Part shown: positions 1-64,000 of the stretch, piece by piece
How the letters are laid out: each line of letters opens with the position of its first letter
How positions within the stretch are numbered: the stretch's first letter is position 1
Source: an uncultured archaeon
GTDB lineage: Archaea; Micrarchaeota; Micrarchaeia; Micrarchaeales; CABMGC01
DNA: 64,000 nt
Assembly: GCA_963752955.1 (NCBI GenBank)
Contig: CAVWAD010000005.1
Span: 778-64,777, forward strand
Direction of reading: 5' to 3'
Notes under the pieces: model-generated
What the model saw: only the letters and a program-made list of their open reading frames with translations
Told to the model about the DNA's origin: nothing
The model's database searches: none
Position numbers and translations under genes: made by a program

Positions 1-323
1 ATGTCGATAGCGGCCTCAATCGTGCCGAACCTGTTGGCGGACGGCTCCTCCACGTAACTCGCCGCGTACTGGAGGGACTTCATGGCGGCGTCCATCAGCC
101 CCCTGGCCCCCGCGGCGTCAATGCGCCTCGACGTGAAGTCCAGGTCCTCGGAGAACCTGTCCGAGTTGTAGAACTTCGATATCGCGGTGCCGCCCTTGAA
201 GACGAACTCGTCGGTCGTGTTCGAGTATATGGAGGCGAGCAGGAGGTCCTGCAGGTAGTCCTTCTCCATCTGGTACTTGTCCCTGTACGTGCCGTACCCC
301 TCCAGCTCCTCCTTAGTCATCAT
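1..323 (-). CDS. AbiEii/AbiGii-family nucleotidyltransferase toxin, N-terminal part (gene continues beyond left window edge)
   Basis: Own minus-strand translation from ATG at 323: MMTKEELEGYGTYRDKYQMEKDYLQDLLLASIYSNTTDEFVFKGGTAISKFYNSDRFSEDLDFTSRR... FKGGTA..K.Y...RFSEDLDF is the AbiEii NTase signature. The start overlaps the stop of the upstream AbiEi-like gene (ATGATGA). Confidence 0.7.
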   Translation of the reverse strand, partial: MMTKEELEGYGTYRDKYQMEKDYLQDLLLASIYSNTTDEFVFKGGTAISKFYNSDRFSEDLDFTSRRIDAAGARGLMDAAMKSLQYAASYVEEPSANRFGTIEAAID

Positions 324-895
324 GCGATCGCCATTCCGCCTAGCGCACGCGCCACGCGCCTCCTGATGGTGTCCACGCCCGCCCTCGCGAGATACCTCGA
401 TAGGGTGCCGAGATCGATCTTCCCCTCCTCCAGCATCTCGTCGGCATACTCGTGGAATATGTTGAAGTAGATCATGTCTATTATGGCCTTCTCCGGATCG
501 GCGACGAAGGCCCCGTCCACCTTCCTGTAGCCGAACATCATCCTTTTGCTTACGCTCCTGAATTCGACCCTGTAGCCGTTCAGGTCCTCTATGGGCGCGT
601 GCCTCTTCGTAATCACGACGTAGATGGTGTTGGGCATCTGCTCCGTCAGGTTGTGGAACCTGAGCGAGGATACGAGGCTCACATAAGACGGATAGACGAT
701 GTTCGACGCCACCTCGTACTCGGTCGCGTCCCTAGTGTAATAGAGCCCCCTCTCTGCGAGCTTCAGCGCCTTGTCCCTGAACAGGAAGAGCGACGCATAC
801 GCCTTCGACTTCCCGATTATCTTCGCCGCGTCGGCTATCGTGACAACGTGGATCCCGTTCCGGGAGAGGTACTCGTTGAATTCCTGTGTCTTCAT
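320..895 (-). CDS. AbiEi-like antitoxin / wHTH transcriptional regulator
   Basis: 191-aa ORF with an N-terminal wHTH-like region (VVTIADAAKIIGKSKAYASLFLFRD). Size and position immediately upstream of, and overlapping, an AbiEii-like gene fit a type IV TA pair. Confidence 0.6.
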   Translation of the reverse strand: MKTQEFNEYLSRNGIHVVTIADAAKIIGKSKAYASLFLFRDKALKLAERGLYYTRDATEYEVASNIVYPSYVSLVSSLRFHNLTEQMPNTIYVVITKRHAPIEDLNGYRVEFRSVSKRMMFGYRKVDGAFVADPEKAIIDMIYFNIFHEYADEMLEEGKIDLGTLSRYLARAGVDTIRRRVARALGGMAIA

Positions 896-945
896 CGTAT
901 GTATGGTGCGCCTTCAGATATTTAAGTCTTGTGTCTATTTCATTA

Positions 946-1527
946 TCAAATATGATAATGAAAGATACATAATAATGGGATTCTCACTTCATAAGGCTCG
1001 CGAATTTCTTCTTCACTTTCGCGACCTTCGGGCCCGATCTCCAGGAGGCAGTACGGCTGGAACGGGTTCCTCTGGTAGTAGTCCTTGTGGTACTCCTCCG
1101 CCGGGTAGAACCCGTCGAGCCTCTTCACCTCGGTAACTATGGGCTTCTCGTAGTCCTTCTGCGCCCTCTCCAGGAAGGAGGATGCCTCCTTCTTCTGCCC
1201 CTCGGAGCCGTAGAGTATTATGGACCTGTACTGGCTGCCGACGTCGTTGCCCTGCCGGCCGACGGACGTCGGGTCATGCATGTTGACGAAGACCTCGAGC
1301 AGCTTCCTGAGAGGTATCTTCTTTGGGTCGTACTCGACCCTCAGGACCTCCGCGTGGCCGGTCTTCCCGGTGCAGACCTGCTCGTAGGTGGGGTTCTTCG
1401 CGGTTCCCCCGGCATAGCCCGGGTATGCGTCTACGACGCCCCTCAGCATCTTGATCACCGCCTCGGTGCACCAGAAGCAGCCCCCGCCCAGCACGATCGT
1501 CTCGGTCTCCTTTGTCATCCTTGCCAC
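946..1527 (-). CDS. msrA: peptide-methionine (S)-S-oxide reductase MsrA
   Basis: GGGCFWCTEAV...YPGYAGG...GHAEVLRVEYDP motifs. The probable ATG is at 1518 (MTKETETIVLGGGCFWC). Confidence 0.9.
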   Translation of the reverse strand: MARMTKETETIVLGGGCFWCTEAVIKMLRGVVDAYPGYAGGTAKNPTYEQVCTGKTGHAEVLRVEYDPKKIPLRKLLEVFVNMHDPTSVGRQGNDVGSQYRSIILYGSEGQKKEASSFLERAQKDYEKPIVTEVKRLDGFYPAEEYHKDYYQRNPFQPYCLLEIGPEGRESEEEIREPYEVRIPLLCIFHYHI

Positions 1528-1888
1528 CCTTCCTAGGTATGAATAGCATCGATATGGAATTCACGCAGTGCCGGACGTTCTTCGGAGTCATCATCTCGCC
1601 CGTGAAGACGTGGCCCAAGTGCGCTCCGCAGTTGGCGCACTCGATCTCCGTCCTCATTCCGTCAGGGTCGGGCACCCTCTTAACCGCCCCCTTTATCTCG
1701 GCGTCGAAGCTGGGCCATCCGCACCTCGCGTCGAACTTGTCCTCCGACCTATAGAGCGGCGCACCGCACCGCTTGCAGACGTACATTCCCGGACTGAAAT
1801 TACTGTCGTACTCCCCAGAGAAGGGCCTCTCGGTGCCCCTGCCCACTATCACCGCCTCCTCTTCAGGAGTTAGTTTCCTGAGCTTCAT
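1274..1888 (-). CDS. msrB: peptide-methionine (R)-S-oxide reductase MsrB; catalytic domain ends near 1535, ORF tail overlaps msrA in another frame
   Basis: CKRCGAPLY...GWPSF...CANCGAHLGHVF...RHCVNS motifs. The last ~85 codons are a low-complexity readthrough overlapping msrA. Confidence 0.85.
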   Translation of the reverse strand: MKLRKLTPEEEAVIVGRGTERPFSGEYDSNFSPGMYVCKRCGAPLYRSEDKFDARCGWPSFDAEIKGAVKRVPDPDGMRTEIECANCGAHLGHVFTGEMMTPKNVRHCVNSISMLFIPRKGGKDDKGDRDDRAGRGLLLVHRGGDQDAEGRRRRIPGLCRGNREEPHLRAGLHREDRPRGGPEGRVRPKEDTSQEAARGLRQHA

Positions 1889-2116
1889 CCTACCCCCAAT
1901 ATGCTCTCGAAGCTATACAATATAAAACTTTTCATGGGCGAAGCTGGTCACCATATTCTTTATCCAGGTAAATGTTTATATACTTTAGTATATAACTACA
2001 ATTAGGTATGCCATGCTAAATAAACTTAAGATGCTGAGAGATTATGCGATAGATGAGCGACTCAGAGAATTCCGAAAAGTAAGCTTTAATAAAAACTTCG
2101 CACCCGTGATTAAATT

Positions 2117-3573
2117 GTATCTATTTAGCTCCCCTCTGAACCTCCACTAAATCGCCGCGGGCGAAAAGAATACTATTCCTTCAGTATTTGTATCCTCGGC
2201 GATCTTCTGACTGAGTATGTTACCATAGAGAAGGACATCTACGTTGCACTTTTGAAGAAAGTAGAAAAGGTTCAGGAACTTCAAAGGAACGTGGAAGAAC
2301 TCAAGAACTCTGTAGTCGAACTCCAGAGACGTCTCTGGATATACGAGAATCCGAACATCCCTTCATCGAAGAGGATACTGAAAGAGAAGAAAGACGATGA
2401 GAACCGGCCAGAAGGAAAGAAAGGCGCACCCGAAGGCCATGTTGGTGCAACCAGAGATAAGCCAAAACCGAACCGTTTCATCGACCTCAAACCGAGAGTT
2501 TGTGCGGGGTGCAACAGCCGCAACATCGAGATGACTGGAAAGGAGAAGAAGATCATAGAGGACATCAGGATAGAGAAGGTCGTCACGGAATTCACCCAGT
2601 ACAGATACCACTGCAACGACTGCGGCTGTGACCATGTAACGACGCATCCGGAACTTCCAAAGACGGGAATATTCGGGCCCACGATAACGGGTATCTGGGA
2701 AATGCTGCATTACAAAGGACACGTCCCCTTCGAGTGCCTTTCGCAGATAAGCGGGAACCTCTTCGGGGTGCCAATAACCCAGGGCGGCATGCACAACGCG
2801 ATATACCGAACGGCGCAGATATTCGAACCGACCTTCGAGGAGATAAGACAGCAGATAAGGGAGTCAAATTACGTAAGGTCGGACGAGACGTCGTATCCCT
2901 TCAACGGCCGCAACTGGTGGCTGTGGAACCTGTCGAATCACGACACGTCCCTGGTCCTCTTGAGGGACAGCAGGGGAACAGGAGTATTGAGGGAAGTGTT
3001 CGATGGGGACTTCTCAGGTATATCCAATACCGACTGCTTTTCGGCATATGACTGTTTCGGTTCGGAATCATCGAAGTGCTGGTCGCACCTTCTCGGGTTC
3101 GCGGACAAAGCGGCCGAAGAGGATGCATACGGCAAGAGAATTCGTGAGATGCTGAAAGAGATGTTCGCATACATCAAACAGGTAAAGGAGGACCACCTCG
3201 AAGGCACTCCCGAAGTTATGGATCGCATCGATGAGATGAAGGACAGGATACGTAGGTTGCGCAAGAACAAACGCAGATCTAGGATAACAGAAAGATTGGT
3301 GAAGCGGTTGCAAAAATACATTGACTCGTGGTTCACCTGCCTGGTTTACGACTTCGTGGAACCGACCAACAACGCCTCTGAACGGGACATTCGCAAGAAC
3401 GTAGTTGCACGGAACATATCTGGGCAGCACAGGAGCGTAGTTGGAACGCACTGCAGGGAGATAATGATGTCAACGATACTTACGAAGCAGAAGAACGATG
3501 TAAACGTTTTCGACTTCATACAGAGAGGCATAAGACAGTACAACTCAGCTCCCGTCGGGAGCTAAATAGATAC
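2117..3573 (+). mobile_element. IS66-family (single-ORF, ISBst12-like) insertion sequence, copy 1, 1457 bp
   Basis: Perfect 17-bp terminal IR GTATCTATTTAGCTCCC / GGGAGCTAAATAGATAC. 8-bp TSD ATTAAATT (2109-2116 and 3574-3581). Confidence 0.9.
2252..3565 (+). CDS. IS66-family transposase
   Basis: 437 aa with an N-terminal coiled coil, CxxC...CxxC zinc finger, SDETS and EPTNNASERDIR (IS66 TNN.xER motif). Identical to the ORFs at 23252 and 57371. Confidence 0.9.
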   Translation: MKKVEKVQELQRNVEELKNSVVELQRRLWIYENPNIPSSKRILKEKKDDENRPEGKKGAPEGHVGATRDKPKPNRFIDLKPRVCAGCNSRNIEMTGKEKKIIEDIRIEKVVTEFTQYRYHCNDCGCDHVTTHPELPKTGIFGPTITGIWEMLHYKGHVPFECLSQISGNLFGVPITQGGMHNAIYRTAQIFEPTFEEIRQQIRESNYVRSDETSYPFNGRNWWLWNLSNHDTSLVLLRDSRGTGVLREVFDGDFSGISNTDCFSAYDCFGSESSKCWSHLLGFADKAAEEDAYGKRIREMLKEMFAYIKQVKEDHLEGTPEVMDRIDEMKDRIRRLRKNKRRSRITERLVKRLQKYIDSWFTCLVYDFVEPTNNASERDIRKNVVARNISGQHRSVVGTHCREIMMSTILTKQKNDVNVFDFIQRGIRQYNSAPVGS

Positions 3574-4489
3574 ATTAAATTTATATCTTTTGATTCAACA
3601 AAAGGCAAAAAACTTTTACAAGAACTTAATAAAGAACATAAAGATGAATCAAATAATGCCGCTAATTAAAATCAGTACTCTTCATTCTTGATCTAAAGAA
3701 CTTTTCGGTATCTTTATCAACAAAATATACGTAGCAACCCTTCATCCCTCTTGACATCAGAACACGATAAATGTTTCTGACATACTCATCAAATTTTTCA
3801 TTGCTGTTTTTTCTTTTCAGATAAGGATCTTTATTACCTTCACGATTAACTACAAGACCTCCTTTTTTCTCATCATACTTTAGGTCCGGACCTACTATCA
3901 CACCAATATAGTCAAATTCAAAACCCTGTGCAGTATAGATACATCCTACCTGCTTAATACCTTCTGGCTTATACGCCCACTCATACCATTTAACATAACC
4001 TTCTGGAGGTCTAATCTCCACATGAGTTTCCCAAGGCATTTCGAAATTTCCAATTTTGACATCATTCACTAATTCTCCTTCTGCATCCAATGTGTTAGAC
4101 CATGTCCAGCAGTATCCTGCAACAATTCTTCCACTAATTCCTTCTTCAGAATTCTTTTCTTTTATCATTTCATAAAGTTTATCTGGTGAGCCTATAATTC
4201 TAAAATCAAAGCTGTCCTCTCTTTTCAGTATTTTTTTCTCATCTGTGTAACCCAAAACAGATTCTAACCAGTCCAAGTAATTATCTGACCCATTACATCT
4301 AAACTGAGACTTCAATTCATCTTCTTCGACTTTTCTTCCCAGTCTTTCAGCGGTTTCTTTAATTAGTTTCGTATTCCCTACCTCCGCACCCCTAATTATC
4401 TGTTTGTCATCTATAAAAAATATGGACGTTTTTGCGCATTTGATTAATTGCTCGACCTGAGGAATGTTCGTTCTATGTTCTTTTTTAGT

Positions 4490-5515
4490 TGTAGAGTGTC
4501 AGCACATTTGTCCTAAAACAGTGTCATAACATATGTCCGCTTTCACAAAATCACCTCTGTGGTGATTCGCGTGGTGAAAGCGACAATGGACACAAGAATG
4601 AAGGCAATGGTGCTGTGCGAATCGGGGAAGTACTCTGTCCTTGAAATATCCGAAATGTTTGGTGTGAACGAACGGACCGTTCGCAGATGGAAAGCACGTT
4701 ATACCGCTGGCGGAGTGGCGTCCTTGAAGCCAGGGAGTACTGCCCCTAAACGGATCAGTTCCATCTCAAAGAATCTCGAAGAACGGATTGTGCGCTTGAA
4801 AGGACGTTACCCGACTTGGGGAGCGAGAAGGATAAAGCACCAATTCAGTTTACCCGCATCTCCAAGTACCATTCACAGAGTGTTCAAGAAGAAAGGCCTG
4901 TTGATACGCGTAAAACCAAATCCGCAGGAGTTCAAGAGATTCCAAAGAGACCATGTCGATTCGATGTGGCAGGGCGACACGTTCCAATTCAGGATAAAAG
5001 ACGTCGGAAAGGTGTATGTGACTGGCTTCAACGACGATTGTTCAAGGCACAGGGTCATATCGAAATCGTATCGTGCAAAAGGTGAAACAGAGTCGGTGAA
5101 CGCATTAAGGTGGGCAGTGCGCAAAGGACGAATACCAAGAGAGATTTACCTTGACAATGGGAAACAGTTCGTATCCAGACTCTTCAAGGCAGAGGCAGCG
5201 AAATACAACATAAAGCTCATCTTCGGCAGACCGCACCATCCACAAGGAAGAGGGAAGATAGAGCGTTACCACAAGACGCTCTACAGGGAATTGATCTGCG
5301 TAAAGAAGTTCAAGTCGCTATCGCACTTTAGGAAGGAGCTGTGGAAGTTCGACAGACGATACAACAACTGGAGAAAGCAGGAAATTCTCGGATGGCAGAC
5401 GCCAGATTCGATCTACTACAACAAAAGGTATTTCAACAAGAAGGCCAGACATATAGGATTAGAAAGCGGACAAATGTCCTGACAACGATTCGGACATATG
5501 TCTTGACACTATACA
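4490..5515 (+). mobile_element. IS481-like insertion sequence, 1026 bp
   Basis: Imperfect terminal IR TGTAGAGTGTCAGCACATTTGTCC vs rc TGTATAGTGTCAAGACATATGTCC. 6-bp TSD TTTAGT (4484-4489 and 5516-5521). Confidence 0.85.
4559..5482 (+). CDS. IS481-family (rve/DDE integrase-core) transposase
   Basis: HTH (ISEMFGVNERTVRRWKARY), then WQGDTF ... YLDNGKQF ... PQGRGKIERYHKTL (DDE). The first ATG is at 4586; the ORF-track start is GTG. Confidence 0.85.
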   Translation: MVIRVVKATMDTRMKAMVLCESGKYSVLEISEMFGVNERTVRRWKARYTAGGVASLKPGSTAPKRISSISKNLEERIVRLKGRYPTWGARRIKHQFSLPASPSTIHRVFKKKGLLIRVKPNPQEFKRFQRDHVDSMWQGDTFQFRIKDVGKVYVTGFNDDCSRHRVISKSYRAKGETESVNALRWAVRKGRIPREIYLDNGKQFVSRLFKAEAAKYNIKLIFGRPHHPQGRGKIERYHKTLYRELICVKKFKSLSHFRKELWKFDRRYNNWRKQEILGWQTPDSIYYNKRYFNKKARHIGLESGQMS

Positions 5516-6627
5516 TTTAGTAAATCTACTGTCGGATTTTTCACCTATTCTGTGTGCTTCATCAACAATTAAGATATCTAGTTCGTTCTCCTTTATTCTC
5601 GTTGGAACGAACGGATCTAAGCTTGTAAAAAGCAGTTTTGCTTTATCTCCGCCAATTTTCTGGCCTCTTTCCATCTTGTATTTTATTGCTTCAATCAACG
5701 GTTTAGATCGCGATGAGAAGAATATTTTATATTTTTTATCTTTATGGCCGGCAAACTCTGCTAAAATGTGCAAGGCTATTACTGTTTTCCCAGTTCCTGG
5801 GCCCCCTTTTATAATAACAACATTCTTTTCTGCTCCTTCCCCCTTTTTTATTCTATCTACAATCGCGTTTCTCGCATATATTTGGTCCCCAATCAAATTA
5901 AAATCGGATTCTTGTCTTATCACACTTGATGCATTATCCAATAGCTTTCTAGAGGGCCCTATGGGAGATTTCATAAATTTATTAAATATATCAAAACCGT
6001 CTTCTTGACTCAGTAGTTCTTTTAATCGTTCTGCAAGTTTTGCAATATCATCCTTCGTATAAATGGGGAATCTAGTTAGCACCTCGGCATATCTTGAATC
6101 AAACAACCCTTCTCCTTCCTTCTTCGCATAATTGGGACAGTATGCGCAGCCCAATAAATCAATCTGCTTCTCTTCAAAAATCTCTACAAATCCTATTAAA
6201 TAATTGTGGTAGCCTTGGACTTGTTGAGAAGGATGCGCTACTTTCCGCGTACCGTGTCCAGTATAAGTCTCAACAAAATTGCCCTCGCATTCCAGGGCCT
6301 CTACTTTGTCCCAACGTTTCATTTCGATATGCATGATGATCCCCCTACCTCTTTTGTTTTTCCCAAATAGCAGACAGTCAATTCTTTTTTGGGTGTAGGG
6401 AACCTGATATTCAAACGAAACATAAATATTTTCTAAACCGCTAAGCTCAATTAAATTTTTTATTACTTTACCACTGTCCCTCCATGACTCGTATTCTGAA
6501 TCTCCTGCTCTTCGGTCATATACTCTTACAAAGTTCTCTTGGACATTATCTGCAAATTTATTGAGTAATACTTCATTAAAAAATTGTTTTTGTGGGGCGT
6601 CGTAAATAATATTTCTGTTTAGCAGAT

Positions 6628-7011
6628 TCACACCTCATCATATTTCTTATTCGAACCTTTGAATTTATTCACAGGATACTTTTTTCGGTTCTTTTCCATT
6701 TTCTTGAAGAAAGCATCAGATAAATCGAAGTCGTTTTTCTGCGCAAACCTTAGAATGAAGTAGAAAGTATCTGCCATCTCCTCGCTTAATTCATCACGCA
6801 TCGTTGAGTCTTTAAGCATTTCTGCCATTTCCTTTTCTGTTTTGAATCTGAAGGGCTCCAACAGCTTCACCGCTTCCGTTACAACGCCTATGACAAGTTC
6901 CTTTGGGCTGTGATACTGGTCCCAGTCGCGTTCTTCACAGTATTTTTGGACTATTTCCTTCAATTCGCTAATTGTTGTTTTATCATCCACCAAACCGCCC
7001 CAATGTCTCAT
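6628..7011 (-). CDS. MazG-like / DCTPP1-like nucleoside-triphosphate pyrophosphohydrolase
   Basis: WDQYHSPKEL...VTEAVKLLEPF...EEMADTFYFILRFA...KKMEKNRKKYP. It overlaps the DUF2075 start by 4 nt, which suggests an operon. Confidence 0.8.
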   Translation of the reverse strand: MRHWGGLVDDKTTISELKEIVQKYCEERDWDQYHSPKELVIGVVTEAVKLLEPFRFKTEKEMAEMLKDSTMRDELSEEMADTFYFILRFAQKNDFDLSDAFFKKMEKNRKKYPVNKFKGSNKKYDEV

Positions 7012-7018
7012 CCGAATC

Positions 7019-7046
7019 TATCACTACTTACACTTTCATATACCCT
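7019..7046. repeat. 28-bp element TATCACTACTTACACTTTCATATACCCT, 27/28 identical to 33835-33862
   Basis: Direct sequence comparison. It lies 8-35 nt upstream of the MazG start on the minus strand. Confidence 0.8.
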
Positions 7047-7249
7047 TCCACTCCACATATTTCGATATCCATGTCCGCGCTCGCAGACTCCGCCCTCTTT
7101 CCCTTCTACCTTGCAGTAGTCTTTCTCATCTCCTTCTGGTTCAGGAACGGGCTCAAGAGCGACAAGAAGATAGTGGACGAGTTCTTAGAAGTGTCGCCAA
7201 AGTCTTCAAATACCTCGGAGTGCAACAACCTAAGGTAAGGTTGAAGGCA

Positions 7250-7463
7250 GTATACAAATACTTGAAATAGGGAGGTGGAAGGCTCTGTGTGCCTCTGAGA
7301 AAGGTTTTTGTATAAACTTGTATAAGGAATTACACAAAAATAGATATTTTCATATAGTAAAGTATACAATATCTGTGAGTAGGCAGTTTTAGCCAAGTCC
7401 CTATTAATTTGTATCTTACGCTACACAAAAATACTAATTATTGTATATCAAACTATACAAAAC
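7250..7463. promoter_or_regulatory. cluster of TTGTATA / TATACAA half-sites in a 486-bp AT-rich intergenic region
   Basis: GTATACAA at 7250 and 7362, TTGTATAAACTTGTATAAGG at 7308-7327, TTTGTATC at 7408, TTGTATATC at 7441, CTATACAAAAC at 7453. The function is unknown. Confidence 0.35.
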
Positions 7464-7497
7464 AAACCTTATTAAACTTTAAGGCTAATATTAATGT

Positions 7498-9021
7498 ATG
7501 GTAAGCATAGACAAGCTTCAGGAGCTGAACAAGTGGTGGACAAAGGGTGCGCAATTCCCCTTTGACGACAGCGACCTCATGAAATACAACCAGATGCCAG
7601 TAAAGATAGCGCACGCAGACCTTGTCAGCCGTCTCAGGGCAGGCAGCATCGTAGTGGTCAAGGGCCCCAGGAGGGTCGGGAAAACGATATTGGCTAAGAA
7701 CGCCATATTGAAGCTGCTAAGGGAGAATGCCGCGAATGCGGATGACATACTGTACTTCTCCTTCGACTCGGTGGTGAGCGCAAGGGAGATGGACAACATG
7801 CTGCGGAATTTTCTCGCAAAACCTCACACAGGCACAGTCTACATCTTTCTTGACGAGATCCAGGCGGTCTCGGGATGGGCCGACGTGCTGCTCGGGCTCA
7901 GCAACTCCGGGCTCCTCTCGGAAGCCGCGGTCCTGCTTACGGGCTCGATTGCACACCTCATGAAGACCGAGACGCTTCCAGGGAGAGGGACCGAGGGAAA
8001 CACATATTTCCTCAGGACCGCAAGTTTCAGAACCTTTGTAAGATCGGTGCTCATGCTACTGCAGGAAAACCCCACCTATCTCAATTATGTCATGGATTAC
8101 AGGTTCACGCACGGAGAGATAGCCAACTTTCTGAAGGACATTGAAGGCACCATTGCCGGACCGGACGACGAAATATCCGCCATCCGCGACGCCGCGGTCA
8201 GAATGCAGAGGTATTTCAGGCCGCTGAGCAAGATGTTCGAGATATACCTGCTGACTGGAGGATACCCTGCCAGCATCAACGATGCGATAATTAGAGCACG
8301 GGCTAATAACACTTACGAGGAGATATACAACTACGCGAAGAGTGACGCCGCGACGCTGGCCATGAGCTCCACTGGAGATCCCCAGAAGGCAGGGCAGGTA
8401 CTTTCCGGGGTCGTGGATTACGTCGGGAACAAGGTATCCTACTCCAAGATAGCTAGAAACCTGTCCATGAACAAGAAGACGATGATAAGCTATTACTCTC
8501 GGCTCGAGAACTCGTTCGTGTTCATAAGCATCAACGGGGTCAAGCCGTTAGAGGGGAAGCTCGTGGAATCGGAAGTGAAGAAGATCTACTTCTCAGACGT
8601 GTTCACGCACTACGCCGTCGGTGCCGTCCAGACAGGCAAGCAGGGACTGGAATACTCCAAGGAGCTCATCAATTCCTCCAAGGTTGGGGCCGTAGTGGAG
8701 GAGATAGTCGCGGGTCATCTAATAAGAGTAAAAGAATTAGATCCGATGCGTCCTTACAAGACATACCTCAGATTCTATGATGGAAGAAAAGAACTGGATT
8801 TCATATACAAAGGCGTCGGTGCAGCGGGGAAGGAAGAATTGGTCGGAATAGAAGTGAAATACCAGACTGAAATTTCTCAAGGTGACCTGAATCCCGTCGA
8901 AGGCATCTCCAAGTACATACTTCTGACAAAGACAGCGGACGTTGAGAGGAAAGACAGATCCGTTTCTATTCCGGTGTGCGTTTTCCTGGCGATGCTCCGC
9001 AGCTCCGACAACGATCTCTGA
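7498..9021 (+). CDS. AAA+ ATPase of the AAA_14/DUF4143 (COG1373) type
   Basis: VVVKGPRRVGKTILAK (Walker A), IFLDEIQAVSGW (Walker B), long C-terminal DUF4143-like region. Confidence 0.75.
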   Translation: MVSIDKLQELNKWWTKGAQFPFDDSDLMKYNQMPVKIAHADLVSRLRAGSIVVVKGPRRVGKTILAKNAILKLLRENAANADDILYFSFDSVVSAREMDNMLRNFLAKPHTGTVYIFLDEIQAVSGWADVLLGLSNSGLLSEAAVLLTGSIAHLMKTETLPGRGTEGNTYFLRTASFRTFVRSVLMLLQENPTYLNYVMDYRFTHGEIANFLKDIEGTIAGPDDEISAIRDAAVRMQRYFRPLSKMFEIYLLTGGYPASINDAIIRARANNTYEEIYNYAKSDAATLAMSSTGDPQKAGQVLSGVVDYVGNKVSYSKIARNLSMNKKTMISYYSRLENSFVFISINGVKPLEGKLVESEVKKIYFSDVFTHYAVGAVQTGKQGLEYSKELINSSKVGAVVEEIVAGHLIRVKELDPMRPYKTYLRFYDGRKELDFIYKGVGAAGKEELVGIEVKYQTEISQGDLNPVEGISKYILLTKTADVERKDRSVSIPVCVFLAMLRSSDNDL

Positions 9022-9964
9022 AGGCCATCCACGACCACTTCCCCCACCTCCTGGTGCCCTCCCTCTTTATCCTCGCGATCGCGTCCCTGCCTTCCCCGGG
9101 CTCCCTGCCGAAGAAGAGCTTGCCGAAGACGTCGGCGGACCAGACGTCGATGGGGAACCCGCCGTGCGGGTTTATGATGTCCGCCGAGTAGTCGCCTATG
9201 CCCGGGAGCTCCAGCAGCCTCTCCTTCGCCTCCTCCGGGCCGAGCCCCTCCAGCTCCTCGAGCGTCGGGAACCCCTCCCTGCCCAGCTTCCTCGCGAGCT
9301 GGACCACGCGCTTCGCCCCGTACCCGAGCCTGCACCTCCCTGCGACTTCCGCCGGGGAGAGCCTTGCTATCCTTTCCGGCAGCGGCCAGACGGGTATCCT
9401 CCTCCCGTCGAACTCCGCCGTCTCGCCGTACCTGCTTATGAAGCACGACATCATCTCGTTGCTGCGCTTGAGCGGCGCCATCTGCAGTAGTATGGACAGC
9501 ACCGCATCGGGGAATACATCCACCGAGGAGGTGTTGTGCATGCCGTAGAGGTCCCTGACCGCATGCCTCAGGATGCGGTCCTTGGCGGCCATGCGGTAGA
9601 ACTCCCCGAGGTCCTCGTCCGCGCCGATGTTGTGGGCCAGCGACCTCCTCATCTCCCCGAACGAGACCCGCTCGGGCTTCTCCTTCAGGAATATCCTCAC
9701 CGCTATTCTCGGATGTTTAACTGTGCCCTTTGAAGATAGCCTGATCCCGGCCAGGACGCCTCCCAGGTGCGTGGCGGTCCACATTGTGCCCTTCTCGTAG
9801 ACCTCGAAGGGCGTGAAGAGCGGCCAGCCCGCCGGCTTGTGGATCGTAAGCTCGAAGTCGTACGGGGGCAAGGGACGCATCTCGTACGCGAAAGAGCTGG
9901 AGAGCTTCATAATGTCTCTTATACAAGACATCAATATACAAATATTGTCTTTCTGACAAGACAT
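8966..9964 (-). CDS. HhH-GPD superfamily DNA glycosylase (AlkA/3-methyladenine glycosylase II-like)
   Basis: LLELPGIGDYSADII...D hairpin-helix-hairpin/GPD motif. The likely real start is M19 (9910). Its 3' end overlaps the convergent ATPase gene by ~55 nt. Confidence 0.7.
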   Translation of the reverse strand: MSCQKDNICILMSCIRDIMKLSSSFAYEMRPLPPYDFELTIHKPAGWPLFTPFEVYEKGTMWTATHLGGVLAGIRLSSKGTVKHPRIAVRIFLKEKPERVSFGEMRRSLAHNIGADEDLGEFYRMAAKDRILRHAVRDLYGMHNTSSVDVFPDAVLSILLQMAPLKRSNEMMSCFISRYGETAEFDGRRIPVWPLPERIARLSPAEVAGRCRLGYGAKRVVQLARKLGREGFPTLEELEGLGPEEAKERLLELPGIGDYSADIINPHGGFPIDVWSADVFGKLFFGREPGEGRDAIARIKREGTRRWGKWSWMAFRDRCRSCGASPGKRTPE

Positions 9965-10056
9965 TGATGAGGACGCTATTGCCTGACCAGCCTCCCTTCA
10001 GCATCTTCCCCAGCTTAGGCCCGTCCCATCAGTCGCAATCGGCCTTATCCCCGGAC

Positions 10057-10635
10057 TTAGTGCGCCCGCGGAATGGCGGCCAGCGGTCCCTTGCCGGCGT
10101 CCCTGCGTGCCGATACGGCCTCGGGAAGGACGCCGCGCGCCGACGCGGGCTCCTCGGTGTAGAACACCCACGCGGGCTCCAGGAGCCTGGCGGGAAAGAG
10201 GGTTATCGATCCGGAGCACCTGTAGAAGGTCAGGACCTTGCCCTCCCTGCCGTCCGCTATTGCCTCGTCGCTGGCCTGGACCATCCTCTCGGGGTACTTC
10301 TCACGGAGCGCGTCCCACTTGCCCTTCGCGCCCACCCTCACGAGCCTGCGCCCTCTTATCATCATGTACTCTGAGAGTTCGAGCCTCTCATGTGTGATAT
10401 TGAAGAAGTGGCACCATCCTTCGGGGAAGTTGCCCCGCGTGCCCAGGTACTCGAGTGTCTCCCCGTTCTCCCCCTTCAGTTGCCTGGGCTCGCCCAGCCT
10501 CCCGCGCGCCCAGTTCTCTGACGCGAACCAGCTGTCGATCTTGTCCAGCGGGCAGGGGCCCGCGGAGATCCGGAGATGTTCCGTCCCGTGCATCCTGGTG
10601 TTATTGGCCAACGACACTTCACCACCACGATTCAC
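10057..10635 (-). CDS. hypothetical protein
   Basis: 192-aa ORF with non-repetitive composition. The competing ORFs are Arg/Pro-rich shadow frames. No family recognised. Confidence 0.4.
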   Translation of the reverse strand: MNRGGEVSLANNTRMHGTEHLRISAGPCPLDKIDSWFASENWARGRLGEPRQLKGENGETLEYLGTRGNFPEGWCHFFNITHERLELSEYMMIRGRRLVRVGAKGKWDALREKYPERMVQASDEAIADGREGKVLTFYRCSGSITLFPARLLEPAWVFYTEEPASARGVLPEAVSARRDAGKGPLAAIPRAH

Positions 10636-10671
10636 ATGGCATGGGCCTCTTAATATGTTTTGCCTTTGTTT

Positions 10672-11670
10672 GATAAAGTCAATATTTCGTCATCTCTATC
10701 TTTCGTGCTAGATGGATAAGGTCTAAGAGCTTGTTCTTACCAAGAGACAAATTTAGTTCTGCCGCTTCGGCAGGGGTCCTACCACCAAGACTATTGTGCG
10801 GTGTGACATAGTTGTATATGAATTTGCAAAGGGTCAATGTTGTAGATGCGCCTTGGTGCGTCTGGAATACGTTAAGGGCTTCGACTCTTCTGCCAATCTC
10901 TCTATTATGCCGTTCCACTGGATTGTTATTGTGTTCCCGTCCATATTTCTTGCACGCAATCGGAACGCCAAATTTAAGTTCCGTAACCCCATAGAACAGT
11001 TTCTTCCACACAATTTTATAGATGGCAAATTTATCCGAGACGAATGTTATCAGGTGCCTTTTCCCAAAAGGTTTCGTTCGCTCTTTTCGATAGCGTTCCA
11101 ATATCTGGGCATAGCACCAAACCTTTATGACTCTTAGAAAGGCAAGGCAGGCAGCGATTGTCCTATCAACGACAACATCATCCGCAAGGACAAACTTGGT
11201 CTTGTTATCGAGGGCAGTCAACCTAAATTCCCAATGGCCCTTCACTCTTACATATTTTTCGTCGTAATGGATGCGGCCCTTAATCTTTGGAACACCAAAT
11301 CTCGTCTCGGTTTTTTTAAAAGATAGGCATACTTTACCACCCAGTTTCGGATTGTCCACCTTGAAACCTCAACATCGTCATGCTGCGATAGATGTTTTTG
11401 GATCTTTTTCAAGGACGCTCCATCTGCGTATTCGTCTAAGGCACGGACAATATCTTTAGGGTTGAAATGCATCCATTTGAATCCGTCATCAATTACAAAC
11501 CAGGTGTTGCAGTTGTGGCAGAAGAATTTCTGCTTCGCGCCTGAAGTATTGTAGCGCATACCTTTCTTCGCAATATCCTTAGAGCCGCAGTGGTCGCAAA
11601 TAGTCACCCAATCATCCTATGATGATATGGAAACAATAGTATTTATAGATGACGTTTTCTTGACTTTATC
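10672..11670 (-). mobile_element. 999-bp IS (IS6/IS240-like DDE motifs, IS1-like organisation), copy a
   Basis: IR GATAAAGTCAATATTTCGTCATC vs rc GATAAAGTCAAGAAAACGTCATC. 9-bp TSD CCTTTGTTT (10663-10671 and 11671-11679). Confidence 0.9.
10679..11607 (-). CDS. transposase in two overlapping frames (119-aa ZF/HTH ORF and 226-aa DDE ORF) joined by a predicted -1 frameshift at A7 (11311-11317)
   Basis: ORF A has CDHC...CHNC. ORF B has HYDEKYVRVKG, FVSDKFAIY and NNNPVERHNREIGRR. The slippery A AAA AAA C is in the zero frame of ORF A. The predicted fusion is ~309 aa. Confidence 0.8.
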
Positions 11671-11684
11671 CCTTTGTTTTCGGC

Positions 11685-12254
11685 CTATCCTCCCTTCAGC
11701 AGCCTCCTGAGCTTCGGCTCGTTCCTGGCCATGGCCGCCCTGAAGTCCAGGCCGTACCTCCTGTATATGGTGTGTATCGGCTCGTTGCCCACGAACCTGC
11801 CCTTTATATTCATCAGCCTGTAGACCTCCTTGACCCGCCTCATGGTCGGCGCCTCTATCTCCACGAACGCGGGTATCCCGGGCCACTTGTCTATGGTCAC
11901 GTACGCGTCGCCGAGCCGCCACGCGTCCCTGTCGTTCTCCCAGTATATGGGCTTCGAGTCCGAGAGCTTGCACATTATCCTGACCGCGTCCCCGAAGTCG
12001 CCCGCCGTCACCTCGTACTCCTTCATCGAGGTATAGCCGCCCCTTCCCTGCGTCTCCTTCAGCGTTATGGTGGTCTCCTTCCCGTCGGTGCGGACCCTCA
12101 TCCACGAGTGTTTTCCGTGGATGTTCCCCCTGATCAGGAACTCCATCCTCCTGAACCTGTGGACCCCCTCGTGCCTCGCCTTCAGCTCCCTCAGCCTGCG
12201 GACGACCTCCTTCCTGTCCACGTCGAGTATCTCGATCTCGCTCTCCTTCCCCAT
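11685..12254 (-). CDS. CYTH-domain protein (class IV adenylyl cyclase / triphosphate tunnel metalloenzyme family)
   Basis: EIEILDVD...MRVRTDGKETTITLKE...EYEV...TIDKWPGIPAFVEIE pattern. Confidence 0.75.
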   Translation of the reverse strand: MGKESEIEILDVDRKEVVRRLRELKARHEGVHRFRRMEFLIRGNIHGKHSWMRVRTDGKETTITLKETQGRGGYTSMKEYEVTAGDFGDAVRIMCKLSDSKPIYWENDRDAWRLGDAYVTIDKWPGIPAFVEIEAPTMRRVKEVYRLMNIKGRFVGNEPIHTIYRRYGLDFRAAMARNEPKLRRLLKGG

Positions 12255-12378
12255 GCGGTCACGCTATCTGAAAGGATTTGGAATTTAAGAAGGTATTGCC
12301 CGCCTCCGGTGGGGATGTTAAATGAGAGCGTACGCTATGCGATTGAACCCTGCGGCCCAGACGCGTGCAAATCCGGCT

Positions 12379-13581
12379 CTAGTCCCTCTTTCCCCCTTCT
12401 TTTAACAGCTCGATCCGGCTTTCCGCAAGCGCCAGGTTTACCAGCTCCTCGAGCCTTCTCTTCTGCCGGTCTTCCGCGGCCCGTATCGCATTCTGCTGTG
12501 CCTCGGCCGCTTCTTCCGCGGTCCCCTCATTCTCGAATACCTCCGCCGACTCAGAACGCCCCGACGCATACACGGCATCGTACGCCGAATCTCCTGCCGC
12601 TCTTGCCGAAATTATTATCGGATCCGTGATACTAATCCCCGACGGAGTTTCCGACTGATCATAGTCGCAGGACTCCCTTGCCCCTACCGCATTAGTCAGA
12701 TAGTACGCCGAGACCGCCACCGCCGACGCAGCGCGCATGCGCTCTTCTCCCGCATACGAGTCCGGCCAGCGCATGCGCTTTTCCGCCTTAAGCGCCTCGG
12801 ACCATACCGGTATGTTCAAGTCCAGTACGGCCGTCCTGCTATTGTCCGTGGGATTCGCGAGATGCGCCCTAACCGTCTCGGCCACCTGGCGTGACACGTC
12901 CCCATCAGCATATTGCAGGACTTCGGCCAGGCATTCCAGGGCGAAGGGGACAAACACAACATCACGCAACCGCTTGGGCTCTATCCCGATGAGGCCCTTC
13001 TGCGATGCCTCTGCAACTGAGATGAGCGCCTTCTGGAGGGAGACGTTCCCGCTGATCCCGAACTTTCCGGCGTCGTCCAGCGCCCAGGGGACAGTCGCTT
13101 CAGTAGCCACAGATAGAATCTCCTCCGGCGCAGGATCCGCCTTCAGGTCGCTGCCCCGTCCTCCAACTTCGGGCTCCGCACCCCTGGCCAGCATGGCTTT
13201 CGCAAATCCCAGGAAGTTCTCCGGCGCGGCCCCTAACTCTTTTGCCTGCCCAAGCAGGTGTTCGTGGCAAGAGTCAAGCGATCTCTTTTTCGCTGCGGTT
13301 TCGGCAATCGCATCGAAAAACTTCATTTTTACCGGGCAATTATACTCCTCGGCCAGGCTGGCCTCACGCTCCGCCATTTCTCCTACGATGGCGCACCTCG
13401 TATCGTAGGGGATGGTCCTTGCGAGGTTAGCGACAAAATCCCTGTTCTTTCCAAAAATGAATCCATCCGGGTCGGCGCGAGCGATTCTGCGCCAGATCTC
13501 CAAATTGTTTCTAGCTAGCGTTTCTCCGTTTGGCAGTTGTAAGTCCCCATTGAGTCTCCTTCCTATAACGCAAGTTGCCAT
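12379..13581 (-). CDS. hypothetical protein (400 aa)
   Basis: Long ORF with balanced composition. The opposite-strand ORFs are low-complexity. No domain recognised. Confidence 0.5.
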   Translation of the reverse strand: MATCVIGRRLNGDLQLPNGETLARNNLEIWRRIARADPDGFIFGKNRDFVANLARTIPYDTRCAIVGEMAEREASLAEEYNCPVKMKFFDAIAETAAKKRSLDSCHEHLLGQAKELGAAPENFLGFAKAMLARGAEPEVGGRGSDLKADPAPEEILSVATEATVPWALDDAGKFGISGNVSLQKALISVAEASQKGLIGIEPKRLRDVVFVPFALECLAEVLQYADGDVSRQVAETVRAHLANPTDNSRTAVLDLNIPVWSEALKAEKRMRWPDSYAGEERMRAASAVAVSAYYLTNAVGARESCDYDQSETPSGISITDPIIISARAAGDSAYDAVYASGRSESAEVFENEGTAEEAAEAQQNAIRAAEDRQKRRLEELVNLALAESRIELLKEGGKRD

Positions 13582-13726
13582 TCAATCACGCATACCTTGG
13601 CTTCCGGAGTATAAATAAATTGGGTTGGGATCCGCACGCAGGATTTGCGGATTTCTCGGCCAGATAAAAAGATTATAAGATTGCTCATCGCAGGATTAAG
13701 CGCACACCGCGCTCTTGGTAATCAAA

Positions 13727-14944
13727 ATGCTATTTGGAGGAAAGGCGAAGGCCGAGAACGTCGAACCGGGTGAGCTGCGCGCCCTCCTGGACTCGTCGTT
13801 CGACGCGAAGCTCGGCCAGTTCTGGAAGAGGGTGGAGAACGAGACCGAGGAGCTGCGCAGGGCCAGGCAGCAGTTCATCGACGCCTGCGACAGGTTCGAG
13901 AGGATCGACCCGGAGCCCTACACCGAGGACCTCTACTCCGTCAACGTGAACTTCATAAGGGGCCAGAAAAACCTCTACGCCGAGGCGCTGAAGCGCCTCG
14001 CGAAGGACCTGGTCCCCGAGTCCGTGAGGGCAGCGAACGCCTACGAGGAGTGCGAGGCCGTCGCCTCGCACGTCGAGAGGGTCTCGGCCGAGCTGCTCAA
14101 GACGAACGCGACCTTCAGGCTCGTGGTGCACTGCTACCCCAACCACCTCGGCGACTTCAAGAGGTCATTCTCCTCCGTGGAGAGGCTCACCAGGCAGCTC
14201 AGGGCCGAGCTCGAGAGGAAGTCGAGGGAGTTCGCCGAGTACAGGGCCGTCAGGGAGGGCATATCCAGGTTCGAGAGCTACGGGATGGAGCTGGAGCAGA
14301 TGATGCAGATGATAAATGAACTGAGGCGGGGCCTCGCGCCCGGGGGCGGGGACGCGTCGGACATCGGCCAGCGCGACCTTGCGGAGAAGCTGTCCGCGAA
14401 GAGGGCGGAGCTGGCCCGCGCGACCTCGGAGAGCTCGGACCTGCGCAACAGGATAGACCTCCTCGCGGCGCCGCTGGAAAGGCCTGCAAGGAAGTTCGAT
14501 CACCTCTCGGCAAGGAAGAGGCAGCTCCACGCGTTCATCGAGGACCCGATGGGCACGCTCAGCGGCGAGGCCGAGTACGCCGAATTCAAAACGCTCGTTC
14601 AGCAACTGGTGGAGGCCGTGAACTCCGGAGCGATCGACATCAAGAACAGGGAGGACACCCTCAGGGCCGCGTCGACGCTCCTTAGCTCGGACATCCGCTC
14701 CCTTATAGCCTCGTTCAGGTCCGTGCGGCAGAGGCGGTCCGACCTGGAGGGCGAGGTCAGGAGCCTTGAGAGGACGCTGAACTCCCTGAAGGAGGGGAAG
14801 ACCGCCTCGGAGAGCGCCGCGCACCGCGTGGAGACCCTGGAGAAGCGGATCGCCGAGACCGCGAAGGCTAGGGAGGCGGAGAGGGCCGCGGTCGAGAAGC
14901 TCTTCCTGGACGATTACCGCAGAGTCGTATCGATCACCAAGTGA
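13727..14944 (+). CDS. hypothetical coiled-coil protein
   Basis: The ORF opens at TTG 13715 and the first ATG is at 13727. It is rich in E/R/L heptad-like segments. Its stop overlaps the shikimate kinase start (GTGATGG). Confidence 0.55.
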   Translation: MLFGGKAKAENVEPGELRALLDSSFDAKLGQFWKRVENETEELRRARQQFIDACDRFERIDPEPYTEDLYSVNVNFIRGQKNLYAEALKRLAKDLVPESVRAANAYEECEAVASHVERVSAELLKTNATFRLVVHCYPNHLGDFKRSFSSVERLTRQLRAELERKSREFAEYRAVREGISRFESYGMELEQMMQMINELRRGLAPGGGDASDIGQRDLAEKLSAKRAELARATSESSDLRNRIDLLAAPLERPARKFDHLSARKRQLHAFIEDPMGTLSGEAEYAEFKTLVQQLVEAVNSGAIDIKNREDTLRAASTLLSSDIRSLIASFRSVRQRRSDLEGEVRSLERTLNSLKEGKTASESAAHRVETLEKRIAETAKAREAERAAVEKLFLDDYRRVVSITK

Positions 14945-15474
14945 TGGCCATGGCAGCAAAGGGCATAGTCCTGATCGGGATGGCCGGCGTCGGCAAGAGC
15001 ACGATAGGCGTGGCGCTCTCCAAGAGGCTCGGATACGGGTTCGTCGACCTCGACAGCTACATACTGGAGAAGGAGGGCAAGTGCACCAACGACATCCTTG
15101 AGGAGAGCGGCGAGCGCGCCCTGATGGAGATCGAGAAGGCGCGGATGAGCGAGATAGGCCTCGAGCGCACCGTGGTCGCGCCGGGAGGAAGCATAATCTA
15201 CCATGCCGGCCTCATGAGGCAACTGAGGCGTAACTCCATCATAGTCTACCTTGACGATTCATTCGCGAACATCAGGGGCAGGCTGAAGGACGCGGAGACG
15301 CGGGGGATAATCGGCCTGAAGGGCAGGTCGCTGAGGGAGGTGTACGACGAGAGGGAACCGCTGTACGCGAAGTACGCCGAAGTCAGGATAGACTGCGGGG
15401 GCAAGACGAACGATGAGATAGTCGCGGAGATAATCAGGAAGACCGGCCTAAGGAAAGGAATCCGCAGCCGCTGA
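14941..15474 (+). CDS. aroK: shikimate kinase (AroK/AroL type P-loop)
   Basis: IVLIGMAGVGKSTIGVALSKRLGYGFVDLD and GGSIIYH resemble bacterial-type shikimate kinase. Confidence 0.7.
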   Translation: MMAMAAKGIVLIGMAGVGKSTIGVALSKRLGYGFVDLDSYILEKEGKCTNDILEESGERALMEIEKARMSEIGLERTVVAPGGSIIYHAGLMRQLRRNSIIVYLDDSFANIRGRLKDAETRGIIGLKGRSLREVYDEREPLYAKYAEVRIDCGGKTNDEIVAEIIRKTGLRKGIRSR

Positions 15475-15485
15475 ATCCGTTTCGG

Positions 15486-16871
15486 CTACTTCGGAATTAT
15501 CCCGTACCCTTCCGGCGTGTCCTCGATCACGAATCCCCTTTCGTTTATCTTCTTCCTGAGCTCGTCGGACAGTTTCCAGTCCTTGCGCTTCCTGGCGGCT
15601 TCCCTGCGCTCCGCAAGGTCGCGCACCTCCTGCGGGATGCGCTTCTCCTCCAGGGAATCGAGCCCAAGACCCAGCACCCTGTCGTATTTCAGAGCGGACG
15701 CATACTTCTCCGCGGGCGGGACCTTCGGGTCCTTCAGGAGTTCGTGCAGGACGCGCATCGCCTCGTGAGTGTTCAGGTCGTCGTTCACGCTCTCCAGGAA
15801 CCTCCGGTCGTACTGCTTCGTGCCCCTGCCCGTGGCCTTTGCCCCGCCGGCTGCCTTTCTCAGCTCCTTCACTTCCTTCCTGAGCCTGGCGAAGTCCTCC
15901 TTCGCCGCCGCGAGTCGGTCCCACGTGAAGAGCAGGTTCTTCCTGTAGCTGGTGCCGAGGCAGAAGTACCTGTAGTCGAGCGGATCGAAGCCCTTCTCCA
16001 CCAGCCTGTTGAGCGTGAGGAACTCCCCCTTCGACTTGGACATCTTCTCGTTCTCGGTTATGAGGAACTGGCTGTGCAGCCAGTAGTTCACGAACTTCGT
16101 GTCGGTGGCCGCCTCGCTCTGCGCGATCTCGTTCGTGTGGTGTATCGGGATGTGGTCTATGCCGCCGCAGTGGATGTCGAAGTGCCTGCCGAGGTACTTC
16201 ATGCTCATCGCGCTGCACTCTATGTGCCAGCCCGGGAAGCCGGTGCCCCACGGGCTCTTCCACTCCATCTGCCTCTTGCTGCCCTTCGGGCTGAACTTCC
16301 AGAGGGCGAAGTCCGTGCCGTGTTTCTTCTCCCTGAGGCTCACCCTCTTCCCCGCCTCAAGGCCCTCCTTCTTCATACGCGCCAGCTTCCCGTAGTTCTC
16401 GAACTTCGTGCTGTCGAAGTATATGCCGTCGGAGGTCCTGTAGGTGTACCCCTTCTTCTCCAGCGTCCTGATCAGGTCTATCTGCTCCTGGATGTGGTCC
16501 GTCGCCCTGCAGACCACGCTCGGCCTCAGTATGTTGAGCCCTTTGCAGTCGTCGAAGAACGCCTTGGTGTACTTCTCCGCTATCTCCCACGCGTTCTTCC
16601 CCTCGCGCTGCGCCCCCTTCTCCATCTTGTCGACGCCCTCGTCGGCGTCGGAGACCAGGTGCCCCACGTCGGTGAGGTTCATCACGTGCTTCACCTCGAA
16701 GCCGTCGTATTCCAGGGCCCGCTTCAGCACGTCCTCGAAGATGTATGTCCTGAGGTTGCCTATGTGCGCGTAGTCGTAGACCGTCGGGCCGCAGGTGTAG
16801 AGGCCCACCTTCCCTGGATGTATCGGGGTGAACTTCACCTTGCGCCGCGAGAGCGTGTTGTAGAAACGCAT
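15486..16871 (-). CDS. cysS: cysteine--tRNA ligase
   Basis: YDYAHIGN (HIGH), KMSKSKG, class I CysRS layout. The ORF opens at 16907 but MRFYNTL (16871) is the likely start. Confidence 0.95.
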
Positions 16872-16957
16872 GCTTGCCCCTCTTCTAAAATACTGTCTGC
16901 TCTTCAAGTATATTAAAACTTACTACGGGACCAGGGAAAATAGGACTATGGAATTGT

Positions 16958-17488
16958 TTATCTGACGCTATAAAATTTCCCTGTTCTGAAATTTTTATAA
17001 ACATTATTCCAAGAAAAAACCCTGCCGTTCATGATTACGTACACCCCCTTGGGCAATAATTGAACTGCCATCATGGCCGCCCCCAGATTGAATGGTGCGT
17101 CGGAACTTTTCTTGTTCCCCGGAACGATTGCGCCGACCAACACGATTGTCTTGTCAGAGCCCTTACTTCCGAGATATTTTGCCGTTTGCGCCATGGTGAT
17201 AGATTCATGAGTAATTACTATCCAATTCTCGTCTGCACCAATGCAGTTTTGATAGATCGTTTCTCTATCTTCATTTGTAATGAACCTACTATCTTTCTGC
17301 ATCAGAACCTTAACCTTGTATTTTACCGTTGCTCGGCCTTGATTCAATATATTGGGAATAACTTGCTTCAGCATTTCAGGAATAAGGCTTTTGTGCCGTC
17401 TTGGTCGATCTCCCTCAGAACTATAGTCTAGATTATCGATCGTTCCGCCAGTGACTAAGATTCTAATTGTATGATTCATAAAATACAA
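16958..17488 (-). CDS. short L-asparaginase N-domain-like protein (176 aa)
   Basis: ILVTGGTIDN (TGGTI motif) and VLVGAIVPGNKKSSDAPFNL. The HGTDT motif is replaced by THESIT. AT-rich gene. Confidence 0.6.
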   Translation of the reverse strand: MYFMNHTIRILVTGGTIDNLDYSSEGDRPRRHKSLIPEMLKQVIPNILNQGRATVKYKVKVLMQKDSRFITNEDRETIYQNCIGADENWIVITHESITMAQTAKYLGSKGSDKTIVLVGAIVPGNKKSSDAPFNLGAAMMAVQLLPKGVYVIMNGRVFSWNNVYKNFRTGKFYSVR

Positions 17489-17516
17489 GGATAAGACTAC
17501 AAGAAGGCTAATAAAA

Positions 17517-18077
17517 CTACGGATTTGACATGAGCTGCAAAGTCAGCCCGTAGTGCTTCGCGATGGCCTCGGCAGCCTCCCTGGGCGCCATCCTCGTGTT
17601 GTTCACGCGGAGGCTTCCCTCGATGAAGGGCTCCTTGGACGTGTCGTACGTCTTCAGGAACTCCTTCAGCTCTTCCTGGTCGGTGAACTTCCAGTGGTCC
17701 CTCCTGGATTTTCCTCCCACGCGCTTCAGCAGCTCTTCCTTCTCGCAGTAGAGGTAGACAGGACACACTCTGCCTCCGTGGTTCCTTACCGCGTCCATCA
17801 TCCTTTGGGTAGCCTCCATCTTGTGCCCCTCCACGTACGCGCTGGTGAATATCACGCTCACGCCTGCCTTGGCGGCCTCTTCGAGCATCTCCAGCCTGTA
17901 CTTCACCACCAGCTCGCTGAACTTCTCGGTGCCGTAGTCGAAGATGGTCCTGACGAAGTCAAGGGAGGCGTGGTTTGGGAAGACCCTGTAGCCGGTGATT
18001 CTCGCGAGCTCACGCGACACCGTGAGCTTGCCGGAAGCCGGCGGGCCGTAGATGAGGACCAGGTCCATGGATTGCAT
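17517..18077 (-). CDS. P-loop kinase/ATPase (AAA_33-like)
   Basis: LIYGPPASGKLTVSREL Walker A; small nucleotide-kinase-sized protein. Confidence 0.55.
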   Translation of the reverse strand: MQSMDLVLIYGPPASGKLTVSRELARITGYRVFPNHASLDFVRTIFDYGTEKFSELVVKYRLEMLEEAAKAGVSVIFTSAYVEGHKMEATQRMMDAVRNHGGRVCPVYLYCEKEELLKRVGGKSRRDHWKFTDQEELKEFLKTYDTSKEPFIEGSLRVNNTRMAPREAAEAIAKHYGLTLQLMSNP

Positions 18078-18179
18078 ACGCAGCCCAGCTATTTATTGGT
18101 ATCCGGCGGCCGCGGCGATCCAGGATGTCGCTGGGGCACACGTATTTATTAATTCTAAGTTCAGCTGTTAGATAAAGAA

Positions 18180-18749
18180 ATGGAACTGAGGTTGAAAAGA
18201 GGAATGCTCATGGAAAAAGACGTGATACACTTCATCTTTACAGGAGGGACCATAGACTCCTATTACAAAGGCAGCCTTGATACTGTAGTCCCCAACAAGC
18301 ACTCCCTAATTCCCAATTACTTTGAAGAACTGAAACTCTATACGAAATTGAAATTTACCGAGATCTGCATGAAAGACAGCAGACAACTGACTCAACAGGA
18401 TCTCAGGAGAATCTGCAATGAAGTCGAGAAAAGCCCCTGTACGAGAATAATAATAACGCAAGGAACTTACACCATGCCAGATACCGCGAGATACCTGAAG
18501 AACAATCTTACAAGGACAGACCAAAAGATCATCCTGACCGGTTCCATGATACCCCTAAACGGTTTCAATCTTACCGATGCCCCCTTTAACCTGGGATACG
18601 CGGTTGCAAAGTCGCAGGATATAGGTGCCGGAATATTTGTCTGCATGAATGGAAGACTATTCACTCCAGAAGAGATTGCAAAGGATCTTTCTCAAGGAAG
18701 ATTTTATTCCATTTTTAGAGGAAAATCAGTTTCAAAGAGAATAAGATAG
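18180..18749 (+). CDS. short L-asparaginase N-domain-like protein (paralog of 16958-17488)
   Basis: FIFTGGTIDS, IIITQGTYTM and ILTGSMIPLNGFNLTDAPFNLGYA. Alternative ATGs are at 18204 and 18210. Confidence 0.6.
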   Translation: MELRLKRGMLMEKDVIHFIFTGGTIDSYYKGSLDTVVPNKHSLIPNYFEELKLYTKLKFTEICMKDSRQLTQQDLRRICNEVEKSPCTRIIITQGTYTMPDTARYLKNNLTRTDQKIILTGSMIPLNGFNLTDAPFNLGYAVAKSQDIGAGIFVCMNGRLFTPEEIAKDLSQGRFYSIFRGKSVSKRIR

Positions 18750-18834
18750 ACAGACGACAATCTAATTGAAGGCTTCATTAACAATACCCGAAGTCCCGCT
18801 AGCAGCTTTAAATAAATGTGCCTCGGAATAGGAT

Positions 18835-19104
18835 TTGGTGCATCGGATGGCTCTCGTCTTCGACCCTGTAACGGTAATGAACCTTATCTTCGACCTGGTA
18901 ATACTATGCCTCGGCGTCTTCGCCTACGTTAAGATGAAGGGCGTGGCGGGGTTGGTCGTCGGCGTAGGCTTCGGCTTCTTCGCGGTCTCCTATATAATCA
19001 CCATCCTAGGATTCGGGAGCCTGACAACGGTGCTTGTGCCCCTTAGGGTGATCGGCTACCTTTCCGTCATCGCCGGCCTGTACCTGTATTTGAAGAAACG
19101 CTAG
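18835..19104 (+). CDS. small membrane protein (about 3 TM segments)
   Basis: Hydrophobic 89-aa ORF. A TTTAAATAAA TATA-like box lies ~25 nt upstream. Confidence 0.5.
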   Translation: MVHRMALVFDPVTVMNLIFDLVILCLGVFAYVKMKGVAGLVVGVGFGFFAVSYIITILGFGSLTTVLVPLRVIGYLSVIAGLYLYLKKR

Positions 19105-27652: not shown

Positions 27653-29593
27653 TTGGAAGCTATGGGGAAAAAATGCTTAATTAAGAAGGAGTCATTGATA
27701 CTAAAATATCTGTACGACTCACTCAATGTTAAAAATAAGTCAAGAAGTAGTAATTTTTACAAAAGGATATATCCTTTATTTGATTCTAAACCTGATAAAA
27801 TCATAAAGACTTACATAAATAAGCCGATAAGTAAATCTGCATTTGTTAAAATGCTTAAAAACAGGAAATATCCCTTTAGAGTTGGCTATATACAAAAAAC
27901 ACCGACGAAGGTATTAGTTGGAGTAATAGTATATCAAGGCGAGGGAGTAATTGGCAAAACAATGAAGAGAGGAAAGGTATTGCTGAGCAAAAATTATGAG
28001 AAAAACATAACTTTATTTAAAATGATCGATACAGATTTGTTAATAATCGGTAACAAAGGGAGGCTTATAAGAAAAATAAATAAATACTTTAGTTGCCCCT
28101 TTGTGGAAGAGAGCAGAACGGTAGTCTCGATAGATCCAAATACGATGTTAAAGGACTTATTGGACGTAAAAAACAAAAATAACAAAATTGATATAAGCCG
28201 AATAGAATACTTAGATATTGAAAGAGGAAAAAGATTAAGGGTAAAGGCATATTCAGACGAAGGAACTGTTCTCGACAAGTTTTTAAAACAGAATTTCAAG
28301 AATGAAAACACAAAATATGAATTGACACAGATCCTTGCAATAAGTTTTACAGACTATAAAGAAATCGCAATACTAAAAATCACTAGATTGAATGAAAATC
28401 AATATTTGCTGAAATGGAAAAGCCATAACTCATTGAGTTTGAAAATATCTAACCTCTATGGATTGAAGGAAAATTCAGACTCGTTATTATTGGATTCTAA
28501 AGATGATAAAAAATTATTAAATGATTTATTTCGGCATGAAACGCTTTCTTATTATGCTTCAAAGAACATATACAATCGCATACTTGGAGACTATGTTGAT
28601 TACGTATACGTCCATAACAATAAAGTTAGATGGGACTATCAAAACATAATAACTAAACTAAATGAAATCATTACCGCATCTGGCTACAAAACTAATTACA
28701 TAAATCTTACAAGAAAATACGATTTTTATTTGCCCACGAGCCAAAAGTCTACGCCATATTCAAAGATGATAAGAATTGTTAAGGATGGCAAGATAGCGCA
28801 GCACATTCTATTAGATCATGAAAAATTATACGAATGTGGAAATGAAACTACAATCAAACAATTTTTTGTGTTTTCGCCATTTCTAATATTAGATTTTAGG
28901 AAAACTGCAAATCCTAATTTCGATTACCTTGCTTATAATGATTACATAATAAATAGTGGTGAATTTTTATACAATTTAAAGCACGATCCGAGTAGAATAT
29001 TGGAGATCCTAACTAAATTAGGTAAGGATACTATAGAAAAATTCGAATTAAATGATCATTACAAGGTTGCATCAGAGTTATTAAATAATATCGACAGTTT
29101 TAAAATGCTCAATTCTGAACAGAAAGGCAAATTGTTCGAAGCAGTTTGCTTTATTATCCTATCTAAAATGTTTATAACGAAGAGGCTCGGCGAAAGCCTA
29201 AAACCCGATGGGAAATTCATAATCGATGATGAAAAAATAGTTTACGATGCAAAAAATATAAGCTCCAAAACAAGTTTTATCAAAAGCGTAACTAGATATG
29301 GAAAAGTAAAGGACATAGGCTATATCATCAAAGAAAATACTAAAAAATATATTTATATTGCAACACATTTGGATGATAATGAATTTGAGGAAGTCAAAAG
29401 GAAAATAAATAACGTTGTTTCCGACTGCACCGTTTCTGCAATAACCATTGATGCAATTAAGGATTTAGTAAGACTTTACGACCCAAGAAAACTTGATCGT
29501 GAAAAACTTAAGAATAAGATATTCTCTGGGGCAGTAACGAGGAGTCTTTCAGAGAAAGACGTACTAGTTGAGGAATCTAAATTGTCAAACTAA
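27653..29593 (+). CDS. 646-aa protein with C-terminal PD-(D/E)xK (FokI/Mrr-like) nuclease domain and uncharacterised N-terminal ~480 aa
   Basis: GKLFEAVCFIILSKMF...LKPDGKFIIDDEKIVYDAKNIS (P518-D519 ... D532-A-K534). No P-loop or methylase motif was seen. Very AT-rich. Confidence 0.55.
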   Translation: MEAMGKKCLIKKESLILKYLYDSLNVKNKSRSSNFYKRIYPLFDSKPDKIIKTYINKPISKSAFVKMLKNRKYPFRVGYIQKTPTKVLVGVIVYQGEGVIGKTMKRGKVLLSKNYEKNITLFKMIDTDLLIIGNKGRLIRKINKYFSCPFVEESRTVVSIDPNTMLKDLLDVKNKNNKIDISRIEYLDIERGKRLRVKAYSDEGTVLDKFLKQNFKNENTKYELTQILAISFTDYKEIAILKITRLNENQYLLKWKSHNSLSLKISNLYGLKENSDSLLLDSKDDKKLLNDLFRHETLSYYASKNIYNRILGDYVDYVYVHNNKVRWDYQNIITKLNEIITASGYKTNYINLTRKYDFYLPTSQKSTPYSKMIRIVKDGKIAQHILLDHEKLYECGNETTIKQFFVFSPFLILDFRKTANPNFDYLAYNDYIINSGEFLYNLKHDPSRILEILTKLGKDTIEKFELNDHYKVASELLNNIDSFKMLNSEQKGKLFEAVCFIILSKMFITKRLGESLKPDGKFIIDDEKIVYDAKNISSKTSFIKSVTRYGKVKDIGYIIKENTKKYIYIATHLDDNEFEEVKRKINNVVSDCTVSAITIDAIKDLVRLYDPRKLDREKLKNKIFSGAVTRSLSEKDVLVEESKLSN

Positions 29594-29644
29594 GCAATCT
29601 CTTTGTACAAAACACTTAAATAGCGTAAATGTGCCCTTATCAAT

Positions 29645-30391
29645 ATGTCAAAATTATTACCTGCGGATAACGCAAAGAAAGCTACTAGGTTAAAGCGCAT
29701 CCGTTTTCTCGATACTTATTCTATAGCATTTGGAGGCCGCAGTAAAAACTCGAAGATAATCTTCGTTGAGAATGGAACAAACGAACACTATACTATTGCC
29801 GTTTACGACAAAGGAGATAAAGCAATATTCGATATCCATAAGACGGAAAGAAAAAAAGATTCGGTAAAGTACACACCCTTTTTGCAAATGACCATCGACA
29901 TTATGAAGCTTAAAAATATTGCTGAAACACGCGGAAACGAATTACAGGAAAAAACGAACGCTGTATTGAATAATTTACTGAAGCCAGTAACCACAGAGGA
30001 ACTAGTAGATTTAAACTACCCCGCATTCCCTCTACGGCCTGCCCCACTAAATGCGATGGCATACAATACACGGGAAGTTGAGATTTCAAACCCGGAAGAC
30101 ATGCAAAACAAATTCGGCATACTGAAAAATACTAATACACTCATTCAGCATGATTTTACTGCAGCTATGCTTATGCCTGAAGATATTAGAAGATGGAAAG
30201 TCGTGATTAGAAGAGACGGCACATATTATATGTGCAATGCAAATGACCTCATTTTTAGATATTTTAAGGTAATTCTAAAAATATTTGATGGTGCAATAAG
30301 TATAGAAGATAAAGTGAATGGTACGACAATCTCATTTGCTGAGATGATACGTATTCTAGAACCTGAGTACTATGAAAAAATAAATAATTAA
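29645..30391 (+). CDS. hypothetical protein (248 aa), co-directional partner of the 646-aa nuclease
   Basis: Clean ORF 51 nt downstream of the 27653-29593 ORF with the same AT-rich composition. No motif recognised. Confidence 0.5.
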   Translation: MSKLLPADNAKKATRLKRIRFLDTYSIAFGGRSKNSKIIFVENGTNEHYTIAVYDKGDKAIFDIHKTERKKDSVKYTPFLQMTIDIMKLKNIAETRGNELQEKTNAVLNNLLKPVTTEELVDLNYPAFPLRPAPLNAMAYNTREVEISNPEDMQNKFGILKNTNTLIQHDFTAAMLMPEDIRRWKVVIRRDGTYYMCNANDLIFRYFKVILKIFDGAISIEDKVNGTTISFAEMIRILEPEYYEKINN

Positions 30392-31290
30392 TGTACTGTT
30401 GAATTTTCATGGAGTTGGTAAAAGAAAAATCCTATAGTTGTAGCAGCATTTACAATTAATGTTGCATAAATTGGATCTGGTGGTTCGGTCCCAATATCTT
30501 TTCCATGACCTGTTCCATACGCGTTACGGAATTCTCCAATGTTCTGAATAATGAAGGACATTGCTCCTAATACTTTATCTACCTTGTCCTCTGTGACTTT
30601 ATCTCGCTTAATGCTGCCACAATCAAACAATTCTGTACGAGTTAACCGTGTCAGTTCAGGTAAGTTCTCTTTTCCAGATAACTGTATTCCTCTCTCTTTA
30701 AGCACCGTTTTACATATCGTCTCTATAAACTCTTTAGAAGTGCCAATTGCAAGAGCTGGGTCGGTTTCAATATAGGACTTCATTCTTACTATCTCTTTTT
30801 GGAGATGCTCAGAACTTAGTTGGTTCGCTATATTTCGAAGTTCTTCAAGAGATTCAATAGTTGCTGGAAAAAGTCCTTCGGCCTCGTATCTAATATTTCC
30901 AAATTCTGTTTTCTTCTCCACTAATTTATATCCATCTTCCCCCAATCTTCGATTTAAAGCAGCAAGTAATTTGTTAGTTTCATCTTCATTTCTACGCACA
31001 GTCGGATGCAACATCTCTGCCAAGAAATTTAAAAATTGCTCATCCGAACAATGCTTCAGATTAAACCTATTATCATCATATATCCAATCTTCAGCCCAAT
31101 CTTTATTGAATACTCTATGCTGTCTAATATCCCCGCCAGCATTTTTGAACCGAGAGTCATACGATGGAAGACTATCAAGGTCATATATCCTGGAAAGAAA
31201 ATCAACCTCATCTAATGCCCCATTCCAGATTATATTCTCCGATCTTAGAAAATGGATAATATCCATTCGCGTTCTATTTGATAGCGTCAT
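30388..31290 (-). CDS. AbiJ-like abortive-infection protein (AbiJ N-terminal domain plus Abi_C/HEPN C-terminal domain)
   Basis: WNGALDEVDFLSRIYDLDSLPSYDSRFKNAGGDIRQHRVFNKDWAEDW...FLAEMLHPTVR, then DPALAIGTSKEFIETICKTVL...IGEFRNAYGTGHG. The ORF opens at 31356; MTLSNRT at 31290 is the likely start. Confidence 0.65.
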   Translation of the reverse strand: MTLSNRTRMDIIHFLRSENIIWNGALDEVDFLSRIYDLDSLPSYDSRFKNAGGDIRQHRVFNKDWAEDWIYDDNRFNLKHCSDEQFLNFLAEMLHPTVRRNEDETNKLLAALNRRLGEDGYKLVEKKTEFGNIRYEAEGLFPATIESLEELRNIANQLSSEHLQKEIVRMKSYIETDPALAIGTSKEFIETICKTVLKERGIQLSGKENLPELTRLTRTELFDCGSIKRDKVTEDKVDKVLGAMSFIIQNIGEFRNAYGTGHGKDIGTEPPDPIYATLIVNAATTIGFFFYQLHENSTVH

Positions 31291-31408
31291 AAGTATCTCA
31301 CATTTAAATCTACAGATCAACTTAGTATTTATTCTCCTCACACATACATTAGACATATTCTGTATTTTTAAAGTTATTAGCTTGTGCTTTCTTTCGGAAA
31401 AATATCGG

Positions 31409-32512
31409 TCATTTTGCGTCCCCTAGAAAGTCTTCTATCGGGATAGTCTTAAGTTTGTCTTGCAAATATTTCCTAATGTCATCGTCTTCAATAGCCAATA
31501 TTTCGGAATCGTATCCCACGACTTCATTCAGTTTTTTGGCAACGAGTTTAGGCCAATAACTCATACTCATTTGAATGATCGACGCGTCTATTTCTTTAGC
31601 TAAGCTTTCTATTCTACTCTTCTTTCCAATTCTATCAACAATTACTAGGGTTGCCATATAGTGTTCATGTTGTGCATATTCCATTTTTCGCTCGAACCTG
31701 CTTACTTTGTCTAGCGATATCTCTGGATTGCCTCTTCCAATAAAGCCAATGTCAAATCGTACTCCCTTTCCCAGCGTAAAGAGCAAAGTGGCATCACTTT
31801 CTCGTTTATCTGCCCTTTCAGATAACCAGAACACTTTCTCCGTGGCAGTATTTTTGTTCTTTTCAACGTAAGTAAAACCCAATATTTGAAGCAATGATCC
31901 CAGAATCAAACGTTCGAATAGTTTTCCGTAAGCTGATTTTTCAGATCCCCTAATAGTGAGCGTCTGAGCTCCCACGGCACTCATAATAAACATTAGTTTT
32001 TCCCAATTCAATTTGCCATTTCGTAAACTTCCGACATTCAATTCACAATTGAGCTCTCCAAATTCGCTTTCGAATTCCCTAGCCGTCTCTTTGATTCCTT
32101 CTGCAAATTCGGAAACGTAGTGGTCTATTCTATTAGGATCGTCACGTAGTATATTCTGCACTGCCTTGTCAGTTAGGCCAAGTAGCCAATTAAGTATCCA
32201 GCCTTCTTCTTTCTTCAATTTGCCTTCCTTCAAGCTCCTGCTAGCCCATTTTATTACTTTTTCTACGAACGCAGGATCTCTATTACAACCCTGCAAGTAC
32301 ATTAGAAACAAGCCCCCGTTGGCAATCGCAAGTTTTTTTCTTGTTATACTTTCCGTAGATTCTCTAATATTTTCGCCACAAAGGACATCCAAAATCACTC
32401 CCCGTATTGTTTCGACGCCCACATCTCTCACAAATTCACGGCCCTTCGCGGACAATACTCGCTTTGATCGCGCAGGGAACAGTTCAAAGAAATTCTCGGT
32501 GGTGGTTGTCAT
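31409..32512 (-). CDS. putative type II restriction endonuclease (partner of adjacent methyltransferase)
   Basis: Its start abuts the stop of the methylase (TAGATG). It has the same strand and composition. GKLFERLILG...ESDATLLF...FDIGFIGRGNPEISLDK is compatible with a PD-(D/E)xK core. Family not identified. Confidence 0.5.
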   Translation of the reverse strand: MTTTTENFFELFPARSKRVLSAKGREFVRDVGVETIRGVILDVLCGENIRESTESITRKKLAIANGGLFLMYLQGCNRDPAFVEKVIKWASRSLKEGKLKKEEGWILNWLLGLTDKAVQNILRDDPNRIDHYVSEFAEGIKETAREFESEFGELNCELNVGSLRNGKLNWEKLMFIMSAVGAQTLTIRGSEKSAYGKLFERLILGSLLQILGFTYVEKNKNTATEKVFWLSERADKRESDATLLFTLGKGVRFDIGFIGRGNPEISLDKVSRFERKMEYAQHEHYMATLVIVDRIGKKSRIESLAKEIDASIIQMSMSYWPKLVAKKLNEVVGYDSEILAIEDDDIRKYLQDKLKTIPIEDFLGDAK

Positions 32513-33685
32513 CTAATCCAACTTGCTTTGTGCAAATATTTTTTGAGGTTTTGACGTTCCAATCCAGTTAACGCCTGCAGTTTTATCGTGAAGCCATTCG
32601 GGGATTCTGTTTTTAATCACATCGACGTATTGCGGATTCGTATCAATAACAAAGAATCGTCGTTTTAATAAGGCTGCTGCATGAGCAACAGTACCTATTC
32701 CTGCGAAAGGATCAAGAACTACGTCGTTTACGAACGAATAATACTGTATTACTTTTTCAGCCAACTCTAAAGGAAATATCGCCGGATGCTTCTTGTCATG
32801 GGCTGGTTTAATGCGCCAGACGTTAGTTCTTTCATAATTCGAGTCTATCTTCGATTCGGCCAAGATTTTCCTGTCGGGATAATTTCGTATATACCAGTCA
32901 ATTAACTTATCGCTTTTCTTTCTATAAACCATCACATATTCCGTTATTGGTACTGCCTTATATTGCATAGGATTTCTATCTGCGGCAAATCGTCTTCCGC
33001 GTCCAGTAGCCCATCCCGCGCCTTCTGGTTTTACCCACTGAATATCGTCAATAAATTCATAACCTTCTTCGATGAATATTCTATGAATGTCGAAAGGAAC
33101 GGCAAGTCTCTTTGACGATTCATTTCGATTTGTGCGTCTGATTAAGACAGGAGATACGTTCATAACAAAGAATCTTCCATCGCCCAATACTCTGTAACAT
33201 TGCTGAATCACTTTTCTCATCTTAAGCAAGTATTCCTCATATGATACGAAATCAGAATATTCTGGCCTGGCATTGTAATACGGCGGCGATGTAAAAATCA
33301 GATCTACTGATTCCGCAGGCATGTCCTGAAGTACGCATTCACTATCTCCAAGAGCTACTGTATTTCTTAGAGCAGATAAGATGTATTTTTCCTTCAAATG
33401 TTTCTTCTCACTTTTACTAATGTTCCTCCCCAAGAGACGTTTTTCAAGAATTTCTTTTTTCGTAGTCTTGGTATTCACTATGAGAGAAGTTTTAGCATCA
33501 AGGATGACCTCCCCCACACCGGTTTTTTCTTTACTTAGTAGGGGGACTCTCCAAACCGCATATCTATCATCCATTTCTGGTAAACCGTATGCAATTACTT
33601 TCTCTAATTCCATCTCCTTAACATAAGTCTTAGCAATTTCTTTAGCTTGATTCACCTTATTAACCAAGTAATTATTTTTATTCAA
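32513..33685 (-). CDS. DNA methyltransferase, beta-class N4-cytosine/N6-adenine type (SPPY)
   Basis: DLIFTSPPYYNA (motif IV) precedes VLDPFAGIGTVAHAA (motif I). The apparent start is TTG, preceded by a 38-aa upstream ORF with overlapping stop. Confidence 0.85.
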   Translation of the reverse strand: MNKNNYLVNKVNQAKEIAKTYVKEMELEKVIAYGLPEMDDRYAVWRVPLLSKEKTGVGEVILDAKTSLIVNTKTTKKEILEKRLLGRNISKSEKKHLKEKYILSALRNTVALGDSECVLQDMPAESVDLIFTSPPYYNARPEYSDFVSYEEYLLKMRKVIQQCYRVLGDGRFFVMNVSPVLIRRTNRNESSKRLAVPFDIHRIFIEEGYEFIDDIQWVKPEGAGWATGRGRRFAADRNPMQYKAVPITEYVMVYRKKSDKLIDWYIRNYPDRKILAESKIDSNYERTNVWRIKPAHDKKHPAIFPLELAEKVIQYYSFVNDVVLDPFAGIGTVAHAAALLKRRFFVIDTNPQYVDVIKNRIPEWLHDKTAGVNWIGTSKPQKIFAQSKLD

Positions 33686-33834
33686 TTAATCACCAATTTT
33701 GGCAGAGCCTCCGCTAAAACTGCTGTTTCACCCAGAAATAGCCGGCTATTTGTATAGCGTTGCCATGACGCATGTTCAGTGGAAATCTTGTCGAAGTACA
33801 TGCTTATATGCCTTTTGCAGCCCGCCGCTAGATT

Positions 33835-33862
33835 TATCACTACTTACGCTTTCATATACCCT
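33835..33862. repeat. 28-bp element TATCACTACTTACGCTTTCATATACCCT (27/28 identical to 7019-7046)
   Basis: Direct comparison. It lies upstream (minus strand) of the M-R operon, near the boundary of the AT-rich cargo. Confidence 0.8.
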
Positions 33863-34061
33863 CTCTTCTCAGTGCTTTAAACTCGTTTCTATGAGAATAT
33901 GCGTCAAGCCTTTAGGCACGTTGACCATCCCCGTTAAATACGGGCGTTATCCTAAGCGTTATCATGGAAAATAGGATAACTATTATCGGGTGGTACCATC
34001 CTGATTCGGTGCCCGTATCGCAGCGAAACGAAAACCGGATAAGTTATCGTGAGATGTTATC

Positions 34062-34631
34062 GTGATTCAATGCCCGTATTGCAGCGAACCGCACCATTTC
34101 AGCAGTAGTGCGTCCTACAGGGTCCACAAATGCCGCTACCACCAGGGAGTGGAGTACAGGTCTCCCATGGAAGCGGCGCGGGAAGCTGCCGCAACCGAAA
34201 ACCAGCAGGTCGAGGCGCAATCCCGGGTGCAGCAGGCATCTCCCCCACCGGCGTCACCGCAACGACAGCCCGAGGATGAGCGATTGGAGAGCGAGAAAGC
34301 GGAAGTAATCAAGATGCTGATAGAGCTCGCCAATAGAAGGTGTCTGAACTCAGCACTTGACCCTGCCTGGTCTAAATGGGTAACTGACTATTTCAACTTC
34401 GTCTTCTCGCGCCCTACCGATCAAAGAATCATAGAAATAGCCAAGCTGCGGGCGGAATACAACAAGAGCCCGGGAACGCGCTTAATCGAGTTGGGTGGAG
34501 TGATACTTACGAGAATGCTTCAGGAGGGGGATAGGAGAAAAAGGAGCGCGGAAGAGGTGCCAGCTACAGAAGATGGTCAGATGGGTCTGACAAGCCAAAA
34601 CGAAGGCCGCGGGCAGAGTTACTTGATCTGA
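34062..34631 (+). CDS. hypothetical protein with N-terminal C2H2-like zinc finger
   Basis: CPYCSEPHHFSSSASYRVHKCRYH; GTG start in the ORF track. Confidence 0.45.
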   Translation: MIQCPYCSEPHHFSSSASYRVHKCRYHQGVEYRSPMEAAREAAATENQQVEAQSRVQQASPPPASPQRQPEDERLESEKAEVIKMLIELANRRCLNSALDPAWSKWVTDYFNFVFSRPTDQRIIEIAKLRAEYNKSPGTRLIELGGVILTRMLQEGDRRKRSAEEVPATEDGQMGLTSQNEGRGQSYLI

Positions 34632-34634
34632 CCA

Positions 34635-35204
34635 TCACTTCTTTTTCACTCCCACGAGTGTGTCATAGTAGGCGTCGAATCCCCCTATCTGCGACCTTAT
34701 GCTCTTGCATCTGAATGGCTTTTTGCAGAGCATCTTCCTATACTCGGGAGTGTCGCGCAGGGCTATGACGACGTTGCCCTTCATTGTCTTAGATCTTTCG
34801 ATTATCTTTGGTGCAGCCAGGTCACAGTTTCCCTTATATTTGCTGAAGCACTTGTCCCAAGGCGGGTCAAAGAAGAAGGTCGTGTCTTTCGAGTCTTCCT
34901 GTTTGACCGTCTTGCGCCAGTCCTGGCACTTTGATATCAGCACACCTTTCTCTGGCAGTTTGATCTTCTCCTTCTGCCACTTGGTCGCGGCGCAGTTTTT
35001 GTCACCCAGCACGGCGCGCTCTATGCGACCATCTTTCCTCACGTTCTGGTAGGTGTATGCGTGGCCCGCGAAGGGCTCGACGAACACCGGCGTCTTCGGC
35101 ACGAGCTTCGCAATTTCGGGCGAAGCCCACCGCAATCCGCCGTAACTATTGTGCTGGTGGCACTTTTCTTTCTCATTCCTCCCACAAGTATTCGATGTTG
35201 TCAT
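34635..35204 (-). CDS. small Dam-like (D12-class) DNA adenine methyltransferase
   Basis: YGGLRW, VFVEPFAGHA (motif I-like) and FFFDPPW (motif IV DPPY-like). Its 189 aa is shorter than cellular Dam. Confidence 0.55.
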   Translation of the reverse strand: MTTSNTCGRNEKEKCHQHNSYGGLRWASPEIAKLVPKTPVFVEPFAGHAYTYQNVRKDGRIERAVLGDKNCAATKWQKEKIKLPEKGVLISKCQDWRKTVKQEDSKDTTFFFDPPWDKCFSKYKGNCDLAAPKIIERSKTMKGNVVIALRDTPEYRKMLCKKPFRCKSIRSQIGGFDAYYDTLVGVKKK

Positions 35205-35557
35205 TTGGTTCCCTCGGTAATCTTCTTGTACTTTCGCCTTGCTTCCAAGATTTCAGGTTTCAGGCGGTCGCACAGGAGATCATTGCGTATGAGAATCAGG
35301 ATGCCTTTTTCTTCATCGTAAATCATGACAAGCGCGTTATCCTTCTGCGGATCTAGCCTGAGCGCTTCCCTCACTATGGCTGGCACGTAGACTCTCGCGG
35401 TGTTGCCGGTGTACTGTATCCTGCCCAGTTCGACCGTCAGACCGACTTCTTCGTATATGGGCTGGCCCCTACAATCTCTCTTCATTCGGATCATCGTTTT
35501 GGACGCGGATGGCACACTTCTTACCCTCTTTCTTTGCTGCCTTCGTCTGTGTCTCAT
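35201..35557 (-). CDS. AbrB/SpoVT-like regulator
   Basis: ARVYVPAIVREALRL. The stop overlaps the methylase start (ATGA). The true start may be M22 or M25. Confidence 0.45.
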   Translation of the reverse strand: MRHRRRQQRKRVRSVPSASKTMIRMKRDCRGQPIYEEVGLTVELGRIQYTGNTARVYVPAIVREALRLDPQKDNALVMIYDEEKGILILIRNDLLCDRLKPEILEARRKYKKITEGTK

Positions 35558-35703
35558 ACCAACCTAACAGTAACTCAGCAAAGTCTCTCTTGGCAGGGTC
35601 AGTTTGTTGAATTTTCATCTTATGCACCAAGCCGCATACGTTAATACCTTGAATTTCTCCAAGTATTTATAAACTCAGTTGAGTATACTAAATAGTGAAA
35701 AAT

Positions 35704-36471
35704 ATGAAGAAAGAGCATTATAAAACACAAAGATTGATGCGGGATGGAAACAAGGACAGAGTAATTTCGTTATTAAAAGAAAGCGGAGGCATGCGTTTTG
35801 GCGATTTGGTTGAGAAAGCAGGTTTATCCGCGATGGGTTTAAGTAAGGTTCTGGATTCACTGGAGGGACCAAAACTGGTAAAAAAAGATTATATCGATAA
35901 GGAAGTAATAGTAGAAAAAGAGCGCGAGGGTCCACACGGAGAGAAAATACAGGCCAAAACGAGGACCAAGAAAATAGCCGCCTATACGCTTACCGACAAA
36001 GGCGACGAATATGCTAGGAATGTATGGAACATACTCTATGAACTATTAGATATGAGGGACAAGAATGCGACCTACTTCTATCAAGATCACAGTCTCAATG
36101 AGGACTTCGGCCTTGCATATGGCGACATGGACAGCAATCCGCCAAACAGCAACTATCAGCTTCTGGATGCCGAATTAGAAGAAGTCTCGTCTCACATATT
36201 GAAGGCCTTCGCAAAGAAAATAAGGGACAGAAAAGCGGTTTTGGATCCAGAAAAAGCGGGCAAACTAATATTGTTCTTAGAAATAGACTGCAAAAAACTC
36301 ATTAGCGAAGTTCTGGTCGGTAATGAAATTCGACAGTATAAACCAACACTAAAGCAACGCAGAGAGTTTGAGGCTCAGGAAGAAGCATTAAAGAAAGGCT
36401 ACGGTTTTAAGCGAGACACGGGAGAAGCGATAGATCCAAAGACCAAGAAGGTCGTGTATAAAGCATACTGA
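35704..36471 (+). CDS. winged-helix transcriptional regulator-like protein
   Basis: RVISLLKESGGMRFGDLVEKAGLSAMGLSKVLDSLEGPKLV. The ORF opens at GTG 35695. A TATTTATAAA box lies ~35 nt upstream. Confidence 0.5.
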   Translation: MKKEHYKTQRLMRDGNKDRVISLLKESGGMRFGDLVEKAGLSAMGLSKVLDSLEGPKLVKKDYIDKEVIVEKEREGPHGEKIQAKTRTKKIAAYTLTDKGDEYARNVWNILYELLDMRDKNATYFYQDHSLNEDFGLAYGDMDSNPPNSNYQLLDAELEEVSSHILKAFAKKIRDRKAVLDPEKAGKLILFLEIDCKKLISEVLVGNEIRQYKPTLKQRREFEAQEEALKKGYGFKRDTGEAIDPKTKKVVYKAY

Positions 36472-36529
36472 TCTACTGCAGCCGTGGACAAAGCCGATCG
36501 CCCCTCTCGACCTAGAGGGCCACACCACA

Positions 36530-37315
36530 TCACGCATAGGCTAGGTTGCGCTTTTTTATTCCATTCTGGGCGAGATTAGCGCGCCTAATCTCAATCCTAC
36601 TCTTTGCCTCATTCATGCATTCAATCATCTCACCTTTCCTCTTTTCCGAGATTTGTCTTTTTACCGCAATTGCAATCGCCTCGTCTATTCCCCTGGATGC
36701 ATTTGCAAGTATCTTGGAATTTTTCAAGTTGTCTTTGGACTCGGTTTCATCAGAGGTAGATCTCATTATGTCATTAGCTGTGCGCAGTGCCATGCGCATT
36801 CTTTTCCTCGATTGAAGTTCTTCCTCAGTGCCTGCGGGGCTTCTGAGTAGATCTATCGCGAGATTGAGCGCATAGGACAGGTTGCGCTTTTTTACAATCT
36901 TAGTGCGATATGTTTTCGGTGCCGCGTACATGATTTTGGGTTTTACGAGGATTGTCGGAGCGATTGGAAGGGTCGGAGTGCGCACAATTTGCCCGGGCTG
37001 ACCTATCTCTTCTTTTGTCTGTTCTTGCCATGTTACGCCTGTCTTTATCTTCTCAGGGACGTCTGCCGGTGGAGGAGACGATTGCTGTGGCGGAGGTATA
37101 GGTGCGCTTCCTGAAGGCTTTTCTGAAGATGATGTCCTGTTCACAACCAGATCAATCAGCCAGATAATTACTTCTTCTAAGATTCTCACTAATATCTCAA
37201 AGGCGGAGTAGATGACTTCTAGCACTCGAATTAGCACCGCTCGCAAGGTGATCCATAAAGAAGAGCTCTCGCTTTCAGAATTACTTCCCGCAACAGCTTC
37301 CCTTTCTTCCCCCAT
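36530..37315 (-). CDS. hypothetical protein with Pro/Ser-rich linker and internal KKRNL(S/A)YA repeat
   Basis: 261-aa ORF. A 26-bp internal DNA repeat occurs at 36533-36558 and 36869-36894. Confidence 0.45.
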   Translation of the reverse strand: MGEEREAVAGSNSESESSSLWITLRAVLIRVLEVIYSAFEILVRILEEVIIWLIDLVVNRTSSSEKPSGSAPIPPPQQSSPPPADVPEKIKTGVTWQEQTKEEIGQPGQIVRTPTLPIAPTILVKPKIMYAAPKTYRTKIVKKRNLSYALNLAIDLLRSPAGTEEELQSRKRMRMALRTANDIMRSTSDETESKDNLKNSKILANASRGIDEAIAIAVKRQISEKRKGEMIECMNEAKSRIEIRRANLAQNGIKKRNLAYA

Positions 37316-37399
37316 GGTTAGTCATGAGTTTGAAAAGTGATAAATCTCTTTGCATATTGTGATACGTTAGCGCGGCGCACTGCCGTTCGTTCAGCACCA

Positions 37400-38587
37400 T
37401 CACTTGTTTTCCAACACCCCAAGAATCGCATCCCTGCTCTGCGGGTCAATCTTCTCCATCAGCAGGTCGACCGCTCGCGTCATTTTGTCCAGCTTCTGTT
37501 TCACTGACTCTAGCTCGTTTACCTCCTCCACCGGACTCACGTCCAGGGGGCTGTGGCACTTGCTGCAGTACTTGGCAGTCATCTCGTTGACTTCCTCGCA
37601 CTTGTAGCAGACCTTTATGGTGAGCCTCGGCTTCGCCGGCTCGCCCCTGCCGATCGTTATGCCGTTCGCCTTCATGACCGCGTCGTCCACGTCCTTGCCG
37701 CTCAGGTGGACGTAGACGGCGGCCATCTGGCTGCCGCCGGTCCAGCCAAAGTACTTCTTGAGCTGCTGCTCGGTCATGCTGTTCGCGTAGACGCTCGCCC
37801 TGCTGTGCCTGAACAGGTGCGGGTGTATGCGCTTCCTTATGCCCGTCCTCTCCTTCAGGTCAGAGAGCAGTTTCCTCACGTTCGGATAGTCGAAGGGATT
37901 CCCGTGGGACGTGAGGAACATGGCGGATTCCGGCGGCAGGCCCCTGCCGCGCTCGTTGAGGTAGTTGGACAGGTAAGGCACCGAGAAGACGAGAGTCACC
38001 CTCCTCTTGCCCGTCTTGCCGTCCACCATCGCGTAGCTGGGGCTTTCCGCGTTCAGGACGATGTCCCTTACCTTGAGGTTCAACAGCTCCCCCACGCGCA
38101 TCCCCGTGTCGTACAGGAGCGATATTATGGCCCTGTCCCTCTGGCTCCTGCACGCGTTTATGAGCCCGGCCACCTCGTCCTCCGTCAGGAGCTCCTCTGG
38201 CAGCTTCATGGACTCCATCTGGTCCACCTTGATCCACTTGACCAGGGCAGGGTAGTCGTCCGCCGAATAGAGCCACTTGTAGAAGCTCTTCAGGGTCTGC
38301 TTTATCTTCCTCAGGCTGTTCACGGCCTTGCCGCTCTTGTTGAGGTACAGAACAAGGCGCTCTATGTCCTCCTTCGTCGCCTTCCTGGCGTCCTTCCCGA
38401 GGTAGGGGAAGACGGCGCGCAGTTCCCTTATCACCCTCGCGACGGTCTGCGGCTTACGGTTGAGCAGCCCCAGCTTCGCGCCGAACGCGAGGACGTAGCC
38501 CCTGTTGGGCTCGGAGAGTTCCTCCGCTACCTTCCTGATCTGCATGGCCAGCACGTATTCGCCTTTGTGCAGGTAGTCCCTTTTCAT
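37400..38587 (-). CDS. tyrosine recombinase / integrase with C-terminal zinc ribbon
   Basis: LLYDTGMRVGEL (box I R), HLFRHSRA ... AAVYVHL (H-x-x-R ... Y), then KVCYKCEEVNEMTAKYCSKCHSPL. Confidence 0.9.
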   Translation of the reverse strand: MKRDYLHKGEYVLAMQIRKVAEELSEPNRGYVLAFGAKLGLLNRKPQTVARVIRELRAVFPYLGKDARKATKEDIERLVLYLNKSGKAVNSLRKIKQTLKSFYKWLYSADDYPALVKWIKVDQMESMKLPEELLTEDEVAGLINACRSQRDRAIISLLYDTGMRVGELLNLKVRDIVLNAESPSYAMVDGKTGKRRVTLVFSVPYLSNYLNERGRGLPPESAMFLTSHGNPFDYPNVRKLLSDLKERTGIRKRIHPHLFRHSRASVYANSMTEQQLKKYFGWTGGSQMAAVYVHLSGKDVDDAVMKANGITIGRGEPAKPRLTIKVCYKCEEVNEMTAKYCSKCHSPLDVSPVEEVNELESVKQKLDKMTRAVDLLMEKIDPQSRDAILGVLENK

Positions 38588-38653
38588 AGATTTTATGTCT
38601 GTTTCGCCCCCTTTATAGGCGGGTTGGCTAAGGGAGTCGCACTTCTGGCTGTC

Positions 38654-38667
38654 CAGCCCTGAGAGGG
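38654..38667. repeat. tRNA-proximal att core
   Basis: CAGCCCTGAGAGGG, identical to 27235-27248. It overlaps the 3' end of tRNA-Thr. Confidence 0.55.
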
Positions 38668-38726
38668 AATTGAACCCTCGACCTCCTGTTTACAAGACAG
38701 GCGCTCTACCACTGAGCTACCAGGGC
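38655..38726 (-). tRNA. tRNA-Thr (anticodon UGU)
   Basis: Hand-folded cloverleaf: GCCCTGG TA GCTC AGTGGT AGAGC G CCTGT CTTGTAA ACAGG AGGTC GAGGG TTCAATT CCCTC TCAGGGC U. No encoded CCA. Confidence 0.9.
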
Positions 38727-38873
38727 GCATCCTGCGTTCTTATCTTATAGCTTAAGACTTTTAATAAAGTATTGACCGCATCGCCACAGGTCCACGCAGG
38801 ACTGGCAGAGTTATAAATAAGATCCCAGACCATTCTACCTTGGGCGCGGGGCTGCCGCGCCATCGGGTCGGCA

Positions 38874-39365
38874 ATGGGCTACTACGTCATCATAAGGGGT
38901 CCCGCGGGAAGCGGCAAGTCCACCGTGAGCGCTCTGCTTTCCGCGAGGATCGGCGCAAGGGAGATGAACTTCGACAAGCTTCTGGTTGACCTGGGCCTGG
39001 ATTACGATGTCTCGGGCAAGGGAGGCATACCCCTTGACAGGTTCCTGAGGATCGACGAGGCCATGCTTCCCGAATTCAGGAGGGAGTTGGCGGGAGGCGG
39101 GAACCTGGTCCTCGACGGCAACTTCTATTACAGGGAACAGATACTCGACCTGCTGGGCAAGCTGGATTTCCCTCACCACATATTCACGCTGAAGGCCAGC
39201 CTCCAGGAGTGCATAAAGCGCGACGGCGGCAGGAAGAGCCCCCTCGGACCCGACGGGACGAGGGCGGTCTTCAACCTTGTGTCCGCCTTCGACTGCGGCA
39301 CGACCGTGGACACCGAAGGCAAAAGCCCGGACGAAGTGGTCGAGGAGATAGTCTCAAAGCTGTAG
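38874..39365 (+). CDS. P-loop kinase (AAA_33/zeta-toxin-like fold)
   Basis: VIIRGPAGSGKSTVSALL Walker A; 163 aa. Confidence 0.55.
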   Translation: MGYYVIIRGPAGSGKSTVSALLSARIGAREMNFDKLLVDLGLDYDVSGKGGIPLDRFLRIDEAMLPEFRRELAGGGNLVLDGNFYYREQILDLLGKLDFPHHIFTLKASLQECIKRDGGRKSPLGPDGTRAVFNLVSAFDCGTTVDTEGKSPDEVVEEIVSKL

Positions 39366-39385
39366 CGGCCATCGATCGGGATGAT

Positions 39386-40108
39386 CTACTTGGACCTCCA
39401 CCGCGTCAGCGGCTTCGCAACCGCGAAGAGGACGACGGTCTCGATGACCAGGACGGGGAGGGCGTACCACAGGTACGGCGTGAGCCCCGCCGCGTTCTGG
39501 AGCATTATCGACGCCAGCATGACCGGCGAGAGCATGAAGACGTAGAGCAGGCCCTTCGGCAGGAGGGTGTAGGGGTAGAAGAGGGGCGGGACCATCGTGA
39601 ATATGACGGAGAGCATGCTAGACAGCGACCATATGTTGCGCATGCGCTTCGGTATCGACGAGACTATGAACCCCAGGCAGGACGTGGTCATCGCGACCAT
39701 CAGCACTATCGCCGCGATCGGGGCCAGCCAGAGAGGCGCGATGATTCCGAACGCCAGGCCGAGCCCCGCGTAGACGAGTATTCCCGGGACGGAGAAGATG
39801 AAGTTGCTCCCGGCGACCCCAAGCATGTAGTCCAGCACGGTCACGTCCGTGGCGATGAAGAGGTCGTGCAGCTTCAGCTCTATCCTGTACCAGGCCGCGT
39901 CGGACATGGTGTACATGGCGCCCGTGGAGGTCACGGAGATCACTCCGCCAAGGATGGCGTAGGGTACATACTTTCCCCCTCCGACCATGCTGAACAGGAA
40001 GAGCAGGGCCAGGGGTATGATCATGTACGCGACCGTGTACGCCTGCGCCTTCCTTATCGAGGAAAGGCCGAAGGTCGTCGCGAACCTCCATATGAACCTA
40101 GAATTCAT
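39386..40108 (-). CDS. ABC-2 type transporter permease
   Basis: Six-TM hydrophobic profile, overlapping the downstream end of an ABC ATPase gene. Confidence 0.8.
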   Translation of the reverse strand: MNSRFIWRFATTFGLSSIRKAQAYTVAYMIIPLALLFLFSMVGGGKYVPYAILGGVISVTSTGAMYTMSDAAWYRIELKLHDLFIATDVTVLDYMLGVAGSNFIFSVPGILVYAGLGLAFGIIAPLWLAPIAAIVLMVAMTTSCLGFIVSSIPKRMRNIWSLSSMLSVIFTMVPPLFYPYTLLPKGLLYVFMLSPVMLASIMLQNAAGLTPYLWYALPVLVIETVVLFAVAKPLTRWRSK

Positions 40109-40955
40109 AGTCCTCGCCCGCCTTCGGCTTCTCCCCCTTCATTATGAAGAGGTCCTCCAGTCCGATCTGCTTCACCTTGTAGCCCTTCGCTGCGTACCTA
40201 TTCGCCTCGCTTACATCCACGTAGGATATCGCGAGCCCGCCGATCCTGTGCTGGCCCCTCGCCCTGGACTCGGTCTCCACCCGCACCTTCCCCTTCATCC
40301 TCTTCAGGAGCCCCTCTATCGTCCCGTGCGCCTTCACCCTTCCCTCGTCTATGAGGACGATGTCGTCCGTGAGTTCCGCCGCCTCGTCCAGGTAGTGCGT
40401 CGTTAGCACCATGTTGCCCTTCAGCTTCTTCAGGGCCGACCACACCTCTATCCGCGATATGGGATCCAGGCCGACGGTCGGCTCGTCGAGGAAGACCAGG
40501 TCCGCCTTCGACGCCACGGCCATCGCCACGAAGATCTTCCTCTTCATGCCGCCGGAGAGCTCGTCGGCCGACTTGTCCCTGTACTCCCACATGCCGAGCT
40601 GCCTGAGCACGCGCCTTATCACCCTCTCAGCTTCCCACGACGGCATTCTCCTGGCGCTCAGGTAGACCTGCAGGTGCTCCGTCGGGGTGAGGTATCCCAT
40701 CGGCATCGCCTCCTGCGGTATGCTGACTATGCTCTTCCTGATGTATTCTGCATCAGTTATCACGTCGCGGCCGTCGATCGTCGCGGTCCCGCCCGTAGGA
40801 AGGAGCTGGGTGGAGAGTATCCTTAGCAGGGTCGTCTTCCCAGCGCCGTTCCTTCCTAGGATGGCGGTGGACCTCGCCTTCAGGTCCATGGAGACGCCCC
40901 AGAGGGCGTGCGTCCCGTCCTTGTAGCTCTTACTGAGATTCCTTATCCGTATCAT
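40098..40955 (-). CDS. ABC transporter ATP-binding protein
   Basis: GRNGAGKTT, LSGGMKRKI and LVFLDEPTVGLD. Confidence 0.9.
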   Translation of the reverse strand: MIRIRNLSKSYKDGTHALWGVSMDLKARSTAILGRNGAGKTTLLRILSTQLLPTGGTATIDGRDVITDAEYIRKSIVSIPQEAMPMGYLTPTEHLQVYLSARRMPSWEAERVIRRVLRQLGMWEYRDKSADELSGGMKRKIFVAMAVASKADLVFLDEPTVGLDPISRIEVWSALKKLKGNMVLTTHYLDEAAELTDDIVLIDEGRVKAHGTIEGLLKRMKGKVRVETESRARGQHRIGGLAISYVDVSEANRYAAKGYKVKQIGLEDLFIMKGEKPKAGEDYEF

Positions 40956-41089
40956 GTCCGAACCGCCTTTATCGCGCGTGTCCCAAGGCGAACTCTGCCG
41001 CGCTTAACATTATCCTATCGCCTAAAACTCTTAATAAAGTATTGTACCGACGCGAATTCGCGTCGTCCGTAAGATTGGGCCGGATTCAG

Positions 41090-42085
41090 TCACGAATGCG
41101 CGTTTTTCAGGTATGCCGAGAACCTGGATGCCACGTCCTCGATCCTTTCCTTTCCCTCGACCTCCCCGACCATGAACCCGGGCAGGCTGTCCAGGCCGTA
41201 CCTGCCCCCGAGGATACCGGTGCAGATCGAGGCGACGGAGTCCACGTCCCCGCCGAGGTTTATCGCGCCCTTCAGGCCCGAGAAGGCGTCTTTCGCGCTC
41301 CTCGTTATGTACAGAACCGCTCCCGCGACCCTCATCGCGGAGTTCGGCAGTCCCCTTACTGCCCTGTCCTTGAAATACGGGAGGGGCTGGGGGCCGCAGA
41401 GCGTTTCGAAATCCGCTTCGGTAAGATTCTTCTGATCGGGCAGCCTTTCAATTCTATCAAGATACCCGAGCGTCTCCCTCTCCGTTATGAAGCCCCTGCA
41501 GTACTCGAAGACGCCCTCGGGGTCGCCCTTCTTCGCTATCATGTATTCGGAGGCCCTGGCGACCAGTATGCTCGCGGCCCTCGCCTTCTCGGCCCTGTTG
41601 GTCGCATCGGCGTTGATGACCGCGTACCCGTTTATCAGGTCGTGGCCGACCAGTCCCAGTGGGACCGCGCGCATCACCTGACTGCAACCCGGATCGTCCA
41701 TCGCGCCGGGCGCCGCCTTTATCTCATCGATAGTCTTTCTCCCCTCGTACCATTCCTTTATCGTTCCGTGGCCCTGCCTCGGGAATCCCCTGGCCTTCCT
41801 ATCGTTCTCGTACTCCCTTTTCCACATTCTCAGCAGGAGTTCCCGGGAGAACGGCTCCCGGCTCATCAGGGCCTCCATCAGCCCGATGCTGTGCTCGGTG
41901 TCGTCGGAGTAGAATCCGGGCTCGTAGCCCTCGGCGTACTTTCCTTCCCTCCTGCTGACGAACCCGGTGAAGTCTACGTTCTTCCTTATCCAGTCCCTGT
42001 CCTGGAACTCTATTCCCAGGCCGAACGCGTCCCCGACCGCGATTCCCAGCAGCATGTCCCTGATTTTTCCCTTCTCCAAGTGCAA
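41090..42085 (-). CDS. ADP-ribosylglycohydrolase family protein
   Basis: MLLGIAVGDAFGLGIEF ... YSDDTEHS ... GGDVDSVASI motifs. Confidence 0.85.
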   Translation of the reverse strand: MHLEKGKIRDMLLGIAVGDAFGLGIEFQDRDWIRKNVDFTGFVSRREGKYAEGYEPGFYSDDTEHSIGLMEALMSREPFSRELLLRMWKREYENDRKARGFPRQGHGTIKEWYEGRKTIDEIKAAPGAMDDPGCSQVMRAVPLGLVGHDLINGYAVINADATNRAEKARAASILVARASEYMIAKKGDPEGVFEYCRGFITERETLGYLDRIERLPDQKNLTEADFETLCGPQPLPYFKDRAVRGLPNSAMRVAGAVLYITRSAKDAFSGLKGAINLGGDVDSVASICTGILGGRYGLDSLPGFMVGEVEGKERIEDVASRFSAYLKNAHS

Positions 42086-42103
42086 GGCCTCCTCGTCAAG
42101 CGG

Positions 42104-42859
42104 TCAGACGTCCCTCCACCTGTTCTTCTTCAGCGCCACGAAGAGGATTATCGCGGAGAGCGCGAGCATCACCGCCCAGTCCGCGCAGATGTTGGCCGCG
42201 GATATTGCGAGGACGCCGGCCCCGCTCTGGGCTATCTGCGCCGCGTACGTCGTCGGCGAGAGGTACGCCAGGTACCTGTACGGCAGTGGGAGGTACGTTA
42301 TCGGGTAGTAGACGGGAGGTATCGTCGAGAGCAGCGTGGACAGCATCGCGCCGAAGGCGTAGCTCTGCACGATGTCCGAGGACAGGTTGGCGAAGAGGAA
42401 GCCGACCGAGGCCGAGAAGAGGAACATCATCAGCGCGGCGCCGACTATGGCGAGCCATCCCGCCAGGCTGGTGTGTATGAAGATGACCGCGAGGATGCTC
42501 AGCACGACCAGGGCGGGCAGCGCGTAGACCAGCTCCGAGAGCGCCATTCCCAGCAGGTATATGCCTGGCCCGGTCTCCGAGCTTATGACCATGTCCTGCA
42601 GCTTCATGTCGTTCTTCAGGTGCGAGAGGTCGCCCTGCATCCCGATCCCCGCCGAGACCATGCTCATTATTATGCCCCCGATTATCGCCACCCCGATGAG
42701 GCTGCCCTGGCTCACGAACGTTATCACTATCAGCAGCGAGAACGGCGCCAGGAACGCGTTCAGCATCATTACCGGGTAGTTTATCATTGCGTAGAGCGAG
42801 TTCACTAGGATCGAGGCCAGCAGCTGGCTCCCGACGTTAATATTCCTCTTCCTTCTCAT
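42104..42859 (-). CDS. ABC-2 type transporter permease
   Basis: Multi-TM protein overlapping the ATPase gene end. It has the same organisation as 39386-40108. Confidence 0.8.
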   Translation of the reverse strand: MRRKRNINVGSQLLASILVNSLYAMINYPVMMLNAFLAPFSLLIVITFVSQGSLIGVAIIGGIIMSMVSAGIGMQGDLSHLKNDMKLQDMVISSETGPGIYLLGMALSELVYALPALVVLSILAVIFIHTSLAGWLAIVGAALMMFLFSASVGFLFANLSSDIVQSYAFGAMLSTLLSTIPPVYYPITYLPLPYRYLAYLSPTTYAAQIAQSGAGVLAISAANICADWAVMLALSAIILFVALKKNRWRDV

Positions 42860-43766
42860 TCTCCTCAGACTCGTTCAATCCGCTCTTGACGTAGTAATAG
42901 AATATGTCGTCCAGCGACACGGGGTTTATCGAGAAGCTTATCCCCCGAGCCAGGAGCTTCTTCGAGATATCGTACGCGCCCTTCTCGCTGATGAACACCT
43001 GCGTGTACCCGTCCTTTCCCACGGTCCTCCTCCCGTCGACCTTTCCCAGGTTCACCCTTCCCTTGAACCTGACGCTGTGTGAGTACCTCATGCCCTTCCT
43101 GAGCGACTCCAGGCTGCCCATCGCGAGTATCTTCCCGTCGTGCATTATCGCTATCGTGTCGGCGAGCCTCTCCGCCTCCTCCAGGTAGTGCGTCGTGAGG
43201 AATATGAAGTGCGTCCTCTTCAGCCTGGACAGGAGCTCCCAGAGCTCCTCCCTGGCTATGGGGTCCAGCCCGGTGGTCGGCTCGTCCAGAAAGAGCATTC
43301 TCGCCCCGGACGCGATCGCAGCGGCAGCCAGCACCTTCCTCTTCGTGCCCCCGGAGAGCGCCTGGTTCTTCTCGTTCGCGTACTTCTCTATGCCAAGCTG
43401 CGCGAGGGCCCTCCTCGCCATCGCGTTGGCCTCCCTGAAGCCGTAGCCGCGCCAGAGCAGGTAGGTCTGTATCTCCTGCGCCGCGCTTATCCAGCCCACG
43501 GTCCTCGCCTCCTGCGGCACGACGGCGATCATGCTCCGTATCGGCACGGGATCCTTCATCACGTCGAACCCGTCCACCGTGGCCGTGCCCGAGGTGAGCG
43601 CCAGCTGCGTGGCGAGTATGCGCACCAGCGTGGTCTTTCCGGCGCCGTTCCTGCCGATCAGCGCGAATATCCCCTTCGCAGGGATGGACAGGTTTACCGA
43701 GTCCAGGGCGAGCCTGTCGCTGCCGCGGTACTTCTTCGTGAGGTTCTCGCACTTTATGACGTTCAA
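42837..43766 (-). CDS. ABC transporter ATP-binding protein
   Basis: GRNGAGKTT, LSGGTKRKV and MLFLDEPTTGLD. Confidence 0.9.
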   Translation of the reverse strand: MNVIKCENLTKKYRGSDRLALDSVNLSIPAKGIFALIGRNGAGKTTLVRILATQLALTSGTATVDGFDVMKDPVPIRSMIAVVPQEARTVGWISAAQEIQTYLLWRGYGFREANAMARRALAQLGIEKYANEKNQALSGGTKRKVLAAAAIASGARMLFLDEPTTGLDPIAREELWELLSRLKRTHFIFLTTHYLEEAERLADTIAIMHDGKILAMGSLESLRKGMRYSHSVRFKGRVNLGKVDGRRTVGKDGYTQVFISEKGAYDISKKLLARGISFSINPVSLDDIFYYYVKSGLNESEENEKEEEY

Positions 43767-43883
43767 CTGGACACCTAGCGGTAACCGCTATCTATCAGAA
43801 TCAAAATATAAAAGCCTGAGCGCTGGCGGCCGCGCTCAGGTCCGGCGCTGATCATTTCACGAATTAACCTTATAAACGGGGAG

Positions 43884-44630
43884 ATGCGAGATTTATCCGA
43901 TGTGATGAAAGAGGTCAGCAAAGTCGCCAGCCCGACTGAATTCAAGGTGCTCGAAGAGCTGTGCAGGACCCTGATGAACGATACGAAGCAGAGGCTTGTC
44001 CCCCATGCCTCAGCCGCCTATGGAGGAATGCATCCGTGCGGCTGCATTGGCGTCAACCCGACGTTCGCGCACTTCCTGATTCAGGCACACAGGCAGGGCT
44101 TTGACGACGGAATCCAGTTTTTCATCAATCACGAGAAAGGCCACAGGGCGCATGGCGAGTTCGGGGGGCGTTTCACGGCAGAAGGACTCTTTGCTGCCAA
44201 GTATTTCGATACGAGTTACGAGGACATCCGCAATTTTGTCAGTCACGTCAAGTCAGAGCACAGCGAAGGAGAGTTCGATTACGTGGCTGTCAAGGTCAAT
44301 GCCTTATATGACCTCCTCGGAATGCAGGACCCTGCCGTAGAACGCGAGGCCGATATGTACGCGTTGGAAATGGCGGAGAAACCCGTCGAAGCCATCTCCT
44401 CCCTGATGGCGATACTTGTCATAACCTCGTGCGAGCGTCAAACTGCGCTCTGCCAAGAAATAAGAGGGTGCGGTCTGCACATTACCGATGTTTTTATTGC
44501 GCAGTATTTTGACAGCCATGATTTGCGATCTGCCTTCTCCAATGCAGAATTAATCGAGGTGTGCCAAAAGGCTTCGGCAAAGTTTAATGCTTTGGGCGGC
44601 AATTATGCGCTTGACCTGCTGAGGTACTAG
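43884..44630 (+). CDS. putative zinc metallopeptidase (HExxH, M48-like)
   Basis: FINHEKGHRAHGE followed downstream by VEREADMYALE (E..AD third-ligand-like motif). Confidence 0.45.
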   Translation: MRDLSDVMKEVSKVASPTEFKVLEELCRTLMNDTKQRLVPHASAAYGGMHPCGCIGVNPTFAHFLIQAHRQGFDDGIQFFINHEKGHRAHGEFGGRFTAEGLFAAKYFDTSYEDIRNFVSHVKSEHSEGEFDYVAVKVNALYDLLGMQDPAVEREADMYALEMAEKPVEAISSLMAILVITSCERQTALCQEIRGCGLHITDVFIAQYFDSHDLRSAFSNAELIEVCQKASAKFNALGGNYALDLLRY

Positions 44631-44677
44631 CTCAGCCGATGCAATCTCCTTGGAATCCTCTCCGAACAGTTTTCGCC

Positions 44678-45397
44678 CTACTTCTCCGCGCCCCGCGGGT
44701 ACTTGTAGCCGCTGATGAAATCGAAGCTGCACGTGCACGGCGCGTTCTTGCAGACGTGGCAGTTGAACGGAAACATCTTCTCCAGTTCCTCCGGACAGTC
44801 CACGCCGAGGGAATTGAAGACTCCCATGACGCACGAGTAGAAGTCGGCGGCCTCCAGGAGTATGTGCTCGAACTCGGCTTCCCTGTGGCTGCCCAGGTAT
44901 ATGTGGAACGTCTCGGACAGCTCGCCGACCTCCTCCGCCAGGTGAATCCCGGCATCTTGAAGGGTCCTGCTCTCCGGGGGATAGATCCTGCGAAACATCT
45001 CCTGATATTCCCTGATGGTCTTCGGGCGCATCGATTCCCTGCCCTTCACCGCCACCCTCCTTTCCACCTTCTCCGCCTTGCACGCGCACGGCATCTTGCC
45101 GCAGTAGGAGCAGAGGTAGGGGAACCGGTGCCAAACGATGTCGTCCACGTCTATGTGCAGCCTGTTCATCAGCGAGGTGTACCAGCTCAGCGATATCAGT
45201 AAGTTTACCTTCACCGTTTCCGCATCCTTCTTTCTTATCCCCTTTATGCTACGCATCGAGAACTTCTGCATGTTCGCGAGCATGTCCCATACGGAGTAGC
45301 CCCTGTCGTTTGGAACGCCGTAGACCGCGTCAACGAAGTCAGCGTACTGCCGCATCGTCGCGTCCCTCGACACGGAGAACGTCCTCTTGGCCTCCAT
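44678..45397 (-). CDS. tandem MazG-like all-alpha NTP-pyrophosphohydrolase-like protein with two Cys knuckles
   Basis: The second half has LAEEVGELSE...LLEAADFY. Both halves end in FP(Y/F)xCxxCxxxPCxC (YLCSYCGKMPCAC and NCHVCKNAPCTC). Confidence 0.5.
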   Translation of the reverse strand: MEAKRTFSVSRDATMRQYADFVDAVYGVPNDRGYSVWDMLANMQKFSMRSIKGIRKKDAETVKVNLLISLSWYTSLMNRLHIDVDDIVWHRFPYLCSYCGKMPCACKAEKVERRVAVKGRESMRPKTIREYQEMFRRIYPPESRTLQDAGIHLAEEVGELSETFHIYLGSHREAEFEHILLEAADFYSCVMGVFNSLGVDCPEELEKMFPFNCHVCKNAPCTCSFDFISGYKYPRGAEK

Positions 45398-45528
45398 CTT
45401 ACCATATTCGCTTTGAATCCAAACCCTTAAATTGATTCTGAAAAGTCGAAGCAGCCCTCCCCTGTGCTTTAGGATAAGTCATAAGCCCGAGACGCCACTA
45501 CCGTTTCAGATACGCCCTCGCCCATTGC

Positions 45529-46404
45529 CTAAGAGGATGGATAGGGTGGCGTGCTTCCGTCGCACTCGATACCGGCAGCGGTGCTATAGGCCTCGTCCCC
45601 CTGGGACATCGGATCGTTGGCGCAAAGATTCTCCGGCGTGCGCGGGCCGGCCAGGGCGCCCCCCCTAAGGTATACGATTACCGTGCCGCCTGTATTGAGA
45701 TATATCTTATTCCACCATACGCTGTCGCCATTAGTGGCAGCATAAATGGTTAATTTGTACGCGTCATTGCCCGGTATGAGCAACGTAACGGTATCGGCGC
45801 CATTATTGGCGGCTATCGCATAAGTCGTATTGAACGTCTGATTGGTGCTCAGATCCACCGCGGCGTATTTTACGATCTGGCTTGCATAATAATTGTGGAC
45901 CTGCAGGTAAGTGGGATATAGCGTTATCGGATTGCCCGTGGGCGTGAGGGGCGCGGCCTGCTGCGCGGCTGCCGAAGCCTCTGTCAGCCGGCTCTGGTTT
46001 GATACGTAAGTGCTCTGGCCTCCTATGTCGTAGTAGCCGGTTCCCACGAATCCCTGGTCCGCGCTGTAGGGATTGGATGACGACCCGGCCTGCGGGCTCT
46101 GGAACACGTTATTGGATAGGTAGGGCATGACGAACAGGTATAAGCAGGCGGCAAAAAATATTATGAAGAAGAACGTGGCCAACCTGGCTCCGGTGGATGA
46201 AGCGGCCTGGTGGGACTGCTTGGCCGCGAAGGGCTTGGCGGCTTCGGCAGCGGTTCCTTCTTCCAGGTCGGCCTTCATCTCAAGGTACTTCTTCCTAGTT
46301 ATCTTCCCCTGTACGTACCGCTGCTTTAGTAGCGCAAGATCGTCATCCTCTGCCAAGCCTTCACCGAAGATACTAAAGAACGAAGGATTAAGAGCTTTTC
46401 CCAT
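45529..46404 (-). CDS. SHOCT-domain membrane protein
   Basis: LLKQRYVQGKITRKKYLEMKADL (SHOCT-like), one TM (LATFFFIIFFAACLYLFVM), then an extracytoplasmic domain. Confidence 0.5.
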   Translation of the reverse strand: MGKALNPSFFSIFGEGLAEDDDLALLKQRYVQGKITRKKYLEMKADLEEGTAAEAAKPFAAKQSHQAASSTGARLATFFFIIFFAACLYLFVMPYLSNNVFQSPQAGSSSNPYSADQGFVGTGYYDIGGQSTYVSNQSRLTEASAAAQQAAPLTPTGNPITLYPTYLQVHNYYASQIVKYAAVDLSTNQTFNTTYAIAANNGADTVTLLIPGNDAYKLTIYAATNGDSVWWNKIYLNTGGTVIVYLRGGALAGPRTPENLCANDPMSQGDEAYSTAAGIECDGSTPPYPSS

Positions 46405-46486
46405 AAGGGAATGCTTCGCGCAGGTCCCTGAGAGGCTGGAAAGCAGATGTCAGGCAGCCCTCCCTTATGCATTATGATAAGTGGTA

Positions 46487-46558
46487 AGCCCCGAGAGGGA
46501 ATTGAACCCCCGACCTACTGCTTACGAGACAGTCGCTCTACCACTGAGCTACCGGGGC
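46487..46558 (-). tRNA. tRNA-Thr (anticodon CGU)
   Basis: Hand fold: GCCCCGG TA GCTC AGTGGT AGAGC G ACTGT CTCGTAA GCAGT AGGTC GGGGG TTCAATT CCCTC TCGGGGC U. Confidence 0.9.
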
Positions 46559-46629
46559 GCATCGCGAATCGTAGATAGCTATAAATAAATATGATAGTAA
46601 GCATAAATAAATATTCCCGATGGGTTTGG

Positions 46630-49600
46630 ATGAGCGATAGCGACACTTTGCAGCCGAATGAGCCTGGCGATGGCGGAAGCACGACGCCAGGGCCGTCCAG
46701 CCCCGTGCCCGAGGCGCAGCCCTCGCCCGGCGTCACGGATTCCTCCGCGCGCCCGGAGGGGCAGCAATCGCAGCCCTCGCCCGCAGAGCAGCCCTCGCCC
46801 GAACTGATGCTGCCCTCCGGAAAGCCGGGGCTGGCGATGCCGAGACTGCCAAACCCGCGCATGCTGCTGATCATCGCGATCGCCGCGATAGCGGTCATCG
46901 CCGTGGCCTTCGCCGCGCTGCAGCTCTTGCACGCGGGCGCGACCACCTCGACCACCACGGTCTCCGTCTCGACCTCGTCCGCCACCACCACCGTCCAGCA
47001 GGTGATCGCGGGCAACATCGACAACTGCACCACTATAACTTCCCCGGGCACATACTTCCTGGCCCGGAACATAAACACCAGCGCCATCCAGGGCGCCTGC
47101 ATAACGGTCGCGGCGAGCAACGTGAAGCTCATCGGGAACGGCAACAGCGTCACGGGGAGCGGGCCCTACTCCGGCGTCTCTCCGTATTCCTACGGCATAT
47201 TCCTCGACAGGGTCTCCAACGTGACGATAACGGGATTCAGGGTCCTGAGGTTCTCTTACGACGTGTACCTCAACGCATCGCACGGCTCCACGATCTCCGG
47301 CAACAACTTCACCAAGCCCACGATCTCCGGCGTATACCTGCGGGGCTCGATGAACAACACCATCGCGGACAACTACGTCTCCGAATCGGACAGCGTGCAG
47401 GGGGGAATAGGCCTTGGTTCCGGCAGCAACGGCAACAGGGTGCTGAACGACACCGTCTCAGACAACGCTTACCGCGGCATCGTGGTGAACTCGACGGAAA
47501 ACACCTTCTCCGGCGACAAGCTGCTGAGGAACCCAGTCGACCTGGCGTGCGACGACAGCTCGGCCCTCAGGCACGACAACGCCTTCTCGAACTCCACGTG
47601 CTCCACCAACGACTACTGCGAGTTCGCGCAGTGCGCCGTCAACCTGCCGTACAACCTGTCCAGGATAGGCCTCGCCCAGGGAAGCGTGCGCTCATGCGGC
47701 CAGGTATCCTATCCGGGCAGATACTCGCTCGCCGCGGACCTTAACGCTTCGTCGTACATCAACGCCTCACGGGCCTCCGACAGCGCGGCCGCGTGCATAA
47801 GGATAGCCGCGCCCAACGTGAACTTCACGTGCGCCGGGAGGTCGATAAGCAACGCGGGATACGGCATCTACGTCGCATCGTCGTACAACGTCACGGTGTC
47901 GGGCTGCGTGCTCGCCAACAACACGCACGGCATCTACCTGGAAAACACCTTCGGCTCGTACATAAGCAACCTGAGCATCAGCAGGTCGGCGTACGGGCTG
48001 TACCTCCAGAACGCAACCAGCGGACTGGTCGGGAACCTCAACCTGCTGAACAACACCTACGGCGTCTACCTGGACCTGGCGAACGGCGTCACGTTCGACC
48101 TCCTGAGGGCTAGCGGCAACGGGTACGGCGTCTACGCCGCCAGCGGCGGCAGCGACGTGTTCAGGGGCGGGTCCCTGCTGAACAACACAAGGGCCGACCT
48201 GTACTGCAGCGCAAGCACATACAACTCCATCGACAACCTCGTGCAGAGCATGGCCTGCGGCGTGACGGACTGCTCGTGGGCGCCCTCGTGCGCGGAGCAC
48301 ATACTCCCGTCCCTGGCCGCCTACCCCATCGGAAGCTGCAGGGCGATAACCTCGCCGGGGAACTACACGATCACGCAGAACATCCTTGACAGGGGAGGCG
48401 ACTGCTTCGACATCGCCTCCAGCAACGTGGCCCTTAGCTGCGGCGGCCACAGCCTGACGGGCAGCGCGTCGGGAAGCGCCTTCTCGTTCAGCGGCGCGTC
48501 CAACGTCACGATATCGAACTGCACGGTCAGCCAGTTCGCGGTGGGCGTCAACGCCAGCAACTCCAGGAAGGTCAACCTCAATTCCCTGAACATAAGCGAC
48601 GTGGACACCGCGGTGTCGCTCAGCGGGGTCTCCATGGCGAACGTCGCGAACGTGAGGGCGAAGTCCTACTACGGCACGGGCTTCAGCTTCCTGCGGACCA
48701 ACGACAGCACGATAACCCAGGACTACGCGGTCAACGGCGCCAACGGCGCCGACGGCTTCGTTTTCGACAGCGCCACGCGGGACCAGGTGACGTTCAACAA
48801 CGCCGGGCCGAACCCCGGATACGGCTTCTCTCTCTCCAACTTCGCCGACAACCAGTTCTTCAACAACAGCGCCTTCGACAACGTCAACTCCGACTACTAC
48901 TGCTCCCCCTCATCGGCCGGCTTCTACGCGAACCCGGTCGGGATCAACCTCGGCCTCGCGAAGAACGGGTGCAAGTGGCTCGTCGACGTGCCCAAGGTCT
49001 CGACGAGCCCGGGATGCCAGGCGGCGTCATCCGCGGCGGACATCGTGATGACTGAGGACCTGCTGTACCCCTACGGCGGCGCGTGCTTCAGCGTGTACAG
49101 CGAGAAGTCCTCCTCGGGCAACGACACGGTCATAAACTGCAACGGCCACACCGTATACGCGAGCCGCGGAGGGACGTTCGCGAACATAGCCAACGCCAGC
49201 GGAGTGACGGTCGAGAACTGCTACCTCGCCAACTTCACCACTGCGATATTCGCGGGCGGCGTGTACGAGAACCTGGTCAACAACACCGTCCTGAACACCG
49301 GCACCGCGATAAGCCTCGCCAATTCCCATTTCACCAAGGTTGCGCTGAACAAGATGGAGAACGACACTTCGGGGGTCGTGTCCGCGAACACCAACTACGC
49401 CAACATAATAAACAACCTCTTCTACGGCACCTCCAACGCGATCGTCGTCTCCGGCGGCTCGTCGGCGGCCATAGAGAACAATACCGCGAGCCGCGGCGTC
49501 TACGGCATGCGGCTATCCAACACGTCCTCGGCGATACTAATGAACAACCTGCTCCTGAACATGAGCGCAAGCGGCCTGTACTGCACCGGCTCCTCCGCGA

Positions 49601-49698
49601 CCAACAGCGCGACGAACCGCGACTACGGCGGCAACGTGTGCTCGGGAGGCAACCGCAACTGCACCTGGATGGTCTCCCCAGGATGCGCGCCGCAGTGA
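46630..49698 (+). CDS. large surface protein with right-handed beta-helix (PbH1/NosD-like) repeats, N-terminal membrane anchor
   Basis: The ORF opens at 46591; MSDSD at 46630 is the likely start. Features are a Pro/Ser-rich head, the TM segment LLIIAIAAIAVIAVAFAALQLL, repeated N.(Y/A)G(I/V)Y(L/V) beta-helix turns, and very many N-x-S/T sequons. Confidence 0.8.
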   Translation: MSDSDTLQPNEPGDGGSTTPGPSSPVPEAQPSPGVTDSSARPEGQQSQPSPAEQPSPELMLPSGKPGLAMPRLPNPRMLLIIAIAAIAVIAVAFAALQLLHAGATTSTTTVSVSTSSATTTVQQVIAGNIDNCTTITSPGTYFLARNINTSAIQGACITVAASNVKLIGNGNSVTGSGPYSGVSPYSYGIFLDRVSNVTITGFRVLRFSYDVYLNASHGSTISGNNFTKPTISGVYLRGSMNNTIADNYVSESDSVQGGIGLGSGSNGNRVLNDTVSDNAYRGIVVNSTENTFSGDKLLRNPVDLACDDSSALRHDNAFSNSTCSTNDYCEFAQCAVNLPYNLSRIGLAQGSVRSCGQVSYPGRYSLAADLNASSYINASRASDSAAACIRIAAPNVNFTCAGRSISNAGYGIYVASSYNVTVSGCVLANNTHGIYLENTFGSYISNLSISRSAYGLYLQNATSGLVGNLNLLNNTYGVYLDLANGVTFDLLRASGNGYGVYAASGGSDVFRGGSLLNNTRADLYCSASTYNSIDNLVQSMACGVTDCSWAPSCAEHILPSLAAYPIGSCRAITSPGNYTITQNILDRGGDCFDIASSNVALSCGGHSLTGSASGSAFSFSGASNVTISNCTVSQFAVGVNASNSRKVNLNSLNISDVDTAVSLSGVSMANVANVRAKSYYGTGFSFLRTNDSTITQDYAVNGANGADGFVFDSATRDQVTFNNAGPNPGYGFSLSNFADNQFFNNSAFDNVNSDYYCSPSSAGFYANPVGINLGLAKNGCKWLVDVPKVSTSPGCQAASSAADIVMTEDLLYPYGGACFSVYSEKSSSGNDTVINCNGHTVYASRGGTFANIANASGVTVENCYLANFTTAIFAGGVYENLVNNTVLNTGTAISLANSHFTKVALNKMENDTSGVVSANTNYANIINNLFYGTSNAIVVSGGSSAAIENNTASRGVYGMRLSNTSSAILMNNLLLNMSASGLYCTGSSATNSATNRDYGGNVCSGGNRNCTWMVSPGCAPQ

Positions 49699-49769
49699 CC
49701 TGCGCGTGTCTGCGGCAGGCTCCCGCGATAGCGGCTGTGTTTATATAGCAGGAGCGCGAGTAAGACAGC

Positions 49770-50075
49770 ATGGCAGCGATAACCGCCAGGGACGTCGTGC
49801 GGGCGATAAGGGAGACCGTTGACCCGGAGGTCGGCGTCAGCATCGTCGACCTGGGGCTGGTCTACGGCATCAGGGTCGACGGGAAGAACAACGTGCGCGT
49901 GGAGATGACGATGACCAGCCCGATGTGCCCGCTCGCCAGCGTCATAATGGCCGACGCCAAGCTCAGGATCGAGCGCCTCCGCGGCGTCGCGGGCGCTGAG
50001 GTCGAACTCGTGTGGGAGCCCGCGTGGTGCCCCGAGATGATGAGCGGGGAGACGCGTGCCAACCTGGGCGTGTGA
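49770..50075 (+). CDS. DUF59/SufT (MIP18) family Fe-S assembly protein
   Basis: VDPEVGVSIVDLGLVY...VEMTMTSPMCPL motif. Confidence 0.85.
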   Translation: MAAITARDVVRAIRETVDPEVGVSIVDLGLVYGIRVDGKNNVRVEMTMTSPMCPLASVIMADAKLRIERLRGVAGAEVELVWEPAWCPEMMSGETRANLGV

Positions 50076-50091
50076 ATGCTTCCCCCGCGGG

Positions 50092-50640
50092 TCAGACCTT
50101 CCTTACCAGATCTATCCTCCCGTCTTCGACGTGATAGACGTACCCGTATATCTCAACATCATCCCTGTTCGCGTCCTTTCTCAGGCCGACGAGGATCCTC
50201 AGCGAGTTATCGAGGTGCGATTCCATCGCGCATTTATCGTCCGTCCGGTCGAGCGTGTCGCGGAGATCGCCCACCACCTCTCCCAACGGTCCGTGGAATT
50301 CCTCTTCGGAAAGGGCCGCATTCAGCATCCCGCATTTTGTGTGTGCGAAGTAGCTTATTCTCTTGACGGACCTGATGTGCTCCAGCGCGTACTGGACCGA
50401 TGCCCTTGTCGCCCTGTCGAGGACTCCGCCGGCATTCGTTACCCAGAATATCCCGTTCATCTCGCAGACCTTTGGGACCCTCGAATCGGAGCACGCTATC
50501 CCGATGTCTGTCGGGGCCTGTCCCTTGGCAAGAATGTCAAAATTTATATTCTGACCGGCCAGGAACAGCCTCGTCTTCTCCTCGACTGGGTTGGGCTGCC
50601 TCCCGCCACCTCCGCCTTTGGAATCATTTGTAATTGGCAC
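50092..50640 (-). CDS. beta-class carbonic anhydrase-like protein
   Basis: IACSDSRVP (CxDxR) and HTKCGM (HxxC) zinc-ligand motifs. Confidence 0.7.
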   Translation of the reverse strand: MPITNDSKGGGGGRQPNPVEEKTRLFLAGQNINFDILAKGQAPTDIGIACSDSRVPKVCEMNGIFWVTNAGGVLDRATRASVQYALEHIRSVKRISYFAHTKCGMLNAALSEEEFHGPLGEVVGDLRDTLDRTDDKCAMESHLDNSLRILVGLRKDANRDDVEIYGYVYHVEDGRIDLVRKV

Positions 50641-50775
50641 ATCATCACCTTCTTGATTTTGTAGACGCGGAAGTATATATTGGTTTCCCAGATTTTTGCC
50701 AGCAGCAGGGCAAAGATTCGGTCTTTCCGATCCGCAATCCCCAGAGGAAGCGCTTCCCGGGCAGCTACGCTTATC

Positions 50776-51339
50776 CTATCTGAACATCGCCGGCTCGTCG
50801 GCCCTCCTGTACTCCCTTATCTCGCCCTCCTCGAACCAGAGGCCGATCTCCTTCTCGGCCGTCTCCAGGCTGTCCGACGTATGGATGAGATTGTGCACCG
50901 GCCTCTTCTGCTCGTCGGCGAGCTGGTACGAGTCGATCGCGTACATCCCCCTCAACGTGGACGGATCCGCCTTAGAGGGCGCGGTGCTTCCCACGATCTT
51001 CCGCACGATCGACAGGGCCTCGTTGCCCTCCACAACCATCGCGACCACCGGCCCCATGGTCAGGTAGTCCATCAGGTAGCCCCTGATCTTGCGGCCTATC
51101 TGCTCCGCGGTGTCGCTTACCTTTATCCCCTTGGCCTCGTACGAGGCTATCGATTTCTTCCCAACGTCCTCGAGCCATGCCACGTCGTCAACGTAGTGCT
51201 TCGCGGCCAGCTCCTTGTCGGCCATGGTCATCTTCATCGCGGTGATCCTCAGCCCCGCATCCTCGAACCTGCCGATTATCTTTCCCATCAGCGCCCTCTG
51301 CACGCCGTCAGGCTTTATCAAGACGAATGTCTTTTCCAT
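50776..51339 (-). CDS. ndk: nucleoside-diphosphate kinase (with internal insertion)
   Basis: TFVLIKPDGVQR...GPVVAMVVEG...NLIHTSDS. An extra ~35-aa segment follows KHY. Confidence 0.85.
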   Translation of the reverse strand: MEKTFVLIKPDGVQRALMGKIIGRFEDAGLRITAMKMTMADKELAAKHYVDDVAWLEDVGKKSIASYEAKGIKVSDTAEQIGRKIRGYLMDYLTMGPVVAMVVEGNEALSIVRKIVGSTAPSKADPSTLRGMYAIDSYQLADEQKRPVHNLIHTSDSLETAEKEIGLWFEEGEIREYRRADEPAMFR

Positions 51340-51394
51340 GCGAATACCCGATTAACTGAACGACAAATTCGTTCGAATATACTGCGCGCTTGAG

Positions 51395-51404
51395 TTTTAA
51401 ATAG
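51395..51404 (-). promoter_or_regulatory. BRE/TATA-like box upstream of ndk
   Basis: The minus strand reads CGACAAGCTATTTAAAAC. A near-identical CGAAAAGCTATTTAAAAC lies upstream of dcd. Confidence 0.4.
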
Positions 51405-51434
51405 CTTGTCGTATTTAGAGGGCCGGCTTCACAC

Positions 51435-52665
51435 GGCTTCATCCCATAAAGAATGACGCCGCGAAGGCGGTTGTCCGTCGATGAGAAAGAATTGTCTGCA
51501 TGTTCTGGGCCGTATGTGGCATCGATTTTCTGAAAAAGGCGTAGATTTCGACGGAAAACATCGGCCTAGAACTCATGTGACTTCGCTTCCGCTAACTGTT
51601 GATGACCTTCAGGTCCTTTTTACCGGTCGCACTTTACCCAGAATGGCAACCCTAGTCGCCTTGCCGTTGCGTCGTAGAGGCGCTGTTTTATGTTGAAGGC
51701 GATCACCCTCAGCGCGATCGCCATGTTTCGCGTCTTCCGATTCACAGCCCTTACGCAACTTCCATACCGTCTCTTTACCGCGGAGAAGATGCTTTCTATC
51801 ACCGAACGCGCATGATAAATCGCGTCGTACAGCTCCTTCTTTTTCCTCGCGAATACGACCATCTCCTTCCATGCCTGCGAACCTTTCGCCCTGCTTTTTA
51901 CTCCATCCTTAAGGGCGAAGAACGGCCTCCCGTTCTTGCTGGCAACTACGTTGCAGTTGTCTCGGCCGAGGTATCCTGCATCTCCCAGCACCTGGAGAAG
52001 TTCGTCGATGTCGCGCAATAGGAACCCCAGTTGCGGCGAATCGTTTCGTTTCCACGACGTTATCTTGTATCCTACGATAATGTTTCTTCGCAGGGCCACA
52101 GATATGTGCAATTTCGCGTTGTCCCTCCTTTTGTTGACCCTCCCAATTCGGATGTCGTACCACGAACTGCTGACCATCAGTCGTATCCCTGTCGAATCCA
52201 CCGCAACGGTCATTCCCTTGTTGACAAACTTCCTAACGAGAAGTTTATTGAACTTCCTGATGTATTTTTGATCAAGTCGTTGCATTCCTCGATGTAATGC
52301 GCTACGACTCGGGAGGTTCGGGGCCTTCAACACCTGTTGAAGGTATCCCTTCCGTTTTTCCACCTCCATGCCATCATAAGTCAGGTTCAGGGAGACCATT
52401 AGGAGGCACAGCACGAATACTGTTCTGCTGTCGTGTATCGGGGGACTTCCCCTCGTCTTCTTCTCCCAAGGGGGAGGAAGCCTATTGGCGAATCTCTTCG
52501 CGGTCTTTGCGGTCAATACCGCTATGTTTCTATCGACTCTCGTTACCACCTTCGGGTTTGCCCTCCTTTTGGGCTTTCCCATAATGTGGCATCGACGGAA
52601 AGGAACAAAATCTTACCGCCCGAAAAGGTCAGGATTAGCGTCGGCATGAATTATGGGATGAAGCC
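51435..52665 (-). mobile_element. IS4/IS5-superfamily insertion sequence, 1231 bp
   Basis: IR GGCTTCATCCCATAAAGAATGACGCCG vs rc GGCTTCATCCCATAATTCATGCCGACG. 9-bp TSD GCTTCACAC (51426-51434 and 52666-52674). Confidence 0.9.
51620..52582 (-). CDS. DDE transposase (IS4/IS5, YREK motif)
   Basis: AVDSTGIRL, GDAGYLGRDN and YHARSVIESIFSAVKRRYG (Y-2-R-3-E-6-K). Confidence 0.85.
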   Translation of the reverse strand: MGKPKRRANPKVVTRVDRNIAVLTAKTAKRFANRLPPPWEKKTRGSPPIHDSRTVFVLCLLMVSLNLTYDGMEVEKRKGYLQQVLKAPNLPSRSALHRGMQRLDQKYIRKFNKLLVRKFVNKGMTVAVDSTGIRLMVSSSWYDIRIGRVNKRRDNAKLHISVALRRNIIVGYKITSWKRNDSPQLGFLLRDIDELLQVLGDAGYLGRDNCNVVASKNGRPFFALKDGVKSRAKGSQAWKEMVVFARKKKELYDAIYHARSVIESIFSAVKRRYGSCVRAVNRKTRNMAIALRVIAFNIKQRLYDATARRLGLPFWVKCDR

Positions 52666-52721
52666 GCTTCACACGTATCTTTAAATACAGTCAGACGCAC
52701 AATTACTCTGGGGAATACGGT

Positions 52722-53963
52722 ATGCCTATGCTTTGCCATGAGGATCTTGTGGACCACCTGAGAGACGGAAGTCTAGAAATAGATGGTATTAAACAGGGAT
52801 CAGTCCAAGAAAGTTCAATTCAAGTGCGTCTATCAGATCTGTTCATAAATAGATCCACTCATGAGGAGACACGAGTGGGAAAGGGTGAGCCATACATTAT
52901 AAGACCAGGGGGATCTGTCGATGCCTTTACACGTGAAAGCGTAAGAAATCTACCTACTGATCTAGGGGTCTATGAAAATAGATTCGGCGTAAATGAGGAG
53001 CGCATAATAGAGGTCGATTTTGTAAATAAATCTAGCTTGGCAAGACTAGGACTTCAGGTCTGTCGTAAGTTTTATCGTCAGCATGAAGGCGATGAGCAGA
53101 TTCCCTTAACCATTCTCAACCTTAACCCAAAGCACCCAGTGGCAGTATTTTCAGAGATGCCCGTAGGCGCGTTAGTGTTCATGTTCGATCTCAAGCCCCG
53201 TATTGCCCTAGCCCCGCTGCCCAATGTGGGTCTACATGTACCTAAAATCCCATGGACCCGCTGCCATTTTACGTATGAACTTTACGGAGCAGAGCTCTTA
53301 GATTATGTGAACGCCGAAAAGGTCATAGCTCCCTTTGACAAGAAGATGGTTGGATTTGAGTCAATCAGACTGACCCTGGGTAACGTGTTTCTAGTACAGG
53401 GGCCCTCGAAGGTTCCGTACCTAAATCCGAGGTGTGACCTTGGAGAAACGATGGAGAAAGTAACTGTGAAATCTGGTGGCACCTTTTCTCTCGAGCCCAA
53501 AGGATTTGCTCTGGGTTCAACAGAGCAACGGATAAAAATGCCGAACAATCTAGTTGGTCACATAGATCAGTATGATTTAGACGTAACGAATCGCGAAGTG
53601 GTTCTGCCCTGGCTACGGGACGTATCATCAAATCCTGCTAATCTTGTCTGGCCTGGGTTTGATGGAAACCTTACCTTGGAATTTTTCAATCCGACAAATC
53701 GTACAATAAGACTGCGCCCCGGTAGCGTGTGCAATGACCTATTGCTTATGCATACTTCACAATCGACTAGGTTTGTTGTAAGTACGAAATATGGTGGTTC
53801 CGCTGAACCACTACCCTGCAGAATGCACAAGGAGTATGAGAAGCCGCCTTTAGTAGCTGAACAGAGAACTCCGTTAGAAGTCAAAGCCGATAAGCTAGGG
53901 CTGCTACTAAGAGCTGAAGATTCCAAAACGCCGCCGACTAACTTACGCAAAGTAATGGCGTAA
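52722..53963 (+). CDS. tandem dCTP deaminase/dUTPase-fold protein (two Dcd-like halves, 413 aa)
   Basis: Half 1 has IQVRLSDLF, YIIRPGGSVDAFTRESV, NKSSLARLGLQV and PLTILNLNP. Half 2 has IRLTLGNVF, FSLEPKGFALGSTEQRIKMP, VWPGFDGNLTLEFFNPTNRTIRLRPG and STKYGG. Compared by eye with E. coli Dcd and with the local dcd. Confidence 0.6.
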   Translation: MPMLCHEDLVDHLRDGSLEIDGIKQGSVQESSIQVRLSDLFINRSTHEETRVGKGEPYIIRPGGSVDAFTRESVRNLPTDLGVYENRFGVNEERIIEVDFVNKSSLARLGLQVCRKFYRQHEGDEQIPLTILNLNPKHPVAVFSEMPVGALVFMFDLKPRIALAPLPNVGLHVPKIPWTRCHFTYELYGAELLDYVNAEKVIAPFDKKMVGFESIRLTLGNVFLVQGPSKVPYLNPRCDLGETMEKVTVKSGGTFSLEPKGFALGSTEQRIKMPNNLVGHIDQYDLDVTNREVVLPWLRDVSSNPANLVWPGFDGNLTLEFFNPTNRTIRLRPGSVCNDLLLMHTSQSTRFVVSTKYGGSAEPLPCRMHKEYEKPPLVAEQRTPLEVKADKLGLLLRAEDSKTPPTNLRKVMA

Positions 53964-54000
53964 TCAATTATCTGCCAAGAGTCCTAGTCGCGTTACCTTC

Positions 54001-54573
54001 CTAATTCTGTTTCTCAAGCTTCTCCGCAGCCACCCTTCCGCCCTTCCACTGCCCTTCGTACGCCCTGTGCAGGTCGCCGACCACCTGCATGAAGACGACG
54101 TTCGCTATCCGGGCGCCCAGGTCCAGCTCGAATTTCGATTTCCCCATGTTCGCCATCCCGAACGTGAGCTCCCCCGAATATCCGGGGTCGGTCTTGGTCG
54201 CCATCAGGTGGACGCCGCACCTCTGCAGGGTGCTCCGCGGGTAGACGTGGATCGTGAGGAACGTGGGTTTGCTTCCTTCCTCGGTGACTATCTTTTCCGA
54301 GGGCAGGCTGACGCTCTCCATGGTCTTGACGAGCACGAACTCCCCGGGCAGGAGGGTAAACTTCCTGTCCCCCTTATTTACGTCCGCGACCTTCTCTATG
54401 TCGGGAGTCTTCCTGTCCTCGACACCGAGATAGCCGTCGCCCCTTATGAGGTATATCTCGCCGGCGCGTATGTCGAAGCCAGTGCCCTCCGGCGAGTACT
54501 CCCTCTCGGCCAGATTGCTGATGAGCTTGTATTTTTCGTTTAGCTCCAGAATCCTCTTGGCTGACACTATCAA
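54001..54573 (-). CDS. dcd: dCTP deaminase / dUTPase-family enzyme
   Basis: FDIRAGEIY, LLPGEFVLVKTMESVSLP, PRSTLQRCGV and TDPGYSGELTFGMANMG. Confidence 0.8.
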   Translation of the reverse strand: MIVSAKRILELNEKYKLISNLAEREYSPEGTGFDIRAGEIYLIRGDGYLGVEDRKTPDIEKVADVNKGDRKFTLLPGEFVLVKTMESVSLPSEKIVTEEGSKPTFLTIHVYPRSTLQRCGVHLMATKTDPGYSGELTFGMANMGKSKFELDLGARIANVVFMQVVGDLHRAYEGQWKGGRVAAEKLEKQN

Positions 54574-54606
54574 ATTAAGACACCGTACTCAGATATGGCT
54601 CTGATG

Positions 54607-54616
54607 TTTTAAATAG
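54607..54616 (-). promoter_or_regulatory. BRE/TATA-like box upstream of dcd
   Basis: The minus strand reads CGAAAAGCTATTTAAAAC, about 35 nt upstream of ATG 54573. Confidence 0.4.
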
Positions 54617-54639
54617 CTTTTCGCTGTTGCGGCATCCGA

Positions 54640-56177
54640 GTTATTATCTTGACTTCGCCAAATAGGCCGCGAAGTATCTGACAGTTGTCTCCAACCCAAT
54701 TTGCCAAAACAATTTCTACCAGCGCAGGTTTAGGTTTTTCGTACCGTATTTGCGCAGGAAACCTCCGAAAATCTCCGAAATCGGGGGCGAAATGTTGCTC
54801 ACCACTGCGAATTTGAACCGTCCTGGAGGGTAAACGAAGGTCACTGTCAAATTCGTCAGGTATTTTTTGAGGAGCTTCACGTTCTTGACGAGGGGATTCT
54901 TGCACGGAAGCAGTGTCAAACTGACCATGGCTTCCGCGAGGAAGGCGATGAGGATCGCGCCGATTATCGCGTATTTAGTCCAGTGCCTGACCGGCCTGAG
55001 TTCGATCCCCTCCTTCATATTGCGCACGAGTTTCTCCGCGGCGTCCCTCTGCTTGTATATCCGCAGTATCTCTTCGGGAGTCGCGTCGACGGTGCTCTCT
55101 AGGATGAAGAACCCCTCTATCCCGTTTATGTAGGGGTTCTCGACGCATCCCAGTGCAATCTGGAGTTCGGGATAAAGTTCGACCCATCCCTTCTCACAGG
55201 GGTAAGTCTCCACCGCCTTGCGCTTTCCCGCTTTCTTCGCGAGTTTGTTACCCTTCTCCTTTCGCCTTTCGAACTTCCTGTTCTTGTTGCGTATCTGCGT
55301 CTCGAGAAGCGTCCTTGAGAAGTAGATGTATTGGAATTCGCCACCCTCCTTCACCTTCACAGCAAGGTAGGTATTGCCTCCGATGTTTATCGTCGATTTC
55401 TCCGCGGACTTGAACAGGGCGATGTATCTGCGATAGTTTTTGACGTTCTTCTGCTTCAGCGTCAGGTAGTTGAACCCGTCGAAGACAATCCGCGCCTTGT
55501 TCTCCTTCGTGTTCGCGCCGCAGTCGAATATCAGCAGGGAACCCTTCTGCAGTATCCTCTTGACGACGTTGTACGTCTCGGTAAAGTGCTTCTTGTCCAA
55601 CACGTTGCCCTTCTGTATCGTCAGCGCGGTGGGAATACCGTTTATCCCCGTCGCTATCCCGAAGGTCACCTGTCTCTTGTCAGGGCGGTGGTCCCTGGAA
55701 TAGCCCAATGCGCCCATCTCTGCCTTCTTCCCCTCGAAGTATATCGACGACCAGTCGATGTTCTGGTCCTTGTCGGCAAGGTTCCTCGCATTGAGGAAAT
55801 CCTGGTACTTTTCGATTATTGCTGGCGCAAGCAACCCGACCTTCTCGACGGTTCTGTACAGCGATCTCTCCGAGACGTACTCCGCGCCGAGAAGCGCACA
55901 GGTGTCTTCAGAGGAGGTGGGAATTACCTGGTGTATAGACGTCGCGAAAGTCAGGCGGTTGTTTAGGAGCAATTTCAACCGCCCGACGTATGCGGGACTC
56001 ATGATCCCTCCGAAAACCGAGGAGATCAGACCGAAATCATTTTCTACTTTGTCGATGATAGCTATACCGCCCAAGGGCGTCGTTGTATTTTTCATGTTAA
56101 TCGATGAAAATACCGCCCTTGGCATAAAAATAGTTTTCGTCAGTTCACGAGAGAAGTGGCGAGGTTAAGTTATAATA
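54640..56177 (-). mobile_element. IS1634-family insertion sequence (boundaries approximate)
   Basis: Contains the transposase. The only candidate IR found is weak: AGTTATTATCTTGACTTCGCCA (54640-54661) vs rc of 56156-56177 (15/22). No TSD identified. Confidence 0.45.
54716..56125 (-). CDS. IS1634-family DDE transposase
   Basis: GYSRDHRPDKRQV signature, FDCGANTKEN and RQRDAAEKLVRNMK. Confidence 0.85.
   Translation of the reverse strand: MPRAVFSSINMKNTTTPLGGIAIIDKVENDFGLISSVFGGIMSPAYVGRLKLLLNNRLTFATSIHQVIPTSSEDTCALLGAEYVSERSLYRTVEKVGLLAPAIIEKYQDFLNARNLADKDQNIDWSSIYFEGKKAEMGALGYSRDHRPDKRQVTFGIATGINGIPTALTIQKGNVLDKKHFTETYNVVKRILQKGSLLIFDCGANTKENKARIVFDGFNYLTLKQKNVKNYRRYIALFKSAEKSTINIGGNTYLAVKVKEGGEFQYIYFSRTLLETQIRNKNRKFERRKEKGNKLAKKAGKRKAVETYPCEKGWVELYPELQIALGCVENPYINGIEGFFILESTVDATPEEILRIYKQRDAAEKLVRNMKEGIELRPVRHWTKYAIIGAILIAFLAEAMVSLTLLPCKNPLVKNVKLLKKYLTNLTVTFVYPPGRFKFAVVSNISPPISEIFGGFLRKYGTKNLNLRW

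Positions 56178-64000: not shown

Follow-up and report, generated by a model that had tools for sequence, protein, structure and literature searches.

Two co-directional genes, here called A and B, lie among defense genes in the 64,000-nt stretch of DNA that was analyzed (the window). A sequence-only reading of this DNA took them for a two-gene module, a nuclease with a smaller partner. Do A and B form one system, and what might A do? The features needed to address the question are given below, beginning with the two genes and their immediate surroundings.

27662..29593, + strand: gene A; translation from its conserved ATG gives 643 aa, the same sequence as database protein P0001
29645..30391, + strand: gene B, 248 aa; its small family, borne by mobile elements, is related to no known one
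29594..29644, + strand: A–B spacer of 51 nt, with a TATA-like TTAAATA at 29616-29622, centered ~26 nt before the ATG of B
27624..27641, + strand: AT-rich TATA-box-like element GCTTTAAATATTAAAAAT, ~30 nt 5′ of the ATG of A; candidate promoter of A

The open reading frame of A (27653..29593, + strand) encodes 646 aa when read from a TTG codon. Comparison with homologues places the conserved start at the ATG at 27662, and residues are numbered here as in P0001 (D516 and K531 are D519 and K534 in the TTG numbering used earlier). The GC contents of A and B are 0.305 and 0.361, compared with ~0.55–0.6 in the surrounding genome; these values and the open reading frames agree with the earlier description of two co-directional, AT-rich genes 51 nt apart. 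Gene A is under purifying selection (dN/dS of 0.08–0.09 against close homologues), which identifies it as a real gene. The closest homologue (L014/L015) is preceded by a conserved version of the GCTTTAAATATTAAAAAT stretch; similarity to the window starts there, and farther upstream the two loci are unrelated. Its distance from the ATG is that known for archaeal TATA boxes, which suggests that it serves as the promoter of A. No paralogue of A or B was found elsewhere in the window.

The two genes were said to sit beside an AbiJ-like gene and a type II restriction–modification (R-M) system on an integrative element. Profile matches, an integrase gene, and a tRNA-Thr gene bear out this setting.

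30388..31356, − strand: AbiJ-like gene (AbiJ_NTD3, E = 5.5e-47; Abi_C, E = 8.8e-14), convergent with B, with a 4-nt overlap
31409-32512, − strand: CfrBI-like endonuclease (RE_CfrBI, E = 9e-23)
32513-33685, − strand: N4/N6 methyltransferase (N6_N4_Mtase, E = 1e-43)
37400-38587, − strand: tyrosine integrase (Phage_integrase, E = 2e-24)
38655-38726, − strand: tRNA-Thr(TGT), which together with the integrase marks the right end of the integrative element
27235..27248, + strand: candidate left att site CAGCCCTGAGAGGG, a 14-nt copy of the tRNA-Thr 3′ end (38654-38667)

The CAGCCCTGAGAGGG pattern, which was picked post hoc, occurs exactly twice in the window, where 0.02 matches would be expected. We conclude with moderate confidence that the candidate att site bounds an element of ~11.4 kb holding both A and B.

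The A protein divides into two parts, of which the C-terminal one carries the clearer signal.

29114..29590, + strand: predicted FokI-type PD-(D/E)xK cleavage domain of A (aa 485–643), from Pfam PF09254 matches, hhalign, and invariant residues
29138-29140, 29207-29209, 29246-29248, and 29252-29254, + strand: candidate catalytic residues E493, D516, D529, and K531 of A, respectively
27662..29113, + strand: N-terminal region of A (aa 1–484), the presumed target-recognition or sensor part; relatives undetected

The C-terminus of A is a predicted FokI-type PD-(D/E)xK cleavage domain. A contains GKLFE, LKPDG, and YDAK, and the nuclease core proposed for the end of the 646-aa protein is upheld by matches to the Pfam family FokI_cleav_dom (PF09254) and by invariant residues. 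All seven family members tested match this profile (best E = 8.6e-6), no other nuclease family appears among the matches of the same seven, and E493, D516, D529, and K531 are invariant in 10/10 family members, one of them at 33% identity. For the protein encoded in the window, the isolated domain scores 23.3 bits (E = 4.7e-5) and the full-length sequence 19 bits, both below the Pfam gathering threshold of 25 bits. This weak match was the only one that full-length A gave in Pfam, NCBIfam, PADLOC, and PHROGs. When A was aligned with FokI by hhalign, LGESLKPDG fell on LGGSRKPDG and VYDAK on IVDTK, placing D516, D529, and K531 opposite FokI D450, D467, and K469, at an alignment probability of only 19%. 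The FokI sequence used agrees with the published residue numbering. In the AF2 model of A, pLDDT is <50 across aa 454–548 and the nuclease core is not folded, so the fold assignment has no structural support.

The N-terminal region of ~480 aa had been described as lacking a recognizable P-loop, methylase, or helicase motif, and searches of Pfam, NCBIfam, PADLOC, PHROGs, and the PDB likewise returned nothing. No Pfam family is shared by more than one of the N-terminal regions of the seven members at E ≤ 10, and SRA, EVE/YTH, Mrr_N, and McrB-N reader domains are absent from all seven at the same threshold. Pfam detected none of the FokI recognition-domain families in A, and profile–profile comparison revealed no internal repeats in its N-terminus. 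No PDB sequence matched the N-terminal region; when full-length A, the C-terminal domain, and the N-terminal region were compared with PDB sequences and profiles, the matches were at chance level only. The AF2 model, built on a nine-sequence alignment, is weak overall (pLDDT 59), and Foldseek returned nothing with E < 0.16 for it; its secondary structure over aa 8–90 fits a winged-helix pattern. A second invariant acidic/basic cluster (E387, D411, R413, and K414) lies in the N-terminal part, in a region poorly modeled by AF2. Mva1269I-type enzymes are two-domain type IIS enzymes in which a FokI-like C-terminal catalytic domain stands behind a larger N-terminal part, and the second cluster of A is reminiscent of them. 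A differs in that the spacing of the cluster does not match that of a canonical PD-(D/E)xK site and no EcoRI-like domain similarity was detected.

Relatives of A are rare. Only 11 were found among 5.8 billion protein clusters, and they occupy eight other loci, equivalent to seven distinct contexts; L012 and L013 are copies of the element in the window. A scan of genome contigs recovered only the copy already known, scans of viral contigs contained neither A nor B, and neither gene had a tblastn match among plasmids or phages. One homologue comes from a contig that was assigned by binning to a gammaproteobacterial MAG. A literature search yielded no paper on the A family, and an archaeal-defense survey that it did yield makes no mention of FokI. 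At the closest locus (86% at the amino acid level), similarity runs from ~40 nt before the ATG to ~12 nt past the stop codon. Because similarity is confined to the gene and its short flanks, A behaves as a single-gene unit.

The company that this unit keeps is rich in defense genes. AbiJ, AbiE, GmrSD, Mrr, and HEPN proteins and type II, IIG, and III R-M systems are all found as neighbors of A, with the Mrr gene of L010 two genes away from the homologue. Conceivably, A serves the mobile element and has no part in defense; it could, for example, be an endonuclease for homing, integration, or a partition-related task. The sharp borders of the mobile cassette would suit such a role, as would the integrase-bearing islands of the window and L001 and the DDE_3 transposase fragment that adjoins the homologue in L014. 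However, A has no constant association with a transposase or integrase, its flanks are overwhelmingly defense genes and not element backbone genes, and in L016 the homologue lies among housekeeping-type genes, with HEPN genes near and no recombinase in view. We regard service to the element as highly improbable.

Could B be the partner of A? The genes run in the same direction with 51 nt between them and are of similarly low GC, and no terminator-like hairpin is present on the + strand of the spacer; co-transcription within the window element is therefore possible. A and B would then be a genuine two-gene system here, with B as a regulator, immunity factor, or sensor of the nuclease, and other members of the A family would use different, non-homologous partners. 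Both genes are without an assigned function, both are part of the defense cargo, and most A homologues have some co-directional open reading frame downstream, all of which fits this proposal. The distribution of the two families argues against it. The B-family HMM had no match in the eight other A loci (seven distinct contexts), the A HMM had none in the three other B-family loci examined (L018, L019-21, and L022), and among these loci the two genes are found together only in the window element and its copies, L012 and L013. What lies downstream of A homologues depends on context. Some have small open reading frames and others a convergent gene; L008 and L011 share a type IIG enzyme, and elsewhere there is a convergent type III-like pair, a 293-aa open reading frame with a methyltransferase, or HEPN genes. 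Apart from the type IIG enzyme of L008 and L011, the downstream open reading frames are mutually dissimilar across contexts, and in L005 the homologue is flanked by convergent neighbors only. All-against-all BLAST of the neighbors revealed no conserved partner of A, only clade-specific or generic similarities: an AAA_14/DUF4143 ATPase in two loci, a 136-aa open reading frame in one clade, and methyltransferases that share a superfamily. Homology to the closest locus ends ~12 nt after the stop codon of A; that locus includes L014, which covers only 55 nt downstream of the gene. Finally, the spacing of TTAAATA suggests that B has its own leaderless transcript, independent of A.

We conclude that B is not the partner of A and that the two are adjacent by chance in one element; a true two-gene system at this locus is very unlikely. 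The module proposed in the sequence-only reading thus does not survive comparison with other loci, and the co-occurrence in independent genomes for which that reading had called to be checked was not found in the loci examined. Adjacency inside a defense island is insufficient here to define a system.

Gene B is a gene of the mobile-element pool and belongs to a small family of its own. An exhaustive phmmer search identified nine distant relatives at 25–33% identity, among which H48, T50, D63, H65, T67, and P129 are invariant. The earlier remark that the 248-aa product has no recognizable motif was well founded, in that Pfam, NCBIfam, PADLOC, and PHROGs contain no family that matches it. Used alone or as an alignment against the PDB and against Pfam profiles, B gave chance-level matches or none. 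The AF2 model is good (pLDDT 80), and a Foldseek search with it against the PDB and BFVD returned nothing with E < 0.03; Pur-alpha/Whirly-like folds and AFV1 ORF157 were among the low-scoring matches and were not taken as evidence. A metagenome scan found B only on the P0013-type contig. One relative is annotated as coming from a Thermoplasmatota archaeon. Annotations of relatives, together with neighboring genes, hint at an archaeal, Thermoplasmatota-like host for the window, whose own genes gave no firm placement. Relative P0017 has an integrase 2.5 kb away with 37% identity to that of the window, and the B-family locus L022 has a second gene in common with the window element, an orf118-like open reading frame.

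The two invariant H-x-T motifs of B (H48-x-T50 and H65-x-T67) resemble the 2H phosphoesterases (LigT/CPDase). These enzymes carry a double H-x-T/S signature with the motifs in two separate, symmetric lobes. In B, by contrast, the motifs are 17 residues apart and on successive predicted β-strands (aa 47–55 and 59–70). With the motif placement wrong, no 2H structure among the Foldseek matches, and no Pfam match, assignment of B to this superfamily was rejected. A bolder and unlikely possibility is that B founds a family with a new fold and a putative His/Asp/Thr active site that is carried on archaeal integrative elements, possibly with a role in defense or counter-defense.

With B set aside, the identity of A turns on how a restriction-type nuclease could be tolerated by its host. 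The sequence-only reading had noted that no cognate methyltransferase is attached to the pair, and this applies to the whole family. The methyltransferase gene of the window (32513-33685) abuts the gene of the CfrBI-like endonuclease and is thus already paired, and no A locus has a methyltransferase of its own for A. A methyltransferase or methyltransferase-containing R-M enzyme does occur within ~6 kb in the window and in 6/8 other A loci; each of these methyltransferases either has a dedicated endonuclease or forms part of a type IIG fusion. In L005, no methyltransferase gene was called next to A; the only R-M-like gene is a cut one at the locus edge, ~5 kb off, which resembles a type IIG enzyme by BLAST. 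No methyltransferase is present in the 11 kb flank of L016 (3.1 kb upstream and 8 kb downstream). The borders of the A cassette exclude any methyltransferase.

These data bear on the idea that A is a classical type IIS enzyme that cuts unmodified DNA at a set distance from a specific, asymmetric site while a methyltransferase, from an adjacent R-M system or from another part of the genome, protects the host in trans. A has the domain order of FokI, a large N-terminal part followed by a C-terminal cleavage domain of ~160–200 aa, and the core LGxSxKPDG and (V/Y)D(T/A)K align. The methyltransferases or R-M enzymes within ~6 kb of most loci, together with the cut type IIG-like gene of L005, could supply protection. 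Yet they are of differing classes (small N4/N6 type II enzymes, type IIG fusions, and type III-like enzymes), each has its own nuclease, and L016 has none in its flank. Type IIS systems encode a methyltransferase with the endonuclease, which A does in no locus, and its N-terminal 480 aa are dissimilar to the FokI recognition domains. Furthermore, the A cassette moves without a methyltransferase, and a true type IIS enzyme arriving in this way would kill a new host. We consider a type IIS enzyme improbable.

Type IV enzymes (Mrr and the MspJI family) offer another parallel. A is a solitary nuclease without a companion methyltransferase, as these are, with a presumed DNA reader at the N-terminus and PD-(D/E)xK at the C-terminus, and it sits in defense islands beside R-M systems. 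It differs from them in having no Mrr_N, Mrr_cat, SRA, EVE, or McrB-type domain, and it is twice the size of Mrr. A search of PADLOC-DB v2.0.0 was empty at E ≤ 1 for both A and B, in line with the earlier failure to match the pair to any named anti-phage system. The sequence-only reading had also set out what would deprive the module of novelty, namely that the larger protein is of a known type IIS or IV family and the smaller gene an unrelated neighbor; the latter half is correct and the former is not, as no described type IIS or type IV family takes in A over its full length.

A solitary gene without a methyltransferase could also be an abortive-infection-type nuclease, whose N-terminus senses a viral protein or the infected state and unleashes non-specific DNA cleavage. 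Its neighbors include genes of the Abi type (AbiJ in the window, AbiE and a MazG-like gene in L005, and HEPN genes in L016), and its N-terminus is unlike known DNA-binding or modification-reader domains. However, no typical NTPase, sensor, or oligomerization domain was recognized, PADLOC gave no match, and the possible winged-helix pattern at aa 8–90 is better suited to direct DNA binding. We judge this to be about as improbable as the type IIS enzyme.

Judged from its sequence, then, A is a rare, undescribed, predicted DNA-cutting enzyme whose gene moves from genome to genome on its own. On balance, we lean toward a self-contained, mobile, single-gene restriction-type endonuclease that is modification dependent (type IV-like) and of which B is no part. 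In such an enzyme, the N-terminal region of ~480 aa would presumably pick the target and would be joined by a helical linker to the FokI-type domain with E493, D516, and D529-x-K531. By analogy with FokI, the single active site would call for a second copy to cut both strands. With no dedicated methyltransferase at any locus, the host must escape cleavage by other means; most likely, A would cut only DNA bearing foreign modification. The one argument for this type IV mechanism is the missing methyltransferase, and no modified-base reader domain was detected. We infer DNA cleavage, dimerization, modification dependence, and a role in defense for A.

A bolder version, which we think unlikely but somewhat less so than the type IIS or abortive-infection enzyme, is that A founds a new family of single-gene immune nucleases in which a novel invader sensor or a new-fold reader of modified DNA is joined to a FokI-type cutter. 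The unit of spread would be a cassette of promoter plus gene, passed among distantly related hosts. If A is active, it would represent a new recognition module on a FokI-type cutter and would help to catalogue defense genes in hosts whose repertoire is largely uncharacterized. It could also supply a new DNA-recognition or modification-reading specificity.

Two genes, A (a predicted nuclease) and B (its neighbor), lie 51 nt apart on the same strand, at the positions proposed in the sequence-only reading, within the following features.

Features of the A–B region
27235–27248: 14-nt att-like copy of the tRNA-Thr 3' end
27653–29593, plus strand: A, mechanical open reading frame (ORF) as first called, TTG start
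29645–30391, plus strand: B, ORF as first placed
30388–31356, minus strand: AbiJ_NTD3+Abi_C gene
31409–33685, minus strand: CfrBI-like endonuclease abutting an N4/N6 methyltransferase
37400–38587, minus strand: tyrosine integrase
38655–38726, minus strand: tRNA-Thr

The AT-richness of the pair was evident (GC 30.5% for A and 36.1% for B, against ~55–60% in the surrounding genome); in the island integrase, GC at third codon positions (GC3) is 0.88. The neighbors, an AbiJ-like gene and a complete type II restriction-modification system on an integrative element, are as first described. The ORF of A had been recognized correctly, but not its start: the database protein and all homologues begin at ATG 27662 (MGKK...) rather than TTG 27653. 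This gives 643 aa instead of 646, identical to database entry P0001, whose residue numbering (3 lower than in the first reading) is used here.

The 14-nt copy of the tRNA-Thr 3' end at 27235–27248 suggests, with moderate support, an integrated element of ~11.4 kb containing both A and B; the pattern, chosen post hoc, occurs twice in the window, where 0.02 matches are expected. A 31-nt direct repeat (27201–27231 and 27245–27275, 84% identical, containing AGTACGGTTCCCCA) brackets this copy; it may belong to the integration site or provide arm-type binding sites. Immediately upstream of A is a GC-rich 71-aa ORF (27337–27552, plus strand; GC3 0.79) with no match in Pfam or PHROG, whose sequence (…LVTVPREITRWKRIGKGTLVRW…) we take, by eye, to be AbrB/SpoVT-like. 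It is kept at the equivalent position in one copy of the element (L012), and the other copy (L013) is truncated at this point. Possibly it is a backbone gene of the element, encoding a regulator or an antitoxin-type protein. A 189-aa ORF (34635–35204, minus strand), perhaps a truncated or split gene, weakly matches D12-class (Dam-like) adenine methyltransferases over their N-terminal part (E = 5e-5). The adjoining 118-aa ORF (35201–35557, minus strand) has a 40%-identical relative in L022, a locus with a B-family gene. AAA_14/DUF4143 ATPases, a family common in archaeal islands, occur within 2.5 kb of A in the window (25605–27149, plus strand) and in L001, a locus with an A homologue (10399–11628); they are 66% identical, in a different gene order. 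Judged by recurring ORFs of equal length, the window seems unusually rich in insertion-sequence copies: IS66-type (437 aa; 2252–3565, 23252–24565, 57371–58684), IS110-type (332 aa; 8966–9964, 19627–20625), and DDE-type (226 aa; 10679–11359, 21645–22325, 58772–59452, 60225–60905).

The C-terminal ~160 residues of A contain GKLFE, LKPDG, and VYDAKN, and the FokI-like PD-(D/E)xK core proposed for them was recovered by profile. All seven C-terminal domains scanned matched Pfam FokI_cleav_dom (best E = 8.6e-6), and none matched another nuclease family; the score of the window protein, 23.3 bits, is below the curated cut-off of 25. Residues E493, D516, D529, and K531 are invariant in 10 of 10 family members, including P0012, a relative at 33% identity. 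The profile-sequence alignment places LGESLKPDG of A on LGGSRKPDG of FokI and VYDAK on IVDTK (FokI residue numbering self-consistent); D516, D529, and K531 therefore correspond to FokI D450, D467, and K469. The evidence for the predicted FokI type is good but short of conclusive, because the matches are sub-threshold and the members mutually related. AF2 left the cleavage region unfolded (pLDDT below 50); the FokI-type fold is a sequence-based prediction.

For the N-terminal 480 residues, described from the outset as showing no recognizable P-loop, methylase, or helicase motif, no Pfam family was shared by two or more members even at E ≤ 10. Searches of PDB sequences, PADLOC, NCBIfam, and PHROG found no match, and internal repeats were likewise not found. 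For residues 8–90, a weak AF2 model predicts helix, helix, strand, helix, and hairpin, a pattern that would fit a winged helix. Another invariant charged cluster (E387, D411, R413, and K414) lies within FSPFxILDFRK (28820–28903, residues 387–414). Its spacing is off that of a canonical PD-(D/E)xK site and AF2 models it poorly; DNA contact or a second active site are possible roles. A is under strong purifying selection (dN/dS = 0.08–0.09 versus close homologues).

A sequence query and a family profile, each run against 5.8 billion protein clusters, found only 11 clusters, of 635–651 aa save one 419-aa fragment. The family is tiny, and its contigs are mostly short. Beyond the window's own element (L012 and L013 being copies of it), eight A loci were recovered, representing seven distinct contexts, with one downstream gene common to L008 and L011.

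Contexts of A homologues
L001: integrase, methyltransferase plus MjaV, A, then small ORFs
L005: upstream AbiEii and MazG-like genes; downstream convergent unknown genes, PDDEXK_1, and GmrSD
L008 and L011: A, then a type IIG MmeI/Eco57I-like enzyme
L009: convergent type III-like ResIII plus methyltransferase
L010: Mrr, DUF6602, 136-aa ORF, A, 293-aa ORF, methyltransferase
L014: upstream DDE_3 transposase fragment; contig stops 55 nt past A
L016: downstream 120-aa, HEPN, and 234-aa genes; surroundings of archaeal housekeeping-type genes

The sole constant is A, usually amid defense genes, where it might alternatively act as an infection-triggered abortive nuclease. Nucleotide similarity to the closest locus (86% amino acid identity, dS 0.75) starts ~40 nt before the ATG, at a conserved TTTAAATATTAAAAAT box, and stops ~12 nt past the stop codon; the mobile conserved unit is therefore A with its putative promoter. 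An alternative, and an unlikely one, is that A serves the mobile element's own biology. In one clade, an ORF of ~136 aa overlaps the start codon of A (L010 2694–3104, L008 4539–4925, L011 2–175) and is absent from the window and the remaining A loci; we take its sequence (…GRADLVARKGKFRVAIEYDHHE…), by eye, to resemble a small PD-(D/E)xK/Vsr-type nuclease motif. The homologue in L009/L023 (CAZPPL010000023.1; 62% identity) is on a 7.4-kb, 26%-GC contig in an uncultured gammaproteobacterial MAG bin; the cassette may cross domains, or the bin assignment may be wrong. L016 has archaeal-type neighbors (Cdc6/Orc1 and CDC48), and L001 an MjaV-type enzyme.

As first noted for the window, where the neighboring methyltransferase abuts the CfrBI-like endonuclease, no A locus has a methyltransferase of A's own. 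Those nearby are each paired with another nuclease or fused in a type IIG enzyme. L016 has none within 11 kb of flank (3.1 kb upstream, 8 kb downstream), and in L005 the sole candidate is a type IIG-like gene, cut short, ~5 kb from A. These observations count against the alternative that A is a type IIS enzyme proper, with neighboring methyltransferases protecting the host in trans; a true type IIS enzyme entering a new host without a methyltransferase would be lethal.

The sequence-only reading had proposed A and B as an undescribed two-gene system, to be checked by co-occurrence elsewhere, and this was not supported. With all filters off, the B-family HMM matched no ORF in any other A locus, and the three further B-family loci retrieved (L018, L019–21, and L022) gave no match to the A HMM. 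A pairing that is real but specific to the window element is, among the alternatives, the one most directly contradicted by these comparative data. B is part of a gene pool common to related integrative elements: the integrase near its relative P0017 is 37% identical to that of the window, and an orf118-like gene occurs in both L022 and the window element. The P0017 gene, from sources named as Thermoplasmatales or Thermoplasmatota MAGs, lies 2.5 kb from that integrase, and the integrated element around them is full of genes without known relatives. A TATA-like TTAAATA, a kind of motif common in AT-rich DNA, is centered ~26 nt 5' of the B ATG, a distance typical of leaderless transcription in archaea; B may thus have its own leaderless transcript in the window, co-transcription with A also being possible. 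In L018 (406–1533, minus strand, 375 aa) and L022 (3804–4589, plus strand, 261 aa), the B-family gene adjoins homologous proteins (70% identical over 212 aa, orientations differing) with no Pfam match and no window counterpart, which may be the true partner for that branch.

A word-indexed search with B returned only B itself; exhaustive phmmer against 1.84 billion representatives gave nine distant relatives (25–33% identity), seven of 226–250 aa matching over most of their length and two partial. Pfam and PDB profile searches likewise left B without a recognizable motif. AF2 gave a good model (pLDDT 80, pTM 0.62), with a six-stranded N-terminal β-sheet, a long helix, and a second α/β part, and Foldseek against PDB and BFVD returned nothing at E below 0.03. 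Among the invariant residues H48, T50, D63, H65, T67, and P129, the His, Asp, and Thr point to a possible site for catalysis or ligand binding. The two H-x-T motifs are reminiscent of 2H phosphoesterases, but in B they are 17 residues apart on successive predicted strands; with this placement and no 2H structure retrieved, that assignment was rejected. B is a separate, minor curiosity, with a confident model and no structural neighbor found.

Of the readings considered, A as a solitary restriction-type endonuclease has the best support. Its N-terminal region would pick the target, and the FokI-type domain, with a single active site, would need a partner copy to break both strands, by analogy with FokI. 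Cleavage would depend on modification of foreign DNA and spare the host, making A type IV-like; modification dependence is the simplest host-sparing route because A moves and persists without a methyltransferase. The effector is familiar, in a familiar layout. A nevertheless lacks the cognate methyltransferase of a type IIS system, matches no named defense system in PADLOC, and as a whole is outside every described family. It is a clean, rare predicted nuclease whose putative recognition region has no match among known families.

Follow-up and report, generated by a model that had tools for sequence, protein, structure and literature searches.

A single open reading frame in an uncultured archaeon of the Micrarchaeota encodes two domains of the dCTP deaminase (Dcd) fold in one chain, and the two halves have kept different parts of the active-site motifs. 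The frame lies in the window, which is the whole stretch of 64,000 nucleotides that was analysed. The same design is found in a family of long deaminases represented by PDB 2R9Q. The preferred reading, which has about an even chance of being correct, is that the protein is a horizontally acquired chain whose two Dcd domains would pack side by side and form one composite nucleotide site. The catalytic competence of such a site is uncertain. The gene and its parts are as follows.

52680-52687, plus strand: archaeal TATA-box-like element, TTTAAATA, ending 34 nt upstream of the ATG, read from the sequence
52722-53963, stop included, plus strand: tandem Dcd-like open reading frame, 413 amino acids, a single frame without internal stop
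52722-53201, plus strand: half 1, a diverged Dcd-fold domain, residues 1 to about 160, from PF22769, a custom Dcd profile, and a model with fold search
53025-53054, plus strand: motif II of half 1, N102-K-S104-S105-L-A-R108-L-G110-L111, from the profile alignment
53061-53120, plus strand: degenerate motif III region of half 1, residues 114-133, with pLDDT <50 in the model
53202-53279, plus strand: inter-domain linker, residues about 161-186, no profile match
53280-53840, plus strand: half 2, a well-conserved Dcd-fold domain, residues about 187-373, from PF22769, the Dcd profile and a PDB match
53568-53636, plus strand: replacement of motif II in half 2, Q283-P305, from the profile alignment
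53637-53690, plus strand: pyrimidine pocket and catalytic Glu of half 2, namely A306, W310, P311-G-F-D-G315, T318-L-E320 and N323
53775-53801, plus strand: C-terminal closing segment of half 2, F352 to K356-Y357-G-G-S360, aligned with Dcd Y171..K-Y179-x-G-Q182
53841-53960, plus strand: C-terminal extension of 40 residues, no homology detected

The first-pass annotation had described one 413-residue chain with two Dcd/dUTPase-fold units, and this description holds. PF22769 (DCD) matches the protein in two stretches and gives the whole protein 79.3 bits (cut-off 27). With TIGR02274, the NCBIfam equivalog for dCTP deaminase, the protein scores 90.7 bits, below the cut-off of 92.8. An alternative start at 52728 gives a 411-residue form (P0001).

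A tandem protein of this kind might also be imagined to arise from two adjacent genes or from a chimeric assembly, if a stop, a frameshift or a misassembly had been overlooked. The halves are indeed dissimilar, with no BLASTP similarity between them (E = 3), and half 1 is weakly Dcd-like when taken alone. However, a check of the frame for stops and frameshifts found none, and two Logan contigs, assembled from separate runs (ERR10755942 and ERR11523656), encode the identical protein and carry the same Dcd-like gene beside the tandem gene. Their DNA is 100% and 99.94% identical to the window, and the junction between the halves is the same in all three assemblies. The sole difference among the three is a synonymous C to T change at 53060, a third codon position. 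Because the frame is free of stops and the same sequence occurs in independent assemblies, the tandem frame is not the product of a frameshift or of faulty assembly. GC content is also equal across the halves, as is GC3 (0.41 and 0.44), and the junction has no start-codon or promoter signal. A joining of two separate genes is therefore extremely improbable.

Half 1 is recognizable as a Dcd domain over nearly its whole length. Residues 6-154 align with positions 4-151 of the 153 in PF22769. Taken alone, half 1 scores 23.7 bits with this model, short of the cut-off of 27, and it covers positions 2-152 of the custom Dcd profile. Pairwise matches to the PDB are marginal (E 0.08-0.45). An AlphaFold2 model of half 1 has a mean pLDDT of 61, and the top results of a fold search with it were Dcd and DCD-DUT structures (TM about 0.5, probability 1.00). 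This support is partly circular, because the alignment used for modelling consisted of Dcd-like homologues.

Half 1 had been said to retain an SSLARLGL-type motif and to lack the DPG...LE segment, and both statements are borne out. The string K-S104-S105-L-A-R108-L-G110-L is present, and S104, S105, R108 and G110 correspond to E. coli Dcd S111, S112, R115 and G117. Where Dcd has D-P-G, half 1 has Y118, R119 and Q120, and Thr130 stands at the position of the catalytic Glu. The motif-I Asp position (D34) is occupied by Q34. The linker takes the place of the C-terminal closing tail that would be expected in a free-standing Dcd.

Half 2 matches PF22769 from residue 189 to 343 with 61.8 bits. Among solved structures, it comes closest to M. 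tuberculosis Dcd:dut (2qxx, E 6.6e-12), to which it aligns over nearly its full length, and MAFFT aligns all 120 homologues used for the full-length alignment to this half. A full-length AlphaFold2 model of the tandem protein, built without an alignment, has a pLDDT of 28. The catalytic-Glu context ascribed to half 2 was found as T318-L-E320. The position of the SSLARLG motif is likewise filled by unrelated sequence, as had been proposed, with 23 residues there against 15 in the profile (gkSSlgRlGLlvhvt). The position of the DPG Asp in this half is occupied by Trp310. The motif-I Asp position is R216, and the E95 position is Q269.

The distribution of motifs was compared with a profile of 92 canonical Dcd. 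Half 1 retains 5/6 conserved motif-II columns and 3/13 motif-III/Glu columns, and half 2 retains 1/6 and 9/13, respectively; the statistics of this split are modest (Fisher p 0.04 and 0.06). S104, S105, R108 and G110 are found only in half 1, and A306, P311, G312, G315, T318, L319, E320 and Y357 only in half 2. As a result, the Ser-Arg-Glu catalytic set occurs exactly once per chain, and the equivalents of Ser111, Arg115 and Glu138, which define a canonical Dcd, are never together in one domain.

The idea that the halves hold complementary motif sets thus stands for motif II in half 1 and for the Glu and pocket in half 2, but it fails for two acidic positions. Neither half has the motif-I Asp, and in half 2 Trp310 replaces the motif-III Asp. 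In canonical Dcd, D34 is D or E in 90/92 sequences (98%), compared with Q34 and R216 in the tandem protein. D128 is D or E in 85/92 (92%) and W in none, compared with Y118 and W310. By contrast, KSSLARLGL and PGFDGNLTLEFFN are near-perfect consensus strings in halves that are overall 37-39% identical to the majority residue, which argues that selection acts on both half-sites.

The active site of E. coli Dcd is reportedly composed of two subunits, a description attributed to Johansson et al. in 2005 (J Biol Chem 280:3051). Throughout the superfamily, motif III on one subunit lies opposite motifs I, II and IV on its neighbour (PMC12524310, PMC8961515). Because of this pairing, the observed motif split is what would be expected if one site spans both halves. 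A pseudo-hexamer with like halves stacked would leave no complete site, and the motif pattern argues for halves that lie side by side, with one site per chain.

In canonical Dcd, the motif-II side binds the phosphate chain and supplies the Ser and Arg of the Ser-Arg-Glu set. In the side-by-side arrangement, the two halves, both jelly-rolls of the dUTPase superfamily, would pack like adjacent subunits of a Dcd trimer, with the composite site at their interface. Half 1 would provide the motif-II side (K103, S104, S105 and R108). Half 2 would provide the pyrimidine pocket (A306, P311-G-F, G315 and T318-L) and Glu320 as general base, and its C-terminal segment (F352 and K356-Y357) would shut over the site. 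The two reciprocal half-sites would have decayed.

The most likely chemistry of such a site is predicted to be the hydrolytic deamination of dCTP, or of a related cytosine nucleotide, to a uracil nucleotide. This product would supply the adjacent probable Dcd-fold dUTPase, which has no catalytic Glu. With Trp310 in place of the motif-III Asp, DCD-DUT-type hydrolysis is unlikely. In dUTPase, data on D83N and Asp90 indicate that the motif-III Asp positions the hydrolytic water (PMC5519681), and by analogy the Asp of DCD-DUT may have the same role. Neither half of the tandem protein has it: half 1 carries Y118 at this position, and half 2 W310.

Several observations were weighed for and against the composite site. 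Counted for it were the intact TATA-like element and the Glu-less Dcd-fold neighbour with ndk beyond. Counted against it were the missing D34 and D128 equivalents, the status of the protein as a singleton, the full-length pLDDT of 28, the score of half 1 alone under the Pfam cut-off and the TIGR02274 score below its cut-off.

The surroundings of the gene record how it arrived. The features concerned are the following.

50776-51339, minus strand: ndk (nucleoside diphosphate kinase)
51340-54000: insert of 2.66 kb that splits the dcd-ndk pair, from comparison with relatives
51434-52666 (51427-52673 with direct repeats), minus strand: IS5-like element, with inverted repeats at 51434-51465 and 52635-52666
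51620-52582, minus strand: DDE transposase of the IS5-like element
51427-51433 and 52667-52673: 7-bp direct repeat CTTCACA flanking the IS, read from the sequence
54001-54573, minus strand: host Dcd-fold gene, convergent to the tandem gene

The tandem gene was acquired horizontally. It has a GC content of 0.46 and a GC3 of 0.43, compared with a GC3 of 0.82-0.91 in the host nosD-like, ndk and Dcd-like genes, which agrees with its earlier description as less GC-rich than its neighbours. Since GC3 is alike in both halves, the fusion is older than the transfer. In relatives, ndk lies directly downstream of the Dcd-like gene, with a dcd-ndk spacer of 12-14 bp (L008 and L011). The insert that separates the pair here consists of about 1.42 kb with the tandem gene alone, plus the nested IS. 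The IS insertion point is 49 bp upstream of the tandem gene start, and the IS entered a foreign segment that was already in place. The TTTAAATA element is still present downstream of the IS insertion, and its sequence suggests that it may serve as promoter of the tandem gene.

Two other origins of the gene were considered and rejected. It is not a passenger of the IS5-like element, of which the inverted repeats and the 7-bp target duplication enclose the transposase only (51434-52666). Nor is it a recent local duplication of the neighbouring gene: the halves are no nearer to the neighbour than to any Dcd, GC3 is 0.43 against 0.82, and half 2 has a Glu that is missing from the neighbour's whole family.

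The tandem gene had been placed between an IS and a canonical dcd. The IS5-like element does lie upstream and a convergent Dcd-like gene downstream, but this neighbour is not a canonical dcd. Its protein has S114, R118 and D129, with Gly139 at the catalytic-Glu position, and in all 120 of its homologues this position is A, G, S or T. On this sequence pattern, the host gene probably encodes a Dcd-fold dUTPase. Because they are without the catalytic Glu, the “dCTP deaminase” of the host and many DPANN/CPR homologues are probably mis-annotated dUTPases. It follows that, on this stretch, the deaminase-type Glu is carried by the foreign tandem gene only.

The presence of this neighbour bears on another possible assembly. 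Like halves could come together, with three chains stacked as a ring of N-halves upon a ring of C-halves, or the tandem protein could co-assemble with the host Dcd-fold protein. In either case there would be no complete intrachain site, and instead of being a deaminase in its own right, the protein would regulate through nucleotide binding, or would modify or poison the host enzyme. The fold usually requires three subunits around a threefold axis (PMC4827122), and the chain has no third domain for the vacant position. The host Dcd-fold gene is immediately adjacent, and its product has motif II and the DPG Asp without the Glu, so that in a mixed interface host motif II could in principle be matched with the Glu pocket of half 2. 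Documented roles of dUTPase-fold proteins also include some that are not enzymatic (PMC8961515, PMC12524310). However, rings of like halves would leave both retained half-sites partnerless, and their strong conservation would be hard to explain. The tandem gene is also foreign, convergent to the host gene and not co-transcribed with it, and the host's relatives do without it. Assemblies of these kinds are considered unlikely.

No tandem relatives were found by a k-mer/HMMER search of 5.8 billion clusters, by full phmmer over 1.84 billion cluster representatives, or by scanning GTDB genomes, IMG/VR and JGI metagenomes with peptide patterns. The searches returned the protein itself, single-domain Dcd matching half 2, and chance enterobacterial dcd. 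Long matches of 372-891 aa were examined as candidate tandem Dcd and rejected: each is an intein-containing Dcd, a Dcd extended by unrelated sequence, or, in one case, a spurious protein of Ig repeats.

As for a role in defence, there was no match to PADLOC families at E <= 1, and there were no partner genes in the insert. Among PHROGs, the tandem protein matches the generic dCTP deaminase family only. By tblastn against phages, half 2 matches Dcd of haloarchaeal-virus and actinophage origin at 24-30%. An apparent match to “two dcd genes” in phage PIS 136 was set aside, being due to a mis-annotated HTH gene.

The lack of relatives in all the collections searched would suit a decaying or non-catalytic relic, that is, a foreign gene without selection for catalysis or an enzymatic role in its host, perhaps neutral cargo that is being lost. 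Its unameliorated composition (GC3 0.43), the IS-rich region with an IS 49 bp upstream of the start, and the loss of the D34 and D128 equivalents in both halves and of E95 in half 2 would all fit such a gene. On the other hand, the frame of 413 codons and the TATA-like element are both intact, and the same protein occurs in three assemblies whose lone difference is synonymous. The half-sites are near-perfect consensus amid high divergence, which is unexpected under neutral decay. A relic is thus rather unlikely, although it deserves serious consideration.

A further, distinctly unlikely reading is that the protein is an independently evolved “monomeric Dcd” carried by mobile DNA, which would be a third origin of the two-domain single site. 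Its substrate would not be dCTP but, for instance, a cytosine ribonucleotide or a modified cytosine nucleotide; alternatively, it would sense nucleotides or modify the probable Dcd-fold dUTPase of the host, and would not serve as a housekeeping deaminase. The site in such a protein would be remodelled, with Trp in place of the deoxyribose-/water-binding Asp and the motif-I Asp gone.

The closest parallel to the tandem protein is the long two-domain “2'-deoxycytidine 5'-triphosphate deaminase” family, defined by PF06559 (DCD_N) and PF22569 (DCD_C). Examples are PDB 2R9Q from Agrobacterium tumefaciens (370 aa) and a Sinorhizobium protein (L016:1471-2580). The family comprises at least 8000 clusters, with Rhizobiaceae best among the matches listed. 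Its structure has been solved, and no published description of the family was found in the literature searched. Like the tandem protein, a long DCD has two Dcd-fold domains in a chain of about 370-410 residues. Its N-half has kept motif II (K-S-S-x-G-R) and lost the DPG Asp and C-terminal tail, as in half 1. Its C-half has lost motif II and kept A124, P-G-F, G133, L-E138 and the Y179 tail, as in half 2, and reads DPGF + Glu + Y..YQ.Q.

The two proteins nevertheless differ in several ways. Long DCD retains the motif-I Asp, a Glu in each half and, in the C-half, the DPG Asp, all three of which the tandem protein has lost, and it forms a large family, whereas the tandem protein is a lone sequence in an archaeal setting. 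Neither the whole tandem protein nor either half matches PF06559 or PF22569 at E <= 1, although ordinary single-domain Dcd matches these families and a genuine long DCD scores 268 and 308 bits. Comparison of the tandem protein with a long-DCD alignment by hhalign gave a probability of 0.7%, in what is a weak test (Neff 1.3), and BLASTP an E of 2.8. The N-terminal part of half 2 resembles canonical Dcd (76 bits, profile positions 7-99), whereas that of DCD_C is unalignable. This difference points to an independent fusion, and the tandem protein is probably not descended from the fusion that gave rise to long DCD.

A second parallel is provided by the monomeric dUTPases of herpesviruses (EBV BLLF3, PDB 2BSY; PRV, 8ZWQ). 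They consist of a duplicated jelly-roll with one motif set across two domains (PMC8961515, PMC12524310). Their single site lies at the interface, and the domains behave as two subunits of a trimer (PMC12524310, PMC8961515, PMC4827122). Monomeric dUTPases of this type have been reported from herpesviruses only (PMC12524310), in contrast to the archaeal genome that holds the tandem gene. They also belong to the dUTPase branch and the tandem protein to the Dcd branch; it has no PF00692 dUTPase match at E <= 1 and no P-loop motif V. The order of motifs in the herpesvirus enzymes is III, I, II, IV, V, with motif III N-terminal, whereas in the tandem protein motif II is N-terminal and motif III C-terminal.

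If the composite-site model is true, the dUTPase superfamily followed the same evolutionary route at least three times, in herpesvirus dUTPases, in long DCD of the 2R9Q type and in this archaeal orphan. On this route, two subunits are fused, and complementary decay of the interfaces then leaves one site. Both Dcd cases have the same polarity: the N-terminal half carries motif II, and the C-terminal half the pocket and closing tail. This shared polarity would then hold a general lesson on how active sites built at interfaces constrain gene fusion. The tandem protein also offers a functional hypothesis for the large 2R9Q family. The weight of the finding is limited, as it rests on one sequence without relatives.

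Other relatives of the fold have complete domains. Homotrimeric Dcd and DCD-DUT (PF22769, TIGR02274; E. coli 1XS1, M. tuberculosis 2QXX, M. jannaschii 1OGH) share the fold of the tandem protein but carry the full residue set in each domain of about 190 residues, giving three sites per trimer. In the tandem protein, Ser, Arg and Glu are spread over two incomplete domains, with at most one site per chain. Linked domains are also known from the covalent pseudo-heterotrimeric dUTPase of Drosophila virilis and from engineered covalent trimers of human dUTPase (PMC12524310, PMC4827122). These have three near-identical domains with full motifs and three sites, in contrast to two diverged domains with complementary losses. 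A fused pair with such losses is no novelty in this fold: long DCD and the herpesvirus dUTPases already display it, and the tandem protein is an unusual variant of this known two-domain split design rather than a new kind of enzyme.

The tandem gene at 52722-53963 (+) is one 413-codon frame with no internal stops; the database form of its protein (P0001) starts two codons further downstream. The identical protein is found on two short contigs, independently assembled from runs ERR10755942 and ERR11523656, and on both the gene adjoins the same Dcd-like gene as in the window. At the DNA level these contigs match the window at 100% and 99.94% identity, the sole difference being a synonymous C to T change at 53060, in a third codon position. 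The recurrence of an identical protein in two independent assemblies, with no stop in the frame, rules out a frameshift, a missed stop codon and a chimeric assembly. The chance that the ORF is an artefact, and not truly one gene, is minute, and the first-pass annotation was right to read a tandem protein instead of two adjacent genes.

That annotation also saw two Dcd-fold units in the chain. PF22769, the general dCTP-deaminase-like model of Pfam, does match the protein twice. The N-terminal half 1 (residues 6-154) covers nearly the whole model, though scanned alone it reaches 23.7 bits against a cut-off of 27; the C-terminal half 2 (residues 189-343) scores 61.8 bits. With the NCBIfam equivalog TIGR02274 the protein obtains 90.7 bits, slightly under the cut-off of 92.8. 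The closest solved relative of half 2 is the Dcd:dut of M. tuberculosis (2qxx, E 6.6e-12). Half 1 alone gives marginal, collinear pairwise matches to the Dcd of E. coli and M. tuberculosis (E 0.08-0.45), and BLASTP detects no similarity between the two halves (E = 3). For half 1 an AlphaFold2 model was made from an alignment in which it was joined by 116 other sequences: half 2, the product of the neighbouring gene, and 114 Dcd-like homologues of the latter. Its mean pLDDT is a middling 61, with 70-80 in the core and less than 50 at residues 118-140, and the top structures in a fold search are Dcd and DCD-DUT (TM about 0.5). The model is supportive of a Dcd fold, though partly circular, since the alignment consists of Dcd-like homologues.

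Both halves were mapped onto a profile of 92 canonical single-domain Dcd, comprising matches from a search of 1.84 billion representatives and E. coli Dcd. The numbering and segments of the latter were confirmed by comparison.

Active-site motifs in the two halves of the tandem protein, with conserved profile columns kept
Motif II, half 1: N102-K-S104-S105-L-A-R108-L-G110-L111; 5/6 columns
Motif II, half 2: 23 unrelated residues (283-305) in its place; 1/6 columns
Motif III and Glu, half 1: Y118-R119-Q120 for Asp128-Pro-Gly, Thr130 for Glu138; 3/13 columns
Motif III and Glu, half 2: A306, P311-G-F-D-G315, T318-L-E320, N323; 9/13 columns
C-terminal closing segment, half 1: absent, linker instead
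C-terminal closing segment, half 2: present, K356-Y357

On this mapping there is exactly one Ser-Arg-Glu set per chain, divided between the halves. Counted by columns, the asymmetry has only modest significance (Fisher p = 0.04 and 0.06). The kept strings are near-perfect consensus, and the rest of the halves are 37-39% identical to the majority residue; near-consensus strings in such diverged halves make it look as if both half-sites are under selection. Other conserved residues are missing. Both halves have lost the motif-I Asp (D34; Q34 and R216 in its place), a position that is D or E in 98% of the 92 canonical Dcd. In half 2, Trp310 takes the place of the “DPG” Asp, a position that among the same 92 holds D or E in 92% and W in none; E95 is replaced by Q269 in half 2. 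Half 1 had been described as keeping motif II without the DPG segment, which agrees with the column counts. The description of half 2 stands for the catalytic-Glu context (E320) and the replaced motif II, and fails for the DPG Asp. Complementary losses are likewise found in part: motif II survives only in half 1 and the Glu, pocket and tail only in half 2, but the motif-I Asp is lost from both.

Motif II of Dcd (SSxxRxG) is the counterpart of dUTPase motif II, and DPGxxG...TLE is that of dUTPase motif III, including its beta-hairpin pocket. The E. coli Dcd site is reportedly made from two subunits only. In the dUTPase superfamily, three active sites lie in clefts between subunits (PMC4827122), and in some members the C-terminal segment and motif III of the same subunit act together (PMC12524310, PMC8961515). 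Given the motif correspondence, the observed split is expected if the two halves lie side by side, as neighbouring subunits would. They would jointly form one complete site, with the motif-II side from half 1 and the pocket, Glu and tail from half 2, and the two reciprocal half-sites would have decayed. A “pseudo-hexamer” of stacked rings, each made of like halves, fits less well, because both conserved half-sites would be left partnerless.

The likely chemistry of such a composite site would be cytosine-nucleotide deamination via Ser104, Arg108 and Glu320. In dUTPase an Asp positions the hydrolytic water, and the D83N mutant is inactive (PMC5519681); since this Asp is Trp in the tandem protein, DCD-DUT-type hydrolysis is unlikely. 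The loss of both conserved Asp, as read from the sequence, puts efficiency or substrate in real doubt. A composite-site protein that at the least binds nucleotides is judged an even bet. A non-functional relic, to be weighed with the missing Asp residues on one side and the near-consensus strings on the other, is distinctly less probable. An assembly-dependent or regulatory role is somewhat less probable again.

The neighbouring gene (54001-54573, -) had been called the canonical dcd, a label that must be withdrawn. Its product keeps S114, R118 and D129-P-G, but has Gly139 at the position of the catalytic Glu138, and A, G, S or T stands at that position in all 120 homologues retrieved. Many of these homologues come from genomes of DPANN and CPR, where they bear the annotation deoxycytidine triphosphate deaminase. 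Its best PDB matches include the Thermococcus dUTPases 9ln0 and 8y1w, with Met at the Glu position, and it lies under the cut-offs of TIGR02274 and of the archaeal dUTPase model NF002598. The neighbour is most likely a Dcd-fold dUTPase, and its gene family is probably widely mis-annotated. In the 64-kb window, no Dcd-fold domain except half 2 of the tandem protein has a deaminase-type Glu.

Relatives carry homologues of the neighbour that are 86-89% identical, on contigs of 853 kb and 159 kb. The gene order there is aIF5B, the Dcd-like gene, ndk, carbonic anhydrase, an Fe-S assembly protein and a NosD-like surface protein. The gap from the Dcd-like gene to ndk is 12-14 bp (L008:10001-11151 and L011:10001-11149, the relatives' loci), and the pair is a likely operon. 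GatD/GatE on the same contigs identify the organism as an archaeon; the names attached to remoter homologues of the Dcd-like protein come from Micrarchaeales, Woesearchaeota, Nanoarchaeota and candidate-phylum bacteria. Homology between the DNA of the window and that of the relatives breaks off at 51339 and restarts at about 53995-54002, so a 2.66-kb insert splits the pair.

Contents of the insert
51434-52666: IS5-like element with 32-nt terminal inverted repeats, the first layer of the insert
51620-52582: DDE transposase of this element
Flanking 51434-52666: 7-bp direct repeat CTTCACA
52680-52687: TTTAAATA element, left intact by the IS, ending 34 nt upstream of the tandem ATG
Remainder, about 1.42 kb around the IS5-like element: the tandem gene as sole content

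The tandem gene lies, as first noted, between an IS and the Dcd-like gene, its start codon 55 bp from the end of the IS5-like element. It is also lower in GC than its neighbours: its GC3 is 0.43 (halves 0.41 and 0.44) against 0.82-0.91 in flanking host genes. This difference, alike in both halves, indicates a foreign gene, recently acquired and fused before arrival. Also within the insert, on the minus strand at 51395-51403 and 56 nt upstream of ndk, is a TATA-like TATTTAAAA, a candidate promoter that might now drive ndk.

The 10 kb surrounding the tandem gene are crowded with IS copies, and the window as a whole carries many. Three identical IS66-family copies lie at 2252-3565, 23252-24565 and 57371-58684, and IS6-family (IS240-type) copies at 10679-11359, 21645-22325, 58772-59452 and 60225-60905, with an inverted pair around 58.8-60.9 kb. 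An IS4-like element (54716-56125) lies directly upstream of the Dcd-like gene, where synteny with the relatives (aIF5B, GatD/E) is broken. Between two IS elements, a 356-aa ORF (56145-57218, -) has a GC3 of 0.51, a foreign composition. It has no Pfam match; its weak similarities are to a plant prephenate/arogenate dehydrogenase (5t9e, E 3e-4) and a single PHROG family whose function is unknown. The NosD/beta-helix repeat protein (46591-49698, +, 1035 aa), probably a surface protein of the archaeon, holds its position in the relatives; its N-terminal region is rich in Pro and Ser, and N-x-S/T sequons are numerous.

No relative of the tandem protein was found in any collection searched. The 324 significant matches among the 1.84 billion representatives are all to half 2 only, at 66.5 bits or less. 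Several canonical Dcd proteins from that search (P0004, P0045, P0096, P0119, P0120 and P0145) contain inteins, inserted at profile positions of about 101-113, inside or right beside motif II.

The two-domain split design is already known for the Dcd fold. Its precedent is the long DCD family, of at least 8000 clusters, which consists of DCD_N (PF06559) and DCD_C (PF22569), both weakly matched by ordinary Dcd. A Dcd profile finds its structure, PDB 2R9Q (A. tumefaciens, 370 aa), matching two stretches. An example is a close homologue from a Sinorhizobium sp. K101 replicon (L016:1471-2580, NZ_CP104131.1), with E 5e-209 to 2R9Q and 268 and 308 bits to PF06559 and PF22569. In its N-half, motif I (D43), K-S113-S114-T-G-R117 and a Glu are kept, Asp-Pro has become Pro-Ala, and the tail is absent. 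Its C-half is without motif II and keeps A293, D297-P-G-F, L-E315 and Y347...Y355-Q-A-Q. The polarity of the split is thus the same as in the tandem protein. No paper mentioning 2R9Q was found in the literature searched, and the complementary split and one-site-per-chain logic of this family appear to be undescribed.

The tandem protein may be an extremely diverged member of the family, whose split polarity it shares. It matches neither PF06559 nor PF22569 at E <= 1, however, and comparison with the family was negative by BLASTP and by hhalign, the latter a weak test. The N-terminal stretch of half 2 resembles canonical Dcd, while the corresponding part of DCD_C fails to align. These results argue for a separate fusion event, with convergence on the split seen in the family.

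Herpesvirus monomeric dUTPases likewise combine two domains with a single motif set and a single site, but their motif order is opposite and they lie outside the Dcd branch (PMC8961515, PMC12524310). The covalent pseudo-heterotrimer of D. virilis is a further functional analogue outside that branch. For specialists, a single orphan sequence offers, besides a likely mis-annotated neighbour family, what is probably the third independent instance of two fused subunits yielding one site.
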